Assembly (NCBI GenBank): GCA_963727805.1
Contig: CAVSHF010000003.1
Coordinates: forward strand, 1,440,001-1,504,000
Length of the DNA stretch: 64,000 bases
Reading direction: 5' to 3'
DNA from: an uncultured Nitrospiraceae bacterium
Lineage (GTDB): Bacteria > Nitrospirota > Thermodesulfovibrionia > Thermodesulfovibrionales > Dissulfurispiraceae
The first letter of the stretch is position 1. Every line of letters starts with the position of its first letter. A program made the translations under genes and the position numbers. The notes below the pieces were generated by a model that did no database searches, had not been told where the DNA came from, and saw only the letters and a list, made by a program, of their open reading frames with translations. This document shows positions 1 to 64,000 of the stretch, one piece after another.

Positions 1-884
1 AACGTCATCTCCTCTGTTACCCTACCCTGAAAGATATCTACCAGCGATTCGGGCACACCAAGGGTCAACAGTCCCGAACCGGTCCTCAAACATGCCTTTG
101 CCGTCATCAGCGCCGCGCCAGTCCTCCCCCGTGAGCCCGCCAGAACAAAAACATGGCCATATTCTCCCTTATAAGAATTGCGAGGCCTCTCCGGTAGAAG
201 GTGCACCGCTCTTTCTGGTCCCATCAACTCGGTTTTAATAGCATCCGACTGAATCAATTTCATTGGAAAGCCTATGCCTTCGACGCAGAGACTTCCGGTA
301 TATTCTGCGCCTGGATAGAGAAAGTGCCCTCTCTTCGGCAGTCCGAAGGTCACAGTATGATCAGCCTTTATTGCCTCGCCAAGGATTTCACCAGTGTCGG
401 CAGAAATACCCGAAGGGATGTCGACACCCAGAACTGGGACTTCTGCCTTATTAATAGACCTGAACAGAGCGGCTAAATCTCCTATAACTGGTCTGCTTAG
501 GCCCGTCCCAAAGATTGCATCAACAATAAAGGCACCGTGCAGATCGCTGCTTCCCATGCTTTTTCGAACTTCGATGGTAATTCCTGTTTTTTTTGCTGCC
601 CAGTATTGGGTCTTGCAGTCAGCGCTTAAGGAATCAGCCTTGCCGAGCATTATGACCTTGACGCGATACCCTCCGTTATAGAGACTGCGCGCTGCTACAA
701 GGCCGTCACCGCCGTTATTGCCGCTGCCACAGAGAACAAGCACTTTCCCCCCGGCACATACGTCTTTCACTTTCGCTGCCACAGCAAGTCCGGCTCTCTC
801 CATAAGAACGAGCGAGGGGATTCCATATTCTGCAATCGTGGTTCTATCGATCTCTCTCATCTCAGCGGCGGTAACGACTTTCAT
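1..884 (-). CDS. nnr: Bifunctional NAD(P)H-hydrate epimerase/dehydratase (YjeF), runs off the left edge
   Basis: Missing from the ORF track. Manual translation MKVVTAAEMREIDR...LMERAG...CGSGNNGGDG...GHVFVLAGSRGKTGAA; GAGGTG RBS. Confidence 0.93.
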   Translation of the reverse strand, partial: MKVVTAAEMREIDRTTIAEYGIPSLVLMERAGLAVAAKVKDVCAGGKVLVLCGSGNNGGDGLVAARSLYNGGYRVKVIMLGKADSLSADCKTQYWAAKKTGITIEVRKSMGSSDLHGAFIVDAIFGTGLSRPVIGDLAALFRSINKAEVPVLGVDIPSGISADTGEILGEAIKADHTVTFGLPKRGHFLYPGAEYTGSLCVEGIGFPMKLIQSDAIKTELMGPERAVHLLPERPRNSYKGEYGHVFVLAGSRGRTGAALMTAKACLRTGSGLLTLGVPESLVDIFQGRVTEEMT

Positions 885-953
885 AATGCACCTCAAAACT
901 CAGTTGAAGAGTTAAAGGGGGAAAAGTCGGTATACTTTCTTACAACCTGAAAG

Positions 954-2609
954 TTACCGACTGTCTCTTTCCCGAATTTCGACCCTCCGGATTTTACCGC
1001 TGATCGTCTTAGGGAGTTCGGTAACAAACTCTATGATCCTCGGATATTTATACGGGGCAGTCACTTTTTTAACATGCTCCTGCAGCTCTTTGATTAGCTC
1101 GTTGCATGAAATGTAGCCTTTTGCCAAAACTACTGAGGCCTTGACGATCTGTCCCCGCACCGGATCAGGGACCGACGTGACAGCGCATTCGAGCACCGCA
1201 GGATGCTCGACAAGGGCGCTCTCGACCTCGAAGGGGCCAATTCGGTACCCTGAACTTTTGATAAGGTCGTCCGCCCTTCCCACGAACCAGTAGTAGCCAT
1301 CCTCATCACGCCAAGCCATATCTCCGGTGTAGTATATGCCATCATGCCACAGCCTTTCAGTGAGGTCCGGCTCACGATAATAGCCCTGGAACATTCCAAC
1401 CGGAGTCCTCCTGTCGGTGCGGATAACAATCTGTCCTTCCTTTCCGAAATCGCATGAGTTGCCATTTTCGTCAAGAAGGTCGATGTCATACCACGGAGAC
1501 GGCTTTCCCATTGACCCCGGTTTCGGCTCTAACCACGGGAAAGTGCCGATCGCGACCGTCGTTTCGGTCTGCCCGTAACCTTCCATGAGTCTGATCCCCG
1601 TTGCATTGAGAAACTGGGAATAGACTTCAGCGCTTAAAGGTTCTCCGGCCACGGTGCAATATTTAAGCTTCTCGAAGTGGTATTTTGAAAGGTCTTCCTT
1701 GATGAGAAACCGGTAAACGGTAGGAGGAGCGCAGAAAGAAGTGACACCATACTTCACCAGTACATCGAGGAGTTTGCCGGGGGCGAATTTATCAAAGTCA
1801 TACACGAATACCGCACATCCCGCAATCCACTGGCCGTAGATCTTTCCCCAAACAGCCTTGGCCCAGCCGGTGTCGGCCACGGTAAGATGCAATCCATTAT
1901 CCTGCACATTCTGCCAATATTTAGCAGTGAGTATGTGGCCCAGCGGATAGGTAAAGTCATGCCGCACCATCTTTGGCATGCCAGTTGTTCCTGATGTGAA
2001 GTAGAGGAGTAATATGTCATCATTAGAGGACGCTTCATCATTCACCGGACGGGTAAAAGACAACGGTGACCGCTCCATCTCTGCGTTAAAGTCAAGCCAA
2101 CCGGCCCGACTGGCGCCGACGAGGGCCTTCAAACAGAGTGAGGGGGATTGTGCCTCGGCGGCTTCGACATGAGTGATGACTTCGGCATCCGCCACGCTGA
2201 CGATCATCTTGATGTCCGCTGAGTTATTCCGGTATACAATATCCTTGGCAGTGAGCAGATGCGTGGCAGGAATGGAGATTGCGCCAATCTTATGAAGAGC
2301 TAGGATGCAGAACCAGAACTCGTAGTGCCTCTTGAGGATGAGCATCACAGGATCGCCCCGCTGTATGCCGTGAGACACGAAGAAATTTGCCGCCTTGTCA
2401 CTATATCGTCTAAGTTGACCGAAGGTGAATATTTCTTCCCGACCCCTGCCATCACACCACACCAGAGCAATCTTATGAGGATGTAGCGCTGCTATTTCAT
2501 CAACAACATCATAGGCAAAATTGAAATTCTCCGGGACCACGATGCGGAAATCCTTTATAAAGTCTTCGTATGAAGTGAAATCCACTTTTGAAACAAACCG
2601 CTTAAGCAT
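954..2609 (-). CDS. Acyl-CoA synthetase / AMP-binding protein
   Basis: [44 protein letters not shown]; start trimmed to MLKRF. Confidence 0.93.
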
Positions 2610-3037
2610 TAGAGTCCTTTCATAAAATAACCACAAAAGACGTGGCTGGCATTTGAGCCGACACTTCGGCGATCCACCTCAATTCGTGTATCCTTTCATC
2701 GGGTTGACGAAACTGTTTGGACATCGGGGAAATTATCATTAATTTGACAAAAAAAGCAATATGGCCAAATGCTTCTTACCAAATCTTTGCCCGGCATCCT
2801 TGCTAATCAAGGGATGATTACTTCATGAGAAAAGCTTTAAGCGATAGATAAACAGTTATCAGTCTGCATCGGCTTTGTATGGTTAGCGTGAAAACATCTC
2901 TCTAACTATTGTGAGGAGGCGATTCGGCGATACCGGTTTAATTTCGTGATTCTGGTGCAGACTAATAGGCTAATCAATTTCTTTGTATAATTAATCGAGG
3001 TTGGCCAATAGCATCCCCCTCAGGAAAGGAGAGTGTC

Positions 3038-4144
3038 ATGATCATTGGTATTCCCAAGGAGATAAAGACCCACGAGTATCGGGTGGGGATGACGCCATCG
3101 GGTGTCGCGGAACTGAAGAATGATGCTCATACGATACTCGTTGAAGCTGGTGCCGGAGAAGGCAGCGGGTTTACCGACAATGAATACCTGGATGCAGATG
3201 CCGATATTGTCGATAAAGAAACCATTTTTGAAAAGTCCGAACTCATAGTGAAGGTCAAAGAGCCTTTGCCTTCTGAGTACCATCTCATGAAAGAAGGCTT
3301 AGCAATCTTCACCTATCTGCACCTTGCGCCAAACCGCGAACTTACGCAATTGCTACTCAGAAAAAAAATAACCGGCCTCGGATACGAAACCCTGCAAAAG
3401 AATGGTATGCTGCCGTTACTGGTTCCCATGAGCGCCATAGCCGGAAGAATGGCTCCTCTTGTGGGATCCTATTATCTCCAGAGGCCGCATGGGGGCACCG
3501 GGGTTCTTCCTACAGGGATTGCAGGTAGTCGGCCGGCAAAGGCAGTGATTCTAGGGGCCGGTGTTGTCGGCTTCAATGCTGCACGTGTGTGTGCAGGCCT
3601 CGAAATGGAAACCATAGTGATCAACAGGAGCACCGAGAGACTCGAACGGCTTGACGAGCTTTTCATGGGCAAGATAAGAACCCTGCCACTCACGCCACAA
3701 CATGTCAAAGAAGAGATACGAGACGCGGATATCGTTGTCGGCGCAATACTCGTTCCCGGGGCAAGAACACCCATATTGATCACCAGAGGTATGGTTGGGA
3801 CAATGAAAAAAGGTGCCGTCATAGTCGACGTATCGATCGATCAGGGCGGTTGCGCCGAGACATCGCGACCTACGACCCATACCGATCCTATTTATGAAGT
3901 GGCTGGTATCGTTCACTATATGGTCGCCAACATGCCCGGTGCATATCCGCGCACAGCGACCCTGGCATTGACGGATGCAACACTCCCCTATATCAAGGCC
4001 CTCGCAGCGAGGGGTATCGAAGGGGCGCTCAAGGAAGATGCAGCGATAAGGAGCGCACTTAACACATGGGGCGGAGAGATTGTCCATGAGGGCCTCGCGC
4101 AGGTCTATAAAGCTCAGAACAATACAGCCATATTTAATAGCTAG
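3038..4144 (+). CDS. ald: Alanine dehydrogenase
   Basis: IGIPKEIK..EYRV, KVKEP, FTYLHLA, IDQGGCAETS, VANMPGAYPRT. Confidence 0.96.
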   Translation: MIIGIPKEIKTHEYRVGMTPSGVAELKNDAHTILVEAGAGEGSGFTDNEYLDADADIVDKETIFEKSELIVKVKEPLPSEYHLMKEGLAIFTYLHLAPNRELTQLLLRKKITGLGYETLQKNGMLPLLVPMSAIAGRMAPLVGSYYLQRPHGGTGVLPTGIAGSRPAKAVILGAGVVGFNAARVCAGLEMETIVINRSTERLERLDELFMGKIRTLPLTPQHVKEEIRDADIVVGAILVPGARTPILITRGMVGTMKKGAVIVDVSIDQGGCAETSRPTTHTDPIYEVAGIVHYMVANMPGAYPRTATLALTDATLPYIKALAARGIEGALKEDAAIRSALNTWGGEIVHEGLAQVYKAQNNTAIFNS

Positions 4145-4443
4145 TTATAGGTAATCAGGCAGCAGATCAGTGGCTAAAATACCATGGCTTCTTCTTATAA
4201 TCTGGATCGTCGGAACATAAGTAGCGAGATATATTATGTCTGGGAATCCTTCTTTCGAGATTGCTTATAAATTATGCGGATCTTTATCGGAAATGATTAC
4301 CGCTTGGCTGACCAATTAACCCAAACAGATGCCAAAATAGCCTGTTTAAAATAATGATTCAACCTTGGAAGGAAGCTAACGAATAATCTTGCCTGTGCTA
4401 ACCGACAGATCCCACTTATGAGTATTGCCGTTATAGTGTATCA

Positions 4444-4920
4444 TCAGTTTTTTGGCTCTTGACTCTCATTTTCTAAATGGTGCAGAATTTTGAGCATGAG
4501 ATCAGTCTGTCGCTCCAGATGCAGTAGAATCGTTTCAATTTCTGTTTCGGCTTTTATATTGACTTCGAAATCTGATTCTGCTCTTGCCTCTGAGTGACGT
4601 CCCTGGAGATTTTGACCTATCATAATCAGCGGCATTAAAAATATCTGCAGTACATTGGACAGAAAGAGCCATAAGACAAACGCAGGGTATGGATCGAATC
4701 TCGTTTCTTTAGGACCAAGTGTATTCCATCCTAACCAGAAAAATGTCCATGCAAAAACAACAATGAAAAAACCCATTGAGCCGACCTTGTCTGTAATCCA
4801 GACAGCAAACAACTCTAAATGACTCAGGCTTTTTCTATGATCTGCATTGACGTTTCTGATCGGTTTGTGCACCTTCTGCTTTTTCAATTCTTCATGAGTT
4901 AATAATTGAGTCTCGCTCAT
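4444..4920 (-). CDS. DUF1003 membrane protein
   Basis: FDPYPAF..L..SN......PLIMIGQN motif; start trimmed to MSETQ after GGAGGG. Confidence 0.85.
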   Translation of the reverse strand: MSETQLLTHEELKKQKVHKPIRNVNADHRKSLSHLELFAVWITDKVGSMGFFIVVFAWTFFWLGWNTLGPKETRFDPYPAFVLWLFLSNVLQIFLMPLIMIGQNLQGRHSEARAESDFEVNIKAETEIETILLHLERQTDLMLKILHHLENESQEPKN

Positions 4921-5283
4921 TTTGCTCCCTCCATGTCTGATTGTTATCAAGCCACCACAATAAAAAGACCATCAATGTTTTTTATCGCCCAATATCGATT
5001 TAACTTCAAATCTGCACAATTATACCACGGGTTCAATCATAAGGACTTTAGGAAGCGGATGAGACTATTCGGGTGCAAGATCTTTTCATTGGCAAGAGAT
5101 ATAATAAGCTAATTGCAGCCGGTAAACGTTGACAGCCATGGCTATTTAACGAGTACTTTGACACTATCGGCATATGAGATCATGCTTAATGACTACTCAT
5201 AGCTGAATGTCGTCAGGTGAATTTATACTCTAAATCATAAAATATCTCTTCAATCTTTCTCTCTTTCGGTACCATAATATAAT

Positions 5284-5799
5284 ATGGTTACTTGCAGGAA
5301 GAATATTTTTCTCACCGGAGCTCCTTCGTCAGGCAAGACCACTGTCATCAAGAAGATCATTCAGAAACTAGTCCTTCCGTCCTGCGGTTTTTATACGGAA
5401 GAAGAACGGCTGGGTGGCAAAAGGGTGGGTTTTGTTATGAAGACCATCGATGGCAAAACATCATACCTTGCCCATCAGGATATTAAGTCGGAATTCCATA
5501 TCAGACGGTTCAGTGTCAGCCTTGAAAATATCGAAGCTCTTGCCGTGCCATCGCTATCTCCGACAACCGGCAATAGTATTGTAATCCTCGACGAAATCGG
5601 TAAGATGGAATGTTTTTCCGAGGTCTTTAGAAATGCAGTGATCAGAGTCCTGGATTCACCCAACATTATCATAGGAACGATTACACTGGGAGATGATGAT
5701 TTCATTGCAACTATTAAGAATAGGGGGGACATCGAGATCCTTGAGGTAAATCACGACAACAGAAATGTCCTGCCAGACATAATCCTAAAAAGATATTAG
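5284..5799 (+). CDS. Nucleoside-triphosphatase, THEP1/NTPase_1 family
   Basis: LTGAPSSGKTT, GFYTEE, ILDEIGKME. Confidence 0.88.
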   Translation: MVTCRKNIFLTGAPSSGKTTVIKKIIQKLVLPSCGFYTEEERLGGKRVGFVMKTIDGKTSYLAHQDIKSEFHIRRFSVSLENIEALAVPSLSPTTGNSIVILDEIGKMECFSEVFRNAVIRVLDSPNIIIGTITLGDDDFIATIKNRGDIEILEVNHDNRNVLPDIILKRY

Positions 5800-6196
5800 A
5801 CCTGAAAGAGGTGGGATCGCGACAAATACTGCGATAATTATACGGATTGGCGCAGAGACAGAGGTCAACAACATTAGCGACAAGAAAGACATTGGGAGAT
5901 GCAAGGGCCATTTAAAAGCCGCTAGTTGACACGGGACTCACGTCTCCGAGCCATCCGGTAATGATGCGGGACTGTTTTTTTTACAGCGTACGAGTGATTA
6001 TTTTCTTTTCAGCGGGGAGTGTCGAATTGCCTGACTGCAAGTGGCAGACACATTCTTTTGCAAGCTTGGCGCATGAAGCTTACGATGACTAATCGAGGAC
6101 GGACCAATTCGGACTAGCCCCGGCAGTTAAGCATTGACAAGGGCACATGCGACTAGGGATATTTTCCATCCCCTCACGTTAAGCTGTCCATCTGAC

Positions 6197-7084
6197 TCAC
6201 CGGTTCTTCTTAATAGTGACTCTGCCCTCCAGATCGTCTGCAAACTGGCGCGCTGTCCTTCCCGAATAGCTTCCATGTTCGAGAGACCACTGCATCGCCT
6301 CCTTTTCAAGTCTGTTAGGCTCAATCACGATCTTTCTTAGAGAGGCATAATTATGGACGATCCGGAGATAGTTGTCTTTATCGAAATTAAAAAAACCGAG
6401 CCGAAGTCCAAAGCGGTCGCTCAGGGAAAGCTTTTCCTCCAGTGTTTCGGCAGGATGCAACTCTCCACCTTTGTAAACTAGCACATTGTCTTCGATCTGT
6501 TCAGGCATGAGGTGGCGCCGGTTTGAAGTCGCATAGATGATCATATTGCTCGGCTTGGTCTCGAGCCCTCCTTCAAGAACGGCCTTGAGCTGACGGTATG
6601 AGCTCTCCTCCTCTTCAAAGGCAAGGTCATCACAGAAAAGAATGAATTTTTCAGGCCGCGTCCTTATGAGATTGGCAACATCAAAGAGGTGAATAAGTGC
6701 ATCACGTTCCATCTCGATCATGCGGAGGCCTCTTTTGGCATATTCGTTCAAAAGCGCCTTTACTGCTGAGGACTTGCCTGTTCCTCTTGGGCCGTATAGG
6801 AGAACATTATTGCAAGGCAACCCACCGAGAAGCTGCCCCGTATTCTCCTTCAGCTTAACGATGATATCGTCGATGCCTTTGAGTTCCCTCATGCTAACGG
6901 GATCAGGGTGTAAAATTCCCTTTATGCAAGGGACTCCGTTTATGGAATGGACCTTGAAGGCATTGAACCGATCAAATACCTGCGGATCGACCTCCGGCGC
7001 AACAGCGTCTGCGAGCCTCTTAATATTTTCATTCAGGCTTTTCAACTGGGATATCAATACATTTGCGTCATCCTCGTTTAGCAT
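6197..7084 (-). CDS. DUF815 AAA+ ATPase
   Basis: NNVLLYGPRGTGKSS, FCDDLAFE, YATSNRRHL, EEKLSLSDRFGL, SGRTARQF. Confidence 0.9.
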   Translation of the reverse strand: MLNEDDANVLISQLKSLNENIKRLADAVAPEVDPQVFDRFNAFKVHSINGVPCIKGILHPDPVSMRELKGIDDIIVKLKENTGQLLGGLPCNNVLLYGPRGTGKSSAVKALLNEYAKRGLRMIEMERDALIHLFDVANLIRTRPEKFILFCDDLAFEEEESSYRQLKAVLEGGLETKPSNMIIYATSNRRHLMPEQIEDNVLVYKGGELHPAETLEEKLSLSDRFGLRLGFFNFDKDNYLRIVHNYASLRKIVIEPNRLEKEAMQWSLEHGSYSGRTARQFADDLEGRVTIKKNR

Positions 7085-7122
7085 GTCGGAATCCTCCTGT
7101 GCAAATGCTATGTATTATCAGT

Positions 7123-8226
7123 CTAGGACCCGCCGTCATCCTCGCTCATCTCAAGGCACGGTGACGAAAATCCAACAAGCCTCAATTCGGGTCTGAGAGA
7201 GACGCCGAAATGATCTTTCACCTTTTGTTGCACCTCGCCGGCAAAACTGACGATATCCCGCGCAGTCGCTCCCCCATAGTTCATGATAATAAGCGTATGC
7301 TTCGGCGATATACCAACATTGTCCTTCCGGAATCCTCGTGTATAACCCACGCATTGAATAAGACAGGCAGCCGACATTTTCACCTTGCCTGAATCGAGAG
7401 GCCAGGCCCAGTCGGCACACCCTCCCACCCTTTGAACTCGTTCTGCAATCGCTCTGAATTTTTCCGGGGCAACAACCGGGTTTTTGAAAAAAGAACCAGC
7501 ACTCATGAAGGACTCATAGCCTTCGCGAACGAGTAACCCTTTGACGTCCCTTATGGATATCACAGCATCCCTCACTTGTCGGAGCGTTATATCTTGATTT
7601 CCCTCGAAATATTTTAAGAGTTCCCTGTATTTCATCGCGGGGGCTCCGTCTTGCTTTAGCCTGAATGTCACCCCAGTGATAAGGTACTTGCCAGCGGAGT
7701 CACCATTGAAAATACTTTTTCGATATCCGAAGCCACATTCTGCATTGCTGAAAAAAATGGACTTGCCTGTATCACTCTCGATTGCCCTAACACCGGCTAC
7801 TGTTTGCGACACATCCTGACCATAGGCACCGATGTTCTGGACCGGCGATGCCCCAACTGTGCCAGGGATGCCTGCCAGACATTCGATGCCTTGCCAGCCG
7901 CTACTGATACATCTGTCTGCAAAGTGCTGCCAGTCCTCTCCCGCGCCTGCGTAAACAACTGCGTCTTTGTCTTCTATGCGGCTTTTGAACCCCTTTATCC
8001 TATCGAGAATCACTAGACCATCAAATCCGACATCACTTATCAGGACATTACTCCCTCCGCCTAGTGTAAAAATGGGGATATTTCTTTCCTTTGCGAAGTC
8101 GAGAGCTTCGACAACCTCATCCTCACTCTTTACAACAGTAAAATAGCGCGCAGGGCCTCCTATGCCGAAGGTTGTGTGTTCACCGAGGGGATAATTTTCC
8201 CTTATCTCAATCCCTTTAGTCTTCAT
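7123..8226 (-). CDS. murB: UDP-N-acetylmuramate dehydrogenase
   Basis: TTFGIGGPA, LGGGSNV, GIPGTVGASPVQNIGAYG, SAGSFFKNP. Confidence 0.95.
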   Translation of the reverse strand: MKTKGIEIRENYPLGEHTTFGIGGPARYFTVVKSEDEVVEALDFAKERNIPIFTLGGGSNVLISDVGFDGLVILDRIKGFKSRIEDKDAVVYAGAGEDWQHFADRCISSGWQGIECLAGIPGTVGASPVQNIGAYGQDVSQTVAGVRAIESDTGKSIFFSNAECGFGYRKSIFNGDSAGKYLITGVTFRLKQDGAPAMKYRELLKYFEGNQDITLRQVRDAVISIRDVKGLLVREGYESFMSAGSFFKNPVVAPEKFRAIAERVQRVGGCADWAWPLDSGKVKMSAACLIQCVGYTRGFRKDNVGISPKHTLIIMNYGGATARDIVSFAGEVQQKVKDHFGVSLRPELRLVGFSSPCLEMSEDDGGS

Positions 8227-8253
8227 TCGAATGGTTTATTATAACATCCATCT

Positions 8254-8865
8254 TCACTCCTCACCGATATCAATATCCGGGCGCAGTTTTCTCACCGCAA
8301 GACGCCAGATCAGTAAAGCAAGCACCATGAGCATGATTAAAACGAGGAGTGCATATAGCGCTTCTTCGACATCTTTCTTGATCAATTCAAGCGTGTTACC
8401 GCCCCAGTAACCGGCTCCAACCATAAGCGAGATTGTCACGACCGACGAAACCGCGTCGGCGAGAACAAACTTCAGCCGTGGCATCTTAAGAATGCCGGCG
8501 ACCAAAAATATCTGTGAGCGAAGGCCGACAAGATGACGGCCGAGAAAGATAACGAGAACCCCCCATTTGCGGAATGTTTTTTCGAGGCGAGTAATACGCT
8601 TTGCGGAGATAATCTTGCGAAAGCGTCTGTGGGTCACGACTTTCCTTCCGTATTTTCTCCCGACATGATAGAGGAAATAATCAGTCATGAGCATACCAAA
8701 TGATACGACAAGAAGAGCAGGTACCGGCTTCACGACATTGTTTGCGATCAGCAGGCCGCAGAGAATAAGGATCGCGTCCTCTGGAAAGGGGAACCCGATC
8801 ACTCCAAGCACGAGGAGCACAAAAAGACCAAAATACGGAAAGTGGTGAATGATTGATATATCCAT
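8254..8865 (-). CDS. DedA family membrane protein
   Basis: GFPFPED, YHVGRKYG, FLGRHLVGLR; start uncertain. Confidence 0.88.
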   Translation of the reverse strand: MDISIIHHFPYFGLFVLLVLGVIGFPFPEDAILILCGLLIANNVVKPVPALLVVSFGMLMTDYFLYHVGRKYGRKVVTHRRFRKIISAKRITRLEKTFRKWGVLVIFLGRHLVGLRSQIFLVAGILKMPRLKFVLADAVSSVVTISLMVGAGYWGGNTLELIKKDVEEALYALLVLIMLMVLALLIWRLAVRKLRPDIDIGEE

Positions 8866-8990
8866 TTCGTTTTCTATTTTGCCGACTTTAACGGACCGAG
8901 TCAATCCTGTGATGCAACTGCATAAGCTCATTGTCATGAGAGCCCGATTTTGATATAGTTGAAAATAGTATTAAACATGGGAGGACTATT

Positions 8991-9527
8991 ATGATCGAAT
9001 TGTTGCGCAAGCGACGAAGCATTCGCAAGTATACCGGAGAAGCTATCGACAAGATATCGCGTGAGCTGCTCATAGAAGCATTGCTCCGCGCGCCATCCTC
9101 ACGTGACATTAAACCATGGGAATTCATTGTTGTTGATGACCCCAAGTTGTTGTCAAAGTTATCAGAAGCGAAAGAGCATGGCTCACAATTTCTTCGGGCA
9201 GCGCAATTGGGAATTGTTGTATGCGCAGACAGTACAAAATCAGACGTATGGATTGAGGACTGCTCTATCGCGGCGATACTCGTTCAAATGGTCGCAGTGT
9301 CGCTTGGCCTGGGCAGCTGCTGGATACAGATAAGAAATCGAAAATATAAGGAAAAGAAAACATCGGAGAAATATATTCGGGACATACTCGGCTTGCCCAG
9401 TCAGATCAAGGTTGAATCGATAATAAGCATCGGTTATCCCGGTGAAACTAGGAAGCCGGTTGCGAAAAGTGAATTGCAGTATACCAAGATCAAACACAAT
9501 CATTACTCTGAATCGTACTTTTCATAG
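8991..9527 (+). CDS. Nitroreductase family protein
   Basis: RRSIRKY, RAPSS..PWEFIVV, LGLGSCWI. Confidence 0.92.
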   Translation: MIELLRKRRSIRKYTGEAIDKISRELLIEALLRAPSSRDIKPWEFIVVDDPKLLSKLSEAKEHGSQFLRAAQLGIVVCADSTKSDVWIEDCSIAAILVQMVAVSLGLGSCWIQIRNRKYKEKKTSEKYIRDILGLPSQIKVESIISIGYPGETRKPVAKSELQYTKIKHNHYSESYFS

Positions 9528-9598
9528 GAAATAGGTTAAACTATCGAAACAGCTTATTCTTGCATTAAGCGTGATTATACCATTCAAAGGAGATTAGA

Positions 9599-10081
9599 AT
9601 GTCAGAGACTCGTGCAATAATTGAAACGAAATTAGGAAATATCGAACTCAAGTTCTTTCCTGATGTTGCCCCCGACCATGTCAATAATTTCGTAACCCTT
9701 GCGACGGCGGGCTTTTATGACGGTACCACCTTTCACCGCGTCATCCCCGACTTCATGATACAGGGAGGCGACCCCAATTCCAAGGACCACGAAAAGTCGC
9801 AGCACGGCATGGGTGGCCCAGGGCATACCGTTAAGGCTGAATTCAACAAGAAACCGCACAAGCGCGGCACCCTCTCCATGGCACGTTCAGCCCATCCCGA
9901 CAGTGCGGGATCGCAGTTTTTCATCTGCGTTGCTGACGCTGCTTTTCTCGACGGACAATACACCGTATTCGGCGAAGTAGTGTCGGGGATAGATACGGTA
10001 GATGCCATTGTTAATCAGCCTAGAGATCTGAGGGATAACCCAAACGAACGGGTTGAGATGATGGTCAAAATAGTGGAGTAA
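9599..10081 (+). CDS. Cyclophilin-type peptidyl-prolyl isomerase
   Basis: FHRVIPDFMIQGGDP, GTLSMAR, SAGSQFFI, YTVFGEV. Confidence 0.95.
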   Translation: MSETRAIIETKLGNIELKFFPDVAPDHVNNFVTLATAGFYDGTTFHRVIPDFMIQGGDPNSKDHEKSQHGMGGPGHTVKAEFNKKPHKRGTLSMARSAHPDSAGSQFFICVADAAFLDGQYTVFGEVVSGIDTVDAIVNQPRDLRDNPNERVEMMVKIVE

Positions 10082-10253
10082 TGAGAGCTGTTTAACCTTA
10101 AATCGGATTGCCTGTGACTGTTAACTTTCCGTCCAAAGTGGGGTTGCCAAATATCAGGCAGATTAGTAGTCTGATCTCTTTTTAATCTTGATATTGCAAG
10201 AAGGTGATCTTTTATCTGCGACGAAATGAAGGCTGATTCGACGTTCGCGAGAG

Positions 10254-11048
10254 CTAGAAAGAATGTTCTCGGTCCGGGAAATTTCCCTGCGTGACCTCGT
10301 CCTTGTATTCATTGATAGCCTTTAGTGCATCTTCTTTTAGGTTTCCATACTTTTTTACAAATTTCGGCGTAAACCGCTCAAAGAGACCGAGCACATCATG
10401 GATGACAAGGACCTGGCCGTCGCAGTAGGGACCGGCTCCTATGCCGATAGTCGGGATAGATATCTCTTCAGTTATACGATGTGCAAGTTCTGCAGGGACT
10501 GCCTCAATTAGCAGAGAGAATGCACCCGCATCTTCGAGCATCTTTGCGTCTTCAATCAGCCTTTGGGCTGCCTCCTCGGTCTTTCCCTGGACCTTATAGC
10601 CACCCATTCGGTGTAACGCCTGGGGAGTCAGGCCGATGTGAGACATGACCGGGATTTCTGCAGTTGAAAAGGCCTTAACTTTGTCAGCAACCTCTCTTCC
10701 CCCTTCAAGCTTTACCGCCTGAGCGCCGGCCTCCTTCAGAAAGCGGCCCGCGTTTCTCACTGCTTCCTCGATGCTGATCTGATAAGAAAGATAGGGCATG
10801 TCACCAATAACCATAGCGTTCCTTGCGGCCCTTGAAACCATCTTGGCATGGTAAATCATTTCATCCATTGTTACCGGAATGGTGTTTTCAAGTCCCTGGA
10901 CGACCATCGCGAGGGAATCACCGACAAGTATGGCATCGATGCCTGCTTCATCGACAATCTGAGCGAAAGGAAAATCGTAGGCAGTAAGCATAACGATTTT
11001 CTTATGCTCCTTTTTCTTTTTCAGAAAATCCTGAACAGTAACTTTCAT
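10254..11048 (-). CDS. panB: 3-methyl-2-oxobutanoate hydroxymethyltransferase
   Basis: MLTAYD, LVGDSL, AVKLEGG, HIGLTPQ, IGIGAG; GAGGAG RBS. Confidence 0.97.
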
Positions 11049-11156
11049 ATAGCTCCTCACGGACATTTAATATCTGTCATTGCGGCTTGTCCGCAATCTT
11101 ATCAAAAAAAAGGATCCCCGACAAGCGGAAATAGCAAACGAGCGTACTTAGATAGA

Positions 11157-12929
11157 TTATATACTATCTATCGACTCACGTAACGCCTTCAGGTTCAATT
11201 GCAAATACTTACCGCCATCCCATTCATTAAGCACGGGAAGAAATGCAGCGTCGACAAGATCGCCGTTGCGAGCTTTATCGAGCATGCCTCCAAGATCAAA
11301 GCCGATGGTGTCCATTCCCTTTCCATTCTGTCTGAGATACATCTTGAGATGATTATTCCCCACAATCCTCGGCCGCGTCACTTCAAGCATGCGAGCCCCG
11401 AAAACAGGCTCTTCATTTCCGAACCCAAAGGGCTCGAGTTGCGCGATTTGCTGTACAAAGTGCATCGTCACCTCCGCGAGCCTAAGCGGTGCATCGATCC
11501 TGAGCACAGGCACAAGGTCGTTCTCCGGAACCGTGTCATGCACAATGCCGGAGATCATTTTTCTGAATAAATCGATATCAGGCACAGAGAGGGTGAGACC
11601 TGCGGCCTGTTTGTGCCCTCCGAAGCTTTTGAGCAGTTCCTTGCAGCGGCAAAGACCGTCATGAACATCAAAGGGTGGGATGCTCCTTGCAGATCCTTTA
11701 GCGAGCCCATTGTCAATCGACAAGACAAAAGCAGGCCGATAGAAGGCCTCAGTTATCCTGGCGGCTACGATACCAAGAACACCTCGATGCCACCCTTTTC
11801 CAGCGACGACGATGGCTCCGGCCCCATTTTCAAGAGCTCCAGAAGACCGCAATGCTTCCATTGCTTCGCTATGCACGGCTTCTCCGATCTGCTGCCTTTG
11901 CAAATTCAGCCCATTAAGCCATTCGGCGAGATGAGAGGCCTCCCTATGCGAGTCGGTGAGCATGAGCTTTACCACATCAGATGCATCAGCGACACGACCT
12001 GCGGCATTGATTCTTGGGATAAGCATATAGTGAATCGCTGCAGCCCTCAGAGCGCCGGATTTGATACCTGCAACCTCCTTTAATGCTCTGATGCCAACCC
12101 GCTCTCCAGCCTGAATGAGCTTTAGTCCCTCTTTCAATATGATACGGTTGTCGCCAACAACAGGGACGACATCGGCCGCCGTTCCCAATGCTGCAAGATC
12201 AAGCAGATCTCTGACATTGTCGACGTTGTTCCCGAGCAAAGCCTGGGCGAGCTTAAACGCCACACCTGCACCGGAAAGTTCAGCTAATGGCGCTTCCTCC
12301 AGCACAGGCTTTGGAGGTATAAGTTTCGGATTGATGATGGCAACTGCATCGGGAAGCAAATATAACTGCGTTTTGGGGGAAGACGAAGTTTCTGTGAAGG
12401 GTTCATGATGATCTGTGATGATAATGTCGATGCCTAGGGAATTTGCAGTTGAGACCGCTTCAAAGGAGTTTATGCCGCAGTCGACAGTTACGATCAGTGA
12501 GGCCCCAGTCTCCCTCGCCCTCCTGATGCCTTCTGCACCAAGTCCGTAGCCAGTTGCCCTGTCGGGAATGTAATACCGCGCCTCTATGCCAAACTTCTTC
12601 AAGGCTTCCATCATGATCACCGTTGCTGTTATACCATCAGCATCGTAATCGCCATGGATGAGCACCTTTTCTCGCTGTCGCGCAGCTGTGGCGATTCTCT
12701 TGACTGCGTTCCCCATACCGGGGAGTTCAAAGGGATCGGCCAACCTTGTTAAATCTGGATTGAGAAAAGAGTCGAGCTGCCTGGACGTCTTGATTCCTCT
12801 ATTAATGAGCACCTGGGCAAGAGGAGAGGAAAAACCCGTTATCCTCGAAATATAGTCGATATATTCAAGGTTTGTCTTGCTGAGCAGCCATTTGCAGCCC
12901 GCAGTCCCAAAAGACATCGCACGCTCCAC
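11157..12929 (-). CDS. recJ: Single-stranded-DNA exonuclease RecJ
   Basis: HGDYDADG, TVDCG, TDHH, PRINAAGR, GGHKQAAG; start uncertain. Confidence 0.96.
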   Translation of the reverse strand: MERAMSFGTAGCKWLLSKTNLEYIDYISRITGFSSPLAQVLINRGIKTSRQLDSFLNPDLTRLADPFELPGMGNAVKRIATAARQREKVLIHGDYDADGITATVIMMEALKKFGIEARYYIPDRATGYGLGAEGIRRARETGASLIVTVDCGINSFEAVSTANSLGIDIIITDHHEPFTETSSSPKTQLYLLPDAVAIINPKLIPPKPVLEEAPLAELSGAGVAFKLAQALLGNNVDNVRDLLDLAALGTAADVVPVVGDNRIILKEGLKLIQAGERVGIRALKEVAGIKSGALRAAAIHYMLIPRINAAGRVADASDVVKLMLTDSHREASHLAEWLNGLNLQRQQIGEAVHSEAMEALRSSGALENGAGAIVVAGKGWHRGVLGIVAARITEAFYRPAFVLSIDNGLAKGSARSIPPFDVHDGLCRCKELLKSFGGHKQAAGLTLSVPDIDLFRKMISGIVHDTVPENDLVPVLRIDAPLRLAEVTMHFVQQIAQLEPFGFGNEEPVFGARMLEVTRPRIVGNNHLKMYLRQNGKGMDTIGFDLGGMLDKARNGDLVDAAFLPVLNEWDGGKYLQLNLKALRESIDSI

Positions 12930-12966
12930 TTAATGAAAACCGATTATCTAAAGCTAACTGATAAGG

Positions 12967-13887
12967 TCAACTCTTTTTAGAGGAGAGGGGGTGCTTGCGC
13001 TTACCTAGGAGTATGACGACGGGACTCGCCACAAAAACCGATGAATAAGTACCCACGGCCACGCCGAGCAGCATTGCGAGCGCAAAATCATGGATGACTT
13101 CTCCCCCGAAGAGAAACAGGGCAAGGGCGCTAAAAAAAACGGTCAGAGAGGTTATGATAGTCCTCGAAAGCACCTCATTAATGCTCCTGTTAACTACATC
13201 GTTGATCGGCTCTTTGAGAAATTTCTTGATATTCTCGCGCACCCTGTCGAAAACAACAACGGTATCTGTAAGAGAATAGCCGGCGATGGTCAGGAGTGCT
13301 GTGACGACTATCAGATTAATTTCCCTGTTGAGGAGATAAAATATTCCGAGTACTGCAAGAACGTCATGGGCGGTCGCGATAGTAGCCCCAATACCGAAGC
13401 GGATCTGGAACCGCACGGCAATATACAGAAGAATGCACCCGGCGGCTATCAGGGATGCCCAAAGGGCGTCCTGCCTCAGACGGGAGCCGACCTTGGGACC
13501 GATCTCGGTTGTTGAATCGATGATCGGTTTTTTATCCGCAAACTTCTGAGTAAGTATTTGTGTAATAATCGCGCTGACACCTCCAAGCTTCTCTTCCTGT
13601 TTCTTGACCCTGATGAGGATCTTGTTTTCGGTCGGAAGGTCCTGAAGATCGAAGTCCTTGACTCCGCCTTCCTCAAGCGCCAGTCTCACATCGTGGAGCT
13701 GCACGGATTGGCTGAATTTGATCTGGACTGAGGTCCCACCGGCGAAATCAACGCCTAGATTCGCATTGCCGAGCCCTATCTGAACAAGGGCGAAAATTCC
13801 AAGACAGGAAAGAACCCCCGAAAGAATAAAAGCGTAAACCTTCTTCCCCATGAAATCTATTTGTGTATTTTTTACCAGTTCGATCAT
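12967..13887 (-). CDS. secF: Protein translocase subunit SecF
   Basis: [28 protein letters not shown]. Confidence 0.97.
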
Positions 13888-15509
13888 ATGCTCAACCTCT
13901 TAACCTCGCCTCTCGATTGGATAATGTCAAAGACCGTCTTGGTGCCTATCAGTGCGGTGAAGAGATTTATCGACACGCCGAGGCTCAGGGACACGGCAAA
14001 TCCCTTGATAGGCCCGGTACCGAACTGGAAGAGAACCATGGCAGTGATAAGCGTCGTCACATGCGAGTCGAATATCGTCCAAAAAGCCTTTTTATATCCG
14101 CCTTCGACAGCGGCACGGGGCGTCTTGCCCGTTCTGATTTCCTCTCTCATCCGCTCGAACATCAGGACGTTCGAATCGACTGCCATACCGATGGCAAGGA
14201 TGATTCCGGCGATGCCGGGCAAAGTAAGAGTGGCATTAAGAGATGCCATTGCGCCTAGCAACAGAATGATGTTCAGCATGAGCGCAAAGTCTGCAATGAG
14301 GCCAGACAGCCGGTAATAAAAGATCATAAAAACAACTACCATGATAGTCGCAATGATACCGGCCATTTTGCCAGCATCGATCGAGTCCCGTCCGAGGGAG
14401 GGGCCGACAGTCAGGTTCTGCAGAGTTTTTAAAGGCGCGGGGAGTGCCCCCGCTCTTAATACAATGGCGAGGTCTTTCGCCTCATCCAGTGCGAAGCTGC
14501 CGCTTATCATGGCATCGCCACCACTGATTTTGTCTTTGATATTAGGCGCAGAATAAACATTTCCATCCAAGATAATAGCGAGCCGTTTGCCGACGTTCCG
14601 TCCCGTGATATCCTCGAAGATCTTTGAGCCGGCTGCATTGAATCTCATAGAGACATAGGGCTCATTGAAGCGCTGATCAAGATTGACCTTCGCCTCGGTG
14701 AGAGTATCGCCGGAAAGGAGCACCTCTTTTTTGAGAAGGAAAGGGGTTTTTTCGACAACGAGATGAGTCTCTTTGTCTACAACATTGTGGAAGAGAACCT
14801 CATCATTCTCTGGGATTCTACCTCTGAACTTCTCGAGGACCTGTGCCTCTTCACCTGGCAGTATTTTTGATGGCAATTCCGCTGCGACAGGCGATTCAGT
14901 ATCGACAAGCTTGAATTCAAGCTGCGCCATCTTTCCAATAATGTCAACAGCCCTTTTGGGATCTTTCACCCCCGGGAGCTGAACGACAATCTCGTTTGTT
15001 CCCTGCCGGAGGATAGTAGGCTCTGCTACGCCGAATTGGTCGATGCGATTCCTGATGATTTCGAGGACCTGATCGGTCGCAGTATCCTTGATCTTCTGTA
15101 CTTCGGCAGCAGAGAATTTGTATTTAAGGACGCCGGTACTATCAGCAAGCGAGAGCGAAGGATACATGTCCTCAACGATCTTTCTTACCGTGGCATCAGT
15201 GGGAGAGACCACGACAAAGGGACCCTCCCTTTTAACGGTTCCCTGTAAGTTTTTCCTCTGAAGAGCTCCAGTAATCGATGTTGCCGCACGATCGGTAGCG
15301 ATCTCTACAGCTTTATCCCCTTCTACTTCGAAAACGAGATGGATGCCGCCTTGTAAATCCAGTCCGAGGACGAGCCCCTTCCCAGGCATATTTGTTGTCC
15401 ACCACGCCGGCATATATTGAAACAGCGGGGTATTGGGCAAAAAGAATATGACGGCGGCAATAACCGTAACACCGATAAGTATCGTTCTCCACAATATGCC
15501 CTTCTTCAT
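13884..15509 (-). CDS. secD: Protein translocase subunit SecD
   Basis: [33 protein letters not shown]. Confidence 0.97.
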
Positions 15510-15564
15510 CTATTCACAGTCCTCCGGCTCGATATAATGGGTCCTTGTTTTTATACAACTCCTG

Positions 15565-15912
15565 TTAGTCCTGGTCTGAGCCGCTTCTCACAGTCGCAAT
15601 GGCAGACTTAGTGAATTTGATCTTCGTGTTTTCGGCCACCTTCAGCACGACAGTGTTCGTATCCACATTTTCAACTACACCGTACATACCGCCGGCGGTC
15701 ACCACCTTGTCGCCCTTCTTGATATTGTCGAGCATGTTCTTAAGCTCTTTGGCCTTTTTCTGCTGGGGCCTGATTAAAAGGAAATAGAAAATAACGAATA
15801 TCAGAATGAGTGGAGCCAGATTCATAATCATTGACTGAATTCCGCCTCCCTGTCCTGCACCTTGTGGAGCGGCACCCATCGCATATGCATCGGTGATCAG
15901 ATCGAATAGCAT
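15565..15912 (-). CDS. yajC: Preprotein translocase subunit YajC
   Basis: FYFLLIRPQQKK, KKGDKVVTAGG; upstream of secD. Confidence 0.96.
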   Translation of the reverse strand: MLFDLITDAYAMGAAPQGAGQGGGIQSMIMNLAPLILIFVIFYFLLIRPQQKKAKELKNMLDNIKKGDKVVTAGGMYGVVENVDTNTVVLKVAENTKIKFTKSAIATVRSGSDQD

Positions 15913-16024
15913 TGAAGCCTCCTTTATTGCACACCCAAAGATTAGTCGGCAAATTTTTGAACTCTATAGTAACAATCTTGCTGCAAAAATCGCAAGGGCG
16001 CAATGCCTCGCACACCCCGGAGAT

Positions 16025-16843
16025 TTAGAACAGATATTCCCTAAATAGATGGAGGCCTCTCTTGTGCTCGTCGGACAACTCATAGTCAAGCATGTTCCAG
16101 TAATCAATGATTGTCTCTTCCCTCATAAAAGCCTTCATGGGCGAATGACTCACGATCTCACGCAGGTTTTTCAGTGATTCTTCTTTTGCCTTCAACAGAT
16201 CGTCGGTAAATTTCATAAAGAGATCGTGCCTCACATCGTCGGGATTATACAGCTCTTTCCGTACAATCCAAAGAGCAAAGACAAAGGGGAGTCCTGTCTT
16301 TTCATGCCATATTTCGCCAAGATCATAAACAAACGCAGAAGCGCCGATGTCCTTAAGTGTCGCATGTTGAATTTTGATCCTTGAATTGTACTTCAGGGCT
16401 TCATCCCCTATGAGTAGAAACGCTTCCGCATCTATCGATTCGGGATTTGTTGAAACCGTCAAGTGGCAAGAAACGCCATAAAATCTTTTAAGAATGATAT
16501 GGAGAAGGGCAATGGAGGTCTCTGACTGAGATGTGACGTATATGGTGCATCCAGCAAGAGTCCCGATTGGTCTCTTGCTGAAAAGAAAAATGCTTCCCAC
16601 AGGGCCCTTCGAACTGACCGAGATGCCGTCTACATACCCGTAGAGTAAAGGGTTGTGCAGATATTCGATCGATGATGAAGGACTGAGGTCAATTGAGCCC
16701 GCCCTGAGCATCCCGTTCAGGCTTGAGGGAACGCCTTCGACAAAATCATAGCATGAACAGTCGAACTCTTTTTCGAGAGTATAGAAAATCGGGAAAAGAT
16801 TGGCAAAAGGTATTCTTCCGACCTTCAGTCTCCGGTCCGCCAT
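16025..16843 (-). CDS. mqnA: Chorismate dehydratase, futalosine menaquinone pathway
   Basis: GRIPFAN..P, PSSLN, SETS, LLIGDEAL, DLGEIW..TGLPFVFALW. Confidence 0.88.
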   Translation of the reverse strand: MADRRLKVGRIPFANLFPIFYTLEKEFDCSCYDFVEGVPSSLNGMLRAGSIDLSPSSSIEYLHNPLLYGYVDGISVSSKGPVGSIFLFSKRPIGTLAGCTIYVTSQSETSIALLHIILKRFYGVSCHLTVSTNPESIDAEAFLLIGDEALKYNSRIKIQHATLKDIGASAFVYDLGEIWHEKTGLPFVFALWIVRKELYNPDDVRHDLFMKFTDDLLKAKEESLKNLREIVSHSPMKAFMREETIIDYWNMLDYELSDEHKRGLHLFREYLF

Positions 16844-18288
16844 TATCCCTTTATCACTCCCATCGGCCTCAGCCGAGCAATCTTTCGGGCAATCCCAGCA
16901 TTGTGGACCACGTCCACTACGTTTGATATATTCTTATAGGCTTCAGGCATTTCTTCGGCAAGGATCTCTCTTCCAGCAGACCTGACAATTATGCCCTTAT
17001 CTTCCAGTTCCTTCCTTATCGTCCGCCCCTTTGCCTGCCTTATGGCCTGGTGTCGCGACATGATCCTACCCGCTCCATGACAGGCTGAACCGTAGGTCTC
17101 ATACATGGCCTTCTCCGTTCCAATGAGCACAAAAGACGCCCTCCCCATGTCACCGGGGATGAGAACCGGCTGACCGAGTTGCCGATAAATACCAGGGAGT
17201 TCGGGATGGCCCGGCGGGAAGGCCCTGGTGGCCCCTTTGCGATGGACGATCACTTTTTTCTTTTTACCGCCGATCACGTGCTCCTCGACTTTCGCGATAT
17301 TATGCGCCACGTCGTAAACCAGATTCATCCCAAGATTGGCCGGCGATGACTTAAAGAGACCCATAAATGTCTCGCGCGTCCAGTGCATGAGACACTGCCT
17401 GTTGGCCCAAGCATAATTCGCCGCAGCCCGCATAGCACCCAGATAAGCTTGCGCCTCGCGGCTTCTGAATGGCGCGCACGCCAGCTCCCTGTCAGGTAGT
17501 TCGATTTTATATTTCTTAACCGCCTCCTCCATGACTTCGAGGAAATCAGTGCATACCTGATGACCGAAACCGCGCGATCCCGTGTGGATCATCACTGTCA
17601 CATCGTTTTTGAAAAGTCCAAGCGCATTTGCGGTATTTTCATCATATATCTCGTCGATATACTGCACTTCGAGAAAATGGTTGCCCGAACCTAGCGTACC
17701 CTGTTGCGCTCGTCCCCGTTCATAGGCCTTAGCGCTTATTTGATCGGGATCGGCGCCGTCGATGCATCCCCCCGATTCGATCCTGTCGAGGTCAGTCATA
17801 GAACCATATCCTTCCTCGACAGCCCATCGTGCCCCTTTGAGGAGAAGCTTCCTCTCAGAATCGGGGCCGAGCCGTATCCGGCCTTTCGAACCGACTCCAG
17901 CCGGTATCTCGTTATAGAGGGCCTCGACGAGGTCTCTGATCCTCGGAGCTACCTGTTCCCGTGTGAGGTTGCTCCTGAGGAGTCTGACCCCTCAATTGAT
18001 ATCGTATCCAACACCCCCAGGCGATAATATCCCCTCGTCAAGATCAAAGGCCGCCACCCCTCCGATGGGAAAACCATAGCCGGTATGGATGTCCGGCATG
18101 GCGAGTGACGAGCCAAGAATCCCCGGGAGTGTGGCGACATTTGCTACCTGGTCGATGCATCCCGGTTCAAGCCCCTTTTCGAGAATGGCGTCCGCAAAGA
18201 TGATCCCGTTTGTTCTCATGCCTGATTTGTAGTCCTTTGGGACCTCGATCCTATTGTCGTCTATCCTTTTCAGCTTGTCCAGAGACAT
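16843..18288 (-). CDS. rtcB: RtcB RNA ligase, 481 aa, with in-frame UGA at codon 99 (putative selenocysteine)
   Basis: ORFs 17992..18288 and 16843..17799 share a frame. The linker reads [17 protein letters not shown]...IPAGVGSKG with no other stop. [33 protein letters not shown] and CHGAG are intact. Confidence 0.9.
17929..17991 (-). promoter_or_regulatory. Putative bacterial SECIS hairpin immediately 3' of the rtcB UGA
   Basis: Nested pairings GGGGUC/GACCUC, UCCUC/GAGGA, GGAGC/GCUCC, ACCU/AGGU around the loop CACACGGGAAC. Confidence 0.65.
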
Positions 18289-18315
18289 ACGGACCTCCTC
18301 ATTTACCTCGAATTC

Positions 18316-18729
18316 TCAGATATCAAAGATAACCTCTACTTCACACCGACCGCCGCTCTTATCGACCCTGATATTGTGATATGTCGCCGCCTTTAAAAGC
18401 AACCTCTGCTCATGTTTCCGCGGGTCGAACTCTTCACCATAAACCTTTGCCCTGATAAATGCTGCCGAGAATTCTGTGACCTCGATCCGCTTGCCTATGA
18501 AGTTGTACGTATCAAAATGGAAGATTAGTTCGTTGAGATACTTCACCAGAAGACTCTCGAGCGAATCTGATGAAATGTCTATTTCGAGCGTTTTTCTTTC
18601 TCCTATCTGCTCTAGATCGGTGATCAGACTGTACATCCCGATGCCGACGTTGCCCCAGGCCTCTGCACAATCACTTCCATACGCCTTAATGCCTGCGTCA
18701 CCGAATATATCGATAACTTCATAATTCAT
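18316..18729 (-). CDS. Archease (RtcB activator)
   Basis: YEVID..GD, YLNELIF, GEEFDP, LKAATYH, C-terminal IFDI; directly upstream of rtcB. Confidence 0.92.
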   Translation of the reverse strand: MNYEVIDIFGDAGIKAYGSDCAEAWGNVGIGMYSLITDLEQIGERKTLEIDISSDSLESLLVKYLNELIFHFDTYNFIGKRIEVTEFSAAFIRAKVYGEEFDPRKHEQRLLLKAATYHNIRVDKSGGRCEVEVIFDI

Positions 18730-19753
18730 ACTTACATGATATCATAAGCCTCGGTTGACCACGGGCTATCGAAACCTGCTGATAAAGATTTCAACAAACA
18801 TACCTCTCATTTAAAAATACAGTTGTGAGAGTTGGTGCCAACACTGGAATTTCAACATTCGTCCTGCTGTCGCACAGGTTATGGGAGTTCGAACGCGGCG
18901 AGACCGCTGAGTAGTGCATTAAGGACAATGGCAATATTGACACTGATACAAAGAGCCTCTGCCCATCCCTAATCAAATGCAGCGCATTAAATCAACACCT
19001 TGCAGAATTGTCTAAGGTATTTGCTGTGGGTAAAATGCATTCCTTTGAAGTGAAAACCATCGCTGCTGTTCACTTGTTCGCCATCGAAGCATAGGTTATT
19101 AACCTAGCCGTTGTGCGCACACTGGCATATCGCCAGAGCAAAGGTTCGCGTTCCCTCTATGGTAACCAAGTCCATCTAGGATGCACTGATACGCACATAC
19201 TGCCATGATCGTCTGCTCCAGTCGTATCTGTGCACCAAGGAGTGAAACTGAACTACGGCAATGAAAAAGCAGTGCTAGGTGTCAATTAAGCTCAGGTGCG
19301 AACAACAAAAGCAGTCACAGTAGCCCTGGCACCCATGGTGGCCAATTATGCGTTCCTATTTATTACCGTAGCTTATTCAAGAAATGGAACATCGCTCTGC
19401 CCTTACTAAGGTGGCCGGCGGCGACCCCTCAGACGAGAGTTTCTACTGCCGAGTGCTCGGAGTTTGTGCTCTCAGTTGATAATCATATAGAGGACACCTC
19501 CCGAGCATACCATTTGGCGAACTGCTGAGCAAGGAGGCGATTGATTCACTCACGAGACAGATAAAGGCAAAATAGGTGGTAGTGGAAAAGAAGATAGATC
19601 TGAGGAACCCCTATGATCTTCTTCTAAGTAACCAGGAGTGGGGGAAGGTAATCGGCGTGCCTTTACCCAATTTCGCCGATTGCAACACGCAGATGAAAAG
19701 ACGGTTATATTCCACAAAGATTGCAATTTGATTTCTTAATGCGTTTAGATCGC

Positions 19754-19787
19754 AAAAAAAAGAGGCAAGGTCTAATGACCTTGCCTC
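19754..19787 (-). terminator. Intrinsic terminator after the FN3/repeat gene
   Basis: GAGGCAAGGTC-4nt-GACCTTGCCTC followed by a T8 run on the minus strand. Confidence 0.85.
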
Positions 19788-19809
19788 CGTTCGACTTAAA
19801 TTGATCAGC

Positions 19810-20967
19810 TTATTTTATAATTGGCTTGTCACCTGCCATTCCATAAGTCATCACAGAATCAATCCCCGGGTCCCAAGCACCATTTCCATTGGTATCGACG
19901 TACCAAGTACCGTTTCTGAAGACGCCAATCTTGGTCTTTCCATCACCATTCCAGTCAGCGACAACCGGAATATCGCCGGCAATCCCAAAAGGTATGCAAG
20001 CATCTTTAGTCGGATCCGCAGGCGCTCCGCAGCCAACCCACTGGCCCGTAGTAGAGTACGTCCCAGGGTAATCAAGATACCACATCCCATTTCTGAAGAC
20101 TCCGATCTTGGACGTGCCATTCCCATTCCAGTCACCCACAACAGGGATATCACCAGCCGTACCGAAAGCTATGCAGGCATCTTTAGTCGGATCATTAGGC
20201 GCTCCGCAGCCAACCCATGTGCCTGTGCCAGGGTAGTCAAGATACCACATTCCGTTTCTAAAGACTCCAATCTTGGACTTGCCATTTCCGTTCCAGTCAC
20301 CCACAACGGGTATATCGCCAGCAACACCCCAAGAGATGCAGGCGTCTTTAGTCGGATCATTAGCTGCTCCGCAGCCAACCCATGTGCCTGTGTCAGGGTT
20401 GTCAAGATACCATGTCCCGTTTCTGAAGACACCGATCTTTTTCGTGCCAGTACCGGTCCAATCACCAATAACCGGTACGTCTCCGGCTAGGCCGAAGGAT
20501 ATAGTAGTGTCAACGCCAGGAACCCACACGCCGGTTTGACTCATATCGATGTACCACATACCGTTTCTAAAAACACCTGCATATGATTGTCCCACGATTA
20601 CAGAACCCATTTGTGTTTTTGAGACCTCATTCGAAGTGACACTCTCCAGTCCTGCGGAATTATATGCGGTTGCAACAAAATAATAAGTGCCGGACGCCAA
20701 GTTGTTAAAAGTATAGGTTGTTACCTTGCCGAGAGTAATTGAATTAGTGTAATTACCAGAAGAACTGCCATAATAAACATTATATCCAGCAAGGTCTGTC
20801 AGCGGCGTCCCATCGGTGTTAGTGGTCGGAGCAGTCCAGTTAAGAGTTATTGCTGAAAAGGCATTTTCAACAGCTATCGGTAATATAAGCATTAATACGG
20901 TGAATAAAGTCAGCGTAGCAATCCAAACACGATGAGCGGGCCGGTAAAGCCTCTCGTTCTTTAACAT
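19810..20967 (-). CDS. Secreted protein: fibronectin type III domain plus FG-GAP/VCBS-like repeats
   Basis: Signal peptide, then LNWTAPTTNTDG..LAGYNVYYG..YYFVATAYN..ES (FN3), then five GVFRNG.WY repeats. Start moved to the ATG after GGGGGGTG because upstream sequence is the riboswitch. Confidence 0.85.
   Translation of the reverse strand: MLKNERLYRPAHRVWIATLTLFTVLMLILPIAVENAFSAITLNWTAPTTNTDGTPLTDLAGYNVYYGSSSGNYTNSITLGKVTTYTFNNLASGTYYFVATAYNSAGLESVTSNEVSKTQMGSVIVGQSYAGVFRNGMWYIDMSQTGVWVPGVDTTISFGLAGDVPVIGDWTGTGTKKIGVFRNGTWYLDNPDTGTWVGCGAANDPTKDACISWGVAGDIPVVGDWNGNGKSKIGVFRNGMWYLDYPGTGTWVGCGAPNDPTKDACIAFGTAGDIPVVGDWNGNGTSKIGVFRNGMWYLDYPGTYSTTGQWVGCGAPADPTKDACIPFGIAGDIPVVADWNGDGKTKIGVFRNGTWYVDTNGNGAWDPGIDSVMTYGMAGDKPIIK
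19815..20580 (-). repeat. Intragenic tandem repeats (five units, spacings 144/165/165/177 bp)
   Basis: Recurring ttct(g/a)aa anchors of the GVFRNG motif at 19914, 20091, 20256, 20421 and 20565. Confidence 0.9.
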
Positions 20968-20977
20968 AAGCACCCCC

Positions 20978-21060
20978 CAGCAGCCCGTCCGCCCTATCCC
21001 CGAAGGATTCAGGCCCGTAGCGTTGCTTCCCACTCGTTCGAGTGGTTTGCCCCTTACGGC
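20978..21060 (-). ncRNA. c-di-GMP-I (GEMM) class riboswitch, variant
   Basis: GGGCAAACCACUC-GAAC-GAGUGGGAAGCAACGCUACGGGCCUGAAUCC-UUCG-GGGAUAGGGCGGACGGGCUGC matches the GEMM P2/P3 layout. Confidence 0.8.
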
Positions 21061-21580
21061 ATCAGCAGATCAAATCTGCCTTCTACGATTCAAACGTATC
21101 ATGTACGGCTTTGGCGTTTCAGTGATCGACATCACACATATTGTTATTTTGCGCATTATTGTATTACGTGAAAATGAAGTTTAAATTAAGAAATTATGAA
21201 TTTTTCTTAATTATTGAACACATATTCCAAAATCCCTAATGCTTTGATGCGTCAGCCATTAGTGGAACTAGCTCTGTGAAAGATTCCGTACACACTTGGC
21301 CAAGATTCAAAATATACTCGGCATCATAGGCCCCATTTTGACTTGTTATCCCTGCAACGCATGCCTTCTTAAATATGCCCTCATATCCTTAATTGGTCCG
21401 CGATTTTTAGTACTAAGCGGTATTCTATCATATATATATATTTTTTTTTGATTTTTGAAAGTTTTTTCCACTCCTGCAAGTCCTTCCGGAACGTGAGCGT
21501 GACAACGTGATCCATCGCTATTAGACGATACCCTTTTTCAGGGTCGCTTCACGCCATGCCAAGTCCTGTATAATTAATGC

Positions 21581-22198
21581 ATGATATCGGTAAAATTGAC
21601 GAATACGAATGCAGATGAAATAATTCGACAGGCAATCTCGAAGATGATGAATGGAGGGATCATCAGCTATCCCACCGAGACTATCTATGGCCTTGGTGCA
21701 ACATATGACAATGAGAACGCGTTAAAAAGACTGTATGGGCTCAAACAAAGGCCGTATGAAAAAACGGTTCCCATAATAATAGGAAGCATCGAACAATTGT
21801 CCCTTCTGGCCGAAGTCGTCAACGACACCGCTGCCGACCTGATTTCAAGATTCTGGCCGGGGCCTCTTACCCTTATTTTTCGAGCCAGGAGTGGCCTTAA
21901 CGGATATGTGACTTCGAACCGGAAAGTCGCCGTCCGCATTCCCGGCGCATCGTTCGCTCTTGACCTCGTGCGAGCGGCCGGTTTTCCGATTATCGCAACA
22001 AGCGCCAATATTTCAGGGTTGCCCCCCGCCCGTAATGCCGCGATGGTCGCCGATTACTTCGCTGACAACCTCGACCTGATCGTAGATGGCGGCGAATCGC
22101 CGACGGCGGTCCCTTCAACGCTTGTCGATGTTACAGATAATACCCCGATCATTGTCAGAGAAGGAGCAATCAAAAACTCGCTCCTCTTCGTCAGCTAG
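21581..22198 (+). CDS. tsaC: L-threonylcarbamoyladenylate synthase (YrdC/Sua5)
   Basis: YPTETIYGL, LKQRP, FWPGPLT, VAVRIP, ATSANISG. Confidence 0.93.
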   Translation: MISVKLTNTNADEIIRQAISKMMNGGIISYPTETIYGLGATYDNENALKRLYGLKQRPYEKTVPIIIGSIEQLSLLAEVVNDTAADLISRFWPGPLTLIFRARSGLNGYVTSNRKVAVRIPGASFALDLVRAAGFPIIATSANISGLPPARNAAMVADYFADNLDLIVDGGESPTAVPSTLVDVTDNTPIIVREGAIKNSLLFVS

Positions 22199-22534
22199 CT
22201 CTCACGTTCAGACCTATTGATCTTGTTGCGAAAGGACCTGCCGCTAGTGCTTCCTAAAACAGTAATCGCGCTTAGTCGGGACCGTAGCGACGCACAGGAC
22301 GCTTACCCATCTGTCACATTCATGTCAAAGCATATTTTGCTCAACGATCGTTCCCATATTTAATTTCATCGCGGAGCACGACACACGGCATATTCCTGAA
22401 GTCATGGTCCATAGATACCCGAGATAGCCTGGTACCAAGGTTCTTCAAATAGAGTTCATGTTTAGTCAACAATCGTTCTTAAAAATAGAATGTTCATTTA
22501 AAAACAACTTATGTTTATTTTTTTAACTTTTCTG

Positions 22535-22563
22535 TTGACAAATTGCATTTTATCATTTATACT
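22535..22563 (+). promoter_or_regulatory. Near-consensus sigma-70 promoter
   Basis: TTGACA-17bp-TATACT, 23 bp before the ATG at 22587. Confidence 0.8.
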
Positions 22564-22586
22564 CTTTTAAAGAGGTGAACTGCTAG

Positions 22587-23132
22587 ATGCTGAAAAGCCT
22601 TTTCTCATCATCGATTCGGGCCGAGGTGCTGTCGCTCTTACTGAACAGCCCTGATGAAAGGTTTTATGTGAGAGAGATCGCGAAGCTCCTCAGGAAGAAC
22701 CCATCAGGCGTGAAGCGTGAAATTGACAAGCTCGAAGAGATGGGAATTGTAATCAGCGAAAAAGTTGCCAACCTCAAATATTGCCAGGCGGACAAAAATT
22801 CTCCGCTCTATTCGGAACTCAAAGGGCTTATTGCCAAATCGCTGGGATTGCCCGGAGCACTGAAAAGCCTTCTGCGTGCCAACGAAGTCAAGCTCGCCTT
22901 TATTTATGGTCCTTACGCGGTGGGAGAAGAGACCGTGACCGTCGATCTCGTCGTAATCGGTCCTTCCACCCCCGCGCTCTTAATCGGCTTACAGGACATC
23001 GAAAAGAAATTTGGGAAACGGATCAACTGTACCGTGATCGATGAGGATGAGTATAAACAGAAGAAAAGGAAAGATGCGGGACTGAAGCGCATACTCGCTG
23101 AAAAGAGAATAACTCTTATAGGAAGGGCTTAG
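22587..23132 (+). CDS. Winged-HTH protein with degenerate nucleotidyltransferase-like C-terminal domain
   Basis: LFSSSIR..VL, YVREIAKLL..NPSGVKREIDKLE (HTH); AFIYGPYAVG..VDLVVIG (MNT-like). Confidence 0.75.
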   Translation: MLKSLFSSSIRAEVLSLLLNSPDERFYVREIAKLLRKNPSGVKREIDKLEEMGIVISEKVANLKYCQADKNSPLYSELKGLIAKSLGLPGALKSLLRANEVKLAFIYGPYAVGEETVTVDLVVIGPSTPALLIGLQDIEKKFGKRINCTVIDEDEYKQKKRKDAGLKRILAEKRITLIGRA

Positions 23133-23190
23133 GTGCTTAAAAGCTCCACAAAAGCGCATGTTTTTGTGGTGACGAAAGGGGGTGAATAGA

Positions 23191-23274
23191 ATGGCTACAG
23201 CAAAAAAGGCTCCTGCAAAAAAGGCTGCTCCGGCGAAGAAAGCCGCAGCAAAGAAACCTGCAAAGAAGAAATAA
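23191..23274 (+). CDS. 27-aa Lys/Ala/Pro-rich histone-H1-like microprotein
   Basis: MATAKKAPAKKAAPAKKAAAKKPAKKK*; strong RBS AAAGGGGGTGA; below the ORF-track cutoff. Confidence 0.8.
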   Translation: MATAKKAPAKKAAPAKKAAAKKPAKKK

Positions 23275-23301
23275 GGAAAGAAACGGTCTCAAAAGGGATT
23301 C

Positions 23302-23372
23302 AGGGAATACCCGAAGTACAGTTTGGTTAAAACCTCGCGAGGGTTCAAACTGTGGGTATTCCCTCTTCTTTT
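23302..23372 (+). terminator. Long bulged hairpin / probable terminator
   Basis: AGGGAATACCC/GGGTATTCCCT and ACAGTTTG/CAAACTGT stems followed by CTTCTTTT. Confidence 0.65.
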
Positions 23373-24257
23373 CTAGGTGTAGTTTAATACTTGGCGGCTA
23401 AATTGGTCAACTTCAGAAACAATTCGGTAGCATTCCGGTGAGGTAATCAGCCTTTTCAGAAAATGCACATTGGCACTGTGGCCGGATTTTTCCATAACAA
23501 CATGCCCCTCTATAGGCATCCCTATCAATGAAAAATCCCCTACGGCATCGAGTATCTTATGACGGACAAACTCGTCCTTGAACCTCAACCCTGATGCATT
23601 AAGTATCCCTTCGTCATCAACAATTACCGCGTTATCCAGAGAACCTCCCTTTGCAAGACCGTTTGCCCTGAGTCTTTCAACGTCCTTCAAAAATCCGAAT
23701 GTCCGCGCGGGTGCAATCTCTGTTGCAAAATTCGCTTCGTTGATATCGACCGTAAAATCCTGATTTCCCAGTACCTTATGATTAAAGCTCATAAAGTAGG
23801 AAAGACGCCTACCTTCATAGGGAAGCGCAACAACACGGCAATGGGTGTCTTCGTAAGAAACCGGGGACATTATCTTGAGATACGATATCTTTTTGGCCTG
23901 TTTGGCGATACCGGCCTCAAGCAAAATACCCACAAGTTCAGTGGAACTGCCATCGAGGACTGGTATTTCGGGACCATCGATATCAATAAAAAGATTATCG
24001 ATGCCCAGGCCAGCGGTCGCGGCAAGCAGATGTTCCACAGTTTTAATCTTAATCCCGTCATATCCGAGAGTAGTAGCAAAAGCGGTATCGCTCACGGAAT
24101 TCAGGTTGGCCCTGATGATCGCATCCTTGTCAGACCGAAAAAAAACAACCCCCGTATCACGCGGAGCAGGTTTGAGCTTCACAGCAGCGTATTTCCCGGT
24201 GTGCAGCCCTATCCCGCGGAAATAAACTTCTCTCTTTATGGTACGCTGTAATCTCAT
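23373..24257 (-). CDS. lpxC: UDP-3-O-acyl-GlcNAc deacetylase
   Basis: QRTI, GIGLHTG, TVEHLL, EIPVLDGS, PARTFGF, RHKILD, SGH. Confidence 0.97.
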   Translation of the reverse strand: MRLQRTIKREVYFRGIGLHTGKYAAVKLKPAPRDTGVVFFRSDKDAIIRANLNSVSDTAFATTLGYDGIKIKTVEHLLAATAGLGIDNLFIDIDGPEIPVLDGSSTELVGILLEAGIAKQAKKISYLKIMSPVSYEDTHCRVVALPYEGRRLSYFMSFNHKVLGNQDFTVDINEANFATEIAPARTFGFLKDVERLRANGLAKGGSLDNAVIVDDEGILNASGLRFKDEFVRHKILDAVGDFSLIGMPIEGHVVMEKSGHSANVHFLKRLITSPECYRIVSEVDQFSRQVLNYT

Positions 24258-24274
24258 AACAAGTACGGATTTAA

Positions 24275-24290
24275 AGCAAAAACCATACCA
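24275..24290 (-). promoter_or_regulatory. Sigma-54 -24/-12 motif upstream of lpxC
   Basis: TGGTAT-GGTTT-TTGCT (GG-N10-GC). Confidence 0.7.
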
Positions 24291-24382
24291 GTTAAGGAAT
24301 ACAATGGAATCAGAGCGTTACAATCAGCAAGTGTTGATTTAATGCTATAATGTGTGTTTTTTACTACACTCTACTACATATC

Positions 24383-25786
24383 TTATGATTGGACCTCTCC
24401 ACCCACAACGATCTCCTTTATCCTCAACGTCGGCATTGCATCGGCAACAGGAACTCCCTGTGCATCCTTGCCGCACGTGCCAATAGAAAAGCCGAGATCC
24501 GATCCCACCATGTCGATGGAGTTCAAAACCTGGGGCCCATTTCCAACCAGCGTTGCCCCTCTCACCAAATCACCAACCTGCCCTTTCTCGATCAGATAGC
24601 CTTCTTGGACGTCAAAAACAAAATCTCCAGTCACGGTGTTCACCTGACCGCCCCCCATCTTTTTTATAAGCAAACCCTGAGCGATGGACTGAATCACTTC
24701 ATCGGGACTTACCTGACCGGGTGCGATAAAGGTATTAGTCATCCTCGGTATTGGTTTATTCTCATAAGACTCTCTCCGTCCGTTACCTGTTGATTCGACT
24801 CCGTCTATCATGGCAGTGTATTTGTCATACATATAACTGGCGAGAATCCCTCCCTTGACCAGCACATTCCTTCTCGAAGGCGTACCTTCGTCATCGCAGG
24901 AAAAGGAGCCTCTTTTATTGGGTAACGTTGCATCATCGATCACGGTAATCGATGGGGAAGCGATCTGTTGACCTAATTTCCCTGAATAAATCGAAAGCCC
25001 ACGCTGAGCGAGATCGGCTTCAAGCCCGTGTCCGATTGCTTCATGAATCATTGTGCCTCCCGCTTCGGAAGAAATAACTACTGACATCCTCCCGCCGGGT
25101 GCCCGTCTCGCATCGAGCATACGTACCGCCCTTTCGGCAGCTTTATAGGCGATATCGCTAAAAGGCCTCTTTTCAAATAGCTCGAATCCGATACAACCAC
25201 CTTCAGTTTCGTAGCCGGTCTGAATGCAGTCTCCTTTGCTTGCTATAACGTGAGCTAAGGCGGTTGTATGAACCCTTTCGTCTTCGCACATGAATCCAGC
25301 GGATGAAAAAATTTTCACTCTCTGGACTGAGTCCCTGTAAACGATATTGACCTGTTTAATGGCATCGCTAAACTTGCGGGCCGCCTTGTTGCCTTCCCGC
25401 ACGAGGGCTATTTTTGCCAGCATCGGCACTGTCTCTGGGAAGAGCTTGATGACTGAAGGCACTTCATGGTACCTTCTCTTCAGGTCGATCAACACGTCAG
25501 GGCATGCGCTGGATGATGAGGCCGGACTCATCGCAATGCGGACAGTATCGGCAATCTCGTCGAGCGTCGTTTCGGAAAAATCATTGCTATATGCATACGC
25601 AGTCTTCAGATCTCGGATGAGCCTGATACCAACGCCCGCAATCGATCCGGAGACAGCCTTCTCGATCCGACCGTCTTCAAACTGGATAACGGTGCCTTTC
25701 CGCTGCTCAATATATATATCGGCATAATCCCCGCCGTCGGACAGAGCGCTCTTCAGAAGGCGTTCTATAAGGGCATCTGCTATCAC
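24383..25786 (-). CDS. tldD: TldD metalloprotease
   Basis: HEAIGHGLEAD, TGNGRRESY..PIPRMTNT, GTCGK; GTG start after GGAGGG. Confidence 0.92.
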   Translation of the reverse strand: MIADALIERLLKSALSDGGDYADIYIEQRKGTVIQFEDGRIEKAVSGSIAGVGIRLIRDLKTAYAYSNDFSETTLDEIADTVRIAMSPASSSSACPDVLIDLKRRYHEVPSVIKLFPETVPMLAKIALVREGNKAARKFSDAIKQVNIVYRDSVQRVKIFSSAGFMCEDERVHTTALAHVIASKGDCIQTGYETEGGCIGFELFEKRPFSDIAYKAAERAVRMLDARRAPGGRMSVVISSEAGGTMIHEAIGHGLEADLAQRGLSIYSGKLGQQIASPSITVIDDATLPNKRGSFSCDDEGTPSRRNVLVKGGILASYMYDKYTAMIDGVESTGNGRRESYENKPIPRMTNTFIAPGQVSPDEVIQSIAQGLLIKKMGGGQVNTVTGDFVFDVQEGYLIEKGQVGDLVRGATLVGNGPQVLNSIDMVGSDLGFSIGTCGKDAQGVPVADAMPTLRIKEIVVGGEVQS

Positions 25787-25927
25787 AAACCCTCCAAAAA
25801 TATTCTTACATGATACCACAATGTCCGATCTTACGCGAATCTCTTTTGCCTGTGGGAACGCCTTGCTCGCCTCTCCACAAAAGCAAATTCCCTTGAATCG
25901 GTCTAAACAAATGAATACAATAAAAAC

Positions 25928-26710
25928 ATGGCGATCGGACTTATCGGAGGAAGCGGACTTTATGAAATCGAGGGACTCTCTATATCTAGAGAGGTTTCAC
26001 TCTCCACGCCCTATGGACCTTCCTCCTCTACATACAAGATAGGTACCTTCGAGGGAGTCGAGGTGATCTTTTTGCCGAGACACGGGATTCCCCACTCCAT
26101 TGCCCCACATCAAGTCAATTACCGTGCGAATATCTGGGGCTTCAAATCGCTTGGGATCGACAAGATTATAGCGGTAAATGCCACGGGAGGGATTAATCGG
26201 GACATGTCGCCTGGAACCTTAGTTCTTCAGGACCAGATCATTGACATGACTTCTGAACGCCTTCACACTTTTTACGATGCTGAAAAAGCGGTTCATATTG
26301 ATTTTACCCATCCGTACTGTCAGGAAATGAGGGAACTCTGCATCTTCGCAGCCAACACTATCAGACTTCCCATAAAAACATCCGCAACTTATGTTTGTGT
26401 TAATGGACCACGTCTTGAAACCGCGATGGAAATACGCTTTTTTTCCCAGATCGGGGCTGACATCGTCGGGATGACCGCTATGCCTGAGGCGGCTTTGGCC
26501 CGGGAACTTGAAATCTGTCTCCTCGGAATCTCCGCAGTCACTAATTATGCCGCAGGCATAGTGGATAAAAAACTGACCGCTACTGAGGTCGTCGATAGCA
26601 TGAGAAATTCTAATGGACTCATTAAAAGACTGCTACAAGCCTTCATCCCGCTTGTCCCCAAAACACGCTCCTGCCCCTGCAAAGAGGCATTGAAAGACGC
26701 AGCATTGTAA
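25928..26710 (+). CDS. mtnP: S-methyl-5'-thioadenosine/thioinosine phosphorylase
   Basis: IGGSGLY, TPYG, LPRHG..H, NYRANI, GPRLET, VGMT..PE, TNYAAG. Confidence 0.88.
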   Translation: MAIGLIGGSGLYEIEGLSISREVSLSTPYGPSSSTYKIGTFEGVEVIFLPRHGIPHSIAPHQVNYRANIWGFKSLGIDKIIAVNATGGINRDMSPGTLVLQDQIIDMTSERLHTFYDAEKAVHIDFTHPYCQEMRELCIFAANTIRLPIKTSATYVCVNGPRLETAMEIRFFSQIGADIVGMTAMPEAALARELEICLLGISAVTNYAAGIVDKKLTATEVVDSMRNSNGLIKRLLQAFIPLVPKTRSCPCKEALKDAAL

Positions 26711-26857
26711 TCATTGCCTTGCCCAATTCTTCGTATGCCTCATTGACAGATTTAATATAATCTTATTAATATAACAATTACGTTTTTTGCTTACTTAGCT
26801 TCATTTTTGTCGGACTGATAAGTACTTCAGTTGCAATTATCCATATCGGAGGTCTTC

Positions 26858-27604
26858 ATGTCAGGACATTCCAAATGGTCTCAGATAAAACATAAAAAAG
26901 CCAACACCGACGCCAAGAAGGGTAAGTCTTTTACCAAGATCGTCAAGGAGATTACCGTAGCAGCGCGGTCTGGCGGTGGGGATCCTGAAGGCAATCCCCG
27001 GCTGCGATTGGCCATCGACAAAGCAAAAGAAGTAAACATGCCCTCCGACAATATCAAAAAGGCAATCATGAAAGGCACCGGTGAGCTGCCTGGCACGACT
27101 TATGAAGAAAGTATATATGAAGGATACGGTCCCGGCGGAGCTGCGATCATGATGGAAGTCATGACTGATAACAAGAATCGGACCGTTTCCGAAATTCGGT
27201 ATATCCTTTCAAAAAACGGCGGAAACCTCGGCGAAGCAGGCTGTGTTTCATGGATATTCGATAAGAAAGGATATATCCTTGTCGAAAAGACGAAAGTCGA
27301 TGAAGATGCGCTGATGTCTATCGTGCTCGATGCGGGTGCCGAAGACATGAAGAATGACCCGAAAGAAGAGAATTATGAAATTATCACCACCCCCGAAACT
27401 CTTGAGGTCGTCAAAGATGCGATCAAGCGTAATAAAATAGACATCTCCCTAGCGGAAGTCACGATGCTGCCGAAGAATTACGTTCCTCTCGAAGGCCTTG
27501 CTGCTGAGCAGATGCTGCGGCTAATCGATGGCCTCGAAGACCACGATGATATACAGAACGTCTATGCGAACTTCGATGTGACAGATGACAGCCTGAAGTC
27601 GTGA
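26858..27604 (+). CDS. yebC: YebC/PmpR family protein
   Basis: [27 protein letters not shown]. Confidence 0.96.
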
Positions 27605-27665
27605 GAAGATGCTGCTAAGCGCGCTTGACAGTTTCAATCGGCACGGTAGACAATAAATAATAGCT

Positions 27666-28283
27666 ATGTTTGACCCAATTCGCATTACATTCAAACGTAA
27701 ATTTCTTGCAGGACTCGTCATTACCGTCCCCGTGACACTCACTATCGTTGTCGTCGCCAGCCTTTTCAAATTCATCGACGGAATACTCGGTCAGTTCTTC
27801 GACCTTTTTCTGGGCAGGCATATAGCCGGACTGGGGTTTATCACCGCCGTAGGTATCATCTTCCTTGTGGGGATTATCTCAACGAATGTTTTCGGCAAAA
27901 GAGTATTAGGCCTAGTTGAGAAGCTTTTTCTCAATATCCCGGTATTCAATAGTATTTACACGGCTCTCAAGCAGCTTGTTGATGCTTTTTCGCCCGAAAG
28001 CAAGGGGTCGTTTAAGAAATTCGTCATTATCGAATATCCTCGTTCCGGCTGCTACGCCTTCGGCTTTCTGACCAAGGAGTGTACCGTCCGATCGGACAAA
28101 CGAGAGACTCGCTTGAAGACCATCTATATACCGACAAACAACCTCTACCTGGGAGAGATAGTACTTCTGGATGATAACAGCATTATCTACACAAACATCC
28201 CTATTGAAGAAGGCATCAGGATTGTCCTCTCCGGTGGGACAGCCACGCCCACGCTTATTTTTGAAGCAAAGGAGGGAGCATAG
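27666..28283 (+). CDS. DUF502 membrane protein
   Basis: FLAGLVITVP, IPVFNSIY...KQ, IEYPR, IYIPT, VLSGG. Confidence 0.88.
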   Translation: MFDPIRITFKRKFLAGLVITVPVTLTIVVVASLFKFIDGILGQFFDLFLGRHIAGLGFITAVGIIFLVGIISTNVFGKRVLGLVEKLFLNIPVFNSIYTALKQLVDAFSPESKGSFKKFVIIEYPRSGCYAFGFLTKECTVRSDKRETRLKTIYIPTNNLYLGEIVLLDDNSIIYTNIPIEEGIRIVLSGGTATPTLIFEAKEGA

Positions 28284-29674
28284 TGGGTCTTTTCACGGTC
28301 ATTCTAGCAGCCGGACTCGGGACAAGGATGAAGTCCGCTACACCAAAGGTACTCCATACGATTAATGGCAAAGCGATAATCCGTCACGTCGTCGATGCGG
28401 TCACAGCACTGAATCCCGAAAAAATCGTTGTCGTAGTCAGCCCTGGCAGCAGCATGATACAGGATGCTCTCAAGGATAAGCGGATTACCTTTGCAATCCA
28501 GAGAGAACCAAAAGGCACGGCAGATGCACTCAGGGCAGCGGCCCAAAAGCTCGCGGGCAAAAAAGGGACAGTGTTAGTCCTGAGCGGAGATACTCCTCTC
28601 GTAAACACTTCGACACTGCAGCGGCTTATCACAACTCATAAGCGTAAAAAAGAAGTCCTATCCATCCTCTCCTTCACAGTGGAAGGTGATCACACTTACG
28701 GCCGAATATGTCGGGACGGCCAGAGTGTAGCAGCCATCATTGAAGCGGGGGATGCCGATCAGGAACAGCAACAAATAAAAGAAGTGAACAGCGGCATTTA
28801 TGTAATGGAATCTTCCGCGCTAAAGCTGTTGAGAGAAATCGAAATAAATCCCCTCAAGGGAGAATATTACTTGACCGATATCGTCAGCATCGCGGTCCGC
28901 AATGGATTTCGAGTCGGCTCGCACGTCCTCGGTGACGAGACTGAGTTGACCGGAATCAATACACGAAGAGATCTTTGCATGGCCGGGCTCTACCTCAGGG
29001 ACAGGATCGTTTCGAAATGGCTCGAAAAAGGAGTTTCCTTCGTCGACATGAAAACTGTCTATATCGATCCCGATGTCAAGATCGATATAGATACGATTAT
29101 ATACCCCAATGTGATTATCGAAGGGAGAAGTACTATCGGCAAAGGTTGTGTAATATACCCCAACACACGAATTGTAGACAGCACGCTCGGCAACTGGGTC
29201 ACCATCAAAGACTCCACCATTATTGAATCATCAGTCATCAAAGACGCTGCATCGGTGGGACCTTTTGCCCATCTAAGGCCTGATTCGGTAATCGGAGTTT
29301 CTGCAAAAATCGGGAATTTCGTAGAAATAAAAAAGTCGGTCATCGGCAACGGTGCCAAGGCCTCACATCTAAGCTATTTAGGGGATGCCGATATCGGCGG
29401 CAATGTGAACATAGGAGCGGGCACCATAACCTGCAACTATGATGGTGTGAACAAGTCTAAAACGATCATAGAGGAAGGCTGCTTTATCGGCAGTGATACA
29501 CAATTAGTCGCGCCGGTCAAGGTCGGCAAGGGCGCTTATGTTGGTGCTGGGTCGACTATCACCAAAGATGTTCCCCCGCTTGCACTCGCCGTTTCCCGAG
29601 CACCCCAACGAAATTTTGATGGATGGGCAGCGGGGAGAGCCTGTAAAAAGAATATCAAATCTTCTAAAGGATAG
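28283..29674 (+). CDS. glmU: Bifunctional GlmU
   Basis: ILAAGLGTRMKS..PKVLH, GPFAHLRP, HLSYLGD, TCNYDG. Confidence 0.97.
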   Translation: MGLFTVILAAGLGTRMKSATPKVLHTINGKAIIRHVVDAVTALNPEKIVVVVSPGSSMIQDALKDKRITFAIQREPKGTADALRAAAQKLAGKKGTVLVLSGDTPLVNTSTLQRLITTHKRKKEVLSILSFTVEGDHTYGRICRDGQSVAAIIEAGDADQEQQQIKEVNSGIYVMESSALKLLREIEINPLKGEYYLTDIVSIAVRNGFRVGSHVLGDETELTGINTRRDLCMAGLYLRDRIVSKWLEKGVSFVDMKTVYIDPDVKIDIDTIIYPNVIIEGRSTIGKGCVIYPNTRIVDSTLGNWVTIKDSTIIESSVIKDAASVGPFAHLRPDSVIGVSAKIGNFVEIKKSVIGNGAKASHLSYLGDADIGGNVNIGAGTITCNYDGVNKSKTIIEEGCFIGSDTQLVAPVKVGKGAYVGAGSTITKDVPPLALAVSRAPQRNFDGWAAGRACKKNIKSSKG

Positions 29675-29701
29675 ACGGACTATCGTTCTAAGGAGGTAGA
29701 C

Positions 29702-31528
29702 ATGTGCGGCATCATCGGCTATATCGGCAACAGGAACGCCATTCCTGTCGTGATGGAGGGCCTCAAACGCCTCGAATACAGGGGATATGACTCTGCGGGC
29801 ATCGCTTATTTTGAAGGCGACGAAATCAAGGTAAAACGCTGCAAAGGCAAGATCAATCAACTCGAAGCGATCATTGATGCACAGAAAATTGATAGCACCG
29901 CTGCCATCGGTCACACCCGATGGGCCACTCACGGGAAGCCTTCGGATGAGAACGCTCATCCTCACCGGTCCGACGGGATAGTGCTTGTCCATAATGGGAT
30001 TATTGAGAATTATGTCGAACTAAGGCACAAACTCGAATCTGAAGGGTATATTTTTAAATCGGAAACCGATACCGAAGTGCTTTGCCATCTTATCAATAAA
30101 CATGCCGCCGGAGTTCCCCTGGAGGAGGCGGTAAGATCTGCATTGAAAGAAGTCCGGGGTTCTTATGCCTTTGGAGTCATCAATGAAAAAGAGCCTGACA
30201 AAATTGTAGCTGTCAGGAAAGAGAGTCCTCTGGTGCTGGGCCTTGGAGATAATGAATTCTTTCTCGCATCTGATGTGCCTGCCTTTCTCAGCTATTCACG
30301 GGAGGTCATTTTCCTCGATAACAATGAGATGGCCATTATGCACCGGAGCGGGGTTATCATTACCGACTTCGAAGGAAAGCCGTTGAACAAGGCTGTCATG
30401 ACGATATCATGGAGTCCTTCCATGGCCGAAAAAGGTGGCTACCGCCATTTCATGCTCAAAGAAATCTACGAGCAACCGCGCTCAATAGCGGACACTATAA
30501 GGGGAAGAGTGTTCCCGGAAAAAGGAGAAGTCGCAATTGAAGAATTCGGGCTGAGTCCTGAGGTCATCGGGCAGATAGATAAGATATTCATAGTTGCCTG
30601 CGGTACCTCTTACCATTCCGCCATCATTGGTAAGTACATGATCGAGGAGCTCGCAAGGGTCCCGGTAGAGGTCGATATCGCCTCTGAATTCAGGTACAGA
30701 ACTCCTATTCTCGGCAGCAGGACGCTTTTTATTATCATCACGCAGTCAGGCGAGACCGCCGATACGCTCGCTGCCATGCGCGAGGCGAAAAGGCTTGGGG
30801 CCTCGACCCTGAGCATCTGCAATGTTATCGGTAGTACGGCATCGCGCGAGGCGGATTATGTGTTTTTCACTCATTCAGGACCAGAGATCGGCGTGGCGTC
30901 GACAAAAGCCTTCACCGCTCAGATCGTCGCCCTTTACCTTCTTGCCATTGCCCTGGGGAAAAATAGGGGAACCATCGATGAGCCGGCTGCATCCGGTCTC
31001 ATTGACGACCTCCTTCGTCTGCCGGGCTACATTGAAGGTGTACTCGAACTCGACAACGAGATACTTGCAATCTCGAAGGATTTGTTCAAGGTTACAGACT
31101 TTCTCTACCTCGGGAGGGGCATACAATATCCGATAGCCCTCGAGGGTGCTCTGAAATTGAAGGAGGTCTCATACATTCATGCAGAGGGATATCCTGCAGG
31201 CGAAATGAAACATGGTCCTATAGCTCTCATCGACGAAGAACTCCCCGTCGTTATCCTTGCGCCCTCCGGGCACCTTTTTGAGAAGGTACTCTCCAATATG
31301 GAAGAGGTCAACAGCAGAGGCGGCATCCTCATTACCATGGCCACGAAAGGTAATGAGGCTATTAGGAGACTCTCCCGCTACTCAATTCTCATCACGGGAA
31401 GCAACAGCTATCTCAATACCGTTCTTTTCACGATTCCCCTTCAACTCCTCGCCTATCATATCGCAGTGCTGAGGGGTTGCGACGTCGATCAACCGAGAAA
31501 TCTCGCCAAGAGCGTTACTGTAGAGTAA
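29702..31528 (+). CDS. glmS: Glutamine--fructose-6-phosphate transaminase
   Basis: MCGIIG, HTRWATHG, QSGETAD, PRNLAKSVTVE. Confidence 0.98.
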   Translation: MCGIIGYIGNRNAIPVVMEGLKRLEYRGYDSAGIAYFEGDEIKVKRCKGKINQLEAIIDAQKIDSTAAIGHTRWATHGKPSDENAHPHRSDGIVLVHNGIIENYVELRHKLESEGYIFKSETDTEVLCHLINKHAAGVPLEEAVRSALKEVRGSYAFGVINEKEPDKIVAVRKESPLVLGLGDNEFFLASDVPAFLSYSREVIFLDNNEMAIMHRSGVIITDFEGKPLNKAVMTISWSPSMAEKGGYRHFMLKEIYEQPRSIADTIRGRVFPEKGEVAIEEFGLSPEVIGQIDKIFIVACGTSYHSAIIGKYMIEELARVPVEVDIASEFRYRTPILGSRTLFIIITQSGETADTLAAMREAKRLGASTLSICNVIGSTASREADYVFFTHSGPEIGVASTKAFTAQIVALYLLAIALGKNRGTIDEPAASGLIDDLLRLPGYIEGVLELDNEILAISKDLFKVTDFLYLGRGIQYPIALEGALKLKEVSYIHAEGYPAGEMKHGPIALIDEELPVVILAPSGHLFEKVLSNMEEVNSRGGILITMATKGNEAIRRLSRYSILITGSNSYLNTVLFTIPLQLLAYHIAVLRGCDVDQPRNLAKSVTVE

Positions 31529-31610
31529 CCCCAGCGTTTTTTTTCGCCTTTTTTGACAGTCGGCCCTGTCTTTTTATGGGGTTGTATATGGTATAATTAA
31601 GGAGACGAAA

Positions 31611-33716
31611 ATGGCTAAAGATGTCTTATTAGAGGATCTGACTCCCCAACAAAAAGAAGCCGTTCTTCATTCCAATGGTCCCTTGCTCGTTCTGGCTGGC
31701 GCGGGAAGCGGCAAGACGCGTATTGTGACCTGCAGATTCTCCTACCTCGTTAAGAAAAAGAAACTCTCACCAACATCCATTTTTGCCGTAACTTTGACCA
31801 ACAAGGCCGCTGATGAGATGAAGGACCACATTATGACTTGCCTGGCCTGTGATCACAAACACAACTGGATCGGGACCTTTCACTCTCAGTGCAACAAGAT
31901 CCTGAGGAAAGAGATAAAGGCTATAGGCTTCAAACCGGATTTTGCTATCTATGATGAAGACGATCAGAGTTCGCTGATCCGGCATATCCTCAAAGAGTTC
32001 AATATCTATGAAGCACTTTATAAAGGGGTAGCCTCACGGATCAGTATACTTAAGGCCTCGATGGTCACACCGGAGGACTTCCTTTCCCAGGGAGACGGAT
32101 TCAGTTTTGATGAAAAACTCGGCCGGGTCTACCTGAGATACCAGGATGAGCTTAGACGCTCGAATTCTCTCGATTATGACGACCTTGTCATGCTTACCAT
32201 TAGAGTGTTCGAGGAGAACCCCAAAATCCTACAGAAATATCAGGAGATGTTTCCTGCCTTGCTCATCGATGAATTCCAGGACACCAACCGCGCCCAGTTG
32301 AGACTCCTCAAGCTTCTGTCCGGAAAACAAAAAAACATCTGTGCGGTTGGAGACGACGACCAGAGCATTTATAAATCAAAGGGCTCCGATATCAGCAATA
32401 TCCTAAACTTTGAAAAGGACTTTCCGGGAGCCAAGATCATTCGGCTGGACCGGAACTATCGCTCAACCCAGAACATATTAAAAGCCTCGTCCGCCGTCAT
32501 AGCAAAGAACGCACAGCGAAAGCTTAAGACACTTCAGACCAACAATGTGTGCGGAGAGAAGGTCTTATACTGCTGCCTCAATACTGAAGAGGAAGAGGCC
32601 AAATATGTCGCTCGCGTCATTAAGGATCTTTACCTGAAGAGCAATTTTGAATACAATAACTTCGCCGTCTTTTACCGGATCAACCTCCAGACGAAGGCAT
32701 TGGAGGATGCCCTTAAGGAAGAGAGCATCCCCTATCATGTAGTCGGCGGGGTAAGCTTCTACCATAGGAAAGAAATCAAAGACATCATTTCATATATGCG
32801 GCTGGCTCTCAACAACAATGATAATGTGAGCCTAAGAAGGATCATCAACAGTCCGCCAAGAGGGATTGGCTCTACGACGATAGCAAAAATCGAACAGGAA
32901 GCGAAGAAAAACTCACTAAGCCTTTTCAAGACATTGAAGCTTATGCTCCAGTCGAACGGTATTGCGTCGTCCTTCAAAGACAAACTCGCCGACTTTGTTG
33001 CAACTGTCGAGGACTTCTCTTCACACTCCTATAGAAACGCCTCCGATATGGTAAAAGATATTGTCGAAAAAACGGGATATCTCGATGAACTCGAAGAAGA
33101 GAGGATCCAGACTATCCTCGAACTCTCGTCATCCGCCGAAAACGCTGCGGTCAGGGACTTCGTCGATCGCATATCTCTGGCATCGGCATGTGATGAAGCA
33201 TTGCCGACGCGGGCGGTATCGCTCTTACCATTACATAATACAAAAGGTATTGAATTCCCGGTGGTCTTCATCATCGGGCTTGAAGAAGGCATTCTCCCTT
33301 ATTTCAAGGCCTTTGACAACGCTGCGGAAATGCAGGAAGAGAGACGCCTGTTCTATGTTGGCATGACGCGCGCTAAGCAGATACTCTCTCTGAGCAGCGT
33401 CAAGAGAAGAAGAGTGTACTCGAAGATACAGGAACAGGAACCTTCACGGTTCCTTGCCGATATGCCGAAAGATTGTTGCACGTTGGTCGAACGGTCCCAT
33501 CCGAAGGAAAAATCGCTGACCGCGGCCGTCCCCATTGGTCTCTCAAAAAAAGCCCCGACGTTCATCGTTGGTTCAAGGGTGAAACATCCTGCCTGGGGGG
33601 TAGGGATCGTGAGAGACTGCTGCGGTGAAGGCGAAGAAGCCAAAGTGACAGTCAATTTCCCTGGCATCGGGTTGAAGCGTCTGGCGGCCAGGCTCGCTAA
33701 TCTTGAAAGGATATGA
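31611..33716 (+). CDS. UvrD/PcrA-family DNA helicase
   Basis: LAGAGSGKT, DEFQDTN, VGDDDQSIY, NYRST, EERRLFYVGMTRA, C-terminal Tudor-like domain. Confidence 0.93.
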   Translation: MAKDVLLEDLTPQQKEAVLHSNGPLLVLAGAGSGKTRIVTCRFSYLVKKKKLSPTSIFAVTLTNKAADEMKDHIMTCLACDHKHNWIGTFHSQCNKILRKEIKAIGFKPDFAIYDEDDQSSLIRHILKEFNIYEALYKGVASRISILKASMVTPEDFLSQGDGFSFDEKLGRVYLRYQDELRRSNSLDYDDLVMLTIRVFEENPKILQKYQEMFPALLIDEFQDTNRAQLRLLKLLSGKQKNICAVGDDDQSIYKSKGSDISNILNFEKDFPGAKIIRLDRNYRSTQNILKASSAVIAKNAQRKLKTLQTNNVCGEKVLYCCLNTEEEEAKYVARVIKDLYLKSNFEYNNFAVFYRINLQTKALEDALKEESIPYHVVGGVSFYHRKEIKDIISYMRLALNNNDNVSLRRIINSPPRGIGSTTIAKIEQEAKKNSLSLFKTLKLMLQSNGIASSFKDKLADFVATVEDFSSHSYRNASDMVKDIVEKTGYLDELEEERIQTILELSSSAENAAVRDFVDRISLASACDEALPTRAVSLLPLHNTKGIEFPVVFIIGLEEGILPYFKAFDNAAEMQEERRLFYVGMTRAKQILSLSSVKRRRVYSKIQEQEPSRFLADMPKDCCTLVERSHPKEKSLTAAVPIGLSKKAPTFIVGSRVKHPAWGVGIVRDCCGEGEEAKVTVNFPGIGLKRLAARLANLERI

Positions 33717-34006
33717 TTATGAAGCTATCGCTGGAAGAAGTGAGACATATCTCGAAACTATCGCGGCTTTCGCTGTCGGAGGATGAAGCTGGACTGTATG
33801 CGACACAACTCAGCAAGATTATCGACTACGTAGAGCAGTTGAACAATTTGGACACTTCCACGATAGAGCCCACTTCTCATATCATCCCATTGGAAAACGT
33901 CATGGGTGATGATGTTCAAGGGATTTCTCTCCCGCGTGAAGAGGCATTGAAAAATGCCCCCGATTCGACTGGTAAGTTTTACAGGGTCCCTAAGATAATA
34001 GAATAG
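33713..34006 (+). CDS. gatC: Asp/Glu-tRNA amidotransferase subunit C
   Basis: VRHISKLSRL, IEPTSH, ALKNAP...FYRVPKII. Confidence 0.94.
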   Translation: MIMKLSLEEVRHISKLSRLSLSEDEAGLYATQLSKIIDYVEQLNNLDTSTIEPTSHIIPLENVMGDDVQGISLPREEALKNAPDSTGKFYRVPKIIE

Positions 34007-34096
34007 GCACACGACCAGACAGTAGGACTATGTTCGAGAGTTTCAGTCTTATTAACCGATACAATAAGCCGATGCGTATATAAAGGAGAAAGAGGT

Positions 34097-34447
34097 ATGT
34101 TCAGATGTTTTTTAAGAGCGAAGATCCACCTTGCAACCGTGACCGAATCGAATCTCGCTTATGAGGGAAGTATCACTATTGACAGAGAAATCATGGATAT
34201 GGTCGGCATACTTCCATACGAGCAGGTGATGATAAGCAATATGAATAATGGTGAGCGTTTTGAAACGTACGTAATCGCTGGCAAACCCGGATCTCGTGAG
34301 TTTTGTCTCAACGGGCCCACTGCGCGAAAGGGCGCTGTCGGAGACAAGATCATAATCTTCAGTTACATCTACACAGACATCAACGAGATTAAAAAGGATT
34401 TCAAACCAATAATCATTAAACTCAACGACAAAAACAATCCCAAATAA
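34097..34447 (+). CDS. panD: Aspartate 1-decarboxylase
   Basis: AKIH.ATVT, YEG/SITID cleavage site, NNGERFETY, LNG. Confidence 0.95.
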   Translation: MFRCFLRAKIHLATVTESNLAYEGSITIDREIMDMVGILPYEQVMISNMNNGERFETYVIAGKPGSREFCLNGPTARKGAVGDKIIIFSYIYTDINEIKKDFKPIIIKLNDKNNPK

Positions 34448-34783
34448 GTTGTCCAATCTCGCAGGTCGACTTTCCTGCATTCCCCGCCGGCAGTCACTTA
34501 TCACACGGGCGATTTCCCGATGCGCCTGCTAACGCCCCTAACTGTATTTCCGATTGCTTTTTCGTCCAATACATGTGTAAATTTAACAATTACATTTTAC
34601 GCTTTTGCCATAGGGATGAACCCTAACCGGAGAAAGGTATATGAAAAAGCTCTCTGTCAGTCTAATACACCTTCTCTTTATTCGTATCGTTGCATTAACA
34701 GACTCGTCGATCTCTGTTCTTTTGACGAGTTTCCGTTTCTGGCACAACTAGAAGCCTTACATAAAAAATAGAAGGAGAGAAAT

Positions 34784-35209
34784 ATGGCATACAGCTTAAT
34801 CTTAACTATTATTCTGGCACTTACTACAGCACTTCCATACACCGTGAGCGCAGTTGATAATTCTCAGCCGATGAGCGTGCGGGGATTCCAGACTGCACCC
34901 GGTACAGCTCCAAAGAGGCTTGCGCTTGCGACGGTGACCGCGGTCCAGGATTCTTTACTGACAATAAAGGTAAACAATGCCACACACAAAATATTGATTG
35001 ACGACAAAACAAAGATCACAAGGAACGGAAAACCGCTCCAACAGGCGGACATCAAGATGGGGATGAAGGTACGGATTACTTTCGTAGAGCGCGGCGGAAG
35101 TAAAGTTGCGACCGCTGTCGATATCCGTTCAGACGCCGAACCCGAGGCAATTACGCCGATGCCGGCCTCCCCGCCGCCTGGGAGCAAGGCTACACACACG
35201 ATACGATAG
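34784..35209 (+). CDS. Exported hypothetical protein with OB-fold/DUF5666-like domain
   Basis: Signal peptide; IDDKTKI.....ADIKMGMKVRITF pattern; AGGAG RBS. Confidence 0.7.
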   Translation: MAYSLILTIILALTTALPYTVSAVDNSQPMSVRGFQTAPGTAPKRLALATVTAVQDSLLTIKVNNATHKILIDDKTKITRNGKPLQQADIKMGMKVRITFVERGGSKVATAVDIRSDAEPEAITPMPASPPPGSKATHTIR

Positions 35210-35211
35210 TT

Positions 35212-35251
35212 GAAAACAGAGCGGCAGGTATAGCCCGCCGCTCTGTTTTTC
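35212..35251. terminator. Probable bidirectional terminator
   Basis: AAAACAGAGCGGC...GCCGCTCTGTTTT between convergent genes. Confidence 0.75.
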
Positions 35252-35324
35252 ATGCTAAAGTTCTATAGACGCAATTTATGATCCATGAAACTTATCTTAG
35301 AACAACGTCGACCGTTACTTTGAG

Positions 35325-36524
35325 CTATGTCCTATATTCCGCATTTATCTTGATATACTCCTCGGTCAGATCGCAGGTCAGAACCTTCGCGCTGCTCCTG
35401 CCGAGATGCAAATCAATCACAATCTTTATTTGCTTATTTTTTAGCTTATCATTCGCCTCTTTATCAACACCAGCAGCCATGCCATTCTTTGCGACCATAA
35501 GGTCGTTCAAATAAATATCAATCTTCTCCTCCTTGATAGCAATCCCTGCGTACCCGAGGGCCGCCATGAGCCGCCCCCAGTTGGCATCATTGCCGTATAT
35601 CGCTGTCTTTACAAGGAGTGAGTTTGCAACAGCGAAGGCACCTTTTTCGGCATCCTTTTCACTCTTGGCATTCCTCACTTCAACTTCGACCAGTTTGGTG
35701 GCGCCCTCCCCGTCCCTAACGATCATTTCGCTCAGCTCATAAGTATGTTCGACAAGGGCAGCCGCAAAAACGTTATAGGCCTTTGACTTCGACTTGATCG
35801 GCTCATTGCCCGCCATTCCATTCGCCATAATCAGAACGGTGTCATTTGTCGACATATCGCCATCTATAGTGATCCTGTTAAATGATCTACTTACCGCTTG
35901 CCTCAATGCGGCGTCGAGGGCCGATCGCTCTATGCTTGCATCGGTTGTGATAAAAGAAAGCATGGTTGCCATATTGGGCTGAATCATCCCCGCTCCTTTG
36001 CAGATACCGGCAATAGTGACCATCTTGTCTCCGATCTTCTTCCTCTTTGACACTATTTTCGGAAAGGTGTCGGTGGTCATGATAGCAGCGGCCACATCGT
36101 CAATAGTTGATTGCCCGAGGTTTTCAACTAGCTCGGAAATCTTCGGCCTGATCCTTTCCATGGGCATCAGAGTCCCGATAACCCCCGTCGAGCATACATA
36201 TACTTTGTCGGCCCTGATCCCCTTGAGATCGGCGGCGAGTTTGCCCATCTCAACAGCATCCTTCATTCCCTGCACGCCGGTACAGGCATTGGCGTTACCA
36301 CTGTTGACTAGAATGGCGTGTCCCTTCCCCGATTTGATTTGCTTCATATCGAGCCTTACCGGAGCGGCTTTCACGTTGTTCGTGGTAAACATTCCTGCCA
36401 TGACCGATTCCTGCTCAGAATAAATCAGGGCGATGTCTTTCCTGCCAGGCTTTTTTATAGCCGCTTCCACTGTCGAAAAGAGAAATCCCTTAGGTACTGA
36501 TGCTGCTTCCCTATTTATGGACAT
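35325..36524 (-). CDS. argJ: Ornithine acetyltransferase
   Basis: NSGNANACTG, KGAGMIQPNMA/TML, DMSTNDT, RDGEGATK. Confidence 0.97.
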   Translation of the reverse strand: MSINREAASVPKGFLFSTVEAAIKKPGRKDIALIYSEQESVMAGMFTTNNVKAAPVRLDMKQIKSGKGHAILVNSGNANACTGVQGMKDAVEMGKLAADLKGIRADKVYVCSTGVIGTLMPMERIRPKISELVENLGQSTIDDVAAAIMTTDTFPKIVSKRKKIGDKMVTIAGICKGAGMIQPNMATMLSFITTDASIERSALDAALRQAVSRSFNRITIDGDMSTNDTVLIMANGMAGNEPIKSKSKAYNVFAAALVEHTYELSEMIVRDGEGATKLVEVEVRNAKSEKDAEKGAFAVANSLLVKTAIYGNDANWGRLMAALGYAGIAIKEEKIDIYLNDLMVAKNGMAAGVDKEANDKLKNKQIKIVIDLHLGRSSAKVLTCDLTEEYIKINAEYRT

Positions 36525-37555
36525 AATGCCAATCCCTCCAATGCCGTTGTTTCTTCAAAGCCGAGCATGATATTCATATTCTGCACCGCCTGCCCAGATG
36601 CCCCTTTCACAAGGTTGTCGATCGTGGAGACCATAACAAGCGTGTTCGTTCGTTCGTTGACCTTGATGCCTATGAAGCAGTAATTGCTCCCCCTGACATG
36701 TTTCGCATTCGGGTAGAAGCCCTCTTCGAGGACCTCGACAAAAGGTTCCTTTAAATATTTCCTGTTATACAATTCGATTATTTTTCCGGTGCTAATCTTT
36801 CTCGTCAATTTTGCATACACTGTCGTTATAATTCCCCTGTCCATCGGCACGAGATGCGGAGTGAAGTCGATCCTCACAGGCTTGCCGGCTATGTCCGACA
36901 ATCCCTGTTCTATTTCGGGTGTATGCCGGTGAATGCCGATGCCGTATGCCTTGAACCCTTCGTTGACCTCACAGAACGAAACTGCCACATCCGCCTTCCT
37001 TCCCGCGCCAGAAATTCCAGACTTAGAATCTACGATAATGCTCTCCGGATCAATCAGGCCTTCCTTAAGGACTGGATAGATGGCGAGTATCGCACTTGTC
37101 GGATAGCAGCCGGGGTTTGCAATGAGGCGGGCTTTCTTTATTATCTTCCGGTACAGCTCCGGCAGCCCATAAACAGCCTTCTTGAGCGTATTTGGATAAT
37201 GATGCGGGGCTTTATACCACTCCTCGTAGATGGAGGGGTCAGAGAGACGATAATCCGCTGAAAGGTCTATGACCCATTTGCCTTTCTGAAAAAAGAAGTC
37301 CACAGCCTCCTGTGATGCAGCATGGGGCAGAGCCATAAAAAAGATGTCTGCCTTTGACAAGAGCCTCTCTTTTTCCATCGGACCGTAAATGAGTCCTTTG
37401 TATTTCACCAGATGAGGGAAAAGGTCGGTGACCCTCTTCCCCGCCGACTTCTCGGAGGTCACCGCAGTCAACTCGACGCCAGAATGCTGAGACAGTAGCC
37501 TCATAAGCTCGGACCCCGTATATCCACTTCCGCCACAAATCGCAACCCTTACCAT
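36515..37555 (-). CDS. argC: N-acetyl-gamma-glutamyl-phosphate reductase
   Basis: GGSGYTG, ANPGCYPT, SGAGR, DNLVKGASGQAVQN. Confidence 0.97.
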   Translation of the reverse strand: MVRVAICGGSGYTGSELMRLLSQHSGVELTAVTSEKSAGKRVTDLFPHLVKYKGLIYGPMEKERLLSKADIFFMALPHAASQEAVDFFFQKGKWVIDLSADYRLSDPSIYEEWYKAPHHYPNTLKKAVYGLPELYRKIIKKARLIANPGCYPTSAILAIYPVLKEGLIDPESIIVDSKSGISGAGRKADVAVSFCEVNEGFKAYGIGIHRHTPEIEQGLSDIAGKPVRIDFTPHLVPMDRGIITTVYAKLTRKISTGKIIELYNRKYLKEPFVEVLEEGFYPNAKHVRGSNYCFIGIKVNERTNTLVMVSTIDNLVKGASGQAVQNMNIMLGFEETTALEGLALCP

Positions 37556-37633
37556 ATCCATCCACCTTTCATTAGTCAATTGCTACGCAATTTCGTATTA
37601 CACATTTTACAACATTTGCCCGATCAAGCCTAT

Positions 37634-37662
37634 AAAAAAGGCCCGTTCGGAAACGGGCCTTT
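37634..37662 (-). terminator. Terminator after rpsI
   Basis: AGGCCCGTT-TCCG-AACGGGCCT followed by a T run. Confidence 0.85.
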
Positions 37663-37691
37663 CGTCAAAATCGCTGTATATCGATAAATGA

Positions 37692-38084
37692 TTATCTCTT
37701 TGAGAACTGGAACCTCGCCCTGGCACCTTTCTGCCCGAATTTCTGCCTTTCGACCTCTCTGGGGTCTCTGGTCATAAGGCCTTCTTTCTTAAGCTTTGTC
37801 TTCAGATCCGAATCAACTACAACGAGCGCACGGGCTATGCCATGTCTCAATGCCCCAGCCTGTCCACTAAGCCCACCGCCGAGCACCTTAGCCCTTACAT
37901 CGTACTTGCCGACGGTACCAGTGACCTGCAGGGGTTGCCTTATGATCATCCTCAATGTCTCCCGGGGAAAGTATGTATCCACGTCTTTATCGTTCACCAT
38001 AATCCTGCCCGTTCCTGGAGTCATAACAACCTGGGCGACTGATCTCTTCCTTCTTCCAGTTGCGTTATAAGTTATTGCAGCCAT
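37692..38084 (-). CDS. rpsI: 30S ribosomal protein S9
   Basis: [20 protein letters not shown]. Confidence 0.98.
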
Positions 38085-38099
38085 TTTTTTGCTTACTCC

Positions 38100-38537
38100 T
38101 TATTTCGAAATTTGGATAAGTTCAGGCTTCTGAGCGGCGTGTCCGTGATCAGTCCCCGCATATACTTTGAGCTTCTTTATCATCGCCCTGCCAAGCCTGT
38201 TCTTCGGAAGCATTCCCCACACTGCAGCTTTTATCACCCTGTCGGGCGTAGTACTGAGTCGGTCCCGGAGGCTCTCCTCTTTGATGTGGCCAATGTATCC
38301 GGTATGATGATAATACTTCTTATCTTCGAGCTTATTTCCAGTAACCTTTACCTTGTCGGCGTTGATGACAATCACAAAATCCCCGGTATCAACATTCGGC
38401 GTAAAAATAGCCTTGTTCTTACCCCGAAGGTAGTCTGCTATCTTTGTCGCCATCCTGCCCAATATAGCATCTTTTGCGTCAACGAGGAACCATTTCCGCT
38501 GAATTTCCTCTTTCTTTGCGAACTTCGTCGTCTTCAT
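38100..38537 (-). CDS. rplM: 50S ribosomal protein L13
   Basis: [24 protein letters not shown]. Confidence 0.98.
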
Positions 38538-38676
38538 CGCTATTTCACCTTTCCCCTACGATACTCAAATAGTAAACTAAATATATGCAATCAAAAAAAT
38601 CATTACAAGTTAAATAAGATAATCGAAATCGAGGGTATTTGTCAACATTCTCTACGGCTTGCTATAATAACAACAG

Positions 38677-39441
38677 ATGAAAAATGCCCTTACAATAGCG
38701 GGTTCAGACCCGACGGGGGGAGCAGGATTACAGGCTGATATCAGAGTTTTCAGTCGCCTTGGCGTCCATGGACTCTCTGTTACTACAGGTCTTACCGCCC
38801 AAAATACGCACGGAGTCGACTCGATTTTGAGTGTCGAAGCCTCTTTCATAGAGGCGCAGCTCACCTCACTGCTCAACGACATCCGGCCCGATGCGTTAAA
38901 AACAGGCATGATCTATTCGAAGTCTGCCGTAACAGTTATCGTCCGGCTAATCCGGGGATTCGATCTCGAAAACCTTGTCATCGATCCTGTTACGGCATCA
39001 TCTTCGGGCAGACCGCTCATGGAAGAAGGAACCCTCGATCTTCTAAAGAATGAACTATTCTCACTGGCTAGGGTAATAACACCGAATATCTATGAGGCAT
39101 CGGCGCTTTCTGGCATCAATGTGGAAGACGAGAATAGTATGGAAGAGGCTGCGCTTATACTAAAAAAAGCGGGTCCTGAAGCGGTCATAATCACCGGAGG
39201 ACACCTCGAAAATGAAACCCTTGACCTCATCTATTATGGAGATAAATTCTACCGATTGAGAAGTAAAAAGACGCCGGGAGAGTTTCACGGTACGGGGTGC
39301 GTCTTCTCTGCAGCGCTTGCAGCCTATCTAGCTAAGGGCTCTTCGGTAATTAACGCCGCCGAGAGCGCCAAGGCCTTCGTTCATGAAGCGATCATCAATG
39401 CCTACGCAATCGGCAAAGGGATGAAGCTCCTCGATGTCTAA
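38677..39441 (+). CDS. thiD: Hydroxymethylpyrimidine/phosphomethylpyrimidine kinase
   Basis: TIAGSDPTGGAGLQAD, TAQNT, HGTGC. Confidence 0.95.
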   Translation: MKNALTIAGSDPTGGAGLQADIRVFSRLGVHGLSVTTGLTAQNTHGVDSILSVEASFIEAQLTSLLNDIRPDALKTGMIYSKSAVTVIVRLIRGFDLENLVIDPVTASSSGRPLMEEGTLDLLKNELFSLARVITPNIYEASALSGINVEDENSMEEAALILKKAGPEAVIITGGHLENETLDLIYYGDKFYRLRSKKTPGEFHGTGCVFSAALAAYLAKGSSVINAAESAKAFVHEAIINAYAIGKGMKLLDV

Positions 39442-40789
39442 GGCCAAGACCGTCTTTCAGTGTCAGTCCTGCGGCTATAGCAGTCCCAAATGGTTAGGGA
39501 AGTGCCCTGACTGCGGGGCATGGAATAGCTTTTCAGAAGAGATACAATCCCCGAAATCACTCAAATCGTTCTCGACAGGGAATTCAGGGCCGACGCCCTT
39601 GAGTTCCGTTACCGGTGGCAATGAAAAAAGAGTCCCTATCGGTATTGCCGAGTTCGACAGAGTGCTTGGAGGTGGACTGGTAAAGGGTGCTGTCATCCTG
39701 ATAGGCGGAGACCCCGGCATCGGTAAATCGACGATTATCCTTCAAGCGATCTCTCGAATTGCTTCGCAAACAGGCACCGTTCTTTATGTCTCCGGCGAGG
39801 AGTCGCCTGAACAGATCAAGTTGCGGGCAGAGCGGCTATCCATCGATTCAAACAGAATAATGCTCCTCTCCGAAACGGTCGTCGAACAGGTGCTCGCCGC
39901 TGCGGAGAAATTAAAACCAGCAGCCATTGTCGTCGATTCAATACAGACAGTCTATACGGAAGAGCTGACCTCGGCTCCTGGCTCAGTGGGTCAAATCCGG
40001 GAATCGGCAGCCAAGCTAATGTTCTATGCGAAGAGATCTGGGATACCGGTGTTCCTGATAGGCCATGTCACAAAAGAAGGAGCCATCGCAGGGCCTCGGG
40101 TCCTAGAGCATCTCGTCGATACCGTCCTTTATTTCGAAGGCGACAGGGGACATCCTTTCCGCATCCTGAGAACCGTAAAAAACAGATTCGGAGCTACTAA
40201 CGAGATTGGAGTTTTTGAGATGACCGACAGCGGACTCAAAGAGATAAACAACCCGTCCGAGCTCTTTCTCTCCGAAAGGCCCCTTAATACCTCCGGATCG
40301 ACTGTGATAGCAAGCATAGAAGGAACAAGGCCGATGCTCGTCGAATTGCAGGCCCTCGTATCGCCAACAACCTTCGGTATGCCGCGAAGGACAAGCATGG
40401 GCATCGATTTCAACCGCCTTAACCTACTCATTGCCGTACTCGAAAAAAAGGGCGGCATCCATCTGGGTGGTATGGACGTTTTCCTCAACGTCGTGGGAGG
40501 ACTGAAAATAGTGGAGCCGGCTGCTGACTTGGGAATCATTGCCGCCGTGGTTTCGTCCTTTCGGGAAATACCGGTCGACCCTCAGACCTTTGTATTCGGG
40601 GAGGTCGGTCTATCTGGCGAAGTAAGAGCGGTCGCCCAAGGTGAAGCCCGGATAAAGGAGGCTGCAAAAGTAGGCTTCAGGAGGGCCATCATTCCCGCCG
40701 GCAACACAGAGAGACTAAAAGACAATTTCGGATTAACAATTTTAGGAGTGAGGAATATCGATGAAGCGATTGAACATATCGGGATATAG
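39434..40789 (+). CDS. radA: DNA repair protein RadA/Sms
   Basis: CxxC..CxxC, GDPGIGKST, KNRFG. Confidence 0.97.
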   Translation: MSKAKTVFQCQSCGYSSPKWLGKCPDCGAWNSFSEEIQSPKSLKSFSTGNSGPTPLSSVTGGNEKRVPIGIAEFDRVLGGGLVKGAVILIGGDPGIGKSTIILQAISRIASQTGTVLYVSGEESPEQIKLRAERLSIDSNRIMLLSETVVEQVLAAAEKLKPAAIVVDSIQTVYTEELTSAPGSVGQIRESAAKLMFYAKRSGIPVFLIGHVTKEGAIAGPRVLEHLVDTVLYFEGDRGHPFRILRTVKNRFGATNEIGVFEMTDSGLKEINNPSELFLSERPLNTSGSTVIASIEGTRPMLVELQALVSPTTFGMPRRTSMGIDFNRLNLLIAVLEKKGGIHLGGMDVFLNVVGGLKIVEPAADLGIIAAVVSSFREIPVDPQTFVFGEVGLSGEVRAVAQGEARIKEAAKVGFRRAIIPAGNTERLKDNFGLTILGVRNIDEAIEHIGI

Positions 40790-41525
40790 TAAGCAGGTTA
40801 CGGCAGCACTCAGTCATGGGCCAGTAGTAAGAGGTTTTTCTTACGTACATGTTAGCAAGTCTATATCTTATTTATTATTTTGGCTCCTGACTTCTGTCTC
40901 CTGTCTCTTTGTTCTAGCCGCATGTGCGGCCCCCAGGCATGCTGAAACACTCTCCTTTAAGGGACTTACACTTGATGCCGCTCTGGCTCAATACAGGACC
41001 ATATCTTCGATAAACAGCGTGCTTGGTCTCGAATACGAAAAGAACGATACGATCATGAGCGGTGACGCTTCTCTCTCTGCATCTCCTGATAAACTCTCGC
41101 TACGTATTTATTATCTCGGCTTTCTGCAAGGCGAGGTCTATGAAGAAAACGGGATAATCAAAAGTAAGCCGAAGCTCGACAAGAACAAGAGCGCCCTCCT
41201 CGTCGAAGGACTCAAGAGCGGTCTGTTCTGGTGGAACATCATGGATTATGATACTGTCGAAACGGTAACCTCTTATGAACTCAGGAACGCAAGAAGGAAG
41301 GTAATCATTGACAAACAGAGCCTGCTGCCCATCGAGCAGACAATCTATTTCGAAAACGGAGACAAGCTGATTATTTCCTATGAAGCACCATCACGGATTG
41401 CTCCTGAGGACGGCACGGGGAATTTAGACAACTCTCCGCTCGGTTGGTATCAGTCGCGGATAAAGATGCAGCTCAAGAACTACGTCGTCAGGGTCAATTT
41501 TAAATCCTATTCCGTGACGAGATGA
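40761..41525 (+). CDS. Hypothetical lipoprotein
   Basis: Hydrophobic stretch with LAAC lipobox; beta-rich body; start uncertain. Confidence 0.7.
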   Translation: MKRLNISGYSKQVTAALSHGPVVRGFSYVHVSKSISYLLFWLLTSVSCLFVLAACAAPRHAETLSFKGLTLDAALAQYRTISSINSVLGLEYEKNDTIMSGDASLSASPDKLSLRIYYLGFLQGEVYEENGIIKSKPKLDKNKSALLVEGLKSGLFWWNIMDYDTVETVTSYELRNARRKVIIDKQSLLPIEQTIYFENGDKLIISYEAPSRIAPEDGTGNLDNSPLGWYQSRIKMQLKNYVVRVNFKSYSVTR

Positions 41526-41537
41526 CAGCCCCTACCC

Positions 41538-42308
41538 ATGGCTAAAAAATCTTTGGGTCAAAATTTCCTATTCGATCCGTCAATCCTGACTAGAATTATC
41601 GAGGTCGCTGGCATCACATCGGACGATACCATAGTGGAGATCGGACCTGGCCCCGGCAGGCTCACGCTGATGCTCGCAAAAAAAGTCAAGAGGATCGTTG
41701 CTATCGAGCTCGACAGGGCTTTATGCACCAGATTGAATGACGAAATTGTCGGCACGGAAAATGTTGAACTTGTTCTCGGTGATGCTATGAAATATAATTA
41801 TAGTGGGCTAGGACCATTTAAGGTTGTTGCCAATATTCCTTATTACATCACAACACCTCTGATCTTCAAGCTGATCGAGGCAAGGTCAAACCTCATCTCA
41901 ATGACTCTCACGATTCAAAAAGAGGTCGCTGAAAGGATCGTCGCCAGTCCGGGCACCAAGGATTACGGGGTACTGTCTCTGGCGGTCCAGTATTACGCCG
42001 AACCCCAGATTAAATTCATTATCCCGGCGAGCGCATTCAGACCAATGCCGAAGGTCGATTCGGCGGCCATTCACATGCTTATCCGAAAATGTCCAAAGGT
42101 TATCGTGGCTGACGAGGCATATTTCTTCAAGGTCATCAGGGCCGGCTTCTCGCAGCGTAGAAAAACGCTCTCCAATGCTCTGAAGTCTCTCAGGAAGGAC
42201 ATACGAGGTGTCCTGATTGATATGGGAATTGATCCTCTCAGAAGGGCAGAGACGCTAAGTATGGAAGAGTTTGCAAAACTTGCCGATACCCTTCACCGCA
42301 TCGGATAG
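41538..42308 (+). CDS. rsmA: 16S rRNA dimethyladenosine transferase
   Basis: KSLGQNFL, EIGPGPG, ANIPYYIT, FSQRRKTL. Confidence 0.97.
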   Translation: MAKKSLGQNFLFDPSILTRIIEVAGITSDDTIVEIGPGPGRLTLMLAKKVKRIVAIELDRALCTRLNDEIVGTENVELVLGDAMKYNYSGLGPFKVVANIPYYITTPLIFKLIEARSNLISMTLTIQKEVAERIVASPGTKDYGVLSLAVQYYAEPQIKFIIPASAFRPMPKVDSAAIHMLIRKCPKVIVADEAYFFKVIRAGFSQRRKTLSNALKSLRKDIRGVLIDMGIDPLRRAETLSMEEFAKLADTLHRIG

Positions 42309-42328
42309 ACCGATTTGCCTACAGATAT

Positions 42329-42358
42329 AAAAAAGGCCGCGTGCGATTACACGCGGCC
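42329..42358 (-). terminator. Terminator of the atp operon
   Basis: GGCCGCGTG-6nt-CACGCGGCC followed by T6 on the minus strand. Confidence 0.85.
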
Positions 42359-42373
42359 CCGTCGAAATTATTT

Positions 42374-42784
42374 TTATCTTGCTATTTTCTTCTCTGCGAG
42401 CTGTACTCTAATCGTAGCCCTTTCGAGCGCAGATGTTGCACGCGCTACGTCGATCGTGTCCTGTTGCCTGAGTCTTTCCTCGGCGCGTTTCAGCGAAGCC
42501 TTCGCCCTCTCGACATCGATATCATCGGAAAGCTCGGCGCTGTCTGCAAGGATTACGACTTTATCCGGTCCCACTTCTGCATACCCTGAATTGATGAATA
42601 CATATTTCGTCTCGCTACCCTTGCGATATGAGAGCATGCCAATTTTGAGGGTCGTGATAAAATCCACATGCCCCGGCAGTACACCAAAATCCCCTTCACT
42701 CCCCGAGGTTGCTATCTCGTCGACGTCTTCCCCCAATATCTGGCCGTAAGGCGTTACTATTTCAAGACGCAGTTTATTCTCCAT
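42374..42784 (-). CDS. atpC: ATP synthase epsilon
   Basis: LEIVTP, GDFGVLPGH. Confidence 0.96.
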   Translation of the reverse strand: MENKLRLEIVTPYGQILGEDVDEIATSGSEGDFGVLPGHVDFITTLKIGMLSYRKGSETKYVFINSGYAEVGPDKVVILADSAELSDDIDVERAKASLKRAEERLRQQDTIDVARATSALERATIRVQLAEKKIAR

Positions 42785-42802
42785 GGTTGCATGCCTCCAG
42801 CG

Positions 42803-44224
<1,422 letters not shown>

Positions 44225-44281
44225 TCATGTCCTCCTCTATACCTTCTCTCTCTTAGTTTCTCGATCTATCTCTTCAATAAC

Positions 44282-45160
44282 TTATTTCTTTAATGCTTCG
44301 ACGCCGCCGACGATGTCCATAAGCTCCTTCGTAATTGAAGCCTGTCTGGCCTTGTTATACTGAAGTGTGAGCCTCTTGATCATGTCGTCTGCGCTCTTGG
44401 TAGCATTCTCCATAGCAGCCATCCTCGAAGCCTCCTCTGAAGCCTGGGAGTCGAGCAGAGACCTGAAGATCTGTATCTCGACATTCTTCGGAAGCAATCT
44501 TTCGAAGATTACATTTTGGGAAGGCTCAAAGAGGAACTCTCCTGTAGCTTCCTCCGGCGAACCGGAAGCCGCAGGCGAACCCACCTCCTTGAACGGCAGC
44601 AGGCGAAGTGTGATCACCCTCTGAACGGCAGCAGACTTGAATTCAGTGTAAACTACCATGACCTCGTCAAAGGTCTCGTTGATATAATTATCAATAATAT
44701 CGGTCGCAATCTGTTGGGCGTTTTCATAGCTGATCCTGCCTGAGAGGCCGACCCAGGACTGTCTCAGCGCAATCTTCCGCCTCTTGAACAAATCGGTCGA
44801 TTTCTTACCGACGGAACTGATGCTCACTTCTTTGCCATCAGCCTGGAGTTCCTTGAGAAGCTTCGTTGCAGCCTTCATTATGTTTGTGTTGAAGCCTCCG
44901 CACAATCCCCTATCGGAAGAAAAGACAAGTAATTCCACCTTCTTGACGACTCGCACATCAAGCAAGGGATGTCCGCTCTCGACATTTTTTGCCATACCAC
45001 CAAGGACAGCATGCATCTTATTGGCATAAGGTCTAAGTTGAATAATTCTTCCGACGGCCCTTCTAAACTTAGCCGCAGCGACCATTTTCATGGCCTTCGT
45101 GATCTGCTTTGTACTCTTTACGGATGTAATCCGTCTTTTAATTTCCTTTAATCCCGGCAT
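44282..45160 (-). CDS. atpG: ATP synthase gamma
   Basis: ITKAMKMVAAAK, DRGLCG, RQASITKE. Confidence 0.97.
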   Translation of the reverse strand: MPGLKEIKRRITSVKSTKQITKAMKMVAAAKFRRAVGRIIQLRPYANKMHAVLGGMAKNVESGHPLLDVRVVKKVELLVFSSDRGLCGGFNTNIMKAATKLLKELQADGKEVSISSVGKKSTDLFKRRKIALRQSWVGLSGRISYENAQQIATDIIDNYINETFDEVMVVYTEFKSAAVQRVITLRLLPFKEVGSPAASGSPEEATGEFLFEPSQNVIFERLLPKNVEIQIFRSLLDSQASEEASRMAAMENATKSADDMIKRLTLQYNKARQASITKELMDIVGGVEALKK

Positions 45161-45179
45161 TTGTCGTCACCTTCCCCGG

Positions 45180-46688
45180 TTAGGCTATGAAACTCTTTTT
45201 AAACTCCTGGATTCCTGCGGTAAGCTTCGCCTTCAGCTCGTCGTCGATCGCCTTTTTCTCCGCAACTTCCTTACGGACATCTGCCTTCTTATCTTTCATA
45301 TAGGCAATGAGTTCTGCTTCAAATCTCTTGATGTTCTCGACAGTCACATCATCCATCATGCCTGAGGTCGCTGCAAAGATCGCGATGACCTGATCTTCCA
45401 TTGGGACCGGCACATACTGGCCCTGCTTCAAGAGTTCGACCATTCTTTTCCCTCTCTCAATCTGAGCGAGAGTGGACTTGTCAAGGTCAGCGCCGAACTG
45501 GGCAAATGCCGCAAGTTCCCTGAACTGGGCCAAGGCAAGTCTGAGCGTTCCGGCGACCTGCTTCATCGCCTTTGTCTGAGCAGCACCGCCGACGCGGCTG
45601 ACCGAAAGACCGACGTTGACCGCGGGCCGGACACCTGCATAGAAAAGGTCAGGTTCAAGATATATCTGGCCGTCGGTAATAGAGATGACGTTTGTCGGAA
45701 TATAGGCTGATACGTCACCGGCCTGCGTTTCAATAATCGGAAGTGCTGTAAGGGAGCCTCCTCCGAGAGCGTCACTCACTTTTGCGGACCTTTCCAGCAA
45801 TCTTGAATGGAGATAGAAGACGTCTCCGGGGAATGCTTCACGTCCCGGAGGGCGCCTGAGCAGTAGCGAGAGCTGCCTGTATGCGGTAGCCTGCTTGCTC
45901 AAATCATCATAAATGATAAGAGCGTGCTTGCCGCTGTCCCTGAAATACTCGCCCATCGCGCATCCCGTATAAGGAGCGATGTACTGGAGAGGGGCCGGCT
46001 CGCTGGCAGAAGAAGAAACAATAATGGTGTGCTCCATTGCGCCGTATTCTTCAAGGGTCTTTACCACGCGGGCAACCGAGGCCCTCTTCTGACCTATCGC
46101 AACGTATATGCAAACGACGTCTCCGCCCTTCTGGTTGATGATAGCATCGATACCGATTGCGGTTTTTCCTGTTTGGCGGTCGCCAATGATAAGTTCTCTC
46201 TGTCCCCTGCCGATAGGGATCATCGAATCTACCGCCTTGACTCCCGTCTGCATCGGCTGGTTAACCGGGGATCTGTCGATAATACCGGGTGCGACAACGT
46301 CGACTATTCTCGTCGTCTTCGTGTTGACGGGGCCCTTACCATCGATCGGCTGGCCGATAGCATTGACGACGCGGCCTACCATTTCCGGGCCAACAGGTAC
46401 TGACATGATCTTACCGGTTCTTTTTACGACATCCCCTTCCTTGATGAGAGTGTCCTCGCCAAAGAGAACGGTCCCGACCATGTCTTCTTCAAGGTTAAGG
46501 GCCATTCCGTAAACACCGTTGGGGAATTCGAGGAGTTCCGAGGACATGCAATTATCAAGGCCGTAAACCCTTGCAATACCGTCACCGACACTCGTGACAA
46601 CACCCACTTCACTAACATCGACACGTTTTTCGAAGTCCGAAATCTGTTTCTTCAGGTACTCGCTGATCTCTTGAACTTTTATTTCCAT
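45180..46688 (-). CDS. atpA: ATP synthase alpha
   Basis: [29 protein letters not shown]. Confidence 0.98.
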
Positions 46689-46692
46689 CTTT

Positions 46693-47232
46693 TCACCCCT
46701 CTATGAACTTATCTCTTAGAAGCCTTAACTGGCCTTTTATACTGCTGTCATACATGGTACTTCCGATGCGTATCCTTACTCCTCCCAGAAGGGCCGGATC
46801 ATGGACGAATTCCATATCGATGTCGCGGCCGGTCACCTGCTTGAGGGACTGCTTGAGCTGCTCTTCGAACTGCTGGCTTATCGCTACAGGCGATGTCACG
46901 ATCGCCCGTGCCCGCTTCTTCATGTCAAGATAAAGCGCGGTAATCGCAGCAACAATTTCTGGCAGGCCGCCCAGTGCCTTTTCCGCCGACAGGTAGGCAA
47001 GATACTTCCCCACCTTTTCGGAGGCCTTGATTTTTTCGGAAATGAAGGTCAGGGTCTTCTGCCGCTCGTCCTCACTGAACAGGGGGCTAACGAGAAGCGT
47101 CCTGAAGCTCTTGTCCTTTCCCAACAGGCCCGATATGGCACCGAGCTGTTCGATGGCCTGAGGGATTTCAGCCATTTCGACATTCGCTAAAAACTTCTTC
47201 GCGTATTTCTTTACTCCTTTTACCTTTTTCAA
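46693..47232 (-). CDS. atpH: ATP synthase delta
   Basis: DPALLGG..RIG...DSSIKGQL; position in operon. Confidence 0.93.
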
Positions 47233-47819
47233 TTTTTACCCTCTATCATTTTGATGGATTCCTTCAAGAGCCGTTCCTGCTCCTGCGGCGTCATCCTCGA
47301 TTTGATCTTCTCCTCGGCGAGTTTGATTGAGGCCTCAACTGCCTCAGCCTGAATTACCTGCTTGGCCTTTTTCACTTCAAAATCGATGTTTGTCTTCGCC
47401 TGTTCGACGATCTTGACCTTTAATTTTTCTCCCTCTTCGATAAGCCTGGCCTTCTCGCGCTGACCCGACTCAATTGCAGAGGATATGATATCGGCCACTT
47501 CCTTGTCCTTCAGCTTGAGCCTCTCTTCGACCTCCGCCAGTGCCTTAGCCGCAAGGGACTTGGCCTCTTGGGACTCCTTGATGCTCTTCTCGATCAAATC
47601 CCGCCTCTGCTTCAAGTGCTCCTTAATCGGCTTGCCCAGATAATACCCGAGTACGCCAACAAGAATGCCAAAGTTGAGAAGCTTCCAGACCCAGCTCATA
47701 ATCGAAGTCCCGTGCTCTGCTTCTTCCGCAAAGGCAAGCACAGGCATAAGCAGGACGGCGAGAAGGCTGCATACAAAAAAAATTTTATTTTTGAGTTGAG
47801 CCTTTTTAATGGGCATCAT
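47229..47819 (-). CDS. atpF: ATP synthase subunit b
   Basis: LNFGIL TM segment plus coiled coil, N-terminal leader; position in operon. Confidence 0.88.
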   Translation of the reverse strand: MMPIKKAQLKNKIFFVCSLLAVLLMPVLAFAEEAEHGTSIMSWVWKLLNFGILVGVLGYYLGKPIKEHLKQRRDLIEKSIKESQEAKSLAAKALAEVEERLKLKDKEVADIISSAIESGQREKARLIEEGEKLKVKIVEQAKTNIDFEVKKAKQVIQAEAVEASIKLAEEKIKSRMTPQEQERLLKESIKMIEGKN

Positions 47820-48238
47820 ATCTTCACCAACTTTCTGACGATCTCTTCAGAGAATGTTTCGATATCCGCCTTCAGCGCAACTCGTGCCTTTTCGGCCTCG
47901 GCCTGAAGTTCTTTTCGAGCCTTCTCAATCAACTGACCCGCTTCTGATTCAGATTTCGAAAGCGTCTCTTTCTGACTCGTAAGTCCTTCATCCCGAATTG
48001 CATTCTGAGAGGATTTCGCCTTTGCCCTTGCCTCCATGAGTTCTGCGTTCATGGCAGTGATGGCGTTGTCTTTTTTCGCCGTAAGTGCCTTCGCCTCTTC
48101 GAGTGCACCCTTGGTAGCCGCTTCGCGCTCTTTGAATATCTTTGCAAGAGGCTTGAAGAGCAGCCAATTGAGGGCCGCAAGGAGGATAAGGAAATTAGCG
48201 ACGAGGATAAAAAAATCACGCGCATGAAATTCCAGCAT
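47816..48238 (-). CDS. ATP synthase subunit b'
   Basis: NFLILL..LN.LLFKPL plus coiled coil. Confidence 0.88.
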   Translation of the reverse strand: MLEFHARDFFILVANFLILLAALNWLLFKPLAKIFKEREAATKGALEEAKALTAKKDNAITAMNAELMEARAKAKSSQNAIRDEGLTSQKETLSKSESEAGQLIEKARKELQAEAEKARVALKADIETFSEEIVRKLVKI

Positions 48239-48377
48239 AATACCACCTTCTTTTATGAGATTGGTTTATCGTTTCAGCGTTAAAAAACGTTTGAAGTTAC
48301 CACAGGTGCTTTTTGGCTGTCAAGGTTTTCCCTGATTATAATTTTTAATAATAAAATAAATGAATCAGGTCGATCTT

Positions 48378-49262
48378 TTATTGGTCAATGTCCCTGTGGG
48401 TTACGACCACCTCGATGCCGTGGCTCAATTGCACATTTCTCACAAGTTCCTGCACAATTACCGGAGACCGGTGTTTGCCACCGGTGCACCCCACACCGAT
48501 TACCAGATAGGCCCTGCCTTCTTTAATATAACGCGGTATAAGAAAGTCGAGCAGGTTATTGAGCCTGCCCATGAGTTCTTTTGTGTCCCCGCTTGCAAGG
48601 ACAAAATCAGCAACATCTCTGTCAAGGCCGGTCAAGAGTCTCAAAGATGGAACAAAATAGGGATTGGGGAGAAACCTGACGTCGAAGAGAAGGTCGACGT
48701 TCTGCGGGATACCGAATTTGTAACCGAAAGAGATCACGGCAATATTTAGTTTCTGCGTCGACTCAAATCGACCGTACGACGATATGATCAATTGCCTCAA
48801 ATTGTGAGGCGTATAGTTCGAGGTGTCGACAATCCTGTCGGCACTCTCCCTGAGGATCATCAATTGCCGCTTTTCCTCTTCGATGGCCTCTCCGATACCC
48901 GCCGCGCCGCTACTGGCGATCATAGGATGGGGACGTCGCGTCTCTTTGAACCTCCGTATCATCACTTCCTTTTCGGCTTCGAGAAAGAGTATCTCTATAG
49001 CGTACCGCTCTTTGAGGGTCGAGATGATCCGATAAGCGTCCCCCAGAAAGGTCTTTTCGCGGATATCCACGCCGATACCGACATTCCGCATGCTGGCACG
49101 GGACTCGATCGTGGCGAGGAACGATTCGATGAGCGTAACCGGAAGATTGTCGATGCAGAAAAAGCCGGTATCTTCGAGGGCCCTCAGGGCAACGGTCTTG
49201 CCGGCGCCTGAAAGCCCACTGACGATAACGAGCCTTATTCTGCTGTTCCCCTGTTCAGACAT
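48378..49262 (-). CDS. rapZ: RNase adapter RapZ family
   Basis: SGLSGAGKT, SFGYKFG, DVRFLPNP, GCTGGKHRS. Confidence 0.95.
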   Translation of the reverse strand: MSEQGNSRIRLVIVSGLSGAGKTVALRALEDTGFFCIDNLPVTLIESFLATIESRASMRNVGIGVDIREKTFLGDAYRIISTLKERYAIEILFLEAEKEVMIRRFKETRRPHPMIASSGAAGIGEAIEEEKRQLMILRESADRIVDTSNYTPHNLRQLIISSYGRFESTQKLNIAVISFGYKFGIPQNVDLLFDVRFLPNPYFVPSLRLLTGLDRDVADFVLASGDTKELMGRLNNLLDFLIPRYIKEGRAYLVIGVGCTGGKHRSPVIVQELVRNVQLSHGIEVVVTHRDIDQ

Positions 49263-49293
49263 TCAGAACGTTTGTTCCTTCTATTCGGTAGTA

Positions 49294-49812
49294 TTATTGT
49301 ACCGGCTCGATGAGACCAAAGTTTCCGTCACCGCGCCGGTAGACAACATTGATGTCACCGCTTATCTGATTGGCAAAGATGAAAAAGCTCTTGTCGAGGA
49401 GTTCCATCTGGTCCACTGCCTCTTCAGGGCTCATCGGCTTCATTTCGAACTTCTTGTACTTGATGATGTTGCCCGGTCCCTCTTTTTTCTCCGCTGAGGT
49501 GACAGCTGCTTTCTTGTCGGACTTTCTGAAGGTCTGGAGCTTTTCCTTGTATTTGACAACCTGCTTTTCGAGCTTGTCCACAACCTCGTCAATCGACGAA
49601 TAAATCTCTCCGGTCACGCTTTCGGCCTGGATCATATAGCCGTTGACTTTCATTAGAACCTCTGCTTTGTGCCGATATTTTTCGACACTGAGAGTGACCA
49701 CCGTTTCGGTGATATTGGGAAGATATTTCTCGAATTTGCCCATCTTCTCGATAGAGTAATTCTTTAACGCCGGCGTTACTTCGAGATGTCTCCCGTTAAC
49801 AATGATATTCAT
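49294..49812 (-). CDS. hpf: Ribosome hibernation promoting factor (long HPF)
   Basis: GRHLEVTPAL, KPMSPEEA..QM, VVYRR.DG. Confidence 0.94.
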   Translation of the reverse strand: MNIIVNGRHLEVTPALKNYSIEKMGKFEKYLPNITETVVTLSVEKYRHKAEVLMKVNGYMIQAESVTGEIYSSIDEVVDKLEKQVVKYKEKLQTFRKSDKKAAVTSAEKKEGPGNIIKYKKFEMKPMSPEEAVDQMELLDKSFFIFANQISGDINVVYRRGDGNFGLIEPVQ

Positions 49813-49907
49813 AGTTTCCTCCAAAAATAAAAGTTAATGAGTTAGAAAGTTGCAGGGAGCAGAAGTGGCCACTCTACACTCCTCATCTCCTGCACTCTTC
49901 AATTGCC

Positions 49908-51356
49908 CTACTCGTATCTTTTTCTCATATTCTGCGGGGGAATTTTAAGTTCCTCCCGGTATTTGGCAACCGTTCGTCGCGCGATTTTCACGTTGTTTTC
50001 CTTTAATTTATCGGCTATCATTTTGTCGCTCATGGGCTTGCCTGCATCCTCCGATGCAACGATCTTCTTTATGATATCTTTGACTGATGTTGAGGAGACG
50101 TCTTCTCCGCTGCCTGCCTGGAGAGCGCTGCTGAAAAAGAACCTGAAGCTGTACACCCCATGTTCGCACGAAAGAAATTTATTCGATGTTACCCTGCTTA
50201 TTGTGCTTTCATGCATATTGATATCCTGTGCTACATCCTTGAGATTGAGGGGCTTGAGGAGTTTCCTTCCCCTATCGAAAAACTCCTGCTGAAACTTGAG
50301 GATGCTCTCGGATACTTTATAGATCGTCCTATTTCTCTGGTCGAGGCTTTTTATCAACTCCACGGCGAGCCTCAACTTCTCCCTCAAAAAAACCCTTTCT
50401 TCTTTGGTAAGGTTCTCCTTCTTCTGAAGAAGCTTCCTGTAAGCAGCGTTGAGACCAAGACGCGGCATTCCTTCATCATTCAGAATGATTTGATAGCCTT
50501 CGTCTGTCTTTATTATCGAAACATCAGGAGCGACATAAGATGCTTCTTCTCCCGAAAGACTGGTTGCAGGCCTCGGGTCGAGCCGTTCGATAACCCTTAC
50601 GGCGTCCATAACCTCATCGATAGTAAGCCCGTAAATGCGAGCAATATGGCCGTATTTATGCTTTTGAAGATCTTCGAGATTATGAGTAATCATCTTCTCG
50701 ACAAGAGTCCCTTCAAGATCGAGTGTCTTTACCTGGAGTAGTAAACACTCCCGCGGGTTCCTCGCCCCAACTCCGGAGGGATCGAAACTTTGCACAAGTG
50801 CTATGGCATCTTGGATTGCGCCGCCGGTATCTCCGGAAGCGGACATCAATTCTTCTTCGGTTGCCCTCAGATAGCCGTCATCGTCAAGATTGCCGATGAC
50901 AACCTCAGCCGCTCTTCTCACATTATCGTCGGCGCTGCAAAGCCTTAGCTGCCATAATAGATGCGAAGAGAGGTCCGGCTTTTTTGAATAAAAAAGTTCG
51001 TAGGAAGGCTTCTCTTCGTATCCGGAGGTGAAATAGCCAAGATCGCGGCCATCGCTGCTCCTTTCCTCGAAATAGTCATCAACGCTGAACTTTGTGAGAT
51101 TTTCCACCGAGAGTTCGCCTTCGTCTGCGTTGTCATCATAGACCGGCTCTTCCTCATGAGAGATCTCGGTGTCGGATGACGCTGCAACCTCCTCTTCCTC
51201 AACTTCTTCGAGGAAAGGATTGTCAGACAACTCCTGGTTGAGCACCTGAGCGAGTTCAAGCTGCGGCAACTGAAGAAGTTTGATTGCCTGTTGGAGCTGT
51301 GGTGTAAGCACCAGTTTTTGCGATAGTCTGAGATCGAGCCTGTTTTCGAGCGCCAT
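49908..51356 (-). CDS. rpoN: RNA polymerase sigma-54
   Basis: TPQLQQAIKLLQL, HESTISR, ARRTVAKYRE. Confidence 0.98.
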   Translation of the reverse strand: MALENRLDLRLSQKLVLTPQLQQAIKLLQLPQLELAQVLNQELSDNPFLEEVEEEEVAASSDTEISHEEEPVYDDNADEGELSVENLTKFSVDDYFEERSSDGRDLGYFTSGYEEKPSYELFYSKKPDLSSHLLWQLRLCSADDNVRRAAEVVIGNLDDDGYLRATEEELMSASGDTGGAIQDAIALVQSFDPSGVGARNPRECLLLQVKTLDLEGTLVEKMITHNLEDLQKHKYGHIARIYGLTIDEVMDAVRVIERLDPRPATSLSGEEASYVAPDVSIIKTDEGYQIILNDEGMPRLGLNAAYRKLLQKKENLTKEERVFLREKLRLAVELIKSLDQRNRTIYKVSESILKFQQEFFDRGRKLLKPLNLKDVAQDINMHESTISRVTSNKFLSCEHGVYSFRFFFSSALQAGSGEDVSSTSVKDIIKKIVASEDAGKPMSDKMIADKLKENNVKIARRTVAKYREELKIPPQNMRKRYE

Positions 51357-52114
51357 TAGAGTCTGAACTCCTCTCCGAGATAGGCCTCTTTTACAGCCGC
51401 ATTGCTGACGAGTTCATCGGGCGTGCCTTCTGCGAGGACCGCTCCGTTATTTATGATGTAGGCCCTGTCGGTTATCGAAAGGGTCTCCCTGACATTATGG
51501 TCTGTTATCAGAATACCAAGCCCTTTCGACTTTAGATATGAGAGCATCTTCTTAAGCTCAATTATCGCAAGCGGATCGATGCCGGCAAAGGGTTCGTCAA
51601 AGAGCATAAAGGTCGGCTTGACTGCAATAGCCCTGGCAATCTCGGTGCGTCTCCTCTCTCCTCCGGAAAGCCGATATCCGTCCCTGTCGGCAAATTCGGT
51701 AAGGTTGAACTCCTCAAGAAGCCTGTTGACTTCTTCCTTGATATAGACCTTCCCGAGAGGGGCTCCCCCAAACTCGACAATTTCAAGAACTGCTTCTAGG
51801 TTCTGCCGCACTGTAAGCTTTCTGAATATCGAAGGTTCCTGCGGAAGATATCCGATGCCCTTTCTAGCCCTCATATACATGGGCAGCTTGCTCAAATCGT
51901 GACTATCCAGCAAGATATCTCCGCTCTCGGGCTTTATAAGCCCGACCACCATGTAAAAGGTCGTCGTCTTGCCTGCACCGTTGGGCCCAAGCAGACCTAC
52001 TATCTCTCCGGTATTGACGGAAAGGCTGACTTCTCTCACAACCTTCCTTTTGCCGTATACCTTGAGAAGATTTTTCACCTCAAGGGTGTGTGTATCCTTA
52101 TCTGTTATAACCAT
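51356..52114 (-). CDS. lptB: LPS export ABC ATPase
   Basis: GPNGAGKTT, YLPQE.SIFR, LSGGERRR, DEPFAGIDP, TDHNVRE. Confidence 0.96.
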   Translation of the reverse strand: MVITDKDTHTLEVKNLLKVYGKRKVVREVSLSVNTGEIVGLLGPNGAGKTTTFYMVVGLIKPESGDILLDSHDLSKLPMYMRARKGIGYLPQEPSIFRKLTVRQNLEAVLEIVEFGGAPLGKVYIKEEVNRLLEEFNLTEFADRDGYRLSGGERRRTEIARAIAVKPTFMLFDEPFAGIDPLAIIELKKMLSYLKSKGLGILITDHNVRETLSITDRAYIINNGAVLAEGTPDELVSNAAVKEAYLGEEFRL

Positions 52115-52120
52115 AACGGT

Positions 52121-52750
52121 CTATTTCTTCTTATCCTGATTTTTATCAGTAGCTTTTCTTTCAGGGCGTCCCTGTTCTTTTTCGACGATAAAGACCTTGC
52201 TGTTTTCGACTAAAGACCGATCATCCTTCATGTAGTAAGTCATCTTTGTCCCGATCACGACGTTTTTCCCTTCTGCAGCCCTCGGACTCTCGGTAAAAAT
52301 AGCCCTTTCTTCGGGTCCCGCGAAATACATGAGCTTACCCGAGGTTACGACGCGATCTCCGCGTGTAAGCTTGACGTTTCCTTCAGCATCGATCTTGTCG
52401 ATATTGCTGCCACTGCCCCCTTCGATGTAATAGACGAGCATGCGGTCAGCGTAAAGGGTCATATCACCCTTTTTCGCGACAACCGAGCCAGTGAAAAGGG
52501 CCGTCTTAGCCTTGTTATCGGCGGTAAGTGATTCGGAAGTGATGATCGTCGGCATTGGCTGGGCATTCTTGTCTGCCGTCTCTACCGCATACGAGGCAGA
52601 ATCCATGAGACAGGTAATAGGTGATACTGCATAGAAAAGACAGAGAATAAAAAACGTTTTAAAGAGCAATCCAAACTTCCGGCTTTCCTGTGCTGTCTCC
52701 TGACTATTAACTTCTCTATTCTCATTTCTCACTCTTGTTCTATTTCCCAT
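52121..52750 (-). CDS. lptA: LPS transport periplasmic protein LptA (OstA-like)
   Basis: FTGSV.AKKG...AD, AEGNV; lies between lptC and lptB. Confidence 0.85.
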   Translation of the reverse strand: MGNRTRVRNENREVNSQETAQESRKFGLLFKTFFILCLFYAVSPITCLMDSASYAVETADKNAQPMPTIITSESLTADNKAKTALFTGSVVAKKGDMTLYADRMLVYYIEGGSGSNIDKIDAEGNVKLTRGDRVVTSGKLMYFAGPEERAIFTESPRAAEGKNVVIGTKMTYYMKDDRSLVENSKVFIVEKEQGRPERKATDKNQDKKK

Positions 52751-53246
52751 TGAAAACCGCCTTTACGTTTTTATGCAAGGTTGCCGTGTCGGTAGTTGCC
52801 GTAAGGCTCTCTCCTTCCACATAAAATCTCTTTCCTATGATCATTACCTTATCGTCCGAAAGTAATAAATTTTTTGTAGCATCCCAGTGCAGCTTCGTAG
52901 TTACAATATCGTAATCCTTAGTCACAGCCTTGATATTGCCTTCGATCTTGAGGTCTTTGCTTTCAGTGTTATAAAGCCCATTTTCGGCCGTGAGGGTCAG
53001 TTCCTTTTCCGGGAAAAATATCTTAAGTGCCGTAAGCTGCACATCAGAGGCGGTCATAAAAACCGCCTTCTGGGCATCTACGATGAAACTAGTTCCCCCC
53101 CCCTTTTTCTGAACGATACTGACATTTTCCATATATGAATTTTCGCCGATATGGACCCGTCCTTTTATGTCGCTGTCCTGGAAGAAAAAAAGCGTCAGTA
53201 TCGTCAAAAGTCCAACCCCTGAAAGCAGGAACAACACCTTCTTCAT
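52740..53246 (-). CDS. lptC: LPS export protein LptC
   Basis: N-terminal TM plus beta-jellyroll pattern; operon position; start trimmed to MKKVL. Confidence 0.78.
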   Translation of the reverse strand: MKKVLFLLSGVGLLTILTLFFFQDSDIKGRVHIGENSYMENVSIVQKKGGGTSFIVDAQKAVFMTASDVQLTALKIFFPEKELTLTAENGLYNTESKDLKIEGNIKAVTKDYDIVTTKLHWDATKNLLLSDDKVMIIGKRFYVEGESLTATTDTATLHKNVKAVFNGK

Positions 53247-53281
53247 ATCAGATATTACCACACAGGGGAACGCTTGTAAAG

Positions 53282-53296
53282 GCAAATTACATGCCA
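53282..53296 (-). promoter_or_regulatory. Sigma-54 -24/-12 motif upstream of lptCAB-rpoN
   Basis: TGGCAT-GTAAT-TTGC (GG-N10-GC). Confidence 0.72.
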
Positions 53297-53444
53297 GATA
53301 TGCTGAGAAAAGACGTATTTGTCAAGATTTTTTAGTCTAAGACCTGCTTTTTTATCACTTCTCTTGCTATTTTCTTTATTATCACATTCTTGATAGTCAC
53401 TGTTTCATCGCTGATTATCACTGTACCGCACATAGATGTCTGCC

Positions 53445-54287
53445 CTACGATTCCATTTTTTTCAGCAGCGCCTCTTTCATAACCTCGATGGGCGGCCGTA
53501 CGCCAGTCCATATCTCGAAGGCAAGGACTCCCTGCCAAAGGAGCATTCCGAGGCCATTCAGCGTTACGCAGCCTGCAGCTGAGGCGGCGCAGAGAAACGG
53601 GGTCTCTTTATAGATAAGATCGCATACAGCCTGGTCTTTTTTTAACATCGACACATCGAGCGGCATCGGATCAGTCGGCTTCAACCCGAGCGGGGTCGCA
53701 TTGATGATGATATCGGTAGCCTGCAAGAAATCTTTGCTCTTCATGGCTGCAGCATCCACCTGCATTGCATTCTGGCGGATGGTGTTTAAATGTTGCGTAA
53801 GCGTTTCAGCCTTAGTGGCATCAACGTCGTAAAGGAAAACCTTCATAGCATCTTTGCAGAGATAATAACCGATGGCTCTAGCTGCACCTCCGGTACCAAC
53901 GATTAGTACCTTTTTGTCTTTTGCCGTAATGGCTGCTTCCGAAAGAGAACGCATAAAACCGCGTCCATCGGTATTAAAGCCGGTCAACTTTCCTGCGTCA
54001 TTTTTTATAGTATTGACCGCGCCGATGAATGAAGCCTCTTCATTGATCTCATTGAGGAACCCCATGACCCTTTCCTTATGCGGCACCGTCACGTTCACAC
54101 CTCCCAATGAGAGCGCCCTTATTCCCTTGACGGCGTCCGCCAAGAGATCAGGATGGACCGGGAATGTGACATAGCAGTAATCAATAGCAAGATGATCAAA
54201 GGCGGCATTGTGCATGGCTGGCGAAAGGCTATGCTTGACAGGATACCCGAACAATCCGACAATCGTCGTCTTTCCGCTTATGTTCAT
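53445..54287 (-). CDS. aroE: Shikimate dehydrogenase
   Basis: HSLSPAMHN, NVTVPHK, GAVNT, NTDG, GLGMLLWQG. Confidence 0.96.
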   Translation of the reverse strand: MNISGKTTIVGLFGYPVKHSLSPAMHNAAFDHLAIDYCYVTFPVHPDLLADAVKGIRALSLGGVNVTVPHKERVMGFLNEINEEASFIGAVNTIKNDAGKLTGFNTDGRGFMRSLSEAAITAKDKKVLIVGTGGAARAIGYYLCKDAMKVFLYDVDATKAETLTQHLNTIRQNAMQVDAAAMKSKDFLQATDIIINATPLGLKPTDPMPLDVSMLKKDQAVCDLIYKETPFLCAASAAGCVTLNGLGMLLWQGVLAFEIWTGVRPPIEVMKEALLKKMES

Positions 54288-54304
54288 GGCTGACTCCTTA
54301 TTTC

Positions 54305-55606
54305 TTACTTCGACAATTCCAGTACCGCATCGATGATTCCGGAAGGTGTCGATTCAATTATGACTGATTTAACTCCGAGGATTTCCTCGATCTCCTGCCG
54401 TGATACATCATCGAGAAAGACCTCGTGTCCCTCTTTCATCACGACATCCGGTATGATCAATATGTCCTCGCTATGGATATGTCCCGATAGCGCCCTCATC
54501 ACATCCCTTCCAGTAAGCAAACCCGTAACGGTCACGCCGTGGCCGAAATAAACGTTCTCAACCGGGAACGCTTCGACATCGAATCCCCTTTTTCTGATAC
54601 GTTCGATAAATTTGGCAAGAAAAGGATAAAACGAAATGCCCGTCAGAGTGACAAATTTTCTCTTCTTGATTTTATCAGGCACTTGGATCTTCAATCTCTT
54701 TGCCTGTGAGAGGAATTGTGGTACCAATCCAACACCGTTTTCTATTTGGGACAGTTCATCATAATCTTTCAAGGAGGGGAACTCCGTGCCCGCCTTGATA
54801 TACAGCTCATCAGCAGCAAAGACAATATGCTCGCCGTGCTTTCTTTTGAGCCTAGTCTGGAAGCGGGAAATCGTCTCGAGGGCGCTCAGGGCATCGCTTT
54901 TCTCCACAGGCCGTAGCACTTTTTTCCGGTGGGTCGTAAGGCCGACGGGAACGACAGCTATCGATTGAACATAAGGGTAGAACTTGTAGAGATCGTTTAT
55001 GGTGCTGGCCAACTCTCTGCCGTCGTTATATCCGGGGCAGAGTACGATTTGGGCATGCATCCTGATGTTGTGCTCTGCAAAAAACCTCAAGTCTTTAAGG
55101 ATGTCTCCTGCTTTTGGATTGCCGAGCATCCGGTTTCTGATTTCAGTATCTGTCGAGTGGACCGATATATAGAGTGGACTCAGGTGCTGCTCGACGATCC
55201 TCTTTCTCTCGCCATCGGTCAGACTAGTAAGGGTGATATAATTCCCGTAAAGGAACGATAGCCGATAATCTTCATCTTTTGCATAGAGAGTCTTTCTCAT
55301 TCCTTTAGGAAGCTGAGCAACAAAGCAGAAGATGCACCGGTTCGTGCACTTTTTCATTGTGAAGGGTTTCAGGACAATCCCCAGATTGGATGCCCCCCCA
55401 GCCGTCTTGATCGCAACGTGCCTCGTCTCACTTCCGCGTCCCATAAGTATGTCGAGGTCAGGCTCATTGCCGTAGTACATCAGATCGATGCTATCCCTTA
55501 TCCTACACCCATTTATAGATATGAGCCTGTCGCCTGCCAGCAGTCCCGCTGCCGCTCCGATACTTTCCGGAGCGACCTCTTCTATATCAACACCGCTACT
55601 TTTCAT
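54305..55606 (-). CDS. PDZ/DUF512 putative radical SAM protein
   Basis: N-terminal PDZ-like domain, CTNRCIFC, KDEDYRLSFLYGNY, QIENGVG. Confidence 0.9.
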   Translation of the reverse strand: MKSSGVDIEEVAPESIGAAAGLLAGDRLISINGCRIRDSIDLMYYGNEPDLDILMGRGSETRHVAIKTAGGASNLGIVLKPFTMKKCTNRCIFCFVAQLPKGMRKTLYAKDEDYRLSFLYGNYITLTSLTDGERKRIVEQHLSPLYISVHSTDTEIRNRMLGNPKAGDILKDLRFFAEHNIRMHAQIVLCPGYNDGRELASTINDLYKFYPYVQSIAVVPVGLTTHRKKVLRPVEKSDALSALETISRFQTRLKRKHGEHIVFAADELYIKAGTEFPSLKDYDELSQIENGVGLVPQFLSQAKRLKIQVPDKIKKRKFVTLTGISFYPFLAKFIERIRKRGFDVEAFPVENVYFGHGVTVTGLLTGRDVMRALSGHIHSEDILIIPDVVMKEGHEVFLDDVSRQEIEEILGVKSVIIESTPSGIIDAVLELSK

Positions 55607-56150
55607 TCTGTGTCAAACCTCTGTAAATATACTGGAGTCCAGAATAAATAGTGAGGCCTGCAACGATATACATAGCGGGTTCTGGCGCCTCATTCGGTAA
55701 TGACGGCAAATTGATCGCCAGAAGAACGTAGGCAATAAGGACAAGCTGTGATGCGATCGCCGCCTTCCCGATAATCGTAGGCTCAACCCTAGTGATGTGC
55801 GAAGTTAAATAGAGTAAAAACCATCCGAGCGTCACAATAAGGTCACGGCTGATGACCGTAATCGTAAGCCACGTCGGAACCCAACCATAAACTGAAAAAA
55901 GGATAAACGATGTAAGGAGCAGCACCTTATCTGCGAGGGGGTCAAGGAAGGCACCGAGCTTGGTCTTCTGGTCGGTCAAACGAGCGAGGAGCCCGTCAAG
56001 CATGTCGGTGATGCTCGCTGTCACAAAGAGGGCTAGCGCATAATCATACCGCCGGTATAAAAGAGCAGTTACGAATACCGGGATGAGGATGATCCGCATG
56101 AAGGTAATCATATTGGGAAGGCTGATAAATTGAGACTTCATAGCTGTCAT
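55596..56150 (-). CDS. CDP-alcohol phosphatidyltransferase
   Basis: PNMIT, D.LDG..AR.....G..LDP.ADK. Confidence 0.92.
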   Translation of the reverse strand: MTAMKSQFISLPNMITFMRIILIPVFVTALLYRRYDYALALFVTASITDMLDGLLARLTDQKTKLGAFLDPLADKVLLLTSFILFSVYGWVPTWLTITVISRDLIVTLGWFLLYLTSHITRVEPTIIGKAAIASQLVLIAYVLLAINLPSLPNEAPEPAMYIVAGLTIYSGLQYIYRGLTQNEK

Positions 56151-57250
56151 GGAATATTGAAGGGCATTGAATCGAAATTCAGATCAACTCCGATTTTTTT
56201 ATAACATGGAGGATTCTTCGCAGTAGCACCCTTCCTGAAAGCCTGTGCCGAATTCAGCAGGAGCAGACGCGCATGGCATCCTTCGAGCTTGAATTTATGC
56301 CTCTCAGCATTAGCAAGCGCGGATTGCATCAGCTTTTGCGCTTTCCGGTTATTGCCTTCCATCCACGCAACCTCCCCGTCAGCCAGATCGCAATAAATGA
56401 TGCCCCGCGGGTCTTTCGTCTTTTTGAAATTCTTGCGGGCCCTTCCAATAAGCTCACCAGCTTGTATGAGATCACCCTTCATCTTGTACACCATCGCAAG
56501 GCTCCAGAGAGTGTAAGAATAGCTCACGATATCACCAATCTCTTCATAGAGGCGAGTGGCTTTCCTGAAATGACTCAAGGCCTTTCCGTACTCTTTCATA
56601 ATACGATTGGCGTTGCCGACGCCGCAGTGTGTATAGGCGGAGCCAAAAGTGTCCCCCAGTGAATGAAACATTTCGTTTGCCTGATGGTAATACTTCAAAG
56701 ACTCCGCTGTTTTGCCAACGATACGGTGTGTCCCGCCGAGGCCGGCAAGTGAATACGCGATGCCCGGATTGAATTTTACGGAAGCGAAGATGCGCTTTGC
56801 CTCCTTGAAAGTCGCGATGGCAGCCGGTATCTTTCCGGCTACCCTCAGCGATCCAGCTTCCGCCCAAAGGGCAAAGGCCACGCCTTTTTTATCTCCGGCA
56901 GCCATGTATATTTTCCGGGCCTTCGTGATGAGCCTGATAGCCTTTTGCCACATGCCGACAGCCCGATAAGAGAGCCCAAGTCCAACCATCGCGTCTGCGG
57001 CCGTGAGATCATTGCAGAGTCCTTCACAGAGTTCGAGGGCCTCGGTATAAAACTCGACCGCACTGTCAAAGTCTCCCATAATGCGAAAAACGTCGGCAGA
57101 GGCCATGTTTGCATCGAGGAGACCGCCGATATCCTTTCGTTTCTGTGATAGAGTGCGGGCCTTCGTGAAAAGGACAAGGGCCTCCCGGTAATTCGACTTC
57201 CGTCTTAAAGACTCCGCTGCTTCTATGATCTCATAAATTTTATTGTCCAT
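56147..57250 (-). CDS. Tetratricopeptide repeat protein
   Basis: About 40-aa helical repeats (GD..G.A...LG). Confidence 0.85.
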   Translation of the reverse strand: MDNKIYEIIEAAESLRRKSNYREALVLFTKARTLSQKRKDIGGLLDANMASADVFRIMGDFDSAVEFYTEALELCEGLCNDLTAADAMVGLGLSYRAVGMWQKAIRLITKARKIYMAAGDKKGVAFALWAEAGSLRVAGKIPAAIATFKEAKRIFASVKFNPGIAYSLAGLGGTHRIVGKTAESLKYYHQANEMFHSLGDTFGSAYTHCGVGNANRIMKEYGKALSHFRKATRLYEEIGDIVSYSYTLWSLAMVYKMKGDLIQAGELIGRARKNFKKTKDPRGIIYCDLADGEVAWMEGNNRKAQKLMQSALANAERHKFKLEGCHARLLLLNSAQAFRKGATAKNPPCYKKIGVDLNFDSMPFNIP

Positions 57251-57308
57251 TTTTCATCCTTTGCCGTTCTGACCTTCCTGCGTTCGGCGCTTTCAAGCTT
57301 CTGATCTA

Positions 57309-57968
57309 TTAGGTACTTCCCAGTGCTTCTCTGAGTTGCTTCATAAACGCAGCATAGTCTCCCGTACCGAAAAAGGCCGAACCCATAACGAGAATATCGG
57401 CCCCCGCCGCTGCTATTCCTGGTGCATTATCGAGCTTCACTCCTCCGTCAACCTCGATGACAACAGAGAGACTCTTCTCCCTTAACCTTCCTTTCAGCAC
57501 CCTGATCTTATCAAGTGCTGACGGGATGAAGCGCTGCCCTCCGAACCCCGGATTGACGGACATTATAAGGACGAGGTCGATGTCGGATAGTATATAATCA
57601 AGGTTGCAGAGAGGAGTCGCTGGATTGAGAGACACGCCTGCTTTGACTCCGCTCTCTTTGATGCATTGAACCGTGCGGTGAAGGTGCGCGGTCGCCTCGG
57701 CATGGACCGTGATATAATCAGATCCTGCTGATGCAAAATCCCGGAGATATTTATCGGGGTTATTAATCATGAGATGTACGTCAAGAGGAAGCTTCGTTAT
57801 TTTTCTAAGGCCCTCGACAATCATCGGCCCGACAGTAATGTTCGGAACAAAATGCCCGTCCATCACATCGATATGTATCAAATCGGCCCCGGCGGCTTCG
57901 GCAGCACTAATCTCCTCACCCAGCTTCATAAAATCGGCTGAGAGTATGGAAGGCGCAATCCTGATCAC
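57309..57968 (-). CDS. rpe: Ribulose-phosphate 3-epimerase
   Basis: APSILSADF, HIDVMDGHFVPN, MSVNPGFGGQ, VDGG. Confidence 0.98.
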   Translation of the reverse strand: MIRIAPSILSADFMKLGEEISAAEAAGADLIHIDVMDGHFVPNITVGPMIVEGLRKITKLPLDVHLMINNPDKYLRDFASAGSDYITVHAEATAHLHRTVQCIKESGVKAGVSLNPATPLCNLDYILSDIDLVLIMSVNPGFGGQRFIPSALDKIRVLKGRLREKSLSVVIEVDGGVKLDNAPGIAAAGADILVMGSAFFGTGDYAAFMKQLREALGST

Positions 57969-58480
57969 TTTTTCTCCTCCTCGATGCTGCCGAGACTTAT
58001 GAGAACGCGGAAGTTGTCCCCCCCCTTTTCCTCGCTCTCGGGTCTCTGAGCAATAATGAAATTCTTTTCGACATCACAATGAACATAAATAGCTTTAGCT
58101 ATACGTATCCCTCTTCCCGCTAAGACGGCCTCCGCTTCTTCAAGCTTCATGCCCACGACATCGGGCACGTACTGGACCTTCGGCCCCTTGCTCACTATTA
58201 CCTTTATCCCCCGACCTTCCTTGACCTTGCTTGAAGCAGGTATGTCCTGGCGCACAATATATCCTGGAATAACTTCGGAGTCATAATCCTCTGCAGCGCC
58301 GAGCAAGTGCAGGCCTTTATTCTGAAGAACGTTCACAGCTTCGGCAACACTCTTTCCTTTCAGATCTGGGACCTCCACTGTATTGCTCAGGCTGAGCACT
58401 TTAAAAGTAAGATGCCCAGCAACCATTCCCACGATAAAAAGAATACCTATGTAGAGAGGTATTTTGACTAATTTATTCAT
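57965..58480 (-). CDS. Membrane-anchored PASTA-domain protein (2 PASTA)
   Basis: TM, then VPDLKGKS..EA...Q......VSKG and VPDVVGM..EEA. Confidence 0.88.
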   Translation of the reverse strand: MNKLVKIPLYIGILFIVGMVAGHLTFKVLSLSNTVEVPDLKGKSVAEAVNVLQNKGLHLLGAAEDYDSEVIPGYIVRQDIPASSKVKEGRGIKVIVSKGPKVQYVPDVVGMKLEEAEAVLAGRGIRIAKAIYVHCDVEKNFIIAQRPESEEKGGDNFRVLISLGSIEEEKK

Positions 58481-59901
58481 TCCGTCCTCTTGAGTCGCGT
58501 CGCGAAGAACCCGTCCATATTGTCCCGATGGGACCAGGTGCGGTAAAAAAGGTGTCCCTCTTCATCGCGATACGCGAAATGCCCGAGAAACTTATAAGCT
58601 CCCTCTATAATACTAAAATCGGGATGAGACTGTAAAAAAAATCTGATAACTTCATCGCCCTCTTCTGGTTCCGTAGAACATACTGAGTAGACCATACTGC
58701 CGCCTGGCCTGAGATATTGCGCCGTGCGGTCCAATAAGTCGAGTTGCAACGATTGAAAACGTTTGAGATCCTTCTCTTCATGCCGATATTTCACGTCAGG
58801 GTTTTTTCTGATTACCCCAATAGACGAACAGGGGGCGTCAAGAAGGACTTTGTCAAACAAACCTTTCACAACAGCACGTCTTATGTCCCCATGAACGATC
58901 ACCACCGACTTGAGGTTGAGCCGCGCAACATTTTCTTCTATTTTTTTGATCCTTCCAACATCCATCTCAACAGCCACTATTTCCCCTGCGTCATGCATGA
59001 GTCGGGCGATATGGGTCGTTTTCCCGCCGGGCGCGGCACAGGTATCTAAAACCCTCTCGCCGCTAGCGGGATCGAGGAGATACGTTATGAGCTGGGCTGC
59101 CTCGTCCTGGATGACATACGATGTGACATCAAGCGGAATGTGTTGCGGAGCAATGCGGCTATATTCCATACCCCCCCGCTCGGCAGTGACTGCTTCACTA
59201 TATTCTTCAGGGCCGTTCTTCCTCTCGCTCTCTTTCCTGCGTCCTTTAATAATGACCCCAACGGGCGAATATTGTGTCTGCTCTGCATCTATCCCATTTT
59301 CAGCCATAAGCTTCAATGACTTTTCACGATCACCATCTATCCTTAGAGTAAGCAACGGGATGGCGTTGTTCTTCCGCGCCAGCTTCAGCGCCTCTTCGCT
59401 GCCAAGCCTCCCAATCCACCTTCTGATGAGCCATGCAGGATGGGATGTCGCAATCGAAATATTTTCAACTATGCCTGCTTTTTTAGGATCGCCAATTCCT
59501 TCTCTTCGCCGCAGGTAATTCCTGAGTACCGCGTTCACCAGTGCTGCCTTGCCACTTTTTCTTTTCTCAATCTGGACCGCCTCGTTGACAGCAGCCCATT
59601 CAGGTACACGCATAAAGCGCAGCTGATACATGGCTATTCTTAGATTGTTCATTGTATCGGGAGGAAGAGCGGAAAGCTTGTGGAGAAAATTCGAGAGCAG
59701 CCAGTCGAGAGCATCCCTGTGCCTCAGAACACCGTAAACAAGCTCCATCAGAAACGACCGCTCGCGATCATCCAGTTGCCGGGACAATTTGCCGAGCACT
59801 TCTTTAGGCTTATCAGAAGTGGAGAAGATCTGCTCAAGGGCCTTTACGGCAAGGTATCGGGTAGACATCTTATCGGTTATCTGCTCATTTGGCGCCTGCA
59901 A
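58477..59901 (-). CDS. rsmB: 16S rRNA m5C967 methyltransferase
   Basis: NusB-like N-terminus, QDEAAQ, CAAPGGKT, DAPCS, YSVCS; start may be 59868. Confidence 0.95.
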   Translation of the reverse strand: MQAPNEQITDKMSTRYLAVKALEQIFSTSDKPKEVLGKLSRQLDDRERSFLMELVYGVLRHRDALDWLLSNFLHKLSALPPDTMNNLRIAMYQLRFMRVPEWAAVNEAVQIEKRKSGKAALVNAVLRNYLRRREGIGDPKKAGIVENISIATSHPAWLIRRWIGRLGSEEALKLARKNNAIPLLTLRIDGDREKSLKLMAENGIDAEQTQYSPVGVIIKGRRKESERKNGPEEYSEAVTAERGGMEYSRIAPQHIPLDVTSYVIQDEAAQLITYLLDPASGERVLDTCAAPGGKTTHIARLMHDAGEIVAVEMDVGRIKKIEENVARLNLKSVVIVHGDIRRAVVKGLFDKVLLDAPCSSIGVIRKNPDVKYRHEEKDLKRFQSLQLDLLDRTAQYLRPGGSMVYSVCSTEPEEGDEVIRFFLQSHPDFSIIEGAYKFLGHFAYRDEEGHLFYRTWSHRDNMDGFFATRLKRTE

Positions 59902-60409
59902 AAAAGGTGATCGCCTCCTGGACCTTCGTAAGGTCTACCCGAGTATTGATGCAGGGACCGAAGGGACGTTCATTGAGGATGCCGATGACAGGCAGCGGAT
60001 AGGTATCAACAAGCCCACTGCTAAGGTCCCTTTCACAGGCCACGGCGATGATCGCCTCGGGCCGCGCCTCTTTCACAATACGCCGCGCAATGGTGCCTCC
60101 CGTAGCGACAAAAAGCCTCAAGCCATAGTCTTCCGAGATAATTATCAGGTCTTTGATCTCGCACTTTCCGCACCTTTTGCAGTTAGATATATTATGGGTT
60201 ATCCTCACGTCGCAATCACTAATCTGGAGGCAGTGGGGAAGCAGGAGCAGCAAGGTGCCTACCCGGTACTTTCCGGACCTCACCAGCCTATTGTTGATTT
60301 CAATGATACAAATCTGGAACCTCTCTTTTTTGTTCTTGAAGAATGCGCCTGCCAGCATCATCGCCGGATAGAGTATCTTAAGGACGATCCCTCTAAGAAA
60401 ATTTCTCAT
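59885..60409 (-). CDS. DUF116 protein
   Basis: LLPHCLQ, CKRCGKC, ATGGT.AR, AVACERDL, GPCINT. Confidence 0.9.
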   Translation of the reverse strand: MRNFLRGIVLKILYPAMMLAGAFFKNKKERFQICIIEINNRLVRSGKYRVGTLLLLLPHCLQISDCDVRITHNISNCKRCGKCEIKDLIIISEDYGLRLFVATGGTIARRIVKEARPEAIIAVACERDLSSGLVDTYPLPVIGILNERPFGPCINTRVDLTKVQEAITFFAGAK

Positions 60410-61316
60410 GGCCTTCCTTCAATTTCCTTCCCGCCAGGAATGCGGCTGCAGACATCGCATGTCTCCCTTCAGGCTGGAGTCCTTCGATCATGAGAAGGCT
60501 CTTTGAGGTGCCGACAAGCAGAGTCCCCGACGATGCCTTCTCTATCCTTCCTGGTTCCCCGCTCCCCTCAACGGCTTTTGCCCTGGTGATCTTTATGCGT
60601 TCTTTGCCGAGCGAGCAGAAAGCCGAGGGCCAGGGGTTCATCCCCCTGATAAAATCCACCAAGGTTTTGGCGTTCTTCTGCCAGTCTATCCTGCCGTCCT
60701 CTTTCCTCAGCGAAGAGGCATATGTGGCTTCTCCCTGCTGTGGTATCGGCTTCACACATCCTGACCTCATACCTCTGAGTGTGTCGATCAGCATCGCAGC
60801 TCCCACGACGGAGAGCTTCTTGGAAAGAGTTGTGGCATTATCATCTTCAGATATTTCAAGACTCGACTGGAGCAGGATGTCCCCTGTATCGAGACCTTCA
60901 TCCATCAGCATAGTCGTAACACCTGTAGTCCTCTCGCCATTGATCAAGGACCATTGTACAGGCGCGGCGCCCCGGTATTTTGGCAGTAGCGAGGCATGGA
61001 CATTGATACAGCCTTTCGCGGGCATATATAAAATCTCCTTAGGAAGGACCTTCCCATAGGCGACAACAATGATAAATTCAGGACTGTGCCGAGCCAGCTC
61101 GCGATAGAATTCCTGATCCCGTATCTTTTCAGGCTGGGCCACGCCGATGCCGTGAGACAACGCCAATTCTTTCACTGGCGGAGACGAAAGGGCATGGCCC
61201 CTCCCTTTAACCCTGTCAGGCTGGGAGACCACGAGGACAACATCCTCCCCCTTTTCGATAAGGGCCTTCAGTGAAGGGAGGGCGAAGTCAGGGGTCCCAA
61301 AAAAAATTATGGCCAC
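60393..61316 (-). CDS. fmt: Methionyl-tRNA formyltransferase
   Basis: FFGTPDFA, NVHASLLPKYRGAAP, GLDTGD. Confidence 0.97.
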   Translation of the reverse strand: MAIIFFGTPDFALPSLKALIEKGEDVVLVVSQPDRVKGRGHALSSPPVKELALSHGIGVAQPEKIRDQEFYRELARHSPEFIIVVAYGKVLPKEILYMPAKGCINVHASLLPKYRGAAPVQWSLINGERTTGVTTMLMDEGLDTGDILLQSSLEISEDDNATTLSKKLSVVGAAMLIDTLRGMRSGCVKPIPQQGEATYASSLRKEDGRIDWQKNAKTLVDFIRGMNPWPSAFCSLGKERIKITRAKAVEGSGEPGRIEKASSGTLLVGTSKSLLMIEGLQPEGRHAMSAAAFLAGRKLKEGHEKFS

Positions 61317-61389
61317 TGCGACCTCTGAATTACAGTAATTGTTTTCTGCACTTTGTTCCAGCTATGTTTTCTGCTATGTGCCAGGTGCC

Positions 61390-61902
61390 CTAGACCTTTG
61401 ACTCTTTGAGGGCCTTGAGATAACGCTTTTTAAAAAACTCCCGTTTGATCGTGCTAATGCGGTCAATAATCAGAACGCCATCGAGGTGGTCTATTTCATG
61501 CTGGAAGGCCCGAGCAAGAAGGCCTGTTGCCTCCATCTCGACGGGCTTCCCCTCTCTATCCACCCCCCTGATGATGATCCTTTCTGCTCTCTTAATTTGG
61601 GCGATATATTGCGGCACGCTGAGGCACCCCTCTTCGGATTCGATAAGGCCTTCTGCAAGTATAATCTCTGGGTTGATGAGCACGATCAGGGGCTGGCCCT
61701 CTTCTCTCAGGCCTACATCGATAACGATCACCCTCTTCTTGACGCCAACTTGAGGTGCGGCGAGCCCAATCCCTGCACAAGCATACATGGTCTCGATCAT
61801 GTTGTCTATCAAGCGCTGGAGGCCCTTTTCAGCCATATCCACGGCAAGGGCTTTCTCCTTCAGGACATCTTCGGGATATTTCTTAACCTCAAGGACAGAC
61901 AT
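61390..61902 (-). CDS. def: Peptide deformylase
   Basis: GIGLAAPQ, EGCLS, QHEIDHLDG. Confidence 0.97.
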   Translation of the reverse strand: MSVLEVKKYPEDVLKEKALAVDMAEKGLQRLIDNMIETMYACAGIGLAAPQVGVKKRVIVIDVGLREEGQPLIVLINPEIILAEGLIESEEGCLSVPQYIAQIKRAERIIIRGVDREGKPVEMEATGLLARAFQHEIDHLDGVLIIDRISTIKREFFKKRYLKALKESKV

Positions 61903-62092
61903 ATTCAATTATAACACACCTCTTTGTGCCTCCTGCAACGTACAAAAGACGTAGATTATGCCACTTCAGCGCAGATAGTCCCTTCGATTTTCTCCTTCAA
62001 TAAAGGGAGAAATGCGGTATGGGTGGGCGCCGTTGAAATATTTATTTAAAGAGTGTACAGTAAGCTATCGCAATGCTGCAGGGGTTTATCGA

Positions 62093-62725
62093 ATGATAAA
62101 AGTACTTTTTGTTGAAGATCACGCAATCGTACGCGAAGGGTTGAAGCAGATACTTGCCGACACCGACGATATTATAGTGGCCGACGAAGCGGCTGACGGC
62201 GAAGAAGCTCTGGAGAAAGTTCCTAAAGGCGATTTTGACGTCATTGTTCTCGATATCTCGATGCCTAAAAGAAGCGGCCTTGACGTATTATTAGAATTAA
62301 AGAGCATACGCCCTAAGCTTCCCGTTTTGATCCTGAGCATGTATCCCGAAGAGTTGTATGCTATCCGCGCATTTAAAAGTGGCGCCTCGGGCTATCTCTC
62401 AAAAGAAAGCGCCCCCACCGAATTGATCACTGCCATACGGAAAGTTTCCTGCGGAGGGAAATATATAAGCCCCGCTCTTGCCGAGAATCTGGTAGTCAAT
62501 CTCGGTGAAGACAATGGCAAACCGCTGCATGATAAGCTTTCCGAGCGAGAATACCAAATACTGTGCATGATCGCCTCAGGCAAGACGGGAAAGGAGATCG
62601 CTGTCGAACTCAAGTTGAGCGCCAAGACTGTCAGCACATACCGGGCCCGCATCCTAGAAAAGATGGCGATGAGGACCAATGCTGAACTAACGCACTACGC
62701 CCTCCAGAACCGGCTCGTCTTCTAG
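62093..62725 (+). CDS. NarL/LuxR-family response regulator
   Basis: EDH.IVREG, LDISMP, LSERE, LSAKTVSTYR; start trimmed to MIKVL. Confidence 0.94.
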   Translation: MIKVLFVEDHAIVREGLKQILADTDDIIVADEAADGEEALEKVPKGDFDVIVLDISMPKRSGLDVLLELKSIRPKLPVLILSMYPEELYAIRAFKSGASGYLSKESAPTELITAIRKVSCGGKYISPALAENLVVNLGEDNGKPLHDKLSEREYQILCMIASGKTGKEIAVELKLSAKTVSTYRARILEKMAMRTNAELTHYALQNRLVF

Positions 62726-63005
62726 ATTGTACGCTCACAAGGCTATGTCTTCCATATCAACATTAGCTCCCCCTTGAATTTGTCCCCAAAAGGGTTATCT
62801 TGTTAACTAACCGCGACTGACGCTTTTGCGTTAGTTTGGGTTACCGCATCAACGACAGTTCGATAACGGTATTACTAGAAGGGTTATAAGATTACCGACC
62901 GCAGAGGTTTTCAGGAATACTGAACATATTAAGTTTGTGTTCAAGGTCGGTGAGGCCTCGATGAGTGGATACGATGACCTCCGGATCTTCGAACATCTAA
63001 AATAG

Positions 63006-63986
63006 CTAAAATAGGCTGAACTTGAAGTATTTCTTAGGGTTATCTTTGATATCTTTTGTCAAATCTCTGAGTTCAAGAACAACTTGATTGAGTCCCGCCA
63101 CTGACTCCTTAACCTGTCGTGCTAGCTCTTCGTCCTTGACTATCGAACCCGCAACCCCTTTCCCAGACTCAATCCCCGAGAGTACGTCTGATAGCTGGCG
63201 TGAGGCCTTATCGAGGTTGTCGTACATCGATGGATCCGAAAGAAGTTTCTGAAGGGACCCATTTCCTTGGTTAAGCTTTTTGCTGAATTCATTCAATGAG
63301 AATGCTGCCTCGGACATCTTTGTATATAAAGCGGGATCTTTTACAAACTGCTTGAGCGAACCGTTGGAATTCTCGTATTCCTTCAGGCTTGCCGAAAGGG
63401 CCCTCGTAGAATCTTTTAGGTTATTATACAGGGAGGGATCGTTCACGAACCTTCCAAGTGACCCCTCGCTTTTATCGATTTTTTCGACAAAATGTCCGAG
63501 TTGCTGGACGATATCTGTCACCTTAGAGAGTGATTCCGCTGTTGCATCGACGATATCTTTGATCTCAAGCTGCACCTTTCCTTTAATGACTTCGCCGGGC
63601 TTGATTCTTTCGCTCTCATGCTCACCATTGGTGACTTCGACATACTTATCACCCAGTAGGCCCATGGTCATGACCGTAGCAACAGAATCTTTTCTGATAT
63701 ACTCCATAGCGCTCTTGTTGAGAGAAAGCGTCACGAGAGTGCCGTATTTAGGGTGCAGGTGTATATCCGATACCGATCCCACCTCTACTCCGGCGAACCA
63801 CACGGGAGAGCCGTTCCTAAGACCCCTGACATCCTTGATCTGCGCGAATAGATGGATCTTCGGAGAGAAGAGAGATTCGATACCACCGGCGAAGAATACG
63901 GTCACCAGAATCACAATGAGGGCAGTAGTCACGACAACGCCCACCTTAAGCTTCGACCACATGAGCTGTTTCTTTATATCAAACAT
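63006..63986 (-). CDS. MlaD/MCE family protein
   Basis: TM, GL..GSPV..AGVEVGSV, GLLGDKYV, helical tail ending NPKKYF. Confidence 0.9.
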   Translation of the reverse strand: MFDIKKQLMWSKLKVGVVVTTALIVILVTVFFAGGIESLFSPKIHLFAQIKDVRGLRNGSPVWFAGVEVGSVSDIHLHPKYGTLVTLSLNKSAMEYIRKDSVATVMTMGLLGDKYVEVTNGEHESERIKPGEVIKGKVQLEIKDIVDATAESLSKVTDIVQQLGHFVEKIDKSEGSLGRFVNDPSLYNNLKDSTRALSASLKEYENSNGSLKQFVKDPALYTKMSEAAFSLNEFSKKLNQGNGSLQKLLSDPSMYDNLDKASRQLSDVLSGIESGKGVAGSIVKDEELARQVKESVAGLNQVVLELRDLTKDIKDNPKKYFKFSLF

Positions 63987-64000
63987 CTCTTCCCCTTTTT

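Follow-up and report, generated by a model that had tools for sequence, protein, structure and literature searches.

A predicted selenocysteine variant of the RNA ligase RtcB with an atypical recoding hairpin in Nitrospirota

Introduction

How is an RNA ligase made when its gene carries a stop codon in place of the cysteine that bridges its two catalytic metal ions? The question is raised by rtcB in a 64,000-nucleotide stretch of DNA (hereafter, the window) from an uncultured Nitrospiraceae bacterium, where a single TGA interrupts the frame at codon 99. In the RtcB cycle, GTP guanylylates H404, GMP moves to the RNA 3'-phosphate, and the 5'-OH attacks. The bridging Cys has been called the "Achilles heel" of the enzyme, its oxidation being followed by metal release (PMC13247085), and animals rely on PYROXD1 to guard this residue of RtcB/RTCB (PMC13247085; PMC12263435; PMC10653391).

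The original prediction held that UGA99 is recoded as selenocysteine (Sec). As a prediction it is supported by the analysis presented here: other contigs retain the TGA, related genomes share it, the genome encodes Sec machinery, and none of the refuting outcomes that could be checked was seen. We regard this rtcB as a real, widely distributed variant of a known enzyme, predicted to be a selenoprotein, and in this lineage its recoding hairpin is atypical. Judging from sequence, the product is probably a full-length, archease-partnered RtcB in which UGA99 is decoded as Sec, so that selenium would replace the sulfur bridging two catalytic Mn ions.

The rtcB gene and its neighbourhood

The gene lies on the minus strand (16843-18288) and, with TGA99 read through, comprises 481 codons followed by TAA, encoding an archease-type RtcB 3'-phosphate/5'-OH RNA ligase. 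Translation confirmed that the two RtcB open reading frame (ORF) fragments noticed earlier form one frame, and that its only internal stop is the predicted Sec codon (17992-17994, minus strand). A Shine-Dalgarno-like GAGGAGG, recognized by its sequence, stands 5 nt ahead of the ATG (18294-18300, minus strand). The gene for archease, the known RtcB activator, is located 27 nt upstream (18316-18729, minus strand; PF01951) and ends in an ordinary TGA stop. Downstream, a gene of a menaquinone-biosynthesis family (16025-16843, minus strand; PF02621) has an ATG that shares one base with the rtcB TAA, and is followed by yajC-secD-secF-recJ, which gives rtcB a housekeeping context. On the other side, about 1 kb between archease and a fibronectin-III-domain gene (18730-19800) is free of ORFs of 90 or more amino acids.

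The read-through protein covers the whole of Pfam PF01139 (positions 1-426 of 426; E 1e-179; 598.6 bits, cut-off 27) and aligns over residues 5-481 with Pyrococcus horikoshii RtcB (1uc2; E 3.5e-191), codon 99 falling on C98. The remaining active-site motifs, earlier described as intact, were all located (MPDIH at residue 64, GSGNH at 200, HTGSRG at 235, AHN at 328 and CHGAG at 403). D96, U99, H204, H235, H329 and the nucleophile H404 correspond to D95, C98, H203, H234, H329 and H404, the ligands listed for the P. horikoshii enzyme (PMC10630183). The alignment to C98 and published accounts of that residue (PMC10630183; PMC13247085) thus agree with the proposal that TGA occupies the position of the metal-bridging, oxidation-sensitive Cys. 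Whether a thiol or a selenol is found there depends on how the codon is recoded.

The gene is the only rtcB match in this genome. The closest named homologues, at 81-82% identity, are labelled Dissulfurispiraceae, Nitrospirota, and all of the best 120 full-length database homologues have Cys at the codon-99 position. No Sec form is among the four NCBIfam models matched; against the model for intein-containing RtcB (NF038162) the protein scored 778.7 bits, below the cut-off of 1150, and it contains no insert. A single-sequence AlphaFold model was uninformative (pLDDT 32). Gene callers cut the predicted Sec-RtcB in two, and databases carry the product as pieces of 98 and 318 amino acids. In the 90% cluster of the 98-aa fragment, 13 of 13 members end at the same DIN.

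TGA as a stop codon and as a possible error

Those database pieces might indicate that TGA99 is a real stop, in a pseudogene or a split gene, and TGA is indeed a common stop in this genome. Of 42 ORFs checked in the window, 10 terminate in TGA; so do 518 of the 1489 ORFs in the genome that encode at least 300 amino acids. The earlier observation that it acts as a normal stop in uvrD and yebC was verified and extends to archease. Decoding of TGA as Trp, or a global recoding, was rejected since TGA is a normal stop and Trp occurs at the site in none of the sequences checked. Against a real stop, two separate pieces would be without the bridging ligand, and RtcB is inactive once this residue is replaced (PMC13247085).

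An error in the assembly was also considered. Four runs compared over 17900-18100 showed no difference at 17992-17994, as judged from contigs rather than raw reads. Among contigs bridging codon 99, one is identical (X1, possibly the source), two are diverged DNA contigs (X3; 4 and 17 differences), and one comes from an RNA run (X15; 7 differences), which is no proof of transcription. At the contig level, then, independent diverged sequences retain the codon that the original prediction wished to see confirmed, and the contigs give no sign that TGA arose in assembly.

Distribution of TGA- and Cys-type rtcB

RtcB was found in 61 of 61 genomes in a search of relatives. The site was readable in 60 of their genes (the window included), with TGA in 20, TGC in 30 and TGT in 10; outside these 60, one gene has TGA beside an assembly gap (G041) and another is without the site (G005). 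The frame continues for 382 more codons to the natural stop in 19 of the 20 TGA genes and closes at 324 in the other. In one genome, two rtcB genes lie on separate contigs, one of the TGA type and one of the TGC type (G054; L187 and L189).

A pattern scan of genome contigs, which selects for TGA and hence yields no frequency, returned at least 120 TGA rtcB loci in several phyla. The 80 titled loci belong to Nitrospirota, Thermodesulfobacteriota/deltaproteobacteria, Acidobacteriota, Binatia, Eisenbacteria, Gemmatimonadales and Polyangiaceae. The pattern had 0 matches in viral contigs, and the best RtcB relatives in phage records were below 60% identity. Taken together, the 20 of 60 relatives' genes and the at least 120 scan loci establish that the TGA is shared and not private to this genome, the outcome on which the recoding proposal depended. 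Three of the 74 scan loci that close within the flank do so early, one of them in a genome where no Sec genes were found, as might be expected if TGA were a real stop; the other 71 are full length. The same codon followed by intact frames in many genera and phyla, together with its retention in the diverged contigs, makes a real stop or an assembly error extremely improbable.

Of the seven motif patterns, six are kept in 85-87 of the 87 Sec rows, and the seventh misses only a clade-specific Ala-to-Cys change ahead of H329. This second Cys was considered as a resolving partner of Sec and discarded: although 48 of 49 non-Nitrospirota Sec rows have it, so do 108 of 109 Cys-type homologues from that clade, and the protein encoded in the window does not. 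It is a clade trait.

In site-masked trees, Sec/Cys changes numbered at least 14 among 125 rows (FastTree; starred branches force 8 of them), at least 13 among 74 rows (4 forced; IQ-TREE quick, two non-Nitrospirota rows included) and at least 27 among 234 rows (14 forced), counts that cannot separate gain from loss. The occurrence of two SECIS designs in TGA-type rtcB, described below, would imply turnover or separate origins.

The hairpin downstream of codon 99

A SECIS-like hairpin, which the original prediction did not mention, is predicted at 17940-17981 on the minus strand (+14 to +55, the T of TGA being +1). It has a 5-bp lower stem, a bulged A19, an upper stem and a loop of 9-11 nt that starts at +30/31. 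When the first 13 nt were blocked, as they are in the ribosome, +14 to +55 folded into a single extended stem-loop in which pair probabilities are 0.8-1.0. This hairpin ranks 3 in stability among the 554 genomic TGAs that are followed by 250 or more open codons; ranks 4 and 6 are two formate dehydrogenase-like Sec sites, named from their motifs.

The hairpin goes together with the TGA codon. Its mean energy was -21.9 kcal/mol in TGA genes (n=20) versus -7.4 kcal/mol in Cys genes (n=39), compared with a difference of -1.0±1.0 in 22 control windows, and the synonymous-shuffle z was -3.9 (n=20) versus -0.3 (n=38). Within a single genus, at similar gene GC, the values for two TGA genes are -20 and -24, against -5.5 to -8.2 for five Cys genes. 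Across the 20 TGA genes, 85% of cells are paired and 6 of 16 pairs have two-sided changes; none of 500 shuffles reached as high a percentage, slid registers gave 42-60%, and Cys genes in the same register 60%, although these figures overstate the case because the structure was derived from the same sequences and kin are not independent. Arg occupies codon +17 in 18 of 20 TGA genes versus 16 of 37 Cys genes, and the hairpin constraint thus extends to the protein sequence. Two TGT genes retain the hairpin (G048, -22.4; G050, -21.6), which suggests recent reversion. A hairpin specific to TGA genes is a further argument against a real stop.

In consensus bacterial SECIS elements, loop position 1 or 2 is a G, a rule to which the 2026 review admits some exceptions (PMC13188914). 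Its Fig. 2A gives a UGA-to-loop distance of 16-37 nt, a minimum free energy of at most -7.5 kcal/mol and an apical loop of 3-9 nt (PMC13188914). With its loop 26-27 nt past the codon and an energy of -20 kcal/mol, the window hairpin lies within the limits of spacing and stability. The apical loop is 11 nt in the best fold and 9 nt in the shared register, and neither of the first two loop nucleotides is a G in folds that come within 1 kcal/mol of the optimum. It is for this reason that we term the hairpin SECIS-like and not a consensus SECIS. The apical G is present in 20 of 44 Nitrospirota TGA rtcB genes versus 14 of 37 Cys genes, and in 85 of 89 TGA-type rtcB genes from other lineages, which use another hairpin, a short one whose loop is near +25.

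The G rule is otherwise followed in this lineage. The fdhA-like and selD sites of this genome comply, as do 27 of 30 selD genes of relatives when any loop is accepted (the first loop alone gives 13 of 27, picking a small upstream hairpin). Since selD loops in the same lineage reach out to +36, distance is not the cause of the missing apical G in rtcB. One selD subtype of the relatives (L219-L234) places its G-containing loop at +36/37, close to the maximum of the consensus spacing. By these comparisons the rtcB hairpin is under TGA-linked selection, but it is not a consensus SECIS. SelB carrying Sec-tRNA(UCA) would be recruited to UGA99 by this +14 to +55 element.

Selenocysteine machinery

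The original prediction called for a search for selA, selB, selC and selD, and a complete set was found: selA, selB, tRNA-Sec(UCA) and two selD, all over curated cut-offs. Both selD genes carry in-frame TGA, and only one selB exceeds the cut-off. Among relatives, selA and selB are present in 21 of the 21 TGA genomes; with selA over cut-off in 57 and selB in 60 of the 61 genomes, co-occurrence does not discriminate there, and kin are not independent. For 61 non-relative TGA loci that were chosen, 50 genomes were testable, and 48 of them had a selA match (46 over cut-off). In a phylum sample, selA was found in 119 of 221 genomes overall versus 22 of 23 TGA genomes among the matches listed. Likewise among the matches listed, 23 RtcBs with one TGA are all of the window's class, the position being unchecked for 9 of the 23. 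In one family (f21) selA is present in 37 of 38 genomes and no TGA occurs among the listed RtcBs, so that Sec machinery is not sufficient for a TGA-type rtcB.

In two TGA genomes, G089 and G103, neither selA nor selB nor tRNA-Sec was matched (150 RNA candidates scored per genome; completeness not given), and together with the missing apical G they count against a Sec reading. In G089 the frame closes 133 codons past the TGA, as would be expected of a gene in decay or of a sequence error (L090). A third genome, G266 (98% complete), has selB and tRNA-Sec and no selA match. The rtcB gene of G103 (L122) is of the TGA type and has a full frame and the hairpin despite no Sec genes being found.

Cysteine tRNAs of the selC* type

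UGA99 could instead be read as Cys in this lineage, through a selC*-type tRNA-Cys or through near-cognate read-through stimulated by the hairpin, in which case the product would be an ordinary Cys enzyme. We judge this very unlikely, and yet several observations favor it. An Rfam search detected two selC*-type tRNA-Cys(GCA) genes in this genome, of 126 nt (G000:C3:994192-994317, minus strand) and 117 nt (G000:C3:960046-960162, minus strand), both with a very long extra arm, U73 and G1:C72, and both missed by ARAGORN. There is also a short second cysS-like gene of 406 aa (G000:C3:1748741-1749952, minus strand) that covers profile positions 1-401 of 466, the C-terminal part being absent. Transfer RNAs of this type were described from Thermodesulfovibrio, and their UCA forms are able to insert Cys at UGA (PMC5389517; PMC7609411). 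The departure of the rtcB hairpin from the SECIS G rule would also fit.

The likeness to the selC* tRNA-Cys/CysRS* system of Mukai et al. (PMC5389517) comprises the Sec-shaped tRNA-Cys, the U73, the origin in Thermodesulfovibrio/Nitrospirae and the short second cysS. The difference lies in the GCA anticodon, which would not read UGA by normal pairing, and in that no second selB over the cut-off was found here. CysRS* has been tied only to the UCA/A1:U72 forms of selC* (PMC5389517). No Sec-shaped tRNA-Cys with UCA appeared among the loci examined: both copies in this genome, and 27 of 28 selC*-type loci overall, have GCA, the lone UCA match being a tRNA-Sec sequence. By motif scan and ARAGORN, the canonical tRNA-Sec is the only credible UCA tRNA of this genome, an additional ARAGORN call with a 581-nt intron being implausible. 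The BLAST search for copies in other genomes misses diverged ones, and a UCA form is possible elsewhere. A link of selC*-type tRNAs to the TGA state was rejected for the genomes compared, where they are present in 10 of 21 TGA and 15 of 39 other genomes (p 0.59), one of the 10 being tRNA-Sec. In addition, the homologous TGA in other phyla is accompanied by a consensus SECIS loop, and a TGA with a constrained hairpin merely to insert Cys would bring no evident gain over TGY. Decoding as Sec remains the preferred reading.

One selC*-type tRNA gene is upstream of a YeeE/YedE-like transporter gene; downstream of the second is the gene for the small subunit of a [NiFe] hydrogenase. In relatives the extra arms vary in length, and all anticodons are GCA.

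Possible cleavage of the chain at residue 99

Sec has been placed at the same residue by design, in an engineered P. horikoshii RtcB (Haruna et al. 2014). That U98 protein was an artificial amber-codon reporter made in Escherichia coli, and it cleaved itself close to the Sec while the C98 and S98 forms stayed intact (PMC4150793). It is thus conceivable that in the natural protein Sec is inserted and the chain then breaks at or near it, by an intein-like acyl shift or by oxidative loss of selenium, leaving a two-chain or short-lived enzyme. In relative G045, TGC opens an intein located between DIN and the Cys; the extein codon is TGT and no hairpin follows (L199). Three more genomes have the same split pattern. 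The position of residue 99 is therefore a natural intein junction, which keeps a cleaved natural form a live rival. On the other hand, the U98 form is an artificial derivative of an enzyme of the Cys type, and the cited section of that paper contains no activity data (PMC4150793). Natural TGA genes are full length across several phyla, which implies a working product, and we consider cleavage very unlikely.

As in P. horikoshii, the G045 intein directly precedes the catalytic Cys; the other three genomes (G161, G190 and G215) are known from split matches alone.

Comparison with known enzymes and possible function

An intact Sec-RtcB would resemble the Cys-type, archease-dependent enzymes (P. 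horikoshii PH1602, 1uc2/4dwq; Thermus thermophilus TTHA1785, 2epg; human RTCB) in its full-length match, metal ligands, H404 and adjacent archease gene. It differs from them in a bridging residue that is encoded by TGA with a hairpin downstream. Apart from a selenolate as the bridge between its two Mn ions, the enzyme would follow the usual RtcB cycle, with the archease from the adjacent gene presumably assisting.

Reversible oxidation is the benefit usually proposed for Sec, and likewise for [NiFeSe] hydrogenase. If RtcB dies by oxidation of its Cys, and oxidation of selenium reverses more readily, Sec would protect the site. Under Se shortage translation would halt at codon 99, leaving a 98-aa fragment, and ligase supply would follow selenium. 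FdhA and the [NiFeSe] hydrogenases, including Group 4 (PMC13582414), offer a parallel in the use of Sec for a metal-binding Cys, the patchy Sec/Cys distribution and the SECIS-like remnants in Cys relatives. However, these enzymes carry out redox chemistry at Mo/W or Ni, whereas RtcB uses two Mn for ligation, a non-redox reaction, and the G found in 100% of Group 4 [NiFeSe] SECIS loops (PMC13582414) is not a constant of the Nitrospirota rtcB hairpin.

The original prediction regarded Sec in a non-redox ligase as unusual. This is right in that RtcB is non-redox, but non-redox selenoproteins are already known, such as methylated-DNA-protein methyltransferase and a CTP-synthase-related protein, both in the 2026 catalogue (PMC13188914). 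RtcB and ligases are absent from the searched text and Table 1 of that review of 119 prokaryotic selenoprotein families (PMC13188914). RtcB is also absent from deep-Sep (text and four supplements) and from the text of the Eight Unexpected Selenoprotein Families preprint. Two RtcB reviews do not contain "Seleno" (PMC13247085; PMC10630183), and the relevant parts of the engineered U98 paper make no mention of a natural Sec-RtcB (PMC4150793). None appeared in the titles or abstract beginnings of full-text search matches, among which the paper on the engineered reporter was the one of relevance, a search whose scope excludes subscription journals.

A broader interpretation is possible, and we offer it tentatively, as more doubtful than the Sec reading itself. 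Sec-RtcB might be a widespread, uncatalogued RNA-repair selenoenzyme in which selenium bridges two Mn ions and spares the site oxidative inactivation, with many Sec/Cys switches even within one genus, and with a class of SECIS in Thermodesulfovibrionia that needs no apical G. If true, a nucleic-acid ligase would join the selenoproteome, many split annotations would be repaired, and SelB recognition without an apical G would have a natural test case. Natural Sec/Cys pairs from one genus, at 82-87% identity, would allow selenium at a binuclear metal site to be tested for oxidation tolerance, metal use and turnover. A natural Sec-RtcB could also show how the self-cleavage of the engineered enzyme is avoided.

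A blind codon-model screen for further selenoproteins of this genome was unusable, giving 1151 noisy candidates. One other site (G000:C3:717732, minus strand), where a long frame contains a TGA within the motif PQN*GP and a hairpin has G in its loop, looks like a further selenoprotein, presumably a radical-SAM-like one.
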